Positions 1 to 4,790 of a DNA stretch of 4,790 bases are shown here, piece after piece. The position numbers were made by a program, and so were the translations under genes. A model generated the notes under the pieces. The model was not told the DNA's origin. It ran no database searches and saw nothing but the letters and a program-made list of their open reading frames with translations. This DNA is from a virus. Lineage: Duplodnaviria > Heunggongvirae > Uroviricota > Caudoviricetes. Positions within the stretch are counted from its first letter, which is position 1; every line of letters begins with the position of its first letter. The DNA lies in IMG/VR virus record IMGVR_UViG_2531839439_000012, positions 1 through 4,790 of that record. One strand, given 5' to 3'.

Positions 1-1
1 A

Positions 2-1051
2 CTGGTCAATGACCCGCGGGCCGTCACGCTGCATATTTCACCGGATATCGATGAACGGGAATTTATTACCCGTTATCTCGGTAATATGAATATCAGGATA
101 AGCCGTAAAAAGGGCGTTGATTATATTTACAGTCATACACCTGCCGCACCAGAGGAGCCGCTGAAATCCCTTGTTTACACGCCCCGTTACCGGACAGTGG
201 AGTATCTGCATCAGGCGCTTTCCGGTCTGGGTCAGCTTCCGGCCGCACAACAGCCGGTTCAGGGGGCAAACGGTGAGCAGACATGGCAGGCGGTCAGCAG
301 TGGTACCCGGTTCATCAGTGCATCCGGGGATGTGTTTGTGTTCCGGGGAACGGCCCGGGAAGTTGAGCTTGTCCGGCAGCTTCTGCCGCAGATTGACGTC
401 AGGGCACAGGAGGTTTCGGTTGCCGGGTATGTGTTTGAGGTCCAGACCAGTGAGCGTAACGGTTCAGGTCTGGCGCTGGCCGCAGAGCTTTTATCCGGTC
501 GTTTCAGTATCACCATGAGCAGCGCATCGGGGCTGGATAACTTTATTCGCCTCAGCACGGGGTCTGTTGATGCAATGTATGAGTTATTCAGGACCGACAG
601 CCGTTTTCAGGTGGTCAGTTCGCCACGTCTGCGCGTTATCTCCGGTAAGGAGGCGGTTTTCAGCGTGGGGTCTGATGTGCCGGTTCTGTCATCAGTGTCA
701 TGGCAGGATAAGGTTCCGGTGCAGTCCGTGGAATACCGCAGCAGCGGGGCTATTTTTCGGGTAAAACCCACCGTGACGCAGGATGTGATAGGTCTGGATA
801 TCGTTCAGCAGCTGAGTAACTTTGCAAAAACGGATACGGGGGTGAATAACACGCCAACGCTGATAAAGCGCGAGGTGTCCACGTCGGTGAGTCTGAATGA
901 CGGTGATATCATTGTGCTGGGCGGACTGGCGGAGAACAAGACATCAAAGGCGCGGACAGGGCTTTCATTTCTGCCGGATGTGTTTGGTTCAGACTCTGAT
1001 GAACGTGCGAAAACCGATATCATCGTCGTTCTTCAGGCCCGGCGGGTCTGA
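2..1051 (+). CDS. Secretin-family outer-membrane channel protein (phage pIV / T2SS GspD / type IV pilus secretin-like), C-terminal ~350 aa; 5' end lies upstream of window
   Basis: Frame is open from position 2 with no in-frame stop. The ATG at 86 has no Shine-Dalgarno and its N-terminus (MNIRISRKKG...) is not a signal peptide, so the true start is probably upstream. The C-terminal ~170 aa carry secretin-domain hallmarks: FQVVSSPRLRVISGKEAVFSVGSDVPV, VEYRSSGAIFRVKPTV, NNTPTLIKREVSTSVSLNDGDIIVLGGLAENKTSKARTGLSFLPDVFG, DIIVVLQARRV. Stop TGA at 1049-1051. Family assignment is from recalled motifs, not a search. Confidence 0.85.
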   Translation: MVNDPRAVTLHISPDIDEREFITRYLGNMNIRISRKKGVDYIYSHTPAAPEEPLKSLVYTPRYRTVEYLHQALSGLGQLPAAQQPVQGANGEQTWQAVSSGTRFISASGDVFVFRGTAREVELVRQLLPQIDVRAQEVSVAGYVFEVQTSERNGSGLALAAELLSGRFSITMSSASGLDNFIRLSTGSVDAMYELFRTDSRFQVVSSPRLRVISGKEAVFSVGSDVPVLSSVSWQDKVPVQSVEYRSSGAIFRVKPTVTQDVIGLDIVQQLSNFAKTDTGVNNTPTLIKREVSTSVSLNDGDIIVLGGLAENKTSKARTGLSFLPDVFGSDSDERAKTDIIVVLQARRV

Positions 1052-1449
1052 GTGTGTGATGATGTCCGTCAGGACATGTAAGGCGGCATGATGAAGTTTC
1101 ATGTGACGCAGATGTCAGCCCGCCGAAACCGGGGAGAACGTGTATATGTCACGGGACAGCGCAACGCGCCGCCTGCCAGACCGCCTTTTAGCGGGCATTC
1201 ACCGAGACGAGCGGCGCAAGACGGGAGTCGGACAGTCATTGATGAAGCCGTTCGATGGAATTGATGACTGACAGGCCGTCTTTTTGAGCCGGAATTTTCA
1301 AACACAGACCCTGATGTGTTATCAGCGGTAATGTTTTACTCGTTACAATTTGCGCACTCTGTTATGTGGCAGTGGACTGGTACATACGGAGGCGGACATA
1401 ACGTTGGTGGAGACGACCATCCACAATTCATTACCTTAATTTTACCAGC

Positions 1450-1487
1450 GCGCCTTATAGTTACCTGATTTATAAGGCGCTTTTTTT
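1450..1487 (+). terminator. Rho-independent terminator (10-bp perfect stem GCGCCTTATA / TATAAGGCGC, 11-nt loop, T7 tract)
   Basis: Stem left 1450-1459, loop 1460-1470, stem right 1471-1480, then TTTTTTT 1481-1487. On the opposite strand the stem is not followed by a T-run, so it is oriented for + strand transcripts. Confidence 0.65.
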
Positions 1488-1525
1488 CTTTCTTGTGTTT
1501 CCTGCAGTCAACAGAACCAGCCTGA

Positions 1526-1547
1526 TCTTATGACAGTGCGCATAAGA
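1526..1547 (+). promoter_or_regulatory. Inverted repeat TCTTATG-N8-CATAAGA (possible operator or protein-binding site)
   Basis: TCTTATG at 1526-1532 and CATAAGA at 1541-1547 are exact reverse complements separated by 8 bp. The site lies between the terminator and the TMP gene. Confidence 0.25.
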
Positions 1548-1577
1548 TTCATTACGTTAAAAACGACATGGGTATAT

Positions 1578-1616
1578 ATCAGTACTGATTTTACTGGAAA
1601 AACTGGATTTTCAGTA
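1578..1616 (+). repeat. 12-bp perfect palindrome ATCAGTACTGAT overlapping phased TACTG/ACTGG repeats separated by A4/T4 tracts
   Basis: ATCAGTACTGAT at 1578-1589 is its own reverse complement. ACTGA 1584-1588, ACTGG 1593-1597 and ACTGG 1602-1606 are direct repeats at exactly 9-bp spacing, with an inverted copy CAGTA at 1612-1616. The intervening TTTT/AAAA tracts are phased near one helical turn. Confidence 0.4.
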
Positions 1617-1769
1617 TCAATCCCAAAGAAGTATGGCTAATGCAGCTTTATAAGCAATTGATTCTATTAAGCGATGTTTTTTGTGATTGGTTGAAGCAAA
1701 CCTGAACACGAAGTCACTGAAGCGGCAATAAACTGTTTCATGGCGGAATTATTAGAGTAAAGAACAATC

Positions 1770-1804
1770 GGAGGTATCCGCACAACGCGGATATACAGGA
1801 CATG
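1770..1804 (+). promoter_or_regulatory. Structured translation-initiation region of the TMP gene: SD GGAGG (1770-1774), then a 7-bp stem-loop (1775-1793), then 8 nt, then ATG 1802
   Basis: TATCCGC (1775-1781) and GCGGATA (1787-1793) are exact reverse complements around loop ACAAC. GGAGG is 27 nt from the ATG in linear sequence, but folding would leave an effective spacing of about 8 nt. No other in-frame start lies between the upstream stop (1718-1720) and 1802. Confidence 0.3.
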
Positions 1805-3703
1805 AGTAACACAAACGTAGGTAGAATTTATTATGAGGTTGATGCGCGCACAGGGAAGCTATTAACCGCAGGGAAACAAGCTGACGACGCATTCGATCGC
1901 ATTGAACGCGGCGCAAAGCGCGCTGATAACTCAATCAACAAACTGAATACGACAATCAGCAAACTGGCGGCGGCGGTTAACGTTGGCCTGCTAATGATGG
2001 CGGCTAAACGCTTTATTGAAATCGCGGACAACGTAAAACTACTACGCGCCCGTGTATCCCGGCTATCCGGTAGTCTGGTTGAAGCTAAGGCTAATTTTAG
2101 CGGCATTCTTGAGATCAGCAAGCGAACTGGCATGAAGATTGAGGATACTACGAAGTTATGGGAAAACCTTACTTCAGCTTTGTCTGATTCAAACGCTACC
2201 AGGGGCCAGATCTTACAGTTGACAGAGACACTACAGCAGATCGGGCGTATTGGTGGTAGTTCATCCGAAGAAGCCGCAAACGCCTTGCGACAGTTAGGGC
2301 AATCTATTAACGGCGGGATTGTCCGTGCTGAGGAATTTAACAGCATCCTGGAGGGTATGCCGGAGCTATGGCGGCGCGTAGCAAGTCAGATGGGGATCTC
2401 AATGGGTGAGCTACGTCGCCGCATGTTGGATGGCAAACTGACGGCTGAGGATGTAGTAAATGCAATCCTGAAAGGATCAGGCGAAATCGAAAAAGAATTT
2501 AACAAGCTGCCGACAACCACGGAACAGGCAATGACAGAGCTATCAACAAATTTTAGCCTGTTACTGGAAACCATCGACCAGACGCTGCATGTTACTGAAC
2601 TGGTCGGTCGCGGTATTAAAACGCTGGCTGATTATTGCCGCGAGCTATCCGGCTGGTTTAAAACGCTGAAATCTGATTCTGCGTCATTGGCTGATAAGTT
2701 ATGGACACTTGCCGCAGCCTTTGAGCCGTTTGTGCCGGGCCTTGATTTATTCCGCGCTCAAGCCAAACAAACCGACTTCTTAGGCGCAGCGCCAGACAAT
2801 CAATCTACGGGTTTTGTGTCAACGCTACCGACACAGCAGGCCACCACTGATATTAAGCTGAAAGACAATGGCGGTGGAGGTGGCAATAAACCGAAACGCG
2901 CGCAGAAAGATCCGGCAGAAGAATCGCTGAAACGGAAACGCGCAGAACTGGAACGACTTAACCAGGGCTTTGCTGAGGGTAGCAAAGAGGCTGAAATGTG
3001 GGACGCCGTTCAGGAAATGGGCGCTAACGCAACGGCAAAACAGGTTAGTGAGATGAAAAACCTTGCGCACCTGATTTACGAAACAAACGCCGCGCGTGAG
3101 CATCAAATCGAACTGGAAGAAAAAGCAAAACAGCTTAATGAGCAATTTAATCCCGTTGATGCGCTCAAACAACGCCATGCCCTTGAAATGCAACAGGCTG
3201 ATGAGCTATTCAACAAACAGATGATTAACGAGGAAACGCTAAACGCGCTTAAACAACAGCACGCAGAAGAATTGCTTGCCTCGCAGTGGGAACAATTCCG
3301 GGCGCAAGGTGGGATTAATGGCCTGATTGGTGACATGGCTGATGGCCTGAGTGGTGGCGCTACAAATGCCGTTGTCGGCCTGCTTAATGGTACGCAGAAC
3401 CTGGAAACCGCTTTCGCCAATATCGGGACTACCATTCTCGGAAAAGTGGTGGGAAGTATCGCTGAGATGGGCGCTGAATACGTCAAACAAATGATCTTAA
3501 GCGAGGCAGCCAGCGCCAGCGCAATGAGCGGACAAGCGGCAACAGGCGCATCAATCGCATCATCAATGGCCCCGGCAGCAGCGGCGACAGCTACCGCGAC
3601 AATGGGGACGGCCCCGATGGTCGCAATGTCAGCTATCAGCGCCTTGATGGCTGGCATTACTGGCTTGTTTTGGCGGTGGTCGCTACAACGGCGGCGCGGT
3701 TAA
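1802..3703 (+). CDS. Phage tail tape measure protein-like (N-terminal TMP domain, K/E/Q-rich coiled-coil, Gly/Ala-rich hydrophobic region); frame as given ends prematurely at 3703
   Basis: 633-aa ORF. Residues ~150-230 (LRQLGQSINGGIVRAEEFNSILEGMPELWRRVASQMGISMGELRRRMLDGKLTAEDVVNAIL) match the conserved tape-measure N-terminal domain as I recall it. A long charged helical segment (KRKRAELERL...QQHAEELLASQWEQFRAQ) is followed by a Gly/Ala/Ser-rich hydrophobic segment, as is typical of TMPs. The ATG at 1802 is the first start after an in-frame stop at 1718-1720. Confidence 0.85.
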   Translation: MSNTNVGRIYYEVDARTGKLLTAGKQADDAFDRIERGAKRADNSINKLNTTISKLAAAVNVGLLMMAAKRFIEIADNVKLLRARVSRLSGSLVEAKANFSGILEISKRTGMKIEDTTKLWENLTSALSDSNATRGQILQLTETLQQIGRIGGSSSEEAANALRQLGQSINGGIVRAEEFNSILEGMPELWRRVASQMGISMGELRRRMLDGKLTAEDVVNAILKGSGEIEKEFNKLPTTTEQAMTELSTNFSLLLETIDQTLHVTELVGRGIKTLADYCRELSGWFKTLKSDSASLADKLWTLAAAFEPFVPGLDLFRAQAKQTDFLGAAPDNQSTGFVSTLPTQQATTDIKLKDNGGGGGNKPKRAQKDPAEESLKRKRAELERLNQGFAEGSKEAEMWDAVQEMGANATAKQVSEMKNLAHLIYETNAAREHQIELEEKAKQLNEQFNPVDALKQRHALEMQQADELFNKQMINEETLNALKQQHAEELLASQWEQFRAQGGINGLIGDMADGLSGGATNAVVGLLNGTQNLETAFANIGTTILGKVVGSIAEMGAEYVKQMILSEAASASAMSGQAATGASIASSMAPAAAATATATMGTAPMVAMSAISALMAGITGLFWRWSLQRRRG

Positions 3704-3995
3704 CGGTGGCAATCTTTACAGGGTTGGTGAGCACGGTGTCCCTGAGTTATTTACCTCTACTGGCGGGAAACAGTACATGATCCCCGGCGAGGGTGGACGA
3801 GTTACACCGGGCCGCGATCTGGTTGGCAGTGGTGGCGGCATCACACTGAACGTAACAAACAACATCCAGGCGACAAACGGCTGGACTGAAGACGACTCAA
3901 AAGCGTTGCAACAGACTATAGAAAACACAGCAATGCGCCTGATGCAGCGCGAGTCGCAAAGACCTGGAGGCATGTTACAACCACGGCGGCGTTAA
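3672..3995 (+). CDS. C-terminal segment of the same tape-measure-like protein, in the +1 frame (frameshifted continuation); the 6-frame track shows its ATG-initiated part as 3777..3995
   Basis: The frame with codons at 3672, 3675, ... is open from 3648 to the TAA at 3993-3995. It encodes GGGRYNGGAVNGGNLYRVGEHGVPELFTSTGGKQYMIPGEGGRVTPG..., which resembles the conserved TMP C-terminus (compare phage lambda gpH ...GNLYRLMRGY... and the common ...YRVGE.GPEL... pattern). Both frames are open across 3648-3703, and the junction sits at the T4 run 3668-3671. Confidence 0.6.
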   Translation, partial: GGGRYNGGAVNGGNLYRVGEHGVPELFTSTGGKQYMIPGEGGRVTPGRDLVGSGGGITLNVTNNIQATNGWTEDDSKALQQTIENTAMRLMQRESQRPGGMLQPRRR

Positions 3996-4165
3996 CCAAA
4001 TCCCACGCCAGGGGGATAGACTGGCGGACCTTCAAAGACGGTCGCACACCGTGTTTAACATAATTTATTGTTTTTTGCTTGCTCTTATTATTGCAGCCGT
4101 TAGAGTTGGCGTGGCAGTTTTTCACCTGTTTCGCGTGTTGCTGTGTTTTTGGGGAAGAAAAACAA

Positions 4166-4261
4166 ATGAGAAGGCTTATATACCTGGTATTTATGCTATT
4201 TGCTATCGGGCAAGCCATAATTTTTATCACAATGCTGATCTGTCTGATGCTCTTTAGTTAA
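4166..4261 (+). CDS. Candidate small hydrophobic membrane peptide (31 aa: MRRLIYLVFMLFAIGQAIIFITMLICLMLFS)
   Basis: ATG at 4166 is preceded by GGGGAAG (4151-4157) at about 8-nt spacing. The peptide has a basic N-terminus (RR) followed by one predicted transmembrane helix. It is the internal-start version of the 60-aa ORF 4079..4261. I recognise no homolog, and short ORFs in AT-rich DNA are often spurious. Confidence 0.25.
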   Translation: MRRLIYLVFMLFAIGQAIIFITMLICLMLFS

Positions 4262-4790
4262 CTCCACCAGGATCCGCGCCGGGCTTTGCTATACAGACCA
4301 ATCACTCTTAATATAAGCTATTGATTCTTCTTAATTATAACCGCGCGTTAGAATTAACCTTCCCGCCATAAACGCTCCTACGCAAAAATCCCTCACAACT
4401 ACCCTGTCAATTTGCCAGATTTCACGTACACGCGCCCATATCCCCGCTACCGGATACACGCCCGCTTATACCGGACACCGGATAAACAAAGGCCCAGGTA
4501 GTTAGCAACCTACCCAGGCCCCGCGCATGGTTTTAATGCCATCATTATTAAGCATGCTAATACTAATCAAATCATAATTAGCACAACTTATAATCGAACA
4601 GAAAACACACAAACCAGATAATGATTTTTTCTGGTTATACTTATCTAAAAAAGTGGTATAGGATGTAACTTATTATTTTGTAAGGATAAATTTATTGCGT
4701 GGTAAGATGAACAGGCTTGTGCACCTCCCGAAAAACACGCGAAAATCAAAGTGTTCTTTCTTTTTTTGTTTTTATTTTTTCATTTTCTCT

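Follow-up and report, generated by a model that had tools for sequence, protein, structure and literature searches.

Filamentous phages of the IMEX class, such as CTXphi, VGJphi and TLCphi of Vibrio cholerae and Ypfphi/CUS and UPphi of Enterobacteriaceae, are the closest described relatives in lifestyle of the element reported here (PMC7307601, PMC12715192). The IS1202-family insertion sequences called 'dif site hunters' insert at a distance of 5 bp from the XerC arm, always in the same orientation and with a 5-bp duplication (PMC10132070; bioRxiv 10.1101/2022.12.17.520857). The window that we analyzed is the whole 4,790-bp contig AQCR01000005.1 of E. coli MP021017.4. Its best explanation, to which we give a probability of roughly 0.85, is that it represents the right-hand junction (attR) left by a filamentous prophage whose integration took place at an ectopic dif-like site, and not at the chromosomal dif.

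In the window, positions 1-1545 are the right end of an E. coli filamentous (inovirus) prophage of about 7.9 kb, comprising the 3' part of the secretin gene, a terminator hairpin and the XerC-arm att end, while positions 1546-4790 are the right-hand part of a CPZ-55-family island, comprising the rest of the dif-like site followed by a leader of 240 bp, a tape-measure gene and the right end of the island. The initial annotation had drawn attention to the secretin and tape-measure genes as consecutive genes of the same orientation, and had entertained two ideas, that two mobile elements had met by chance or that this was an uncharacterized module in which the secretin exports some other substrate. 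Both genes are indeed on the plus strand, but they are not adjacent cistrons, since 750 bp containing a hairpin and a dif-like site lie between them. Of the two ideas, it was the chance junction that held; a clear att boundary at 1535-1562 divides the elements. The secretin is part of one mobile element and the tape-measure gene of another, the two meeting at an ordinary chance junction, and nothing supports a functional link between the two proteins.

The pIV-type secretin gene (2-1051, plus strand) is cut by the contig end and retains its 3' part, codons 58-406, i.e., 349 codons of a 406-aa protein, all 349 of which are identical to the E24377A prophage protein. It matched PHROG_1012 ('protein IV of M13') with an E-value of 1.3e-114 over profile positions 54-400 of 403, and the C-terminal domain family Secretin of Pfam (PF00263) with an E-value of 1.4e-25; the closest secretins in the phage databases were those of metagenomic inoviruses, only 48% identical. 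A 321-aa ORF at 86-1051 (plus strand) is the form in which the secretin is annotated when the N-terminus is absent. The window begins inside the secretin, and it was in a sibling contig (L025) and in three homologous prophages (L002, L003, L008) that a Zot gene was found directly upstream. A Zot/pI-like ATPase was therefore present where the initial annotation had advised to look for one, and its comparison of the secretin with a filamentous-phage pIV that closes the assembly operon was upheld. The same annotation had also pictured a complete type II secretion or pilus operon lying beside an unrelated prophage across an att boundary; the boundary is real, and so is the unrelated element to which the tape-measure gene belongs, but the secretin is the phage's own and not part of such an operon. 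Assignment to the type II secretin GspD was considered separately and rejected: TIGR02517 scored 115.5 bits against a cutoff of 351, in the C-terminal domain only, the protein has 406 aa as opposed to about 650 aa with the N0-N3 domain set, and the neighbors are phage genes rather than a gsp operon. The RefSeq label 'GspD' on these prophage secretin genes is misleading. The secretin would function in virion export, together with the Zot/pI ATPase of the phage.

On a larger scale, inovirus prophages integrated at dif match positions 1-1534/1553 of the window at 95-97%, and no nucleotide match of the phage was found among 50,697 deposited phage genomes. The homologous prophages encode Rep, coat, g3p-like, Zot and secretin proteins, occur in tandem copies with a 7,926-bp period, and have no integrase; at dif they are flanked by GGTGCGCATAA... 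(attL) and AGTGCGCATAA-spacer-TTATGTTAAAT (attR). These prophages thus bear the two marks of an IMEX element, namely the lack of its own integrase and bounding hybrid dif-like sites, and the window shows such a site in its attR (1535-1562). The attP of the phage is complex: the tandem junctions show two XerC-arm sites about 60 bp apart, with spacers that differ between copies. Downstream of the secretin in the window is a non-coding right-end phage tail (1052-1534, plus strand) that matches the JNE25-005 and 16F5M1D1 prophages up to the XerC arm. It contains a terminator-like hairpin followed by a T-run (1450-1480, plus strand) at the end of the phage operon, with an RNA folding energy of -15.8 kcal/mol and a z-score of -4.09, none of 200 shuffled sequences being as stable.

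The phage tail leads into a 28-bp hybrid Xer site, the prophage attR (1535-1562, plus strand), with an 11-6-11 match to dif. On this strand, its XerC arm AGTGCGCATAA (1535-1545) is of the phage type, whereas the spacer GATTCA (1546-1551) and the XerD arm TTACGTTAAAA (1552-1562) are of the island type. The site has 1 + 2 arm mismatches relative to dif, and the empty island sites have 2 + 2 or 1 + 2. The empty site in TOK-001 reads AGTGCGCATTA GATTCA TTACGTTAAAA, and empty island sites are present in four loci (L001, L004, L005 and L009) as well as in 12 metagenome contigs. When 223 kb of E. coli loci was scanned, the sites with five or fewer arm mismatches were only true dif/att sites and the island site, and no background site of island-site quality occurred by chance. 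The sequence AGTGCGCATTAGATTCATTACGTTAAAA is a candidate target site for integration of the phage. Because the phage ends with its XerC arm and the spacer and XerD arm that follow are those of the island, the crossover can be placed at 1545-1547, an interval containing the XerC cleavage position, which is suggestive but not proof. It is to be noted that the T-to-A change at 1544, which converts the XerC arm to the phage base, is one of only 4 substitutions relative to TOK-001 in 3,256 bp, and that A at this position is also present in some island variants (PI6, L014).

Further evidence on the nature of the site came from insertion sequences in other strains. Two different members of the IS1202 family were found exactly 5 bp from the XerC arm of the island site, flanked by a 5-bp duplication, TCCAT, and with the IS left end nearest the arm; in strain AH04, the same large IS lies at this distance, 5 bp, from the true dif. 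These insertions offer independent evidence, at the level of sequence, that the island site is probably a true Xer site.

The island side of the window (1535-4790) matched TOK-001 at 99.5%, inside an island located between eutB and eutA, and the same module was present in the intZ islands of PI6, O157:H7, Z142-6 and C7. The features that define the CPZ-55 family, i.e., insertion between eutB and eutA, IntZ and a YffO-like gene, were all found in TOK-001, PI6, O157, Z142-6 and C7, and for the window's lineage the eutA side of the island alone was seen. An AT-rich leader with no convincing ORF extends from the island Xer site to the start of the tape-measure gene (1563-1801, plus strand); leader and site are conserved as a pair in TOK-001, PI6, O157 and 12 metagenome contigs, and strain C7 has neither. 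The tape-measure gene follows (1802-3995, plus strand), its annotated end at 3995 being confirmed as a true stop codon. It is split by a +1 frameshift and reads as two ORFs, 1802-3703 and 3777-3995, with an extra T at 3668 in a T-run. By comparison with TOK-001 and the sibling assemblies, this T is found in this assembly only, the intact gene coding for 730-734 aa there, with a 730-aa allele in the siblings; compared with TOK-001, the gene has also lost 12 bp, in frame, after 3534. The protein matched Pfam TMP_3 (PF20155; E-value 1.8e-53), TIGR02675 (70 bits, cutoff 21) and the PHROG tape-measure families (E-values down to 2e-128), and shares 50% identity, across 734/735 aa, with the tape-measure protein (735 aa) of siphophage mEp013, where the gene resides in a tail module between head/tail genes and minor-tail genes. 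No tail families were detected among its neighbors in the island, which encode HTH, HNH, TerS-like and unknown small proteins. The tape-measure protein is part of a tailed-phage-derived gene set of the island (HNH, TerS-like YffO, TMP). The right end of the island (3996-4790) reaches to about 200 bp short of eutA, and its collinearity with TOK-001 holds to a point 214 bp from that gene. Within it are a variable segment of 345 bp with small hydrophobic ORFs (4032-4376), missing from the O157 island, and a terminator-like hairpin on the minus strand (4489-4522).

With both genes characterized, the idea of a functional unit could be judged, whether as tail-like or TMP-derived export or as a phage operon driving tape-measure expression. 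The two genes do share a strand at a distance of 750 bp, and read-through from the phage operon is possible by sequence alone. However, among 5,426 complete E. coli genomes not one links them, though about 150-200 carry each separately, and this lack of linkage speaks against the uncharacterized module with a secretin devoted to another substrate. Moreover, each gene has a normal context elsewhere, a strong terminator-like hairpin and a recombination site intervene, the tape-measure gene keeps its leader and dif-like site with or without the phage, and the prophage is broken by IS1 in the window's lineage. A functional unit is, therefore, scarcely credible, and the secretin beside the tape-measure gene signals no new secretion or tail system, which removes a false lead.

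Since the contig is short (4,790 bp), with its left end within a near-exact repeat of the dif-locus phage copy (1-1136), it could in principle be an assembly chimera, in which a multi-copy phage repeat was joined to the island at a short common sequence; moreover, the junction was found in none of the 5,426 complete genomes and in no metagenome contig. Against this, at least nine other assemblies built the identical junction independently, always followed by eutA-eutH (L025-L033); they include a 720-kb contig, where Zot and the full secretin precede it, and a Logan contig seen in 19 samples. In addition, the partners have only about 9-14 bp in common at the join, the 400 bp to its left are unique in this genome, and the join falls exactly on the recombinase cleavage position. 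A chimera is accordingly very improbable. All junction-bearing assemblies are probably one clonal lineage, and therefore reflect one event. Only one assembly reads through, and there the prophage of this lineage is cut by IS1 inside a g6-like gene and, because of this cut, is probably defective; the attL (island-left / site / phage-left) was not recovered.

A rearrangement of the chromosome deserves somewhat more weight, although it too is unlikely. A prophage resident at dif and the dif-like site of the island are in inverted orientation, and Xer-mediated or homologous exchange between them, with no free phage genome involved, would yield this junction. Furthermore, in three sequences (L037, L038 and L040) the island site bears the right flank of dif, and therefore inter-locus exchanges or movements of elements do occur. 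In the window's lineage, however, the dif locus keeps its own phage copies, with both of its borders intact (hipBA-phage and phage-dif-PapD), and dif and eut have not been swapped. The eut copy is also distinct: the shared repeat (1-1136) is near-exact, but the att-proximal tail (1137-1534) is specific to the window's copy, the dif-locus copy diverging from 1137 on, and zot is present in the eut copy and absent from the dif copies. Finally, a displaced dif disturbs chromosome dimer resolution (the dif activity zone), and a 1-Mb inversion displacing dif would have this effect.

Integration of the phage at the island site thus remains our preferred reading, and the following sequence of events would account for it. 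The island was delivered to the eutB-eutA interval by its own IntZ integrase and carries the dif-like site about 240 bp upstream of the tape-measure gene. A filamentous phage, presumably as a circular genome, would then have used the XerC/XerD recombinases of the host to insert at this target. The reaction was likely XerC-catalyzed and FtsK-independent, as for CTXphi and VGJphi, its XerC/XerD dependence being deduced from the sequence. On plasmid pUTAK-3, a related phage remnant has its end at AGTGCGCATAA CGTACA TTATGTTAAAT, and therefore ectopic landing is not unique in this phage group.

These results describe an E. coli inovirus that integrated within another mobile element, at an Xer site distant from the terminus, and a conserved ectopic dif-like site that is found by several classes of dif-targeting elements. 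They bear on the choice of targets by IMEX phages and 'dif site hunter' ISs outside the dif activity zone, and on the prediction of prophage boundaries in draft genomes. More tentatively, and with considerable doubt, CPZ-55-family islands may carry a functional XerC/XerD site for their own biology, either for multimer resolution of a satellite-like episome or for module exchange, and the ectopic site about 1 Mb from the terminus may serve as a second landing pad for dif-specific elements. The episome reading cites the HNH, TerS-like and TMP genes; the elements at the ectopic site in the landing-pad reading are the inovirus, the IS1202-family insertion sequences and a double-integrase element. 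Should a tailed helper phage be able to mobilize the island, a filamentous phage residing there could travel in a tailed-phage capsid.

Comparison with known systems places each part of the locus. The secretin resembles the Ff pIV (f1/M13; PDB 7OFH) in its small size of about 400 aa, its position as the last assembly-operon gene straight after pI/Zot, its full-length PHROG_1012 match and its sequence match to 7OFH (E-value 5e-11), but is only about 24% identical to f1 pIV. The island shares with the CPZ-55 cryptic prophage of K-12 (intZ, yffL-yffS) the eutB-eutA locus, the name of the integrase and a cluster of TerS-like YffO proteins that includes the K-12 YffO, but its relatives described here have an intact tape-measure gene of 730-734 aa and a dif-like site; the K-12 CPZ-55 is not known to have a tape-measure gene. 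Like the pdif/xrs sites and the targets of the 'dif site hunters' (Harmer, Pong & Hall 2023), the island site is an extra-terminus XerC/XerD-type site with different modules on each side, and its ISs obey the same rule of distance from the XerC arm, fixed orientation and 5-bp duplication; unlike the paired-site arrays on Acinetobacter plasmids, it is a single chromosomal site in an integrase-borne E. coli island. Lastly, the phage is similar to the IMEX phages in the absence of an integrase, in the gene order of Rep, coat, Zot and secretin, in its tandem copies at dif, and in terminating at a XerC-arm half site with the crossover beside that arm, but differs from them in that the copy in the window occupies a dif-like site within another mobile element, about 1 Mb away from the terminus.

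The secretin and tape-measure genes stand side by side as a chance junction of two mobile elements, as the initial annotation had proposed: the halves are an inovirus prophage and a CPZ-55-family island, with a Xer site between them. The secretin is a pIV. The other suggestion made there, an uncharacterised export arrangement, found no support. The window is the complete 4,790-bp contig AQCR01000005.1 of E. coli MP021017.4 (GCA_000354495.2). Its secretin ORF (2-1051, plus strand), which runs off the left end, is separated by 750 non-coding bases from the tape-measure ORF (1802-3703, plus strand), 3' of which lies a 72-codon ORF (3777-3995, plus strand). Profile searches matched the secretin to Pfam Secretin (E 1.4e-25) and to PHROG_1012, "protein IV of M13" (E 1.3e-114), and the tape-measure protein to Pfam TMP_3 (E 1.8e-53), PHROG tape-measure families (down to E 2e-128) and TIGR02675; both identifications are solid. 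Rfam returned only a chance miRNA match on the window, and no promoter in it scored beyond background.

Positions 1 to ~1545 are 95-97% identical to integrated E. coli filamentous prophages. In strain JNE25-005 these form tandem copies with a period of 7,926 bp, annotated with a replication initiator, small proteins, a g3p-like "phage coat protein", a Zot-domain protein and "GspD"; E24377A and 16F5M1D1 each carry one copy, adjoining hipBA at the dif locus. All secretin residues encoded in the window (349/349) agree with the E24377A protein, where they correspond to residues 58-406. Among deposited phages its nearest relatives are all inoviruses, led by metagenomic ones at 48% identity and followed by fs2, VFJ and f1, and a nucleotide search of the deposited phage collection with the phage part gave no match. 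The possibility of a true GspD was also considered and rejected, the score being 115 bits against an equivalog cutoff of 351 bits and the match covering the C-terminal domain only.

From 1535 to 4790 the window is 99.5% identical to strain TOK-001, within an island of ~8 kb that separates eutB from eutA. PI6, O157:H7, Z142-6 and C7 have related islands, in which the tape-measure gene is accompanied by intZ, HTH and HNH genes, a TerS-like gene and small genes of unknown nature. The TerS-like gene shares a 90% cluster with YffO of K-12, and the island is therefore of the CPZ-55 family. Islands of this family (L001:11255-17472 and L010:4547-17083 of two comparison loci) span 8-12 kb and encode IntZ, an AlpA-like HTH protein, an HNH nuclease, the TerS-like YffO and an intact tape-measure protein of 730-734 amino acids; no other tail gene was found in these two, and the layout resembles that of a phage satellite. 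No paper tying either satellites or a tape-measure gene to CPZ-55 came up in a literature search. The tape-measure gene is flanked by a direct repeat of 17 nt (1649-1665 and 4312-4328), a borderline chance match. The O157:H7 island precisely lacks a 345-bp segment (4032-4376) that the window shares with TOK-001 and PI6; this segment holds small, very hydrophobic, overlapping ORFs (4051-4257, 4079-4261 and a 31-residue one at 4168-4261), for which no family match was found.

The island part departs from TOK-001 by four substitutions, an in-frame deletion of 12 bp after 3534 and an additional T at 3668, within a run of T (3665-3668), which splits the tape-measure ORF. ORFs 1802-3703 and 3777-3995 are a single tape-measure gene. 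The frameshift is private to this assembly, since sibling assemblies encode an intact 730-residue protein without the extra T; the cause is a recent mutation or else an error in sequencing. The 12-bp deletion falls in an Ala/Thr-rich segment and is common to the sibling isolates (730 versus 734 residues). Over its full length (734 versus 735 residues), the island protein is 50% identical to the tape-measure protein encoded in the tail module of siphophage mEp013; it is a genuine homologue of such proteins, left isolated in an island that resembles a satellite.

Between the two elements lies a dif-like site (1535-1562), which reads AGTGCGCATAA-GATTCA-TTACGTTAAAA, where E. coli dif is GGTGCGCATAA-TGTATA-TTATGTTAAAT. 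No match to dif turned up in the window when as many as 3 mismatches were allowed, and the site emerged only when the XerC and XerD arms were scored separately; across 223 kb from E. coli, sites with at most 5 arm mismatches were the genuine dif/att sites and the island site only. The empty island site of TOK-001 is AGTGCGCATTA-GATTCA-TTACGTTAAAA, with close variants in PI6, O157, Z142-6 and 12 metagenome contigs, and the phage end is always ...CTTATGAC-AGTGCGCATAA followed by the phage's own spacer. In the window, the sequence is that of the phage through the XerC arm inclusive, and the spacer and XerD arm are those of the island; the arm differs from TOK-001 by A for T at 1544, which is the phage base and, in these 3,256 bp, one of only four substitutions. 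This places the crossover between 1544 and 1548. This interval would contain the XerC cleavage position, predicted at the border of arm and spacer. The "recurrent breakpoint" at 1534/1535, considered separately as a sign of a mobile tape-measure cassette, was rejected; it is simply the end of the phage part of the window. The phage tail also holds an inverted XerC-arm-like sequence at 1343-1358 (reverse complement AGTGCGCAAATTGTAA) and, at 1426-1439, repeats 14 nt of the spacer and XerD arm (ATTCATTACCTTAA versus ATTCATTACGTTAA at 1547-1560), the latter a borderline chance match; both could have arisen by chance or belong to an attP that is folded or compound. The attP seems to have two XerC-arm sites.

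An identical junction, always followed by eutA-eutH, was retrieved from at least nine other assemblies through a look-up of the intact 730-residue allele, including a Logan contig from 19 samples; all may be one clone. None of 5,426 complete genomes had it, and the junction pattern had no match in GTDB representative genomes or JGI metagenomes. A looser site pattern, with no match in genome_contigs, hit 12 metagenome contigs, all of them free of the phage. A 720-kb sibling contig (L025) reads IS1, partial g6-like gene, zot, full secretin, tail, site, tape-measure gene, eutA. In its eut prophage (L025:1-6635), IS1 cuts the g6-like gene, and on the far side of IS1 yfdY-lpxP-alaC-ypdAB run inverted with respect to eutA. 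An IS1-mediated inversion of ~65 kb, with one end seen, is suggested, because ypdB-yfdY is inverted relative to the K-12 order. In the search for the left junction, a homology search with the 197-residue island protein gave no exact representative, and a look-up through cluster members did not have the window's lineage among its results.

At dif, this lineage carries deletion-derivative "mini-phages" (L045:1369-7302; L047-L052:7699-11400), in the order hipBA, regulators, Rep, 123-residue fusion ORF, 321-residue secretin remnant, tail, dif, PapD; they lack coat and zot genes, and one copy adjoins IS21. Over 1-1136 they depart from the window at 1014 alone; from 1137 on, the sequences diverge. 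Assemblers break inside the secretin gene because 1-1136 is repeated in these copies. That such a repeat also produced the junction, as an assembly chimera, is scarcely credible, as the sequence adjoining the junction is unique: the 400 bases to its left occur in the eut copy only. A swap between dif and eut would be slightly less far-fetched and is still very unlikely, since the dif locus retains both its flanks.

The junction is best accounted for by XerC/XerD-mediated integration of an inovirus, a role for Xer that we infer from the sites: a circular inovirus genome would have been integrated at an ectopic dif-like site of the CPZ-55-family island. The C7 island (L010:11771-11925, against L001:14949-15267) lacks both the dif-like site and ~165 bp of leader, and in the alignment, which is uncertain, the extra segment of the other islands starts exactly where the site does, as though a small insertion had brought the site along. 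A truncated phage relative on the 104-kb plasmid pUTAK-3 (L023:8234-10129), consisting of a partial secretin and the tail, ends in the dif-like site AGTGCGCATAA CGTACA TTATGTTAAAT, its spacer identical to that of the PI6 and Z142-6 island site.

Further insertions at the island site came to light during the search for the left junction. One locus (L039:10647-12633) has an insertion sequence of ~2 kb, which is bounded by TGT...ACA and encodes a 452-residue HTH-rich transposase, placed exactly 5 bp from the XerC arm, its transposase-proximal end toward that arm, with a 5-bp duplication, TCCAT. Four others (L037 and L038, each at 10647-15971, L040 and L041) have an ISLad2-like insertion sequence of 5.3 kb, with an FRG-domain gene among its passenger genes, at the same position and with the same duplication; in AH04 (L043:14698-20022) the same large element sits 5 bp from canonical dif. 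Placement 5 bp from the XerC arm with a duplication is the published signature of the IS1202-family "dif site hunters" (PMC10132070; bioRxiv 10.1101/2022.12.17.520857). With two such insertion sequences, the island site is an insertion hotspot, and their placement lends independent support to its being a true Xer site. In L037 and L038 the chromosomal right flank of dif (CATGTTGATTG...) stands to the right of the island site (15972-15999 and onward), along with an element encoding two site-specific integrases and a 787-residue protein; their XerD arm, TTACGTTAAAT, is hybrid, and the exchange falls at a point that neither simple XerC cleavage nor simple XerD cleavage would give.

The pairing of secretin and tape-measure genes is in itself of low interest; what is new, if modest, is an ectopic Xer site that collects dif-targeting elements. 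The enterobacterial targets listed for the IS1202-family elements are much like the island site. The mechanism proposed for the window prophage is that of the IMEX phages CTXphi, VGJphi, Ypfphi and UPphi, whereas its location is unusual.

Follow-up and report, generated by a model that had tools for sequence, protein, structure and literature searches.

In the Ff filamentous phages (f1, M13 and fd), the non-coding stretch after gene IV, the gene for the secretin, holds the packaging signal and the hairpins of the complementary-strand origin, and both priming and packaging are served by hairpins in single-stranded DNA. Transcription of the gene IV unit ends in the same intergenic region and, in f1, termination after gene IV is Rho-dependent. 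The + strand is the packaged strand in inoviruses. The Ff origins have been located in the intergenic region (PMC5405960).

Phages of the CTX type integrate by means of a hairpin formed in their single-stranded DNA, and YpfΦ and CUS-1Φ have been classed among these elements (PMC4246890). XerC cuts at the border of the left arm and the spacer, and the bases beside the XerC arm decide the integration target (PMC4246890). YpfΦ is reported to rebuild dif at its 3' end (PMC4266046). The reviews on CTX-type elements that were consulted make no mention of a terminator upstream of attP.

The DNA analysed here (the window) is a stretch of 4,790 nucleotides; coordinates refer to its + strand unless stated otherwise. 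Positions 1-1051 hold the 3' part of a phage secretin gene (pIV/GspD-like; Pfam Secretin, E = 1.4e-25), the last of a rightward operon, whose stop codon lies at 1049-1051, and this is the only inovirus gene that the window contains. The window is a complete 4,790-bp draft contig (AQCR01000005.1, from GCA_000354495.2); its break falls within the secretin gene and is probably due to the filamentous prophage occurring more than once in the source genome. Comparison with related prophages identifies 1052-1545 as the non-coding right tail of an inovirus prophage whose integration is of the CTX/YpfΦ/CUS-1 type and whose right end is at 1545.

The original prediction for this region was of a strong terminator about 400 bp beyond the secretin stop, with no + strand ORF of 60 aa or more in between, that might end either a separate small RNA or small-protein locus or else the operon after a long 3' untranslated stretch. 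Neither the end of a filamentous prophage nor a dif-like recombination site figured in that prediction. The gap measures 399 nt, from the secretin stop to the start of the hairpin stem at 1450, and the list of ORFs agrees that none of that length is present on the + strand between 1052 and 1450. It is the last of these readings that is favoured by the co-orientation of the hairpin with the secretin gene, by its conservation and by its position before the attachment site. We consider that 1450-1487 is probably the intrinsic terminator of the integrated filamentous phage's rightward replication and morphogenesis unit, which ends with the secretin.

The phage and its relatives

A secretin 98.6-100% identical to that of the window occurs in 22 of 5,426 complete Escherichia coli genomes, including that of ETEC strain E24377A. 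These relatives have no annotated integrase; they carry Rep, coat, Zot and secretin in 8-kb prophages whose order is small minus-strand genes, replication initiator, small genes, coat, Zot-domain protein and secretin. The prophages are inserted beside hipBA, the neighbourhood in which dif lies in E. coli K-12, and some lie in tandem arrays. No classical K1 strain names are found among the secretin matches listed, and the window phage appears not to be CUS-1 or YpfΦ but to belong to a lineage of its own, of which the E24377A prophage is typical. A nucleotide search of a phage collection, in both near and distant modes, gave no match, and a scan of species genomes with the secretin added one distant locus only (L007). 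The tail is a good deal less similar among the relatives than the secretin, at 80-92% identity; since this is far below the secretin identity, the tail is mosaic.

The arrays at dif in some E. coli (L001 9544-9700 and 17466-18170; L010 3025-3200; L011 2987-3160) comprise three tandem prophage copies, partial right-end duplicates and mini-remnants of about 146 nt. The mini-remnants consist of the folded attachment site alone and lie between the prophage end and true dif. The same tail and terminator are also seen in a 9,613-bp circular record annotated as a 'plasmid' of strain JNE25-005 (L009; NZ_AP045060.1), which has in addition an ISEc31 insertion and many broken genes; it looks like the replicative form of a related filamentous phage.

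Decayed relics of the tail are found on large plasmids of E. coli and Escherichia albertii (L004 12053-12566 and 14419-14657; L012 5001-5235; L013 5001-5201; L041 2469-2981), beside lpxR and IS remnants and in some cases with a truncated secretin. One truncated relic ends at a plasmid Xer-type site, AGTGCGCATAA-CGTACA-TTATGTTAAAT, and the terminator stem and T-tract are intact in the relics. An origin of the window from a phage-plasmid or from the plasmids of about 104 kb was considered and rejected, as those hold only decayed relics.

Further afield, in uncultivated inoviruses with 48% secretin identity, some 480-570 nt of non-coding DNA separate the secretin from an inverted dif-like pair. 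One of these distant relatives (L038) has a strong terminator immediately after the secretin stop. A terminator between secretin and attP thus recurs, its position being variable. The inverted dif-like pairs of two such phages, uncultivated oral inoviruses from human and lemur saliva (L038 2655-2757; L039 2811-2911), have the arms ATTTCGCATAA or ACTTCGCATAA, and suggest CTX-type integration in hosts whose dif differs from that of enterobacteria.

The terminator hairpin

The core of the hairpin is a perfect 10-bp inverted repeat in which GCGCCTTATA (1450-1459) pairs with TATAAGGCGC (1471-1480). A G-U pair between 1460 and 1470 lengthens the stem to 11 pairs (1450-1460/1470-1480), so that the loop is of 9-11 nt, being 9 nt for the longer stem, and the T7 tract occupies 1481-1487. 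The base of the stem is G+C-rich, five of the 11 pairs being G-C pairs located there. When folded as RNA, the segment 1440-1495 has an energy of -15.8 kcal/mol, whereas its shuffles average -6.0 (z = -4.5) and none of 200 matches it. If a comparable hairpin with T-tail is taken to have at least 10 perfect pairs, a loop of no more than 12 and at least six T in the next eight bases, one arose twice when the whole window was shuffled 1000 times with dinucleotides preserved, a rate of 0.002 per shuffled window. A terminator scan missed 1450-1487 solely through its loop limit of 8. On the complementary strand no T-run follows the stem.

Among the fetched loci the hairpin was found in 15 copies, representing 12 distinct sequences. 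Across nine distinct sequences, pairing is kept in 97% of cells, and the loop varies freely in sequence and in length. Two pairs show compensatory change: the basal pair is G-C, G-U or A-U and pair 4 changes from C-G to U-A. At pair 4 the E. albertii plasmid relic has U-G, plausibly an intermediate between the two forms. The covariation score was reached by 4 of 500 shuffles, and pairing falls to 28-64% when the register is slid, although the covariation statistics are modest because the copies represent few independent lineages. Past the stem, each of the 15 copies has T at 9 of the first 10 positions. The hairpin shares the orientation of the secretin gene in every related prophage copy, and it lies between that gene and the Xer/attachment site. 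The 10-bp stem and T7 originally proposed are confirmed by fold, shuffles and conservation alike, and the hairpin is, by every sequence-level criterion, a genuine conserved transcription terminator, which would be expected to terminate transcription in vivo.

A different view of the same structure is that it acts mainly in the single-stranded phage DNA, for example by belonging to a complementary-strand origin or by assisting the folded attachment site about 50 nt away, and that its resemblance to a terminator is only apparent. The packaged strand is of the same sense, so that the hairpin would form in single-stranded DNA too, and hairpins of that kind have the established uses in filamentous phages set out above: priming, packaging and, in the CTX type, integration (PMC4246890). 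The spacing is also suggestive. The phage-derived spacer that separates the terminator from the attachment-site arm, at 1488-1534, is kept in five related copies (L001b, L001c, L002, L010 and L011) and is replaced in three others (L001a, L003 and L009) by a different sequence of similar length, so that the distance from terminator to XerC arm is about 45-55 nt in two tail variants with unrelated intervening sequence. An intrinsic terminator, however, requires a T-tract after the stem and a plain DNA hairpin does not, so that the invariant T-rich tail would go unexplained. Together with the lack of a T-run on the opposite strand, the tail points to a unidirectional intrinsic terminator and exceeds the needs of a DNA hairpin. 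The loop sequence, moreover, varies freely, and three plasmid relics (L004b, L012 and L013) keep stem and T-tract intact though far from any Xer site. We regard a role mainly in single-stranded DNA as quite unlikely; a dual role, as terminator and as DNA hairpin, is possible and would be compatible with our main explanation.

The prophage end and its attachment site

The prophage ends, on the right, in the phage XerC-binding arm AGTGCGCATAA (1535-1545), where homology to all prophage copies stops. It is followed at 1546-1562 by a target-derived spacer, GATTCA, and the XerD-type arm TTACGTTAAAA, both identical to the unoccupied site of strain TOK-001. The resulting AGTGCGCATAA-GATTCA-TTACGTTAAAA (1535-1562) is a dif-like 28-bp XerCD site starting 48 nt past the T-tract. 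A search with 1000-1800 against complete E. coli genomes gave many matches, all ending at 1547-1561.

Strain TOK-001 is without the filamentous prophage, and its empty site (L005 13973-14000), within a cryptic element between eutB and eutA, reads AGTGCGCATTA-GATTCA-TTACGTTAAAA. It differs from the window at 1544, and the TOK-001 sequence to its left is unrelated to the window. Because of these two differences, the crossover between phage and host can be placed, from the alignment, at the border of left arm and spacer, the same border at which XerC is described to cut (PMC4246890). From 1563 to 4790 the window is host-side flank, 99.5% identical to the cryptic element of TOK-001. In this flank a tape-measure gene (1802-3995; Pfam TMP_3) is frameshifted by an extra T in a T-run at 3668 and also lacks 12 nt, in frame, at 3534 when compared with TOK-001, where there is a single 734-aa gene; the split gene is either a pseudogene or the product of a homopolymer sequencing error. 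The flank also contains, on the minus strand at 4489-4522, a 13-pair G+C-rich hairpin with a weak T-rich tail (GGGGCCTGGGTAGG...CCTGGGCCTT TGTTTATCCG), in non-coding DNA at the end of the cryptic element nearest eutA.

The best-defined relatives show what such an end looks like at true dif. Their right ends consist of phage XerC arm, host spacer and host XerD arm, an architecture seen at dif in four loci (L002, L003, L010 and L011) and one that 1535-1562 of the window fits too. In two of these (L002 and L003) the right end AGTGCGCATAA is joined to host TGTATA-TTATGTTAAAT, and in strain RM14721 the matching prophage end continues as AGTGCGCATAA-TGTATA-TTATGTTAAAT, a sequence that departs from the canonical dif of E. 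coli at one of its 28 positions (27 matches). Left ends consist of host XerC arm, an 11-nt spacer and a XerD-type arm, with an inverted partner site, of 5-nt spacer, some 90 nt beyond; this arrangement of ends is the one described for CTX-type elements (PMC4246890). As the window, of 4.8 kb, stops short of the prophage left end, the paired inverted sites are seen in its close relatives, and such pairs are present also in the distant relatives L038 and L039.

The comparison with TOK-001 and with these relatives indicates that the window prophage is integrated not at dif but at a dif-like (pseudo-dif) secondary site in the eutB-eutA cryptic element. Its junction of prophage and host is absent from all complete E. 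coli genomes in the collection. The target spacer GATTCA begins with GAT, as does the spacer GATATATGCCG that follows an identical XerC arm in a near-identical relative (L011), and this match fits the published rule that the neighbours of the XerC arm decide the target (PMC4246890). What appears to be a CTX-type filamentous phage of ETEC-like E. coli has here entered a cryptic prophage of the eut operon at a dif-like secondary site. It suggests that CTX-type phages can spread to non-dif sites, plasmid Xer sites among them. This integration and the structured module A described below are more noteworthy than the terminator itself.

The position of the hairpin with respect to this site suggests how it would work. 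Rightward transcription would run through the secretin gene and then through two non-coding modules, A and B (see below), to stop at 1481-1487, about 48 nt before the XerC-binding arm at 1535-1545. In the circular phage genome that arm would be the first half of a CTX-type folded attachment site, and in the prophage it would form the junction with host DNA. Termination may thus insulate the attachment site from phage transcription. In the circular form it might in addition shield the convergently oriented genes of the repressor side, and in the integrated form it might keep phage transcripts out of the host DNA and its flanking genes.

Module A

The first part of the tail, 1062-1274 (module A), is a conserved non-coding block that also occurs in other inovirus lineages. 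Copies of 74-79% identity are found in unrelated inovirus backbones (L014, L027, L031, L034 and L037), in each case in non-coding DNA that follows the morphogenesis genes. Three of these phages (L014, L027 and L031), integrated near yhbO, use another replication protein; in another (L034) module A directly follows the secretin stop, with a dif-type site about 55 nt beyond it. Two of them (L034 and L014) have module A without the terminator described here. When viral contigs were scanned with 16-mer anchors the hits were mostly due to chance, and four true copies of the module were left after screening with BLAST. Plasmid records matching it number only 14, and no annotated feature explains it; the idea that module A is a plasmid element was rejected, those records that were examined being phage relics.

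Two structures stand out in the module. Stem-loop 1 (1062-1077), ATGTCC-GTCA-GGACAT, is paired in 11 of 11 sequences, a U-A pair being replaced by C-G in one of them (L014). Stem-loop 2 (1082-1124) is composite, with helices 1082-1090/1116-1124 and 1096-1100/1105-1109; all of its cells are paired (100%), G-C becoming C-G in three sequences and U-A becoming C-G in two. In the stems of the module three pairs are changed on both sides, a covariation score reached by none of 500 column shuffles. The G-U pairs fit the + strand, which is the mRNA sense. As the + strand is both message and packaged strand, the structure could act in mRNA or in packaged DNA.

Module A is probably a cis-acting single-strand element. 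As in Ff, hairpins of the packaged strand lie in non-coding DNA directly after the morphogenesis genes, and by this analogy a packaging signal or complementary-strand origin is a candidate role. At about 210 nt, the module would be a concrete candidate for whatever serves this phage group as packaging signal or complementary-strand origin. The roles proposed here for modules A and B are inferred.

The structures of module A also bear on another possibility, namely that an RNA is cut from the 3' untranslated region of the secretin mRNA, that the terminator stabilises it, and that module A or B regulates or protects at the RNA level. Both modules lie upstream of the terminator and would thus be transcribed, the covarying stems of module A have G-U pairs that fit the + strand, and RNAs of this class usually come from a long 3' untranslated region that has a conserved terminator. 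Stems acting in packaged + strand DNA, however, predict the same covariation, module A exists without this terminator in the two phages mentioned, and neither a candidate target nor a seed region was found. We therefore hold an RNA of this kind to be unlikely.

Module B and the question of a small RNA

Module B (1275-1520) includes the terminator, and copies about 70% identical to it persist as plasmid relics. Its body, 1275-1449, is non-coding and variable, with indels between copies in an alignment of 14; the stretch 1385-1445 is the most indel-rich part of the tail. The original prediction had picked out TACAAT at 1344-1349 as a possible -10 element without a good -35, and this assessment holds: the hexamer is there, and the best -35 candidate is TTATCA with a 19-nt spacer. 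A hexamer of the form TAnnnT (TACAAT, TATGAT or TATAGT) is kept at this position in nearly all copies, even those of about 70% identity.

This conserved hexamer is one argument for a phage small RNA of about 130 nt with its own transcription start just past TACAAT (at about 1356) and ending at the terminator. A strong terminator is at hand, and RNA of 1355-1490 folds better than its shuffles (z = -3.5). That low energy is owed largely to the terminator, however, and the rest of the putative RNA is poorly maintained: the predicted 5' hairpin at 1357-1391 is broken or deleted in other copies, and the body falls in the indel-rich 1385-1445. A consensus promoter scan of 1052-1487 found no promoter-like site, in keeping with the want of an acceptable -35, and a permissive Rfam search of the whole window (E <= 1) gave no family match in the region, its only hit being a chance match to a plant miRNA (E = 0.57) outside 1052-1487. 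The hexamer, moreover, adjoins an inverted XerC-arm-like motif and may be the relic of a recombination site. With no scored promoter, no Rfam match and a variable body, the proposed separate small RNA locus is not supported, and we judge it very unlikely.

The motif in question, TTTGCGCACT (1348-1358), is the reverse complement of a XerC-arm-like AGTGCGCAAA with 8 of 11 matches, or 9 of 11 in L011. It is followed by a XerD-arm-like TTATGTGGCAG, and GTTATGT (1361-1367) pairs with ACATAAC (1396-1402). The motifs of 1344-1372 may be the relic of an old attachment site. The inverted XerC-arm-like motif is lost in the plasmid copies; for this reason, and since its flanks are not complementary, pairing of 1348-1358 with the arm at 1535-1545 to give a second folded site was rejected.

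Two observations sit less comfortably with a simple operon terminator. The 399 nt between stop codon and terminator is long, and in the distant relative L038 the terminator lies directly after the stop; because of both facts, the tail could itself function as RNA. Furthermore, the TAnnnT hexamer is kept, and a weak promoter with TTATCA is conceivable. Modules A and B with the terminator might make up a phage regulatory RNA, derived from the 3' untranslated region or from a weak internal promoter, or the hairpin might have a second role in single-stranded DNA by the folded attachment site, for example in positioning XerCD or in priming complementary-strand synthesis. We think this rather unlikely, but if true it would mean an undescribed cis- or trans-acting element in the CTX-type inoviruses of enterobacteria.

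Small open reading frames

Several small ORFs can be read between secretin and terminator, namely one of 58 aa and one of 50/34 aa on the + strand and one of 68 aa on the minus strand, and annotation pipelines sometimes call one. The 57-aa ORF reported at 1088 exists, with AAGG before its ATG, but encodes 58 aa (1088-1264 including the stop), and that at 1364-1468 also exists, though its stop codon (1466-1468) is in the hairpin loop and not in the stem as had been stated. Precedent for ORFs in such a position comes from YpfΦ, which is reported to have unexplained ORFs beside attR (PMC4266046).

The evidence that any of these encodes a protein is poor. In most copies the ORF at 1088 has 34 aa and in one 51 aa, that of the window being frameshifted after codon 17 relative to the 34-aa version, and it is without a start in three distant lineages (L014, L034 and L037). 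The AAGG and ATG at 1088 lie inside the covarying helix of stem-loop 2. Between the window and L014, substitutions are spread over codon positions as 13/21/19, with no third-position excess. The 68-aa minus-strand ORF resembles one in L014, yet the codon-position counts show no coding signal there and it too was rejected. No reading frame is conserved among relatives on either strand of 1052-1487, and searches of the small ORFs of the tail against Pfam and PHROG families gave no match. Annotation pipelines disagree, calling differing small ORFs on differing strands in different genomes, and our comparison argues that such calls in the tail are spurious. With neither a conserved frame, codon periodicity nor a family match, the small-protein locus is, on these alignments, largely refuted, and we rate a protein product extremely improbable. 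The seemingly orphan terminator thus finds its explanation in the phage operon, and the region is no longer a candidate for a small RNA or small protein.

Comparison with known systems

Set beside the enterobacterial Rho-independent terminators, the hairpin at 1450-1487 shares the G+C-rich base of the stem, the immediate T-run and co-orientation with the upstream gene. It differs in its rather large loop of 9-11 nt and in its long distance, 399 nt, from the stop codon.

The tail of the window resembles the Ff intergenic region in being a non-coding stretch directly after the secretin gene that contains hairpins and a transcript end. There is, however, no sequence similarity between them, and the Ff phages are without a Xer site. 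The manner of termination also differs, being Rho-dependent in f1 and by a canonical intrinsic terminator here.

A further likeness is to CTXφ and RS1, YpfΦ of Yersinia pestis and CUS-1Φ of E. coli K1. The window's relatives have an RstA-like Rep, Zot and secretin but no integrase, and they integrate at dif, often in tandem arrays. At their left end are two inverted dif-like sites, one of them with an over-long 11-nt spacer, and at their right end an intact dif-type site is rebuilt from the XerC arm of the phage and the spacer and XerD arm of the target. Where the window departs from the CTX-type elements is in the target itself: in place of dif, the prophage occupies a dif-like site within the eutB-eutA cryptic element.

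Follow-up and report, generated by a model that had tools for sequence, protein, structure and literature searches.

The 39-bp feature at positions 1578–1616 is best read, tentatively, as accessory architecture on the XerD side of an Xer site carried by an island. The window (the whole stretch of 4,790 nucleotides analysed here, an entire 4.8-kb contig of a draft assembly) is, judged from its sequence, a composite of the end of a filamentous prophage and a CPZ-55-like island. The feature begins 16 bp past the XerD arm of a plasmid/IMEX-type XerC–XerD core, and may be the portion nearest the core in a conserved ~190-bp non-coding module, which starts with this core (Table 1); to this proposal as a whole, accessory role included, we give somewhat less than even confidence. 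The accessory role is suggested by the architecture of the module.

Table 1. Coordinates of features in the window
Feature	Position	Strand	Remarks
Right end of filamentous (Inovirus-type) prophage	1–1545		
3′ part of secretin (pIV/GspD-like) gene	86–1051	+	ORF; Pfam Secretin
Perfect 10-bp inverted repeat followed by T-run, in non-coding right prophage end	1450–1480	+	kept in L002, L072 and L073
dif/psi-like Xer core, attR-type hybrid	1535–1562	+	19/22 arm positions identical to E. coli dif
XerC arm AGTGCGCATAA	1535–1545		common to phage and island
Central region GATTCA	1546–1551		island-derived
XerD arm TTACGTTAAAA	1552–1562		island-derived
CPZ-55-like island	1546–4790		usual location between eutB and eutA
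Spacer between XerD arm and palindrome, 15 bp	1563–1577		length fixed, sequence variable
12-bp palindrome ATCAGTACTGAT, conserved core TATCAGTAYTGATT	1578–1589		offset 43 from core start
Three ACTGR units, 9-bp spacing	1584–1606	+	lineage-specific
Inverted repeat/hairpin, 9–10 bp	1591–1617	+	arms 1592–1600 and 1608–1616, loop 1601–1607
Most conserved non-coding block of module	1641–1760		18–22% of columns vary
IHF consensus AATCAATTGCTTA (WATCAANNNNTTR)	1651–1663	−	offset 116 from core start
GGAGG (1770–1774), then hairpin TATCCGC-acaac-GCGGATA (1775–1793)	1770–1801	+	before TMP start codon
Tape-measure protein (TMP) gene	1802–3995	+	Pfam TMP_3, PHROG tape-measure families
Isolated inverted XerD-like half site TTATGTTAAAC	4052–4062	−	3′ of TMP gene; XerD 10/11, XerC 5/11

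Comparison of junctions places the phage at this core. DNA of the secretin region recurs within prophage arrays of Zot, coat protein, replication-initiator and GspD genes (L002, L072), and the phage carries two inverted XerC-arm-like sequences on either side of a hairpin, as expected of a folded single-strand attP. In the window this end (...CTGATCTTATGAC-AGTGCGCATAA) is followed by the GATTCA-TTACGTTAAAA of the island. The same phage end is followed by dif TGTATA-TTATGTTAAAT at the hipA–ydeT dif locus (L072), where the reciprocal junction is present too (host flank, GGTGCGCATAA, phage), and by CGTACA-TTATGTTAAAT on a plasmid of 103 kb (L073); the uninterrupted island site was observed in L001. 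The anatomy is that of the attR of a CTXφ-type IMEX at dif, in which the XerC arm of the phage is joined to the central region and XerD arm of the target, and the same phage family has it at chromosomal dif with the reciprocal attL included. Unlike at dif, the target here is an ectopic dif/psi-like site in a CPZ-55-like island of the eut operon. Because the same phage family is joined identically to this core and to chromosomal dif, the comparison indicates that the core is a genuine Xer substrate, with strand exchange apparently placed within the XerC arm or at its right edge. The data also show a filamentous Xer-dependent phage that here uses, on the evidence of these junctions, a site that a different mobile element provides in the eut operon. 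A chimeric join of phage and island in the contig is unlikely because their common sequence is only ~12 bp. The ORF that spans the junction is absent from the records searched. The left phage junction lies beyond the end of the contig; the reciprocal junction is expected to run from island flank ...GACTGGCGGAATATATCCAT through AGTGCGCAT(T/A)A to phage ATATCATTTGTCTCACACGG.

Cores of the dif/cer/psi/IMEX attP family have two 11-bp arms 6–8 bp apart. The arms of the core are identical to E. coli dif (reference sequence confirmed in K-12) at 19 of 22 positions around a 6-bp central region, a level reached in 0 of 200 shuffles, and variants closer to dif occur (AGTGCGCATAA-CGTACA-TTATGTGAAAA). Among CPZ-55-type variants, two of 11 columns vary in the XerD arm, three of 11 in the XerC arm and four of six in the central region; the nine yecE-type variants share an invariant XerD arm and have five distinct central regions. 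This is the conservation pattern of dif sites, in which the XerD arm is better conserved than the XerC arm and the central region is variable (PMC2731167). Chromosomal dif itself was ruled out: the module lies in eut or yecE islands, the true dif lies between ydeT and hipA, and its native flank in K-12 has no palindrome. A close relative of the core, GGTGCGCGCAA-GATCCA-TTATGTTAAAA-ACGACA, is found in small ColE10-type plasmids. Several boundaries also fall at or near the core: mosaic upstream modules of CPZ-55-type variants start at its left edge, the junction of an ABC-3C cargo falls within the XerD arm in L019, and the indel end of K-12 CPZ-55 is 12 bp to its left.

Two families of phage-satellite-like islands that encode a TMP bear the module, one CPZ-55-like and located in eut, the other located in yecE. 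They differ in their integrases and integrate by their own tyrosine (IntZ) or serine recombinase. CPZ-55-type islands were found in 81 and yecE-type islands in 295 of 5,426 complete genomes. The ~190-bp module is the sole non-coding element common to both families, and an HNH_3/AP2-like protein is the sole common protein other than the TMP. These small integrase islands contain HNH, TerS-like and full-length TMP genes and also encode small HTH proteins; relative to the intact 734-aa gene of L001, the TMP gene of the window is split by one additional T at 3665–3668. In the carrier strain ATCC 8739 (NC_010468.1), the module region is at ~1,352,300–1,352,570. When a conserved 30-mer was used as an exact pattern, species-representative genomes and IMG/VR gave zero matches, and the one find of a TMP-based locus search in representative genomes was a distant Brenneria TMP that lacks the module. 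Scanning IMG/VR for core plus palindrome returned 28 matches, two of them genuine and both yecE-type. DNA searches of the phage records with the yecE-type module and with the filamentous part found no match, and plasmid searches with the module matched the Xer core alone.

The CPZ-55-type and yecE-type versions of the module align gap-free up to about offset 190, with the ungapped register 0 best among shifts of ±6 (P about 0.001); this register is informative, and gapped alignment of the two families is misleading. A 57-bp match with 84% identity spans core, spacer and palindrome in yecE-type islands. The 12-bp perfect palindrome described in the earlier note is indeed present at 1578–1589. 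A pattern scan found it at offset 43 in every module-bearing locus of both families (~34 loci), as a single copy per element, and two of its 12 columns vary among 24 variants, which places it among the best-conserved segments. It is invariant and perfect in 9/9 yecE-type variants and perfect in 5/30 CPZ-55-type sequences, the rest being palindromic at 10 of 12 positions (ATCAGTATTGAT). Because it is a conserved non-coding element, the palindrome is a plausible protein site. The module has no conserved ORF, and the small ORFs overlapping it are not conserved.

Between palindrome and IHF consensus, at offsets 57–115, lies a spacer of fixed length and variable sequence. Its inverted-repeat segment is the most variable part of the module (13 of 27 columns). 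The segment is predicted to be intrinsically curved, as the earlier note had proposed: in a wedge model validated on A4T4 versus T4A4, the maximum of the window is 33.8 degrees at 1596, with 35 degrees for a phased-A6 control. In the same model, 18 of the 24 variants keep a local maximum of 24–35 degrees, and the peak of the yecE family falls at this offset too (63–65). The IHF consensus that follows stands at offset 116 in both island families and is imperfect in about half of the yecE-type variants; matches to it number four in the window against 0.43 expected, none of them inside 1578–1616.

What had been noted about the repeats themselves is accurate for the window, but for the length of one tract. 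Three ACTGR repeats occur at exact 9-bp spacing (ACTGA at 1584, ACTGG at 1593 and 1602), an inverted copy (TCAGTA, 1611–1616) closes the array, and the array ends 186 bp before the ATG at 1802, close to the ~200 bp upstream of the TMP gene given before. The alternating T4/A4 tracts stand for T4 (1589–1592 and 1608–1611), and the A tract is A5 (1598–1602). Single elements are unremarkable alone: chance predicts 1.3 perfect 12-bp palindromes per window, with at least one in 76% of dinucleotide shuffles; for some 4-mer occurring three times at equal intervals the expectation is 0.43, and 34% of shuffles contain such a triple; five copies of one 4-mer within 40 bp have P=0.45. Their co-occurrence is rare, since a 12-bp palindrome within 30 bp of an equally spaced triple appeared in 5 of 1000 shuffles and the a posteriori pattern ACTGR-N4-ACTGR-N4-ACTGR in 0 of 200.

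This statistically unusual pattern, together with the conserved palindrome and the small HTH proteins encoded by the islands, would speak for an operator or iteron-like TACTG array through which a repressor or initiator would control the TMP gene ~190 bp downstream. We consider this very unlikely, and the comparative data largely refute it. Of 68 other loci fetched, only three (L001, L019, L023) have the exact triple; most variants have T for C in units 1 and 2 (ATTGA/ATTGG), and unit 3 is lost in several, where it reads ACTTG or GATGA. No further arrays were found, the motif occurring once per element. A regulatory tie to the TMP gene is contradicted by the yecE-type family, which keeps the palindrome beside the Xer core at equal distance with the TMP gene 6.4 kb away, and by K-12 CPZ-55, which has neither module nor TMP gene. 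Sigma-70 scans found no site in 1535–1800 and so no promoter overlapping the array; the operator of the TMP gene was rejected as a candidate on these grounds. Of the proposed protein-binding array, the palindrome stands as a conserved and plausible protein site and the repeat units, which are not conserved, fall away: compared across variants, the ACTGR triple is lineage-specific, part of a spacer that is variable and predicted to be curved, and does not amount to a conserved array of protein sites for the TMP gene. It is also quite improbable, in our estimate, that the repeat part has no specific function, its ACTGR triple and T/A tracts being chance products of an AT-rich spacer constrained in length only. 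Such a spacer would account for single elements at chance level and for a segment that is least conserved both within and between families and invariant in length, but not for an inverted repeat that keeps pairing through at least eight substitutions, nor for predicted curvature at the same offset in two families of differing sequence.

Known motifs were compared as well. The words TACTG and CAGTA recur in the feature as in the LexA (SOS) box TACTG-N10-CAGTA, but its half sites abut (CAGTACTG) or stand 16 bp apart, and no CTG-N10-CAG is found in or near the feature, the matches in the window being only at 470 and 2328. Sites for SlmA, FNR, Fis, ArgR, ArcA and TrpR and the IS200/IS605 TTAC-hairpin were rejected by eye for mismatched key bases or spacing. 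Iterons are at least three conserved direct repeats, typically of 17–22 bp, next to an initiator gene and an AT-rich or DnaA region; iterons of a replication origin were rejected, with units here of 5–6 bp that are not conserved and no initiator gene recognised among the island proteins scanned.

The pairing of the inverted repeat brings in a reading at the level of RNA, in which the repeat (1591–1617), perhaps with a small AUCA-GUAC-UGAU hairpin, would form stem-loops in the TMP mRNA leader or in a plus-strand small RNA and act in stability, processing, antitermination or translation. RNAalifold predicts the hairpin on the plus strand only (−8.4 versus −2.0 kcal/mol), and 97.6% of cells are paired versus 27–54% in slid controls. 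Two pairs have changed on both sides, including a U–A to C–G double change, all six one-sided transitions lead to G–U, and the variable positions of the palindrome are either in the would-be loop or G–U-forming. Moreover, a second conserved hairpin between SD and AUG still pairs in L013 with a different sequence, and the 3′ part of the region is therefore certainly read as mRNA. The same hairpin of the inverted repeat appears in every single-sequence fold, yet its stability is no better than that of shuffles (z +0.55 to −1.1), and independent substitution events are few because there are just two main haplotypes. Scans for sigma-70 promoters and terminators in the region of three loci gave nothing convincing, with one weak minus-strand match in haplotype B only, and an Rfam search (E≤1) gave only a spurious miRNA match. 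The hairpin is also missing from the yecE family, whose module faces a convergent gene 430 bp away and has no downstream plus-strand gene. Strictly fixed distances to the recombinase core and the IHF consensus suggest duplex DNA architecture instead, and we regard the RNA reading as unlikely.

Equally unlikely, in our judgement, is a site for packaging or replication, in which palindrome, bend, repeats and IHF site would make up a pac/cosB-like terminase recognition region or an origin that the Xer core merely adjoins. Protein-binding repeats, intrinsic bends and IHF sites are typically combined in pac/cosB regions and in origins (SPP1 pacL, lambda cosB, P1 pac); the feature resembles terminase recognition regions in its short repeats, phased A-tracts or bend, and IHF site by packaging genes. 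Such sites in cis are a requirement of every satellite, and the analysis recognised none in these islands; a subset of islands has the module immediately after an Sf6-type small-terminase-like gene and an HNH endonuclease module, and iteron-like repeats lie farther right in the yecE-type region. However, the CPZ-55-type module has no DNA similarity to 50,697 phage records, phages with the closest TMPs included, and its repeat units are not conserved. The TerS-like module is exchanged for unrelated genes in many variants with the conserved module unchanged, showing that this neighbour is dispensable for conservation of the module, and no initiator gene was recognised among the proteins scanned.

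The accessory architecture of an Xer site, which we prefer, can be compared with plasmid sites. Like cer (ColE1) and psi (pSC101), the island site has an XerC–XerD core with a 6-bp central region, GATTCA, which resembles the GATCCA of psi, and, on one side only, a flank of ~160–190 bp of non-coding DNA that is conserved, keeps its spacing and includes a protein-type palindrome and a predicted bend. Unlike in cer and psi, this conserved flank is on the XerD side, and inspection by eye recognised neither an ARG box nor an ArcA site or PepA signature in the module, which has an IHF consensus instead. Accessory sequences of cer/psi type, about 160–180 bp next to the XerC arm, were rejected, since CPZ-55-type variants have at least three unrelated sequences in place of a common XerC-side flank. 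Both cer and psi have their accessory sequences on the XerC side and use PepA with ArgR or ArcA (PMC5357621). A further parallel is the TLCφ satellite of Vibrio cholerae, which supplies or repairs the dif used by CTXφ and whose XafT activates XerD (PMC6744903, PMC9226527). In both cases a satellite-like element supplies the Xer site for a filamentous phage, and a dedicated XerD-side factor may be involved; unlike the islands with their tyrosine or serine recombinases, TLCφ is itself an IMEX integrated at dif, and no DUF3653/XafT-like protein was found among the island proteins scanned.

According to our model, a dimeric factor encoded by island or host would bind the palindrome, and the intrinsic bend together with IHF would fold the XerD-side flank back onto the core, in a layout that would be the XerD-side mirror image of the accessory sequences at cer and psi. 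The resulting nucleoprotein architecture would control Xer recombination at the site. Recombination at dif requires FtsK; the island site might, for instance, resolve dimers of the excised circular island independently of FtsK. The same site would also give Xer-dependent filamentous phages an ectopic landing pad. Several observations count against this model: the accessory sequences known from cer and psi are on the other side and use neither IHF nor a palindrome, the IHF consensus is degenerate in about half of the yecE-type variants, no replication gene was recognised among the island proteins scanned, the palindrome is imperfect in most CPZ-55-type variants, which is odd for a strictly dyad-symmetric binder, and the substitutions in the inverted repeat are strand-asymmetric and G–U compatible, which fits RNA better than a duplex DNA site. 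The wider claim, that two E. coli island families share an undescribed kind of Xer site, whose XerD side combines a factor bound to the palindrome at +15 bp with a curved spacer of constant length and an IHF site, and which serves FtsK-independent, topologically filtered recombination and provides ectopic landing pads for filamentous phages, is in our estimate rather unlikely.

CPZ-55-type and yecE-type islands are uncharacterised, and the repeat array upstream of the TMP gene should not be labelled an operator in their annotation. Since one phage family has integrated in a eut island and in a plasmid, the dif-like sites there widen the integration range of IMEX elements in E. coli. If the model holds, a parasite (the Inovirus) would be nested in a parasite (the satellite) that is nested in the chromosome. 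To our knowledge, all well-studied Xer accessory systems (cer, psi) act from the XerC side; control of XerC/XerD from the XerD side, by a conserved module with strictly kept spacing, would be new.

The window is the entire contig AQCR01000005.1 of assembly GCA_000354495.2 and is of composite origin. Positions 1-1553 match non-coding DNA and the secretin gene of filamentous prophages that carry Zot, coat protein, replication-initiator and GspD genes and lie in tandem in E. coli JNE25-005 (L002); the left third (1-1545) is the right end of such an Inovirus-type prophage. Positions 1535-4790 correspond, at 99.5%, to an island that lies between eutB and eutA in strain TOK-001 (L001), the position of the cryptic prophage CPZ-55 in K-12 (PMC6379469). 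Relatives carry intZ, a small HTH gene, an HNH endonuclease, small unknown genes and a full-length tape-measure protein (TMP) gene, and some carry a Sf6-type small-terminase-like gene; the closest phage TMPs (mEp013, the mEp021 group and Salmonella Oslo/SPN3UB) are 43-50% identical. The TMP gene of the window is split by an additional T and, compared with TOK-001, lacks 12 bp in frame; a metagenomic contig (L071 4703-6873) carries a TMP gene that is split in another way and ends in the same 72-aa ORF. The split could reflect pseudogenisation, sequencing error or recoding.

The prophage and island matches overlap in AGTGCGCATAA-GATTCA-TT, at a 28-mer Xer core. Of its 22 arm positions, 3 depart from E. 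coli dif (GGTGCGCATAATGTATATTATGTTAAAT, verified in K-12), a likeness reached by none of 200 shuffles. The uninterrupted island site reads AGTGCGCATTA GATTCA TTACGTTAAAA, and the core of other island variants AGTGCGCATAA CGTACA TTATGTGAAAA. Decisive is the comparison with strain RM14721, where a single related prophage occupies the hipA-ydeT dif locus. On its left, host flank runs through GGTGCGCATAA into phage; the right junction, ...CTGATCTTATGAC-AGTGCGCATAA-TGTATA-TTATGTTAAAT, consists of the phage XerC arm followed by the dif central region and XerD arm. This same end of the phage is joined to the island's GATTCA-TTACGTTAAAA in the window and to CGTACA-TTATGTTAAAT in a 103-kb plasmid. Such anatomy is that of Xer-dependent integrative elements (PMC5357621), and by every feature testable here the window junction is an IMEX attR. 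Because one phage end is joined to the island site, to dif and to a plasmid site, these junctions show that the Xer core has recombined with filamentous phage and so served in nature as an Xer substrate, the reciprocal junction not being visible in the draft genome. The prophage copy at chromosomal dif (L072 722-9470) has textbook attL and attR junctions, and a remnant lies at a Xer site of the 103-kb plasmid (L073 about 8300-9470). Several kinds of Xer site in E. coli therefore serve this phage family for integration. Small mobilisable ColE10-type plasmids (L035 about 1500-1600) carry GGTGCGCGCAA-GATCCA-TTATGTTAAAA-ACGACA, which matches the window past the XerD arm (AAAACGACA); hence the likeness of island and plasmid sites runs a few bases beyond the canonical 28 bp. 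An isolated, inverted XerD-like arm (10/11) lies downstream of the TMP gene, in L001, L003 and L005 too; ACG comes next, just as it does at the main site, and the XerC arm is poor (5/11).

Counting from the XerD arm, the palindrome and repeats begin 16 bp to its right and lie in the non-coding stretch of 290-320 bp that precedes the TMP gene in the island. We aligned 30 copies of this stretch, representing 24 distinct variants from E. coli genomes and metagenomes. Homology among the CPZ-55-type variants starts exactly at the Xer core, with at least three unrelated sequences to its left. Two further breakpoints, and the variability within the core, bear on the core as a structural junction. An ABC-3C defence system adjoins the module in a metagenomic contig, where the two meet inside the XerD arm; here (L019 5919-10222, minus strand; junction about 10862) an ABC ATPase, MComp1 and a Cap4-nuclease/CTD1 effector replace the usual upstream genes. 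The core region may be a cargo hotspot. K-12 CPZ-55 is without core, module and TMP gene (L001 14990-17849), the break falling 12 bp to the core's left (L069 about 7167-7177), and K-12 data sets are therefore uninformative on the module; yffO corresponds to the TerS-like gene and yffP to the 197-aa gene that precedes the module. A hairpin-forming sequence lies just upstream of the core in one island class (L001 14966-14990) and again right after the TMP stop, a direct repeat bracketing the core-module-TMP segment. Before the TMP gene, GGAGG stands 27 nt from the ATG with the conserved hairpin TATCCGC-acaac-GCGGATA between them, and L013, an island copy with a different sequence there, still pairs (CCCGA-agcga-TCGGG), which suggests that this hairpin brings the SD and start codon together or gates translation.

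Positions of features in the window and their variability among the 24 variants
Feature	Position	Sequence or remark	Variable columns
28-mer Xer core	1535-1562	AGTGCGCATAA GATTCA TTACGTTAAAA	
XerD arm	1552-1562		2/11
Palindrome	1578-1589	ATCAGTACTGAT, perfect	2/12
ACTGR units 1-3	starts 1584, 1593, 1602	ACTGA, ACTGG, ACTGG	
Alternating tracts	1589-1592, 1598-1602, 1608-1611	T4, A5, T4	
Inverted-repeat segment	1591-1617		13/27
Inverted repeat	1592-1600 with 1608-1616	9-10 bp	
Predicted curvature maximum	1596	33.8 degrees	
Inverted copy	1611-1616	TCAGTA	
Block	1641-1700		11/60
IHF consensus	1651-1663	WATCAANNNNTTR, minus strand	
GGAGG and hairpin before TMP start	1770-1801		
Deletion in TMP gene	3534	12 bp, in frame	
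Split in TMP gene	3665-3668	+1 T in T-run	
Hairpin-forming sequence	4005-4028	CGCCAGGGG..AGACTGGCGGA	
Isolated XerD-like arm	4052-4062	TTATGTTAAAC, minus strand	
Spaced motif	4384-4428	AAAAATC-N25-CAGATTTCACGTA	

The observation itself is confirmed: the perfect palindrome, the three direct ACTGR repeats and the closing inverted copy described in the earlier note are all present, as are the alternation of tracts and both T4 runs, although the A-tract is A5 and not A4. Each element alone is ordinary: the expected number per window of this size and composition is 1.3 for perfect 12-bp palindromes and 0.43 for some 4-mer three times at equal spacing, and one 4-mer five times within 40 bp is nothing unusual (P=0.45). 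A palindrome overlapping an equally spaced triple is rare (5/1000 shuffles), and the full pattern, defined a posteriori, arose in 0/200. Within the core, variability is highest in the central region (4/6 columns) and lowest in the XerD arm, the pattern described for dif sites (PMC2731167). By the fractions of variable columns, the palindrome, present once per element, is conserved like the XerD arm and the best-conserved block; the remainder of the finding ranks with the region's least conserved parts. Most variants have T for the C of units 1 and 2 (ATCAGTATTGAT, CATTGG), several have ACTTG or GATGA as unit 3, and of 68 loci only L001, L019 and L023 share the exact triple with the window. Of the three tracts, the A-tract and the final T-tract are conserved and the first T-tract is not. 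LexA-type spacing is absent.

A second island family gives the palindrome its context. Islands inserted in yecE, found in 295 of 5,426 complete genomes and two IMG/VR contigs, contain a site with 84% identity to a 57-bp stretch that spans the core, the 15-bp spacer and TATATCAGTACTGATTT. These islands use a serine recombinase; a distant TMP and an HNH_3/AP2-like protein are all that they have in common with the CPZ-55 type. Their site lies near the island end, 6.4 kb from the TMP gene. Across nine yecE-type variants the XerD arm and TATCAGTACTGATTTATAA are invariant, and the central region takes five forms. Counted from the first core base, the palindrome starts at offset 43 and the IHF consensus at offset 116 in both families, which stay in register without a gap to about offset 190 (88/243 identities versus 66 ± 7 shuffled), register 0 being the best of ±6 ungapped shifts; offsets 57-110, with the ACTGR repeats, are the least similar part. 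The module was absent from phage records, plasmids had the core only, and the native dif flank had no palindrome. The second family settles which element the palindrome belongs to: the Xer core, at a fixed distance in both families, and the IHF consensus likewise keeps its distance. The spaced motif downstream of the window's TMP gene resembles, at the same spacing and weakly (E=0.16), the 55 bp directly upstream of the yecE-type core (L032 2946-2990), and the two families may be related by something like circular permutation. To the right of that core (150-290 bp; L032-L034), two GATGCTATGAAG copies and the inverted repeat TAGCTGTTACA/TGTTACAGCTA sit in a long conserved non-coding stretch that looks like an origin or another protein-binding region.

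The spacer beyond the palindrome has a fixed length, a variable sequence, predicted curvature and an inverted repeat. Curvature came from a wedge model, with parameters reportedly those of Bolshoy and Trifonov, which told A4T4 from T4A4 as expected. It bore out the predicted intrinsic curvature: the maximum of the whole window falls here (phased A6, 35 degrees; window median 10), a local maximum of 24-35 degrees at 1596-1606 is kept in 18 of 24 variants, and the yecE family peaks at the same offset (63-65) with a different sequence. The inverted repeat is made up of units 2 and 3 with the inverted copy; it pairs in 97.6% of cells versus 27-54% in slid registers; two pairs are changed on both sides, and every one-sided transition yields G-U on the + strand. 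This G-U pattern favours an RNA leader or sRNA hairpin, and the hairpin appears in each single fold, with a stability no better than shuffles; however, the fixed DNA spacing and the yecE arrangement speak against it, and we consider it unlikely. No Rfam family matched the region, and neither a conserved ORF across it nor a sigma-70-type promoter overlapping the finding was found.

We tentatively favour a reading in which core, palindrome, spacer and IHF consensus would be assembled into a single nucleoprotein site, in which the XerD-side flank would provide accessory architecture to Xer recombination. A role as pac/cos or origin region is about as unlikely as the RNA hairpin, and a spacer constrained in length only is less probable still. 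Least credible is the operator or iteron array for the TMP gene proposed in the earlier note: its conserved palindrome and curvature hold, but the multi-site TACTG array dissolves with the T-variants of units 1 and 2 and the scarcity of the exact triple, and the link to the TMP gene with the distant yecE-type site.

By sequence, conservation pattern and natural recombination, the island site belongs to the XerC/XerD core family. It differs from chromosomal dif in its place, and from cer and psi, which have their accessory DNA on the XerC side and use PepA with ArgR or ArcA (PMC5357621), in having this DNA on the other side; the proposed arrangement would be their mirror image. Biologically, the closest parallel is the Vibrio cholerae satellite TLCphi, which supplies the dif site used by CTXphi (PMC6744903, PMC9226527), although the islands themselves sit elsewhere than at dif and the island proteins scanned included none resembling XafT. 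What the earlier note missed is a Xer site carried by an island, its conserved module on the XerD side, and the filamentous prophage integrated in that site.

Follow-up and report, generated by a model that had tools for sequence, protein, structure and literature searches.

Introduction

Vibrio cholerae PLE satellites encode their own tape measure protein (TMP), which replaces that of the helper phage in chimeric tails (Mathur, Boyd et al., Nature 2026, PMC12987554); satellite-encoded TMPs were first demonstrated in 2026, in these elements. In addition, PLE genes specify a chaperone (TAC) and BhuB; PLE11 produces the inhibitor Rta, and its TMP is shorter than that of the helper by 95 aa (PMC12987554). 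Putative tmp genes have been reported in other satellites, the cf-PICIs (PMC12987554, Extended Data Fig. 10), mycobacterial EPIP satellites carry a TMP (PMC12822802), and Tab is a mobile-element defence that acts on tail assembly and the TMP (PMC10884400).

Here we describe a solitary TMP gene in a stretch of 4,790 nucleotides (the window), which is the complete draft contig AQCR01000005.1 of assembly GCA_000354495.2, and the family of compact mobile elements to which it belongs, that of CPZ-55 in Escherichia coli K-12. Like PLEs, these are compact elements that lack most structural genes and have their own TMP. Unlike PLEs, whose helper is the myovirus ICP1, they have homologues that point to lambdoid siphoviruses. 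Counterparts of TAC, BhuB and Rta were not detected in the CPZ-55 family, its TMP is equal in length to that of phage mEp013 rather than shortened as in PLE11, and there is no sequence relationship between the two groups of elements.

Other satellites offer partial parallels. The CPZ-55 family resembles P4, a satellite in E. coli with a size of about 11 kb and the capacity to live integrated or as a plasmid. P4 is not known to have a TMP, and homologues of its sid, psu, delta and alpha were not noted among the island annotations or in family searches. The cf-PICIs carry HNH alongside TerS. Together with the EPIP satellites, they share the combination of TerS and TMP with the CPZ-55 family, yet they encode capsid, scaffold or connector proteins, of which the CPZ-55 family has none. 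In the literature, we found no paper that ties CPZ-55, yffO or yffP to satellites, terminase function or a TMP.

Results

The window carries a frameshifted siphovirus tape measure gene

Two open reading frames of the window, 1802-3703 (633 aa) and 3777-3995 (72 aa), are parts of one split gene. The copy in E. coli TOK-001 is intact (734 aa), and the TMP half of the window is 99.5% identical to it, with a 12-nt in-frame deletion after position 3534. The preliminary description had taken the gene for a genuine, frameshifted TMP gene with a restored length of about 730 aa, and our data bear this out: relative to TOK-001 there is one surplus T at 3668-3671, its removal gives a protein of 730 aa, and a domain search detects an N-terminal Pfam TMP_3 domain at residues 70-260 (E 1.8e-53, 181.5 bits, curated cut-off 41). 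PHROG 1538, 'tail length tape measure protein', is matched end to end (TMP 4-728 on 3-805 of 811), the TMP of phage mEp013 is 50% identical to the island TMP over residues 4-734 (735 versus 734 aa), and PDB chain 9occ_M, 'Tail tape measure protein gp18', matches residues 28-700 with an E of 8e-111. In these comparisons, the island TMP is colinear with virion TMPs throughout, C-terminal module included, and domain scans revealed no additional domain. The window gene is a bona fide siphovirus TMP gene that was originally full-length.

The frameshift costs the protein its conserved C-terminal ~100 aa and puts out of frame the RYNGGAVNGG...QPRRR module, which is the best-conserved region across TMP types and mEp013. 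Since it is frameshifted, this copy holds no information on activity. Programmed frameshifting at the T-run was considered and dismissed, because the relatives are in frame and no slippery heptamer was recognised.

Features of the window, in nucleotide positions of the contig
Feature	Position	Strand	Basis
Secretin gene, 3' part (pIV/GspD-like), inovirus; cut by contig start	1..1051	+	Pfam Secretin, E 1.2e-25
Inovirus prophage right end, non-coding, with terminator	1052..1534	+	Prophage match and hairpin 1450-1480
Hybrid dif-like XerC/XerD site, AGTGCGCATAA-GATTCA-TTACGTTAAAA	1535..1562	.	Junction of inovirus and CPZ-55-family element
TMP leader, conserved	1563..1801	+	Common to islands with TMP types A, B and C
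Tape measure gene up to premature stop	1802..3703	+	633-aa ORF; Pfam, PHROG, mEp013 and PDB matches
Extra-T run (frameshift)	3668..3671	+	TTTT here, TTT in TOK-001 and other type A copies
TMP C-terminal part, shifted frame	3672..3995	+	RYNGGAVNGG...QPRRR module; listed as ORF 3777-3995
Island right arm, mostly non-coding	3996..4790	+	Colinearity with TOK-001 as far as locus position 23267
Stem-loop motif CGCCAG-N9-CTGGCG, downstream boundary of dif+TMP cassette	4006..4026	+	Comparison of islands
Small ORF, 31 aa, very hydrophobic (MRRLIYLVFMLFAIGQAIIFITMLICLMLFS)	4166..4261	+	Intact in TOK-001, PI6, MB19 and EFF60
'box2' CCTACGCAAAAATCCCTCACAACTACCCTG, conserved backbone of the element family	4377..4406	+	Sequence comparison across the family

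The gene stands alone between AT-rich flanks

The surroundings of the gene are largely as the preliminary description had them, with ORF-poor, AT-rich DNA of about 750 bp and a terminator upstream, about 800 bp of AT-rich DNA downstream and no neighbouring tail genes. The 750 bp at 1052-1801 have a GC content of 45.6% overall and 37.8% in 1535-1801, the 795 bp at 3996-4790 have 40.8%, compared with 51.4% in the TMP gene, and both flanks hold only short ORFs. The upstream hairpin at 1450-1480, followed by a T-run, folds at -15.8 kcal/mol (z -4.5). A chaperone (G/GT) or tail-tip gene is absent from the window and from anywhere in ten full-length TMP-bearing relatives. Two qualifications apply: the upstream DNA is AT-rich and ORF-poor with a terminator, but it is foreign, being the right end of a filamentous prophage at a dif-like site, and the premise that a TMP gene adjoins G/GT and tip genes is not strict, because in mEp013, the closest phage, the TMP gene is flanked by opposite-strand genes on both sides.

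Within the leader, a Shine-Dalgarno sequence (GGAGG, 1770-1774) is separated from the ATG by a hairpin at 1774-1794 (-12.4 kcal/mol, z -3.6); a sigma-70-like promoter was sought in the leader and not found. Downstream, each of the seven islands checked has the CGCCAG-N9-CTGGCG stem-loop after the stop of the TMP gene, and TOK-001, O157 and MB19 have a second copy ahead of the dif-like site. In K-12 CPZ-55 and in the circular elements without a TMP, a single copy is joined straight to box2, which is found 3' of the stem-loop in K-12 CPZ-55, O157, TOK-001 and a circular element (L015). The fold of the window stem-loop is no better than that of shuffled sequences (z -0.57). The right arm also contains a terminator-like hairpin at 4489-4522 and, by homology with TOK-001 (eutA at 23481-24884), stops about 200 bp short of eutA.

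A family of compact mobile elements has the tape measure gene as a fixed component

We place the window in the CPZ-55 family through its near-identity to TOK-001, whose island is located between eutB and eutA, the CPZ-55 site; the window itself ends short of eutA. TMP islands are present at the eut site in TOK-001, PI6, O157:H7 PV15-279, ATCC 8739, MB19, EFF60, fM51a, O178:H19 and C7, and TMP-bearing elements also occur in metagenome or Logan contigs. Comparison of synteny showed a single layout in ten TMP-bearing relatives, namely (IntZ), HTH, HNH, small ORFans, a small-terminase-like gene, a partner ORF, the dif-like site, the leader and the TMP gene (726-790 aa), with the solitary TMP in the same slot and without other tail genes. 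Annotation together with Pfam, PHROG and NCBIfam scans revealed no capsid, tail-tube, tail-tip or lysis genes among the island ORFs, which match no head family (capsid, portal, protease, connector) and, integrase and TMP aside, do not exceed about 270 aa. In O178:H19, the TMP gene overlaps the gene upstream by 8 nt.

The TMP is a fixed component of this family of elements of 8.5-12 kb, to which K-12 CPZ-55 belongs. Some members have been inserted between eutB and eutA by IntZ, a tyrosine integrase, and others are circular episomes. Their genes include an excisionase-like HTH protein, an HNH endonuclease and the small-terminase-like gene with its partner ORF; they also have a serine resolvase or a dif-like Xer site and, in most cases, the TMP. 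IntZ and a 63-aa HTH_17/excisionase-like protein are found in most islands, but TOK-001 and the circular forms lack intZ. Set beside what defines PICIs, the family has an integrase and an excisionase-like regulator, and most members have TerS.

K-12 CPZ-55 (intZ, yffL-yffS) shares with these islands the eutB/eutA site, the integrase family, the stem-loop, box2 and yffN-yffO-yffP, which are 85% identical to those of TOK-001. It differs in being a TMP-less derivative, without exactly the cassette of dif-like site, leader and TMP between stem-loop and box2, and has therefore never suggested the nature of the family.

Circular members include a 10,794-bp sequence with a 141-nt terminal overlap (L024) and a 10,638-bp sequence present in an isolate assembly and in a Logan contig with a 30-nt overlap (L025 and L026). 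Both carry HNH, TerS, TMP and a near-consensus dif site, without an integrase. Relatives that have a resolvase but no TMP occur as 8.5-kb circles and as two sizes of closed plasmid, 9.0 and 9.65 kb. The only element with a recognised replication gene is a circular relative (L017) encoding a DUF5906/VapE-like helicase; no replication module (primase/helicase) was recognised in the TMP-bearing islands. On the ORFs of the circular element, NCBIfam yielded a weak excisionase-type HTH match only, and the circular TMP element had no match among phages and partial matches among plasmids, all to TMP-less plasmids.

Terminal regions are shared with phage proteins

Across the family, the TMP is under purifying selection, with dN/dS values of 0.10 for type A (at dS 0.21) and 0.09-0.12 for type B (at dS 0.14-0.39) and an omega of 0.05-0.12 in the termini common to TMP types, where dS is saturating. 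More than 120 distinct type A sequences were found, nearly all of 728-734 aa. The three allelic types have 35-42% overall identity; conserved across all three and in mEp013 are the N-terminal ~50 aa and the C-terminal ~110 aa.

Among the matches listed from 5,426 complete E. coli genomes, no closely related TMP lies in a prophage, and the contexts inspected among the top matches were eut-site islands in nine of nine cases. Scanning genome contigs with TMP peptide patterns gave a single distant match, in Brenneria, the patterns being too specific. Besides an mEp-like phage of 54.5 kb, the TMP query of IMG/VR viral contigs returned one phage fragment, which is GC-rich and unrelated, and the YffP query returned nothing; no member of the CPZ-55 family was found in the IMG/VR viral contigs or the GenBank phage set.

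Packaging genes resemble those of mEp013

YffO-type proteins are small-terminase-like (Pfam Sf6_terminase 6e-10, PHROG 1482 1e-14), and the TerS of mEp013/mEp554 is 30-50% identical to all island TerS variants, with E values down to 4e-16. The HNH protein of mEp013 is 27-34% identical to those of the islands, and its HNH...TerS-TerL arrangement matches the island order. mEp013, an mEp021-like lambdoid phage isolated on K-12, also shares the TMP termini with the islands; the difference is that the phage has a complete tail module (M, L, K, I and J downstream), parted from its TMP gene by opposite-strand genes. In PI6, ATCC 8739 and EFF60, two small ORFs replace the recognisable TerS and its partner. 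No shared cos site was detected between the islands and the packaging regions of mEp013/mEp554, which have in common only a 36-nt intergenic motif and terminator-like hairpins.

The ORF upstream of the TMP gene, YffP, has no phage or family homologue in Pfam, PHROG and phage searches, and its AF2 model, from an alignment of only 19 E. coli clusters, is unusable (pLDDT 36.6); these searches gave no sign of a hidden tail chaperone in YffP. Nor did the TMP-adjacent ORFs of the islands give any family match to a tail-assembly chaperone or a baseplate-hub (BhuB-like) analogue.

A filamentous phage at the dif-like site

E. coli JNE25-005 has tandem inovirus prophages in its chromosomal dif region, with the gene order replication initiator, coat, Zot, secretin; the window's secretin is 96.9% identical to this last gene. 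Positions 1-1553 match prophage copies (L003) at 95-97%; the inovirus part had no match in the GenBank phage set. One dif-like site is observed in the window against none expected, agreeing with K-12 dif at 10/11 and 9/11 arm positions (11-nt arms, 6-nt spacer). Most islands have such a site, which is near consensus in the circular forms L024/L025 (10/11 and 10/11); fM51a and L022 have a degenerate version, and L020 has none. The window site is a hybrid: its XerC arm is of phage type (CATAA), whereas spacer and XerD arm are of island type, the corresponding TOK-001 site reading CATTA-GATTCA-TTACGTTAAAA.

The crossover between inovirus and island falls exactly at the boundary of XerC arm and spacer. 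This is indirect evidence that XerCD used the element's dif-like site; the inovirus integrated by Xer recombination there, 240 bp 5' of the ATG. Integration of the IMEX type at dif is known from filamentous phages of CTXphi or CUS/Ypf type. The junction described here resembles theirs in its position, and differs in that the target is a secondary dif-like site on a mobile element, not chromosomal dif.

Might frameshift and junction both be artefacts of sequencing or assembly, the strain really having an intact TOK-001-like locus? The draft is of the 2013 era, the surplus base is part of a homopolymer, and the 633-aa product is recorded for AQCR01000005.1 alone. Against this, the junction is placed precisely between XerC arm and spacer, the arm carries the phage-type base, and at the junction phage attP and the island site have no more than 9-11 bases in common, too few to mislead an assembler. 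We dismissed an assembly chimera at the junction on these three points, and consider the artefact explanation as a whole unlikely, though not negligible; a homopolymer error may still account for the surplus T. The window copy of the element is decaying, with its frameshift and the inovirus insertion upstream, which separates the TMP gene from the TerS operon; TOK-001, its nearest relative, has lost intZ.

Discussion

On balance, we find it somewhat probable that the gene is a satellite-encoded TMP of a CPZ-55-family element, building chimeric helper tails. The satellite status of the family is judged here from gene content. HNH and TerS are encoded together, which points to packaging of the element itself, and the N- and C-termini common with phage TMPs speak for continued function within a tail, which would be that of a helper phage. 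According to this model, the element would be a satellite of mEp013/mEp021-like siphoviruses. During lytic growth of the helper, its HNH and TerS-like proteins would steer packaging to the element, and its TMP would join helper tail assembly via the conserved termini, the C-terminus docking in a J/I/L/K/M-type tip complex while the helper provides the chaperones and tube protein that assemble around the TMP. Tails made in this way would be chimeric and as long as before (734 versus 735 aa), and it is their central DNA-entry portion that would differ. As the TMP is as long as the helper's, no visible tail-length phenotype is predicted. Such tails could let element particles evade TMP-directed exclusion or defence; alternatively, the element could benefit by blocking the helper's own TMP.

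More tentatively, and with slightly less than even weight, we propose that the CPZ-55 family forms a class of phage satellites in E. coli that has so far gone unrecognised and that, like P4, has two ways of life. It would hijack mEp013/mEp021-like lambdoid siphoviruses via HNH/TerS and put exchangeable TMP alleles with preserved docking termini in place of the helper's TMP, giving chimeric tails with a DNA-entry portion that escapes TMP-directed exclusion or defence; its dif-like site would also serve as a secondary landing pad for filamentous phages. To the same joint proposal, and held as tentatively, belongs the idea that its members are IntZ-integrated islands or episomes resolved by Xer or resolvase.

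The preliminary description had offered two other explanations for the lone gene, a remnant of a deleted tail operon or a TMP-domain protein in a non-tail context. That the TMP is the last survivor of a lambda-like tail operon with deleted neighbours would agree with the annotation of K-12 CPZ-55 as a cryptic prophage, the frameshift in the window, an internal stop in the EFF60 copy and the missing integrase of TOK-001. Yet the architecture recurs in at least ten diverged elements, eut-integrated and circular, with the TMP in a constant slot and never with other tail genes; dN/dS is about 0.1, there are more than 120 full-length alleles, the gene is carried on integrase-less circles of 10.6-10.8 kb, and the remaining island ORFs have no phage homologues. 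We regard a prophage remnant as largely refuted already and very improbable. A non-tail context holds for the genome neighbourhood only. That the gene occurs on plasmid-like circles as the sole structural gene, and that it has a dif-like site beside it, could indicate a TMP fold co-opted for a membrane or periplasmic function or for plasmid biology, a role outside virions that we find hardly credible for a protein that is colinear end to end with virion TMPs, tail-partner-contacting termini included, and has gained no new domain.

The TMP might instead be an anti-phage weapon, a decoy or poison subunit that blocks an invader's tails and does not serve transfer of the element. Tail assembly, and the TMP specifically, is targeted by the mobile-element defences Tab (PMC10884400) and Rta (PMC12987554), kept termini with a swapped middle would suit a dominant-negative protein, and the allelic diversity resembles an arms race. 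A full length conserved to match that of the phage TMP, together with purifying selection along the entire protein, nevertheless fits a working ruler and not a decoy; TerS and HNH are co-encoded, and PADLOC, run on ten island proteins, matched no defence family. Such a weapon therefore seems to us rather improbable as the sole function, and it is not exclusive of the satellite model, since both can hold.

If the satellite model is true, E. coli provides a siphovirus example of a satellite TMP, for which candidate helpers have been isolated on K-12, and natural swaps of TMP alleles would map the parts that must match the helper (termini) against those that are free (middle). A long-standing 'cryptic prophage' of K-12 would become a degenerate satellite. 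For annotation, a lone 'tape measure protein' at the eut locus should not be taken to indicate a decayed tailed prophage. The window also presents a nested arrangement, an inovirus within a satellite-like element within the eut operon, which shows that dif-like sites of mobile elements can capture Xer-dependent phages.

Composition of the window

The window is a composite of two mobile elements; its 4,790 bp make up the whole of contig AQCR01000005.1 in the draft E. coli assembly GCA_000354495.2. Its left part is a 95-97% match to filamentous-phage (inovirus) prophages of E. coli JNE25-005 at their right end; these prophages are arranged in tandem, with the gene order replication initiator, coat, Zot, secretin, and an ORF in the matching part of the window encodes the C-terminal part of an inovirus secretin (Pfam Secretin, 1.2e-25). 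The right part matches at 99.5% the island between eutB and eutA in E. coli TOK-001, the interval in which K-12 has its 'cryptic prophage' CPZ-55. The AT-rich, ORF-poor flanks of the tail tape measure protein (TMP) gene are as the preliminary description claimed, and the terminator it placed upstream is real. The first 483 bp of the upstream spacer are a non-coding inovirus end, terminator included, and the remaining 239 bp form a leader conserved across all island types. The JNE25-005 array lies in the terminus region of the chromosome and comprises at least three inovirus copies, joined to one another by hybrid dif-like junctions.

One dif-like match was found in the window, where none was expected, and its arms agree with dif, as located in the K-12 genome, at 10/11 and 9/11 positions. 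The uninterrupted site of the TOK-001 island reads AGTGCGCATTA-GATTCA-TTACGTTAAAA and the phage attP in JNE25-005 reads AGTGCGCATAA-ATATCA-TTTGTCTCACA, so the window site consists of the XerC arm of the phage and the spacer and XerD arm of the island. The crossover falls at the exact XerC cleavage point, and an inovirus appears to have integrated at the dif-like site of a CPZ-55-family element. An assembly chimera at this junction is implausible, since only 9-11 bases are common to both sides.

Positions of features in the window and in related loci
Feature	Locus	Coordinates	Sequence or remark
Match to inovirus prophage end	window	1-1553	
Secretin ORF	window	86-1051	
Non-coding inovirus end	window	1052-1534	
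dif-like site	window	1535-1562	AGTGCGCATAA-GATTCA-TTACGTTAAAA
dif-like site	L001 (TOK-001)	20001-20028	
dif-like site	L024 (TMP-bearing circle)	5285-5311	
dif-like site	L025 (TMP-bearing circle)	2193-2219	
Match to TOK-001 island	window	1535-4790	
Leader	window	1563-1801	
Shine-Dalgarno	window	1770-1774	GGAGG
Leader hairpin	window	1774-1794	-12.4 kcal/mol, z -3.6
TMP gene, two ORFs	window	1802-3703, 3777-3995	
12-nt in-frame deletion	window	3534/3535	after 3534
Run with extra T	window	3668-3671	
Stem-loop motif	window	4006-4026	CGCCAG...CTGGCGG
Stem-loop motif	L001 (TOK-001)	19963-19989	
Stem-loop motif	L010	6644-6667	
31-aa ORF	window	4166-4261	MRRLIYLVFMLFAIGQAIIFITMLICLMLFS; downstream of TMP
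Loss of intZ and adjacent accessory region	L001 (TOK-001)	15602-16255	
Tandem inovirus copies	L003 (JNE25-005)	1-22000	
TMP gene and flanking moron-like genes	L008 (mEp013)	8303-13562	
36-nt motif	L008 (mEp013)	181-216	TTCTATTTTTCGCGTAGCAACGCGTAAACATGTATT
36-nt motif	L012	7443-7478	
36-nt motif	L017 (TMP-less circle)	4397-4461	
36-nt motif	L029	4966-5001	

A tape measure gene in a compact element

The two long ORFs of the right part form a single TMP gene, split by one extra T and carrying a 12-nt in-frame deletion; the restored product has 730 aa. Domain and similarity searches bore out its identification as a genuine TMP, with matches to Pfam TMP_3 (E 1.8e-53), to PHROG 1538 aligned end to end, to the 735-aa TMP of phage mEp013 (50% identity to the island TMP across the whole length) and to the solved-structure TMP chain 9occ_M (E 8e-111). 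Salmonella phages Oslo and SPN3UB follow at 42-44% identity. Relative to TOK-001, the deletion affects an Ala/Thr-rich hydrophobic segment of the protein, where it falls within a short stretch of repeated GCGGCAACAG.

The suggestion that the gene is a remnant of a deleted tail operon gave way once synteny was compared across nine eut-site islands from complete genomes, K-12 and three metagenome or isolate contigs: TMP is part of a recurrent compact element without tail-tube or tail-tip genes. The common order is (IntZ), accessory genes, an HTH, excisionase-like gene, an HNH endonuclease, three to five small ORFans, a small-terminase-like gene (TerS; K-12 yffO; Pfam Sf6_terminase 6e-10, PHROG 1482 1e-14), a partner ORF (yffP or a 129-133-aa protein), a stem-loop motif, the dif-like site, the leader, TMP (726-790 aa), the stem-loop motif again, the conserved backbone sequence box2, accessory genes again and eutA. 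Capsid, portal, tail-tube, tail-tip and lysis genes were found in none of the islands or contigs compared, no island ORF exceeds ~270 aa except integrase and TMP, and the small ORFans had no matches in Pfam, PHROGs, NCBIfam or PADLOC. A recognisable TerS is absent from three islands (PI6, ATCC 8739 and EFF60). TMP and the gene before it share 8 nt in O178:H19, which places TMP in that gene's operon.

The yffN-yffO-yffP genes of K-12 CPZ-55 and TOK-001 share 85% identity, and the K-12 element lacks exactly the dif, leader and TMP cassette, with a single stem-loop fused to box2. Since the stem-loop comes after the stop codon of both yffP-type and TMP genes, the cassette is bracketed by a direct repeat, which makes its loss by recombination between the copies plausible; TMP-less circular relatives likewise have one stem-loop copy fused to box2, as such a loss predicts. 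In most family members ~230-270 bp separate the dif-like site from the TMP start downstream of it, and homology between island subtypes with differing upstream modules starts exactly at this site. It is near-consensus in integrase-less circles, degenerate in fM51a and locus L022, and absent in locus L020.

Selection on the tape measure gene

Within type A TMPs (window, TOK-001, PI6, O157) dN/dS is 0.10 at dS 0.21, and within type B (ATCC 8739, EFF60, fM51a) 0.09-0.12 at dS 0.14-0.39. A collection of 5.8 billion proteins holds >120 distinct type A sequences of 92-99% identity, nearly all of 728-734 aa, from E. coli, E. marmotae and one further enterobacterium; one allele is present on 396 contigs. 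Dead copies are occasional (the window; EFF60, with an internal stop). These values indicate that the gene is maintained by selection, and it is almost certainly a maintained component of the CPZ-55 element family.

Types A, B and C (C being MB19, 790 aa) share only 35-42% identity overall, with 71-82% over the first ~50 aa and 70-97% over the last ~110 aa, and the same N- and C-terminal modules are conserved in the mEp013 TMP. Omega for the shared ends is 0.05-0.12 at saturating dS, so they are conserved as protein and are not recently exchanged DNA. The TMP C-terminus is located in the tail tip complex. The ends appear to be the parts required to fit tail partners, the middle being replaceable. 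The frameshift in the window takes away exactly the C-terminal module.

Circular and plasmid relatives

The metagenome contig L024 has a 141-nt terminal overlap and is therefore a 10,794-bp circle; a second TMP-bearing circle, of 10,638 bp (L025/L026), was recovered twice with identical sequence, as a Logan contig whose ends overlap by 30 nt and as a contig in the isolate assembly GCA_050538305.1. Both circles encode HTH, HNH, TerS, the partner ORF and a type A TMP, 97% identical to TOK-001 in nucleotide sequence, and have a near-consensus dif site, GGTGCGCACAA-GATCCA-TTATGGTAAA, upstream of TMP; neither contains an integrase or resolvase. The TMP-less circles, of 8,537 bp (L015 and L016) and ~8.5 kb (L017, which encodes a DUF5906/VapE-like helicase), carry a serine resolvase after TerS and YffP, in the same slot as the dif-like site. 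Closed plasmids pRHB34-C15_2 (9,003 bp) and pRHB29-C22_2 (9,653 bp) have the same ORF order and sizes with a recombinase gene last, a likeness of order and size in which the TerS- and YffP-sized ORFs are annotated only as 'hypothetical'. Finding either a dif-like site or a resolvase in one slot points to a circular replicon that resolves its multimers. Since circular relatives exist beside integrated islands, the family has both integrated and small-plasmid lifestyles.

A candidate phage satellite

Gene content makes it fairly likely that the CPZ-55 family is a phage satellite, because its phage tool-kit is limited to HNH, TerS and TMP and particles would be possible only with helper parts, namely a capsid, a terminase large subunit and a tail. 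The best phage matches of the island TMP and the TerS-like protein are to mEp013 and mEp554, respectively, both isolated on E. coli K-12. Every island TerS variant shares 30-50% identity with the mEp013/mEp554 TerS (E down to 4e-16), and the island HNH proteins share 27-34% with that of mEp013, whose gene order is HNH, TerS, TerL and which has the lambda-type tip genes M, L, K, I and J. YffP is restricted to E. coli, with no homologue at all in phages.

The island TMP may join an mEp-like tail assembly via its conserved termini, and we give about even chances to its incorporation into chimeric tails. Tail length would be unaltered (734 aa for the island TMP, 735 aa for that of mEp013), the earlier ~110 nm estimate holding equally for the helper. 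The altered portion would be the TMP centre, which would enter the cell along with the DNA and may be the portion targeted by TMP-directed systems such as Tab (PMC10884400), Rta and HK97 gp15-type exclusion, the last as cited in the Tab and Rta papers (PMC10884400, PMC12987554). The main rival to incorporation is that the TMP acts as a defensive poison or decoy, which is compatible with the satellite model.

For incorporation there is experimental precedent in Vibrio PLEs, whose own TMP substitutes for that of ICP1 in chimeric tails; PLE11 additionally encodes Rta, which blocks the helper TMP, and putative tmp genes occur in other satellites too (PMC12987554). A TMP is likewise found in mycobacterial EPIP satellites (PMC12822802). 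Satellite-borne TMPs are hence an already known kind (2026), and the CPZ-55 family is a different type of element: it lacks capsid genes and a detectable chaperone or hub, and it has a Xer site, a dual island and plasmid lifestyle and candidate siphovirus helpers. Our literature search found no paper tying CPZ-55, yffO or yffP to satellites or TMP.

The window copy itself has a frameshift, unless the extra T stems from a homopolymer error, and the inovirus stands between its TMP and the TerS operon. Its nearest relative, the TOK-001 island, has lost intZ with the adjacent accessory region and is for that reason probably immobile. Given the frameshift, the severed TerS operon and a nearest island without intZ, the window probably contains a dying satellite copy, not a dying tailed prophage.

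Small features near the tape measure gene

No sigma-70-like promoter was found in the leader. The Shine-Dalgarno sequence lies 27 nt ahead of the TMP ATG, with a stable hairpin between them; its 8-bp stem is conserved, being retained with base changes in other islands, and would draw the two nearer each other. In mEp013, opposite-strand, moron-like genes on both sides of TMP set it apart from the upstream tail genes and the M/L/K/I/J tip genes. Between TerL and the gene that follows it, mEp013 and mEp554 share a 36-nt intergenic motif containing a small hairpin. Some family members have this motif, at ~94% identity, ahead of their first small ORF, amid otherwise unrelated DNA. The 31-aa ORF encodes an almost entirely hydrophobic product, possibly a toxin-like peptide or small membrane protein; it is intact in TOK-001, PI6, MB19 and EFF60, whose records leave it unannotated.

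Follow-up and report, generated by a model that had tools for sequence, protein, structure and literature searches.

To our knowledge, only a handful of natural split ribosome-binding sites (RBSs) have been documented, namely those of T4 genes 25 and 38, plus the related noncontiguous cases of thrS and rpmE. The split RBS of T4 gene 25 was reportedly described by Nivinskas et al. in 1999 and by Malys and Nivinskas in 2009, and the translation initiation region (TIR) of gene 38 is said to have been described by Gold et al. Read from NC_000866, the gene 25 TIR runs GAGG-C-CTCAAAG-AGTT-CTTTGAG-TTACTATA-ATG. The TIR of gene 38, read from the T4 genome, runs GGAG-A-GGGGC-TTCG-GCCCT-TCTAAAT-ATG and has a spacer of 7 nt. 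For both genes, a hairpin between the Shine-Dalgarno sequence (SD) and the AUG cuts the spacing, from 22 to 5 nt in gene 38 and from 27 to 11 nt in gene 25, an arrangement confirmed by reporter assays and DMS probing (PMC3014915). The same type of split layout is shared by close T-even phages and is missing in distant relatives (PMC3014915). The T4 cases have been grouped with the noncontiguous TIRs of Escherichia coli thrS and rpmE, and the mRNA track of the ribosome tolerates such helices (PMC7297116).

Here, we describe a comparable arrangement in front of a tape-measure protein (TMP) gene in a stretch of 4,790 nucleotides from a virus record, which is referred to as the window. The SD of this gene lies 27 nt from the ATG when measured along the linear sequence. 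A hairpin with a perfect 7-bp stem and a 5-nt loop sits directly 3' of GGAGG, and with the hairpin taken out the gap is 8 nt. The effective gap would be 7 nt if an optional eighth pair, G1774.U1794, forms, as the predicted fold suggests. A preliminary description of this DNA had placed GGAGG at 1770-1774, 27 nt from ATG 1802, and a perfect 7-bp stem-loop at 1775-1793, exactly in the gap between them; these coordinates are exact. Its estimate that folding brings the SD to about 8 nt from the ATG agrees with the computed distance. On balance, we think it likely from this layout that the TMP gene uses a split (noncontiguous) RBS of the T4 gene 25/38 type. It would be a new example of a trick known from T4 and not a new mechanism, as the mechanism has been known for decades. 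The features considered are as follows.

1535-1769, + strand: conserved non-coding leader of the island, with a dif-like site (1535-1562) at its start; defined by alignment of 16 E. coli copies.
1748-1769, + strand: upstream part of the TIR, A/U- and purine-rich, ATTATTAGAGTAAAGAACAATC; it moves with the module in one copy (L040) and is replaced together with the gene in another (L030).
1770-1774, + strand: distal SD GGAGG (GGAGGU with U1775), read directly; an invariant string in 11/11 distinct TIRs.
1775-1793, + strand: bridging hairpin, with arms TATCCGC (1775-1781) and GCGGATA (1787-1793) and loop ACAAC (1782-1786); recognized from folding, the inverted repeat and covariation.
1794-1801, + strand: 3' spacer from hairpin to start codon, TACAGGAC; 7-11 nt across variants, with 8/8 columns variable.
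1802-1804, + strand: ATG with which the tape-measure gene begins; no earlier start follows the stop at 1691, and every E. coli copy has its annotated start here.
1802-3995, + strand: tape-measure gene of the island (Pfam TMP_3), broken in the window by an extra T at 3668.

Positions 1535-4790 of the window match E. coli chromosomes, with a best identity of 99.5%. There they form part of an island of about 7-10 kb that occupies the intZ (CPZ-55) site of the eut operon, between eutB and eutA. Its genes encode an integrase, a small AlpA/HTH_17-type protein and several small genes without known function, and frequently also an HNH endonuclease and a Sf6-type small-terminase-like protein. This gene set resembles that of a PICI-type phage satellite, and the island may be a small one. 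Nothing specific was found in the literature on CPZ-55 as a satellite or on satellites with a tape-measure gene. Island copies have a non-coding leader of about 290-330 nt and a single large gene whose product, about 730 aa long, is annotated as a tape measure or a hypothetical protein. In the window, Pfam TMP_3 covers residues 70-260 of this gene product (E = 1.8e-53).

The large gene is highly variable among the island copies found at the E. coli eut locus and one other site (L001-L016, L036-L040 and L054). Its product can be assigned to TMP_3, weakly to TMP_2, or to no family, and the copies have no more than the first ~40 codons in common. The same HTH/HNH/TerS-like gene set is found on an E. 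coli plasmid of 9,003 bp (CP057168.1; L057), with a serine resolvase in place of the dif-like site and TMP gene of the integrated islands. Relative to the closest E. coli copy (TOK-001, L001, 99.5% identity), the TMP gene of the window has an extra T at 3668, TTTT (3665-3668) versus TTT, and a 12-bp in-frame deletion at ~3534. The resulting +1 frameshift ends the protein at 633 aa, versus 734 aa in TOK-001, and the remainder of the coding sequence runs on in another frame to 3995. The frameshifted gene is either a pseudogene or the product of a homopolymer sequencing error.

At the start of the leader, AGTGCGCATAAGATTCATTACGTTAAAA (1535-1562) resembles the E. coli dif site GGTGCGCATAATGTATATTATGTTAAAT, a 28-mer found verbatim in the literature, and a dif-like site occupies this position in all integrated island copies with this leader. 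An 8-bp inverted repeat (1525-1532/1541-1548) spans the junction at 1534/1535, and base 1544, inside the dif-like site, is the single local difference from the closest E. coli copy. Positions 1-1534 are not island DNA and match the right end of a filamentous (inovirus-type) prophage, whose genes include a replication initiator, a coat protein, Zot and a GspD/pIV secretin, and which some E. coli genomes carry in tandem. This part of the window contains the secretin gene (86-1051) and a terminator-like hairpin (1450-1480) followed by a T-run (1481-1487). The filamentous prophage appears to have integrated into the dif-like site of the island and not into chromosomal dif, presumably by way of XerCD.

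The ATG at 1802 is the authentic start of the TMP gene. It is the first ATG, GTG or TTG downstream of the in-frame stop at 1691, and its equivalent is the RefSeq start in all E. coli copies fetched. The variants differ by indels of 1-3 nt upstream of the ATG, and thus the region before it is non-coding. A start inside the hairpin or spacer was rejected, since neither contains an ATG, GTG or TTG and the frame is not kept among variants. A mini-ORF at 1740-1760 (ATG-GCG-GAA-TTA-TTA-GAG-TAA, MAELLE*), with its end 10 nt from the SD, was likewise rejected as a means of coupling, since in many island copies it has shrunk to ATG-TGA and is therefore unlikely to be a functional upstream ORF.

GGAGG is the only strong SD in the leader. 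The anti-SD duplex at the distal GGAGG is computed at -10.8 kcal/mol in the window, and at -9.8 to -10.8 kcal/mol across variants. Of the sites in the window at most 10 nt from the ATG, the best is AGGA at 1797-1800, which lies 1 nt away, reaches -4.0 kcal/mol and is not conserved. Over the variants, the best proximal duplex (within 10 nt of the AUG) has -3.3 to -5.7 kcal/mol, and most proximal candidate sites fall inside the 3' arm of the stem. A usable proximal SD is absent from every island copy compared, in keeping with the preliminary description, which had called GGAGG the only good SD.

An alternative is that initiation does not depend on an SD, and that the 30S subunit loads via protein S1 on the A/U-rich stretch by the AUG. 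The hairpin would then serve the RNA in another way, for instance by shielding a 5' end left by processing against RNases, or as the binding site of a protein, from the island or a helper phage, by which TMP synthesis is tuned. Both the spacer and positions 1748-1769 are A/U- and purine-rich, and the conservation of a hairpin is by itself silent on the reason for it. Furthermore, late genes of satellites are commonly under helper-dependent control, as in the biology of PICIs and P4, which we count in favor of S1-based initiation. This is the main live rival to a split RBS, but we consider it unlikely. The hairpin directly adjoins an SD of about -10.5 kcal/mol that never changes, in contrast to the freely varying spacer, the loops are unconserved, which speaks against a loop-reading protein, and the geometry is almost base for base that of two experimentally validated split RBSs.

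Folding predictions agree with the hairpin that the preliminary description had drawn. For 1760-1830, it is present in both the minimum free energy (MFE) structure and the centroid (-12.4 kcal/mol, z = -2.45, with 0/200 shuffles as stable), and for 1700-1900 it is again present in both. Its pair probabilities from the partition function are 0.75-0.99 over three context sizes, mostly >0.9. The isolated hairpin has an energy of -10 to -11 kcal/mol. RNAalifold returned the hairpin independently from a 130-nt alignment, and the SD and AUG are mostly unpaired in the predicted folds. In some variants and contexts, other folds are predicted to compete by covering the SD or dissolving the hairpin, for example in L014 at -100/+60, in L040, and in a rare variant (variant F, below) in the longest context.

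The probability that a perfect stem of at least 7 bp with a loop of 3-8 nt arises within a random 27-mer, composition matched to the window, is about 0.002-0.003. Over its full length, the window contains 4 of these hairpins, versus 2.0 +/- 1.6 in shuffles. Given that such hairpins are not rare in themselves, the stem alone is weak evidence, and it is the position and the comparative data that carry weight. A scan for repeats found the hairpin palindrome once per locus, always between SD and ATG, and a dispersed REP-like palindromic repeat was rejected given this single copy at a fixed position.

A stem-loop that contains GC pairs and lies in a leader could in principle be an intrinsic transcription terminator or attenuator before the TMP gene. 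However, 1793 is followed by TACAGGAC, which is not a U-tract, the complementary strand also lacks a T-run, and a scan of 1050-1900 for promoters and terminators returned 0 terminators, so we give this reading hardly any credence. The same scan found no sigma-70 consensus promoter in the leader. A search of Rfam 15 at a permissive E-value gave no relevant match, the sole match being a plant miRNA model at 1610-1695 (23.6 bits versus a gathering threshold of 160). A second hairpin is predicted in the leader at 1718-1740 (TGAAGCGG-CAATAAA-CTGTTTCA, with two G.U pairs). It is nearly invariant in the fetched copies, and no informative covariation was found among them.

We compared about 45 copies, which give 11 distinct SD-to-ATG sequences. 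They come from the window, 22 complete E. coli genomes, 14 metagenome contigs and 4 assemblies reached via protein look-ups; a fifteenth metagenome contig (L030) shares only the upstream leader. GGAGG and ATG are invariant in the 11 distinct TIRs, and the gap between them is 25-28 nt. In every variant the hairpin begins directly after GGAGG and is followed by a spacer of 7-11 nt, with a stem of 6-8 bp and a total hairpin length of 16-19 nt. As the whole leader is well conserved, the invariance of GGAGG by itself proves little. The changes are distributed very unevenly. The 8-nt spacer is hypervariable, with a mean minor-allele fraction of 0.35 and 8/8 columns variable, whereas the stems, at 0.06-0.13, are conserved to the same degree as the leader, at 0.08.

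The named structure pairs in 97.4% of alignment cells, and pairing falls to 25-52% if the 3' partner is slid by 1-3 columns. The observed pairing values were reached by 3/500 column shuffles, a comparison in which related sequences can beat shuffles without any structure. No change breaks pairing at pairs 2-7, and the outermost pair alone is lost, in two variants. Wobble-compatible single changes are seen at pair 2, which alternates between A-U and G.U, and at pair 1, which is U-A or U.G. In variant F (L016 and L021: GCCCGA-AGCGA-TCGGGT), both partners of pairs 3 and 7 have changed, from UA to CG and from CG to AU. A deletion of 3 nt in variant G (the ATCC 8739 group, also L054) leaves a gap of 25 nt, and this variant still folds into a 6-bp stem with a 4-nt loop (GTCCGC-AAAC-GCGGAT). 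Loop sequences differ by lineage (ACAAC, ACAAT, AGCGA and AAAC).

The hairpin thus appears to be conserved with compensatory changes, although these are few. In the homologous leaders, where the preliminary description had suggested looking for covariation, two double-compensated pairs and two wobble pairs stand alongside the high overall pairing; the signal is positive but thin, because both double changes belong to one rare lineage, variant F. A search for further copies or intermediates of this variant found it in 1/5426 complete E. coli genomes and 1 metagenome contig, with no others, and the two double changes could represent one recombination event. All copies are from Escherichia, so the phylogenetic depth is shallow.

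These comparisons bear on whether the hairpin could lack a function altogether. It might have arisen by chance or hitch-hiked, and been kept by close kinship, with the gene poorly translated or expressed in another way. By chance alone, a sequence of 4.8 kb would hold about two perfect 7-bp hairpins, and the copies all come from one genus. Yet the exact placement in the SD-AUG gap has P ~0.003, changes have saturated the neighboring 8 nt but are all pair-preserving at pairs 2-7, and variants F and G have been remodeled and still fold. We regard an idle hairpin as highly improbable.

Whether the conserved symmetry serves RNA or DNA can also be judged from the variants. The perfect 7-N5-7 palindrome in the window could be an operator through which a dimeric protein controls, negatively or positively, transcription into the TMP gene. 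Small HTH proteins encoded by the islands might bind such a site, and variant F retains dyad symmetry at 5/6 positions. However, 7/11 distinct TIRs carry TGTCCGC/GCGGATA, which makes a G.U pair in RNA and a mismatch in the DNA dyad, and the spacing of the half-sites changes from 5 to 4 nt in variant G. The site would also be oddly placed for an operator, between SD and AUG and well downstream of any plausible promoter, and the locus holds no second copy of it. G.U pairs that exist only in the sense RNA, together with the unconserved loop, are better explained by a structural role in RNA than by a DNA operator or a protein that reads the loop, and we consider an operator very unlikely.

Searches beyond these copies added no hairpin variant. 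Among genome contigs, with one genome per species, nothing matched the TMP N-terminus pattern or an invariant 22-mer of the leader. Viral contigs had no match to the leader 22-mer and gave 6 matches to a degenerate TIR pattern, all spurious. The leader was not matched in phage and plasmid collections, and a search via the protein encoded just upstream of the leader returned only Escherichia and no new variant of the hairpin.

Phage homologs of the TMP gene have a different TIR. In six phage or prophage relatives (L032, L034, L041, L049, L050 and L051), the N-terminus begins at the same motif, xNxGxIYYEVDA, which is common to island and phage TMPs. These genes have an ordinary SD (GAGG or GGAG) 5-8 nt upstream, and the hairpin is absent in 6/6. 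For the four of the six that were computed, the anti-SD duplex has -6.4 to -7.1 kcal/mol and lies 1-7 nt from the AUG. Given these ordinary SDs, the split layout seems to be a feature of the island lineage and not general to tape-measure genes. That even distant phage TMPs begin at this motif bears out the start position given in the preliminary description. Homologs with a different, well-placed start, which would have spoken against it, were not found, and the satellite copies keep the ATG and the SD-hairpin layout.

As judged from the copies compared, the SD-hairpin-ATG module is tied to its gene. In L040, ATTATTAGAGTAAAGAACAAT-GGAGG-hairpin-ATG is retained behind unrelated upstream DNA. 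A converse junction is seen in L030 (UEOM01001038, ~5326, minus strand), where the leader up to about window position 1753 is joined to a different gene with a canonical SD, AAGGGGG-5 nt-ATG. This junction suggests that the leader and the SD-hairpin-gene module recombine independently.

A further possibility is that the hairpin acts as a gate and does more than space the SD passively, and that the satellite has swapped the ordinary SD of a phage TMP gene for one that depends on a fold. If true, the leader would have to adopt the right conformation before TMP could be made, which might be triggered by helper-phage-driven transcription, by processing, or by binding or unwinding by a helper or island factor. 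TMP synthesis would then be timed to tail assembly of the helper, as a satellite-specific translational checkpoint that exploits the principle of the split RBS. We consider a gate of this kind quite unlikely.

The reading that we favor, a split RBS, would work as follows. The mRNA presents, in order, GGAGG, a stable hairpin of 6-8 bp, an unstructured A/U-rich spacer of 7-11 nt, and the AUG. Folding of the hairpin would remove its 16-19 nt from the linear path, so that the distance from the SD:anti-SD helix to the AUG in the P site would be about 8 nt, a normal distance, versus 27 nt. Because the hairpin leaves the SD and AUG single-stranded, it would aid initiation and not block it. An SD more than about 13-15 nt from the start was taken as too far, and a spacing of about 5-13 nt as functional. 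On this scale, the island TIRs have the five sequence-level marks of a split RBS, namely a distant SD, no proximal SD, an intervening hairpin, a spacing of 7-11 nt and compensatory change. We suspect from these marks that the ribosome uses GGAGG across the hairpin, and that expression of TMP may depend on the fold.

If true, a split RBS would have arisen independently in another type of genetic element, a small satellite-like island of E. coli. The natural variants amount to ready stem-swap and stem-shortening mutants, and could offer a convenient way to study how a helix that separates the SD from the P site is fitted into the 30S subunit. Software for gene finding or for calculating RBS strength, where it scores SD spacing along the linear sequence, would call this start SD-less or mis-score it. 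The general understanding of translation initiation is unchanged by the finding.

From the perspective of known systems, it is useful to compare the element with several hairpins in or near initiation regions. As in thrS and rpmE, a stem-loop would lie within the mRNA track of the ribosome with initiation elements on both sides (PMC7297116). The thrS and rpmE hairpins differ in serving autoregulatory proteins as operators and in their position, 5' of the SD, which they separate from an A/U-rich enhancer. Local mRNA stem-loops at phage TIRs also control initiation of T4 e, soc, 49 and I-TevI (PMC3014915). Those hairpins sequester the SD and/or the AUG, whereas here the stem includes neither, apart from a G.U pair that the final G of the SD may form.

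The two T4 split RBSs are much closer. The preliminary description had named gene 38 as the precedent for structure-dependent SD positioning, which is borne out by the literature (PMC3014915) and by the T4 genome, with gene 25 as the closer match. Like the window, gene 38 has a distal GGAG, a hairpin 1 nt later and a short spacer, and its 22-nt gap is cut to ~5 nt. It differs in its stem of 5-6 bp, its UUCG tetraloop, its smaller gap and the unrelated gene that it precedes (tail-fibre assembly).

Gene 25 is known from mutational, reporter and DMS evidence, and the element described here from its sequence and predicted fold. The T4 gene lies at the overlapping 26-25 junction of a lytic myovirus, and the island element stands behind a non-coding leader of ~270 nt in a small integrated island. 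Nevertheless, the geometry is that of T4 gene 25. Both have a 27-nt gap, a 7-bp stem that starts 0-1 nt after the SD, and an 8-nt A/U-rich spacer, and both leave the SD and AUG free. In both, the hairpin is kept in close relatives and missing in distant ones, here satellites versus phages. The two sequences are dissimilar, and the same architecture without sequence similarity points to convergence.

Follow-up and report, generated by a model that had tools for sequence, protein, structure and literature searches.

[quoted passage not shown] In the siphophage mEp013 the TMP gene (gene 87) precedes the tail-tip genes M, L, K, I and J of a lambda-like tail cluster. Sf11 gp18 belongs to the complete tail cluster of an infectious phage, and its alpha-helical C-terminus (residues 749-780) was seen embedded in the tail tip (J Virol 2025, PMC12724387). 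A programmed frameshift is known in tail assembly; it is a -1 event in the gene of the G/GT chaperone (PMC5009743).

The DNA analysed here (the window) is the entire 4,790-bp draft contig AQCR01000005.1 from assembly GCA_000354495.2 of E. coli MP021017.4. Its TMP gene stands alone in the chromosome, unlike that of Sf11, and, in contrast with the lambdoid and ES18-like siphophages, lacks chaperone, tube and tip genes in its vicinity: upstream are a filamentous-prophage secretin and a dif-like junction, downstream is eutA. The likeness to lambda G/GT, that of a tail-related gene which continues in another frame, is superficial, since there the gene is that of a chaperone and the shift is in the -1 direction.

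The tape measure gene and its interruption

The features of the gene, all on the + strand, are as follows.

1802-3703, + strand: tape measure protein ORF as deposited, ATG-initiated, 633 aa (ORF list, translation)
3534-3535, + strand: 12-bp in-frame deletion relative to TOK-001 (AATA lost, in an Ala/Thr-rich, repeat-like segment; alignment)
3668-3671, + strand: T4 run with the extra T (alignments against TOK-001, GF3-3, PV15-279, PI6, EFF60 and six sister assemblies)
3671-3703, + strand: out-of-frame tail of 10 codons and premature stop TAA at 3701-3703 (translation)
3672-3995, + strand: conserved TMP C-terminal module of 107 aa and natural stop (translation, homologs, dN/dS)
3777-3995, + strand: spurious 72-aa 'hypothetical protein' EMV02943.1, whose start codon is the first in-frame ATG within that module

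The gene is that of an ordinary siphophage-type tape measure protein, 730 aa long when intact. The deposited ORF, called as EMV02942.1 'tape measure domain protein [E. coli MP021017.4]', matches Pfam TMP_3 (PF20155) over residues 70-260 and the full profile (2-192 of 192; E=1.8e-53), as well as PHROG tail length tape measure families (down to 2e-128). Translation gives 623 native residues, ending in ...AISALMAGITGLF, then 10 out-of-frame residues (WRWSLQRRRG) and the premature TAA. Codon 623 is TTT at 3668-3670 and the fourth T, at 3671, comes directly after it (context CTTGTTTTGGCGG). A TGA at 3645-3647 closes the +1 frame on its upstream side. Read from 3672, this frame gives GGGRYNGGAVNGGNLYRVGEHGVPELF... 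up to TAA at 3993-3995, and 3648-3703 is the exact zone with both frames open. Deletion of one T creates an ORF of 2193 nt, that is 730 aa, and the repaired protein equals database protein P0007 at every one of its 730 residues. The first-pass annotation had placed the junction at the TTTT run, with an upstream frame ending in WRWSLQRRRG-stop and the TMP continuing in the +1 frame, and had expected a single ORF of about 730 aa (1802..3995) once a T was removed: translation and the alignments of relatives confirm the junction, and its coordinates, context and peptides are all correct.

Homologs are colinear with the repaired gene. At least 80% of the gene is covered in 19 complete E. coli genomes, where it is annotated 'tape measure protein', and the intact colinear proteins in complete E. 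coli genomes are 726-734 aa long; the four that were inspected (TOK-001, PI6, GF3-3 and PV15-279) are uninterrupted ORFs of 732-734 aa. One unbroken ORF crosses the junction in six of the seven homologs examined (these four, GD33 and APEC). The seventh, EFF60, is colinear across the junction in the same frame, with one internal stop further upstream. In the complete members of the 90% cluster, LFGGGRY runs on to the C-terminus. The same holds further afield: the TMPs of mEp013 and mEp021 and of the Salmonella phages ES18, vB_SosS_Oslo and SPN3UB are colinear with the repaired protein at 42-50% identity over about 90% of the length, to the last residue, and Sf11 gp18 (PDB 9OCC chain M) is colinear from query residues 28-700 against chain residues 48-741 (E=7.8e-111), the alignment crossing the junction with ...TGLFGGGRYNGGAVNGGNLYRVGEHGVPELF opposite ...SIAGALKNGGPAQEGSMYRVGENNLPEIF. 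The alignment of both frames with TMP homologs, which the first-pass annotation had proposed as a check, thus finds them colinear, and none ends at the position equivalent to 3703.

At the T-run itself, the nucleotide alignment has TTTT in the window, TTT in TOK-001 and PI6, and TTC in GF3-3, PV15-279 and EFF60. The comparison of run length in related genomes that had been suggested therefore returns a three-base Phe codon in every relative. TOK-001 and PI6 are 99.4-99.5% identical to the window. Over 3,256 bases, six differences separate the window from TOK-001: four substitutions, the 12-bp in-frame deletion and the extra T. The deletion, which makes the TMP 730 instead of 734 aa long, probably arose by slippage between short direct repeats. 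In the 327 bases 3' of the shift there is no difference from TOK-001, so that the lesion, if real, is very young.

The C-terminal module

The peptide read in the +1 frame (GGGRYNGGAV...YRVGEHGVPELF...QPRRR) has no differences from the C-terminus of TOK-001 and P0007. Matches to it came from 316 phage records, most of which bear the annotation tail length tape measure protein, and by itself it aligned with residues 668-741 of 9occ_M (E=3.4e-15), so that its initial designation as a TMP C-terminal signature proves bona fide. Comparison of the repaired gene with the GF3-3 and PV15-279 alleles gave a dN/dS of about 0.1 over the full length and of 0.05-0.11 in the module, values which indicate that the module is read in continuity with the TMP body across the family. 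By these sequence comparisons, purifying selection acts on the gene family when it is read in the one repaired frame. As deposited, the polypeptide stops at 3703 and does not reach the C-terminal tip-anchoring module; with one T removed, it does. Judging from its position, the frameshift would remove the tip-anchoring C-terminal end, of which the last ~35 residues were left unaligned by HMMER.

From FGGGRY on, the module shows 79-95% nucleotide identity among three otherwise unrelated TMP bodies of eut islands (EFF60-, GD33- and APEC-type; L005, L006 and L007). The module being common to unrelated bodies, the frameshift site falls on a boundary of recombination or mosaicism.

That boundary is what gives some appeal to a natural two-gene architecture, in which the N-terminal body and the C-terminal module would be separate by design, the latter as a mosaic unit. 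Several island TMP variants do become similar to this gene, at the nucleotide level, exactly from the junction on (query 1867, window 3668), and a metagenomic scaffold, L012, displays two ORFs here, including one matching the 72-aa ORF. L012 was nevertheless rejected as an independent split because a scaffold gap of 10 N stands exactly at the module boundary. Against separate genes, six of the seven homologs carry one ORF across the boundary and EFF60 is colinear in the same frame; the phage TMPs and Sf11 gp18 are also continuous. The +1 ORF has no start codon before the ATG at 3777, and re-initiation for a separate C-terminal protein is unlikely as this first start is well inside the module. 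The colinearity of all homologs excludes such an architecture, to which we grant practically no chance.

Clonal sister assemblies and their errors

The 633-aa product was found in exactly one contig among 153 billion gene positions. Sister contigs were recovered via the 41-aa ORF located at 1146-1271. They come from six assemblies (AQCO, AQCP, AQCS, AQCT, AQCU and AQFI) whose accession prefixes flank AQCR, and all six have the clone-specific layout: secretin, 41-aa ORF, dif-like junction, TMP with the 12-bp deletion, eutA. Being common to the seven clonal assemblies, the deletion is a genuine marker of the clone or lineage. The T4 lesion is absent from the six sisters, each of which has TTT and the intact 730-aa ORF (P0007); the 72-aa call EMV02943.1, made because the TMP frame is broken, is absent from them as well.

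Other sources added little. The T4 allele had no exact match in the genome contig collection, which is little informative as it holds one genome per species. A 'samples_with_this_contig' value of 2 was rejected as independent confirmation, the count being the same for every sister contig. P0007 has a 'Logan' source and P0001 does not, which hints that independent re-assembly of the reads may not reproduce the split; we gave this no weight. No literature was found on accession AQCR00000000 or strain MP021017.

The seven clonal assemblies were compared over 60 kb of aligned sequence, the multicopy prophage part being counted separately. There were 14 substitution columns and one indel, the extra T. 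Outside the multicopy prophage, the substitution sites number 11: eight GGT→GGG (on either strand), two GGC→GGA and one CGT→CGG. All are private except 1912, common to two assemblies; by the four-gamete test, 1912 is incompatible with site 1014, a shared substitution inside the prophage. One of the private sites is in the TMP gene of the window:

2317, + strand: second private difference, G versus T in the six sisters and TOK-001, synonymous GGT→GGG (alignment)

GGT→GGG is a systematic Illumina base-call error, the sites of which are replicable between runs (Meacham et al. 2011, PMC3295828). It explains 8 of the 11 substitution sites, including 2317, and the recurrence at one site across assemblies; it is a substitution, and by itself yields no T insertion. 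The batch (AQCO-AQCU, AQFI) has about 2e-4 uncorrected consensus errors per base, or roughly one GG-motif error per 4-5 kb, and none of the differences among the clonal assemblies in the 60 kb has a biological appearance. The other homopolymer runs of 4-7 bases between 1535 and 4790 all agree with TOK-001 (48 of 48, among which 19 of five bases or more), so there is no general homopolymer problem.

Origin of the extra T

A consensus error of the draft assembly, namely a homopolymer overcall in an isolate that carries an intact gene, is in our opinion the probable origin of the extra T. A relic TMP gene survives, in E. coli clone MP021017, from a CPZ-55-family island at the eut locus; its Phe-623 codon TTT is recorded as TTTT in the MP021017.4 draft contig. 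The extra T shifts the frame, yielding 10 wrong residues and a stop and orphaning the 107-aa C-terminal module. On this reading the MP021017.4 isolate itself would carry the intact gene, like the sister isolates. The difference is private among clonal replicates and sits in a homopolymer, and other differences of the error type are present in the contig and the batch. Six intact clonal sisters, together with the error signature of the batch, rank a sequencing or assembly error ahead of genuine decay: at about 2e-4 errors per base, and with no biological-looking difference, a private single-base difference is much likelier to be an error than a mutation. The lack of downstream decay and the purifying selection in the repaired frame also count for an artefact. 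Four points count against it. The errors demonstrated in the batch are substitutions after GG, not insertions; Illumina consensus indels are uncommon in a run as short as T3; the 48 other homopolymer runs speak against any general trouble with such runs; and a real inactivating mutation would be tolerated in a relic that has no obvious remaining function in the clone.

The same points lend some credit to a genuine private mutation, whereby replication slippage from T3 to T4, in the MP021017.4 lineage only, would have turned the relic TMP gene into a pseudogene very recently. This is a possibility to be taken seriously, even if we hold it for the less likely origin. The indel is in a homopolymer, no other homopolymer of the contig is miscalled, and the known error mode of the batch would not produce it. 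Intact colinear orthologs, as expected for a frameshift pseudogene, do exist. With an IS1-truncated remnant of a filamentous prophage on one side and eutA on the other, the gene is isolated and its loss would cost nothing, and the EFF60 island member has been independently inactivated. Weighing on the other side, the allele is in one assembly only, there is no secondary decay downstream, and the six intact sisters are identical over 60 kb save for the error-motif sites; real divergence within the clone is thus very low, which makes a private indel in a given 2.2-kb gene improbable a priori.

A real T could also be bypassed by +1 frameshifting, programmed or 'corrective', with tRNA-Phe slipping from UUU to the overlapping UUU (U UUU G) so as to restore ...LFGGGRY.... 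Read from the sequence, a P-site tRNA-Phe that slipped on U_UUU would find a perfect pairing again and give back the wild-type sequence, and low-level corrective frameshifting at indels is known (PMC5009743). The site, however, is not conserved: the nearest relatives and the six sisters have TTT and the others TTC, always within one ORF. With no conserved slippery site, programmed +1 frameshifting is rejected, and the first-pass opinion that it was much less likely holds. A slow A-site codon and an upstream SD-like stimulator are the established attributes of prfB-type +1 sites. In prfB the shift takes place at CUU UGA with an upstream SD, whereas the TMP site has no stop or hungry codon, the 0-frame A-site codon being UGG, neither stop nor rare, and no SD-like stimulator: the 15 nt upstream, GGCAUUACUGGCUUG, are without GGAGG- or GGGGG-like element. 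The well-known shift of tail assembly, for its part, is -1 and in the chaperone gene, not in the TMP gene. At best there would be unselected background slippage; that the T is real and that a low-level corrective slip on U_UUU_G keeps the relic partly functional is, like programmed frameshifting itself, most improbable. Were it true, a helper phage, for instance, or a CPZ-55 element that behaves like a satellite could make use of the full-length TMP in trans. Transcriptional slippage was rejected as unlikely, T4 being far shorter than the known slippery runs.

Whichever of the two, artefact or private recent mutation, accounts for the split, it is ordinary, and involves no new mechanism. The first-pass proposal of a non-programmed one-base insertion, through a real slip or a homopolymer error, is borne out; only the ranking changes, with error now placed before decay.

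Surroundings of the gene

Positions 1 to ~1545 belong to a filamentous (inovirus-type) prophage, of which they form the right end; it has a pIV-like secretin and adjoins the eut island:

86-1051: pIV-like secretin of the inovirus-type prophage
1146-1271: 41-aa ORF of the inovirus-type prophage
about 1449-1490: terminator-like hairpin and T-run of the inovirus-type prophage
1535-1562: dif-like Xer site AGTGCGCATAAGATTCATTACGTTAAAA, at the exact junction between the filamentous-prophage right end and the eut island

The prophage part is 97-98% identical to a prophage present in tandem arrays in E. coli strain JNE25-005, with up to 11 places per genome, and its presence in many copies is probably the reason for the draft contig breaking off here. 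In a 720-kb sister contig (L020, 6541-10400), this prophage is cut on the left by IS1 and only Zot and the secretin are left. Compared with E. coli dif, the dif-like site matches at 21 of 28 positions (10 of 11 in the XerC arm, 9 of 11 in the XerD arm). Prophage-like sequence gives way to island-like sequence where the XerC arm meets the central region. Dif-like sites were also located in L001 (2734-2761), L003 (~2713), L011 (~2734), L005 (~1879) and L012 (~4436); none was found in GD33 or APEC. In uninterrupted CPZ-55-like islands the site is kept ~265 bp upstream of the TMP start, even when the TMP bodies differ. A chance test for this site is circular, the pattern having been derived from the site itself. 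The site may serve the island for multimer resolution, in the manner of cer or psi, and the inovirus as a landing pad.

The TMP region belongs to an island of the CPZ-55 type, ~8-12 kb long and bearing intZ, between eutB and eutA. In relatives (L008, 13400-21280; L025, 1900-13900) the island contains intZ, an HNH endonuclease, a TerS-like protein (phrog_1482), HTH proteins and yffS; one variant has an HK97-gp10-like protein as well. We take the K-12 CPZ-55 to be of the same family, from the names intZ and yffS. The TMP gene is the only recognisable tail gene in the island, with no capsid, tube or tip genes. The MP021017 clone differs from the rest of the family in that the IS1-bounded filamentous-prophage remnant takes the place of all island sequence on the upstream side of the dif-like site; eutA and eutH are directly downstream of the window sequence in the sister contigs. 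The 'decaying prophage' setting initially proposed for the gene is therefore sound. By its context, the TMP gene is a relic, however the question of the T-run is resolved.

The EFF60 homolog of the TMP gene (L005, 2145-4328), with its internal stop, is annotated as a pseudogene, and genuine decay of island TMP genes thus occurs elsewhere. By their size and content, and by a lone TMP under purifying selection, CPZ-55-type islands recall a phage satellite with a tape measure of its own; in the library of papers searched, none links CPZ-55 with 'satellite'. Past the TMP gene, the segments 4051-4261 and 4540-4790 hold two overlapping small ORFs for very hydrophobic peptides (68 and 60 aa) and, behind these, AT-rich sequence that appears to be non-coding and contains several T6-T7 runs; a 48-aa gene is called in that region in one sister assembly. 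A scan of the window with Rfam matched no RNA family.

Significance

EMV02942.1 and EMV02943.1 most likely belong together as one 730-aa tape measure protein of the ordinary kind, which a single-base problem in a draft assembly has divided in two. In the AQCO-AQCU and AQFI drafts, what looks like a SNP or a frameshift should not be taken as biology without the reads. The biological weight of the split is small: if the extra T is real, it represents the routine decay of a prophage remnant.

Follow-up and report, generated by a model that had tools for sequence, protein, structure and literature searches.

A conserved 31-codon open reading frame for a predicted membrane peptide in an accessory cassette of CPZ-55-type islands of Escherichia coli

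The island and its tape measure gene

The DNA analysed here (the window, 4,790 nucleotides, filed as a tailed-phage record) is 99.5% identical, from base 1535 on, to part of the chromosome of E. coli TOK-001, the match falling within an island inserted between eutB and eutA. The window represents an E. coli island of the CPZ-55 type, situated between eutB and eutA, the place where the cryptic prophage CPZ-55 integrates (PMC6379469). Related islands contain intZ, and their gene content includes an integrase, HTH proteins, an HNH endonuclease, a tape measure protein (TMP) and, in some, a small-terminase-like protein; no virion genes other than that for the TMP were annotated in the loci fetched. 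About 800 nt lie between the TMP stop codon and the right end of the island, and TOK-001 annotates no gene there. This is the location of a 31-codon open reading frame, here called ORF-B, which is the main subject of this account. Two features lead up to it.

1802..3995, plus strand: tape measure protein gene (context only), matching phrog_1107 at E 3e-98, with the same annotation in TOK-001 and PI6
4006..4026, plus strand: hairpin CGCCAG-N9-CTGGCG just 3′ of the TMP stop, -11 kcal/mol in both variants

The original prediction, made from the letters of the window, had set a small hydrophobic peptide gene downstream of a TMP gene, and the upstream gene is indeed a genuine tape measure gene, though frameshifted: compared with TOK-001, the copy in the window is broken by an additional T at about 3665–3668, and it also has a 12-nt in-frame deletion. 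The hairpin that follows it has all three of its variable positions in the loop (a deletion in the G-run at 4011–4015, and positions 4015 and 4017). It is present in the islands L018 and L022 and is kept by islands that lack the cassette described below, and it belongs to the TMP side, not to the cassette.

An accessory cassette behind the hairpin

Directly after the conserved hairpin begins a segment of low G+C content (0.37–0.47, versus 0.52–0.62 for the TMP gene) that is present in some islands and absent from their relatives.

4034..4375, strand not assigned: accessory cassette, low in G+C, present or absent between related islands, as delimited by comparison of islands
4295..4305, plus strand: CAGACCAATCA, where the widely shared core ends on the right, divergence between island types setting in here or at 4283
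4266..4286, plus strand: small G+C-rich hairpin after the ORF-B stop, a weak terminator candidate, degraded in the window

The limits of the cassette are given most clearly by the island of O157:H7 PV15-279, in which the end of the TMP gene and the sequence downstream are the same but 4034–4375 is precisely missing, GGACCT being joined directly to ACGCGAAAAATCCC. In USMARC-49610, an unrelated filler of about 100 nt takes the place of the cassette. Variable presence at a single position in close relatives and deviant base composition are both marks of a moron. As for transcription signals, the cassette offers only two promoter-like sites matching the consensus at 8 of 12 positions (4035–4064 and 4064–4091) and a hairpin after the ORF-B stop that has no free U-run. 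The stem of this hairpin (4266–4286) consumes the U-run, and its energy is -11 kcal/mol in the consensus, -3.8 in the window and -4.3 in the islands of the purU type; of its four variable sites, two preserve the pairing and two break it, and it was not called by a terminator scan.

The part of the cassette that is common to the different island types (the core) is smaller, extending from 4047 to 4283 or 4305. It is found behind greatly differing TMP alleles (compare, for example, MB52 with the window), and also at a second chromosomal site (purU/ychJ–tyrT), where IS elements stand in the place of the TMP gene and no TMP is annotated. This persistence in islands without an annotated TMP suggests that the core probably has a function independent of the TMP and of the virion. 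In short islands the core is the last feature ahead of the right end. The CAGACCAATCA motif at its right edge recurs at the island's right end, adjoining the eutA-side end in TOK-001; in L009 and L019, both short islands, the motif directly abuts this end. The core has no internal repeats, and the possibility that it is a mobile repeat or MITE was rejected, as it occurs in single copy per genome and has no terminal inverted repeats.

A 31-codon open reading frame with a hydrophobic product

Within the core, three overlapping frames on the plus strand have to be considered together with the DNA that precedes ORF-B.

4166..4261, plus strand: ORF-B, 31 codons, the conserved core of the cassette; ATG at 4166, TAA at 4259–4261, product MRRLIYLVFMLFAIGQAIIFITMLICLMLFS (31 aa)
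4151..4157, plus strand: Shine-Dalgarno-like GGGGAAG ahead of ORF-B, 11 nt before the ATG
4051..4165, plus strand: region A, the leader of ORF-B, either a 5′ untranslated region or a short hydrophobic upstream ORF with a GTG start (ORF-A), as judged from frame comparison
4051..4257, plus strand: 68-aa ORF with GTG start, ending at TAG 4255–4257, in a frame other than that of ORF-B
4079..4261, plus strand: 60-aa ORF from TTG 4079, the ORF-B frame extended upstream

The coordinates first proposed for ORF-B and for the overlapping GTG frame proved exact. The start of ORF-B had been credited with a plausible Shine-Dalgarno site, and this too stands, as a moderate match: its duplex with the anti-Shine-Dalgarno sequence has an energy of -5.5 kcal/mol (-5.8 for the variant AGGGAAG of the purU type), which places it among the top 16% or so of all start-codon contexts in the window, with a spacing of 11 nt that is at the long end of the usual range. 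The predicted peptide has the proposed architecture of a basic N-terminus and a single hydrophobic helix, beginning with MRR and continuing with a hydrophobic helix of 27 residues; AlphaFold2, given the single sequence, returned one continuous helix over residues 2–30 (pLDDT 95.9).

In the ORF-B stretch, GRAVY is 2.04 in the frame of ORF-B itself, versus -0.02 and -0.22 in the other two plus-strand frames. T is distributed 6/21/9 over the three codon positions of ORF-B, with 68% at the second position and 19% and 29% at the first and third (permutation p = 0.00015), and from this periodicity it appears that the hydrophobicity is specific to the frame and not just a consequence of T-richness. 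An ATG-initiated ORF of at least 28 aa with a GRAVY of at least 2.0 was seen in none of 5,000 dinucleotide shuffles of 3996–4790; when the T-rich core alone (4034–4305) was shuffled 20,000 times, the frequency was 0.06%. ORF-B thus presents what is usually looked for in a small ORF (start, SD-like site and stop for a product of at most 50 aa, with one predicted transmembrane helix and frame-specific hydrophobicity), and it is never annotated by PGAP.

Distribution and relatives

The core segment was found in 49 of 5,426 complete E. coli genomes, once per genome and at the two chromosomal sites mentioned above, and in eight metagenome contigs. IS1 has removed ORF-B in 14EC033. Searches for more distant relatives gave little. 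The 60-aa and 68-aa frames, compared with 5.8 billion proteins, found E. coli copies only, and a phmmer search of 1.84 billion representatives with the 31-aa peptide returned a single match, an E. coli protein that contains it. A gapless degenerate DNA pattern capturing the hydrophobic/polar layout of the peptide, which tolerates any hydrophobic substitution, had no matches in GTDB species genomes (one per species) or in IMG/VR, and found the eight E. coli-like metagenome contigs. There was no match in phages or plasmids by blastn or tblastn, which argues against a packaging or recognition site shared with such elements. No family was found for the peptide in Pfam, NCBIfam or PHROG (at E <= 10) or in PADLOC (at 0.01), nor was there any match in Rfam. 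In the collections searched, the 31-aa peptide therefore appears to be an orphan, with no homologue beyond E. coli. In the literature, no paper was found that connects CPZ-55 with a tape-measure gene or with satellites, and none that mentions the 31-aa peptide or contains its sequence.

Which frame is the gene?

The original prediction left the real frame uncertain, and comparison between islands has settled the matter in favour of the 31-codon ORF. Region A contains two T-runs (4071–4076 and 4145–4150) that are hot spots for indels, and three frame arrangements are found across the islands. In the eut-site majority, the GTG frame crosses ORF-B out of frame and comes to an end at a point that differs between island types, giving products of 68, 86, 93, 105 or 106 aa. 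The purU-site islands have an additional T in the run at 4145–4150, so that ORF-A ends ...CFLGKKNK with a TGA overlapping the ATG of ORF-B (ATGA). In AR_0061, two additional Ts in the run at 4071–4076 fuse GTG4051, via the third frame, to the ORF-B stop, creating a 70-aa ORF. The frame from ATG4166 is the only one that is intact in every copy.

That the frame from GTG4051 is the real gene, and ORF-B its shadow, is extremely unlikely. It has been called by PGAP as a hypothetical protein of 86–106 aa in MB52, MB19, 14EC029 and OW1E2, it forms a protein cluster of 65 members, and there are two synonymous changes within its first seven codons. Against this, it is truncated at codon 69 by a TGG>TAG change at 4256 in the window, TOK-001 and L015 (the same change that gives G31S in ORF-B), it is frameshifted in all purU-site copies and in AR_0061, the shifted copies including L006, L007, L016 and L019, and its C-terminus varies with island type. 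The part of it that overlaps ORF-B is not hydrophobic, resembling a random read (GRAVY -0.22), it has no family match, and its Shine-Dalgarno energy is weak (-3.4 kcal/mol) or, in the purU type, such that there is no SD at all (+1.2).

Nor does region A on its own behave like a protein-coding gene. In all the data it has undergone about six non-synonymous changes (N3D, L10H, A22V, L26M, L26Q, R36G), two synonymous ones and one in-frame deletion of 9 nt, a pattern of substitution that, so far as it can be read from the alignments, is no sign of protein-level selection. With its three frame arrangements and the loss of the SD in the purU type, ORF-A was rejected as an independent conserved gene. 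Two other candidates were set aside. The 60-aa version starting at TTG gains a stop through CAG>TAG at 4115 in L004, L006, L007 and L016, and a 104-aa ORF on the minus strand (3916..4230) is an A-rich shadow of the T-rich strand that enters the variable 3′ end of the TMP gene and is shifted by the same indels.

It is conceivable that region A and ORF-B are the two halves of a decayed gene for a membrane protein of about 70 aa with two helices, split by homopolymer indels, and surviving as a pseudogene or subject to phase variation. There are two hydrophobic stretches around a basic junction (GKKNK/MRR or GEEKQMRR), length variants occur at both T-runs, and the ORF is continuous over 70 aa in AR_0061 and probably also in MDK9L1, which has the same length difference of +2. 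We nevertheless regard this as very unlikely, since the fused form is rare (the length variant is present in two of the 49 genomes) and the fusion uses the least protein-like of the frames (CFACCCVF, with T concentrated at codon position 1), in which four other copies have a stop. In addition, runs of T5–T8 are short for phase variation, and a pseudogene would not leave ORF-B some six times less variable than its flanks.

Conservation of ORF-B and its interpretation

ORF-B is intact in the 21 aligned DNA copies, intact and gap-free in 49 of 49 complete genomes and intact in eight of eight metagenome contigs, and this holds for every island type, whether at the eut site or the purU/tyrT site and whether the island is short or long. 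Only two of its sites vary, 4175 (L4F) and 4256 (G31S), both of them non-synonymously, and the 49 genomes have just two variable positions in all of 4152–4265. Segregating sites were counted in the 11 eut-site islands with homologous flanks, a rough test in that the sequences are related.

3996–4050: 5 segregating sites in 55
Region A: 3 in 115
ORF-B: 1 in 96
4262–4305: 3 in 44
4306–4436: 19 in 131

Among these 11 related islands ORF-B (1/96) has about six times fewer segregating sites than the flanks (27/230; p = 0.0008), and region A is also less variable than the flanks (3/115 versus 27/230; p = 0.004). A wider sample is given by the products of the GTG frame, of which 25 distinct versions were obtained from more than 200 contigs: the stretch that crosses ORF-B is unchanged except for the truncation at 4256, with variation before and after it. 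In that frame, a third codon position of ORF-B is a first position, so a change there would almost always have altered a residue. The DNA sequences taken together indicate that the ORF-B element is clearly either constrained or very recently spread.

What kind of constraint this might be is less simply answered. The earlier proposal had named conservation accompanied by synonymous variation as the check on a coding function, and ORF-B gives this check nothing to work on: no synonymous variable site is found in it, where about three would be expected at the flank rate, and the two changes seen are both non-synonymous. Conservation of ORF-B by itself is thus no proof of protein coding or of selection at the level of protein. 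The lack of synonymous variation could possibly reflect overlapping signals, sampling, or a small selected unit having been spread very recently by recombination.

Another possibility is that the element is conserved but non-coding (acting as DNA or as an RNA signal, for instance in regulation or recombination, or as the 3′ untranslated region of the TMP operon), with the ORF being incidental. This would account for the uniformity of conservation over codon positions, for the lack of any maintained frame in region A and of a promoter found ahead of the ORF, and for the position of the element at a recombination-prone junction near the end of the island, beside repeated motifs. Set against it are the three-base periodicity of T and the presence of an ATG-to-stop ORF of such extreme hydrophobicity, which composition makes very unlikely (p = 0.00015 and 0.06% in the tests described above). 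Furthermore, there is no stable or family-matched RNA structure, the fold of 4040–4310 being no more stable than those of shuffled sequences (z +0.35, and +1.33 for the minus strand) with no structured leader, and there is neither the similar DNA in phages or plasmids that a shared packaging or recognition site would need nor any internal repetition in the core. On balance, a non-coding element seems unlikely as the explanation.

The protein-coding reading of ORF-B is the one that we prefer. The original suggestion of a small membrane protein is made more credible by the frame-specific hydrophobicity, the ATG and SD, the intactness and the low variability, though it falls short of being proven. 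From the reading frame, its SD-like site, the hydrophobic signal and the conservation, all of which are there to be seen in the DNA, we infer translation, membrane insertion and a function for the peptide.

Is ORF-B a type I toxin?

The alternative suggestion, that the peptide is like a type I toxin, received no specific support. ORF-B is a small hydrophobic ORF, as such toxins are (31 aa, one predicted helix), and the type I reading is entirely an argument from this architecture. Models for Hok, Ldr, TisB, Ibs, Fst and other toxins had no match in Pfam or NCBIfam, and Rfam found no antitoxin or sRNA in the region. A convergent antisense promoter and terminator had been proposed as a thing to look for, and none was detected: a scan of both strands from 3800 to 4790 for sigma-70-like promoters, which depends on consensus matching and can miss real promoters, gave none that reached 9 of 12 matches (shuffled sequences give 2.0 by chance), and there is no convergent terminator beside ORF-B. 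At the more lenient level of 8 of 12 there are, besides the two plus-strand sites in the cassette, a minus-strand site inside ORF-B (4246–4217). A perfect TATAAT on the minus strand at 4339–4334 has no -35 element and is outside the core common to all island types. Only one terminator-like hairpin was called, on the minus strand (4522..4489), and it would halt transcription coming in from the right ahead of the cassette.

A more elaborate form of the idea deserves consideration, in which the cassette is a type I toxin–antitoxin or hok/mok-like addiction module without a known family, ORF-B being a membrane-depolarising toxin controlled via the upstream frame and an antisense RNA, so that the cassette would persist in decaying islands because its loss kills the cell. 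The size and architecture of ORF-B fit those of small hydrophobic toxins, and the upstream frame either overlaps ORF-B entirely (eut type) or ends in the ATGA overlap (purU type), an arrangement that resembles mok/hok coupling. Synonymous sites share in the conservation at the nucleotide level, which is what RNA-level signals overlapping the ORF would lead one to expect; the cassette is kept in IS-degraded islands; and the minus strand has the weak 8/12 site within ORF-B (4246>4217) and the TATAAT at 4339–4334. On the other side are all the negative results just listed (no toxin family in Pfam or NCBIfam at E <= 10, no Rfam sRNA or antitoxin, no 9/12 promoter on either strand, a TATAAT without -35 outside the shared core), together with the unexceptional fold and the absence of a structured leader, the occurrence of just one copy per genome, and the removal of ORF-B by IS1 in 14EC033 without obvious constraint. 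Such a module seems to us rather improbable.

Comparison with known systems

The closest parallel to the cassette as a whole is gene 15 of phage HK97, a moron that sits within the tail operon beside the tape-measure gene and whose product, gp15 (YebO-like), is a small superinfection-exclusion protein of the inner membrane (PMC3594210). Like the cassette, gene 15 is a small add-on in the tail-gene region adjoining the tape-measure gene (PMC3594210), is absent from close relatives and has a deviant base composition, and its product is small and membrane-inserted (a property that is predicted in the case of ORF-B). The differences are considerable. The 31-aa peptide is much shorter, with one helix, and is encoded after the tape-measure gene, whereas gene 15 comes before it; it matches no Pfam model, including the YebO-like ones, at E <= 10 (gp15 was compared by way of these models); and, unlike the HK97 moron, the cassette has no demonstrable promoter of its own and no solid terminator, with an exclusion role that is purely inferred.

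The type I toxins of enterobacteria (Ibs, ShoB, Ldr, TisB, DinQ, ZorO, and Hok with its mok leader) share with ORF-B a length of less than 50 aa and a structure amounting to little more than one hydrophobic helix, and they are alike, too, in the frame that precedes the ORF and overlaps it or is coupled to it, in a nucleotide sequence that is very highly conserved, and in residing on a mobile island. ORF-B differs from them in having no Pfam, NCBIfam or Rfam family, no detected antisense RNA gene, promoter or structured leader, and a single copy per genome.

A third group for comparison consists of the small single-pass inner-membrane proteins of E. coli that have come from surveys of small ORFs, such as AcrZ, MgtS, CydX, KdpF and YohP. 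These resemble ORF-B in having been unannotated ORFs of at most 50 aa, each with an ATG, an SD and a single helix predicted to span the membrane, positively charged at its cytoplasmic end. Genes of the AcrZ/MgtS class belong to the core genome, are often conserved across genera with synonymous variation, and have demonstrated translation. ORF-B, in contrast, is an orphan carried by a mobile cassette, restricted to about 1% of E. coli genomes and known from sequence alone.

A proposed role for the ORF-B peptide

With moderate confidence, we interpret ORF-B as an unannotated orphan gene encoding a predicted single-pass inner-membrane peptide; this gene would be what a moron-like cassette carries, and region A would be its leader. 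By the positive-inside rule, such a peptide would have its MRR N-terminus on the cytoplasmic side, with the helix continuing as far as the C-terminus. ORF-B may be the selected payload of an AT-rich cassette of about 340 nt (4034–4375) that was placed, in the manner of a moron, behind the post-TMP hairpin in CPZ-55-type islands. The 115 nt upstream would then serve as the ORF-B leader, either as 5′ untranslated sequence with the promoter inside it or as a short ORF that can be dispensed with and that in one lineage would be coupled to ORF-B by the ATGA overlap; the GTG frame would not be an independent conserved protein gene. The peptide probably acts in the inner membrane of the resident cell rather than in the virion. 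Its most plausible role would be to modulate or block a membrane process, for example the entry of phage DNA (by analogy with HK97 gp15), or to exert a membrane-damaging addiction or abortive function.

Going further, one may speculate that the cassette is a previously undescribed membrane-peptide module, belonging to no family and spreading by recombination among CPZ-55-type islands, that specifies a type I-like toxin or an exclusion peptide; as a full account this is tentative, and we think it unlikely. In one version, the module may encode a type I-like toxin, translation of which is gated by the overlapping upstream frame and whose RNA or promoter signals are embedded in the ORF, and such embedding would explain the invariant synonymous sites. 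In another, the 31-residue product may be an exclusion peptide that blocks tape-measure-dependent entry of phage DNA. A position beside a tape-measure gene is the kind of place where phage-exclusion and addiction functions occur.

The practical value of these observations is modest, since about 1% of complete E. coli genomes contain the cassette, relatives of it are lacking elsewhere and it would fall into a well-known general class. If ORF-B is translated, an unannotated orphan small membrane protein would be added to the accessory genome of E. coli. There is also a correction to be made to annotation, in that the 'hypothetical protein' of 86–106 aa called by PGAP at this locus is probably in the wrong frame.

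Composition and chromosomal sites of the island family

Besides integrase, HTH-protein and HNH endonuclease genes, the E. coli islands of the family to which the CPZ-55-type island of the window belongs (whole islands L001, L002, L005, L007, L008 and L018) carry a gene for a full-length tape measure protein (TMP), and some of them also code for a small-terminase-like protein (phrog_1482, 6e-15); capsid or further tail genes were not annotated in any of the island loci fetched. Two chromosomal sites are occupied by the family, eutA/eutB (the CPZ-55 site) and purU/ychJ-tyrT. In overall aspect, the family looks like a phage-satellite-like element that brings its own tape measure, and a literature search found no paper on such a satellite-like island family.

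In the window the tape measure gene itself (1802-3995, + strand) is broken. Compared with the near-identical reference island TOK-001, an additional T in a T-run near 3665 (3665-3668) causes a frameshift that leaves two ORFs (1802..3703 and 3777..3995), and 12 nt have been lost near 3535 by in-frame deletion of a direct repeat. The disrupted gene is either a pseudogene or the product of a homopolymer sequencing error.

An inovirus-type prophage at the left junction

Positions 1-1534 of the window belong to a filamentous (inovirus-type) prophage, of which they form the right end; tandem copies of this element occur in other E. coli, with replication-initiator, coat and Zot-like genes (locus L023). 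The relevant features are:

86..1051, pIV/GspD-like secretin ORF (Pfam Secretin, 1.4e-25)
1535-1562, dif-like site forming the prophage/island junction, AGTGCGCATAAGATTCATTACGTTAAAA

Since this junction is a dif-like site, and homology to TOK-001 begins exactly there, an inovirus has apparently used such a site within the island for its integration.

Repeats and complementary stretches to the right of the tape measure gene

Several structured elements surround the accessory AT-rich cassette that lies behind the TMP gene:

4006-4026, perfect 6-bp hairpin CGCCAG-N9-CTGGCG, 11 nt past the TMP stop codon
4427-4454 and 4455-4482, two tandem 28-nt direct repeats, 75% identical
4489-4522, strong 13-bp hairpin 3' of the tandem repeats, a terminator in minus-strand reading only

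The first hairpin has no U-run; all three of its variable positions in the island comparison fall within the loop, and it is still found in islands without the cassette. The tandem repeats contain ACCGGA(T/C)A motifs and may, with the hairpin at 4489-4522, be binding sites for a recombinase or regulator near the island end.

At 4295-4305 the motif CAGACCAATCA marks the right-hand edge of the cassette's conserved core; a second copy of it adjoins the eutA-side end of the island (about 16030-16045 of L001) and is followed by ACCGGATACACAGCCGGATATAATCC. In the short islands L009 and L019 the two copies are joined and the approximately 750 nt between them are absent, which suggests either that recombination between the repeats deleted this stretch or that it is a hot spot for cargo insertion.

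A further pairing involves the leader and SD stretch of the 31-codon ORF (4129-4155, TTTCGCGTGTTGCTGTGTTTTTGGGGA), which is reverse-complementary to TCCCGAAAAACACGCGAAA at 4726-4744 (11 nt at 100% and 13 nt at 92%, the arms being about 570 nt apart). Of the two arms, the right one is not part of the cassette, and its sequence has diverged in MB19-type islands. The complementarity could let a long transcript fold back on itself, or it could be a matter of chance.

Loss of the 31-codon ORF, and a second tiny hydrophobic ORF

In E. coli 14EC033 (L021, 3100-3830) an IS1 insertion cuts the cassette off at about window position 4106, and the 31-codon ORF is gone, along with the remaining eut-side DNA as far as maeB. 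Loss of the ORF is thus possible, at any rate as part of a larger deletion.

The variable cargo region of related islands contains another tiny hydrophobic ORF, MKRWEVILLMVMMFVMCID and stop, found at:

L003, 6753-6812
L004, 6752-6811
L022 (an island without the cassette), 3419-3481

Its alternative ends are …MYID and stop (L004) or …MCIEC and stop, and the differences between copies comprise two synonymous and one non-synonymous. Directly downstream lie a 62-aa gene and an HTH regulator.
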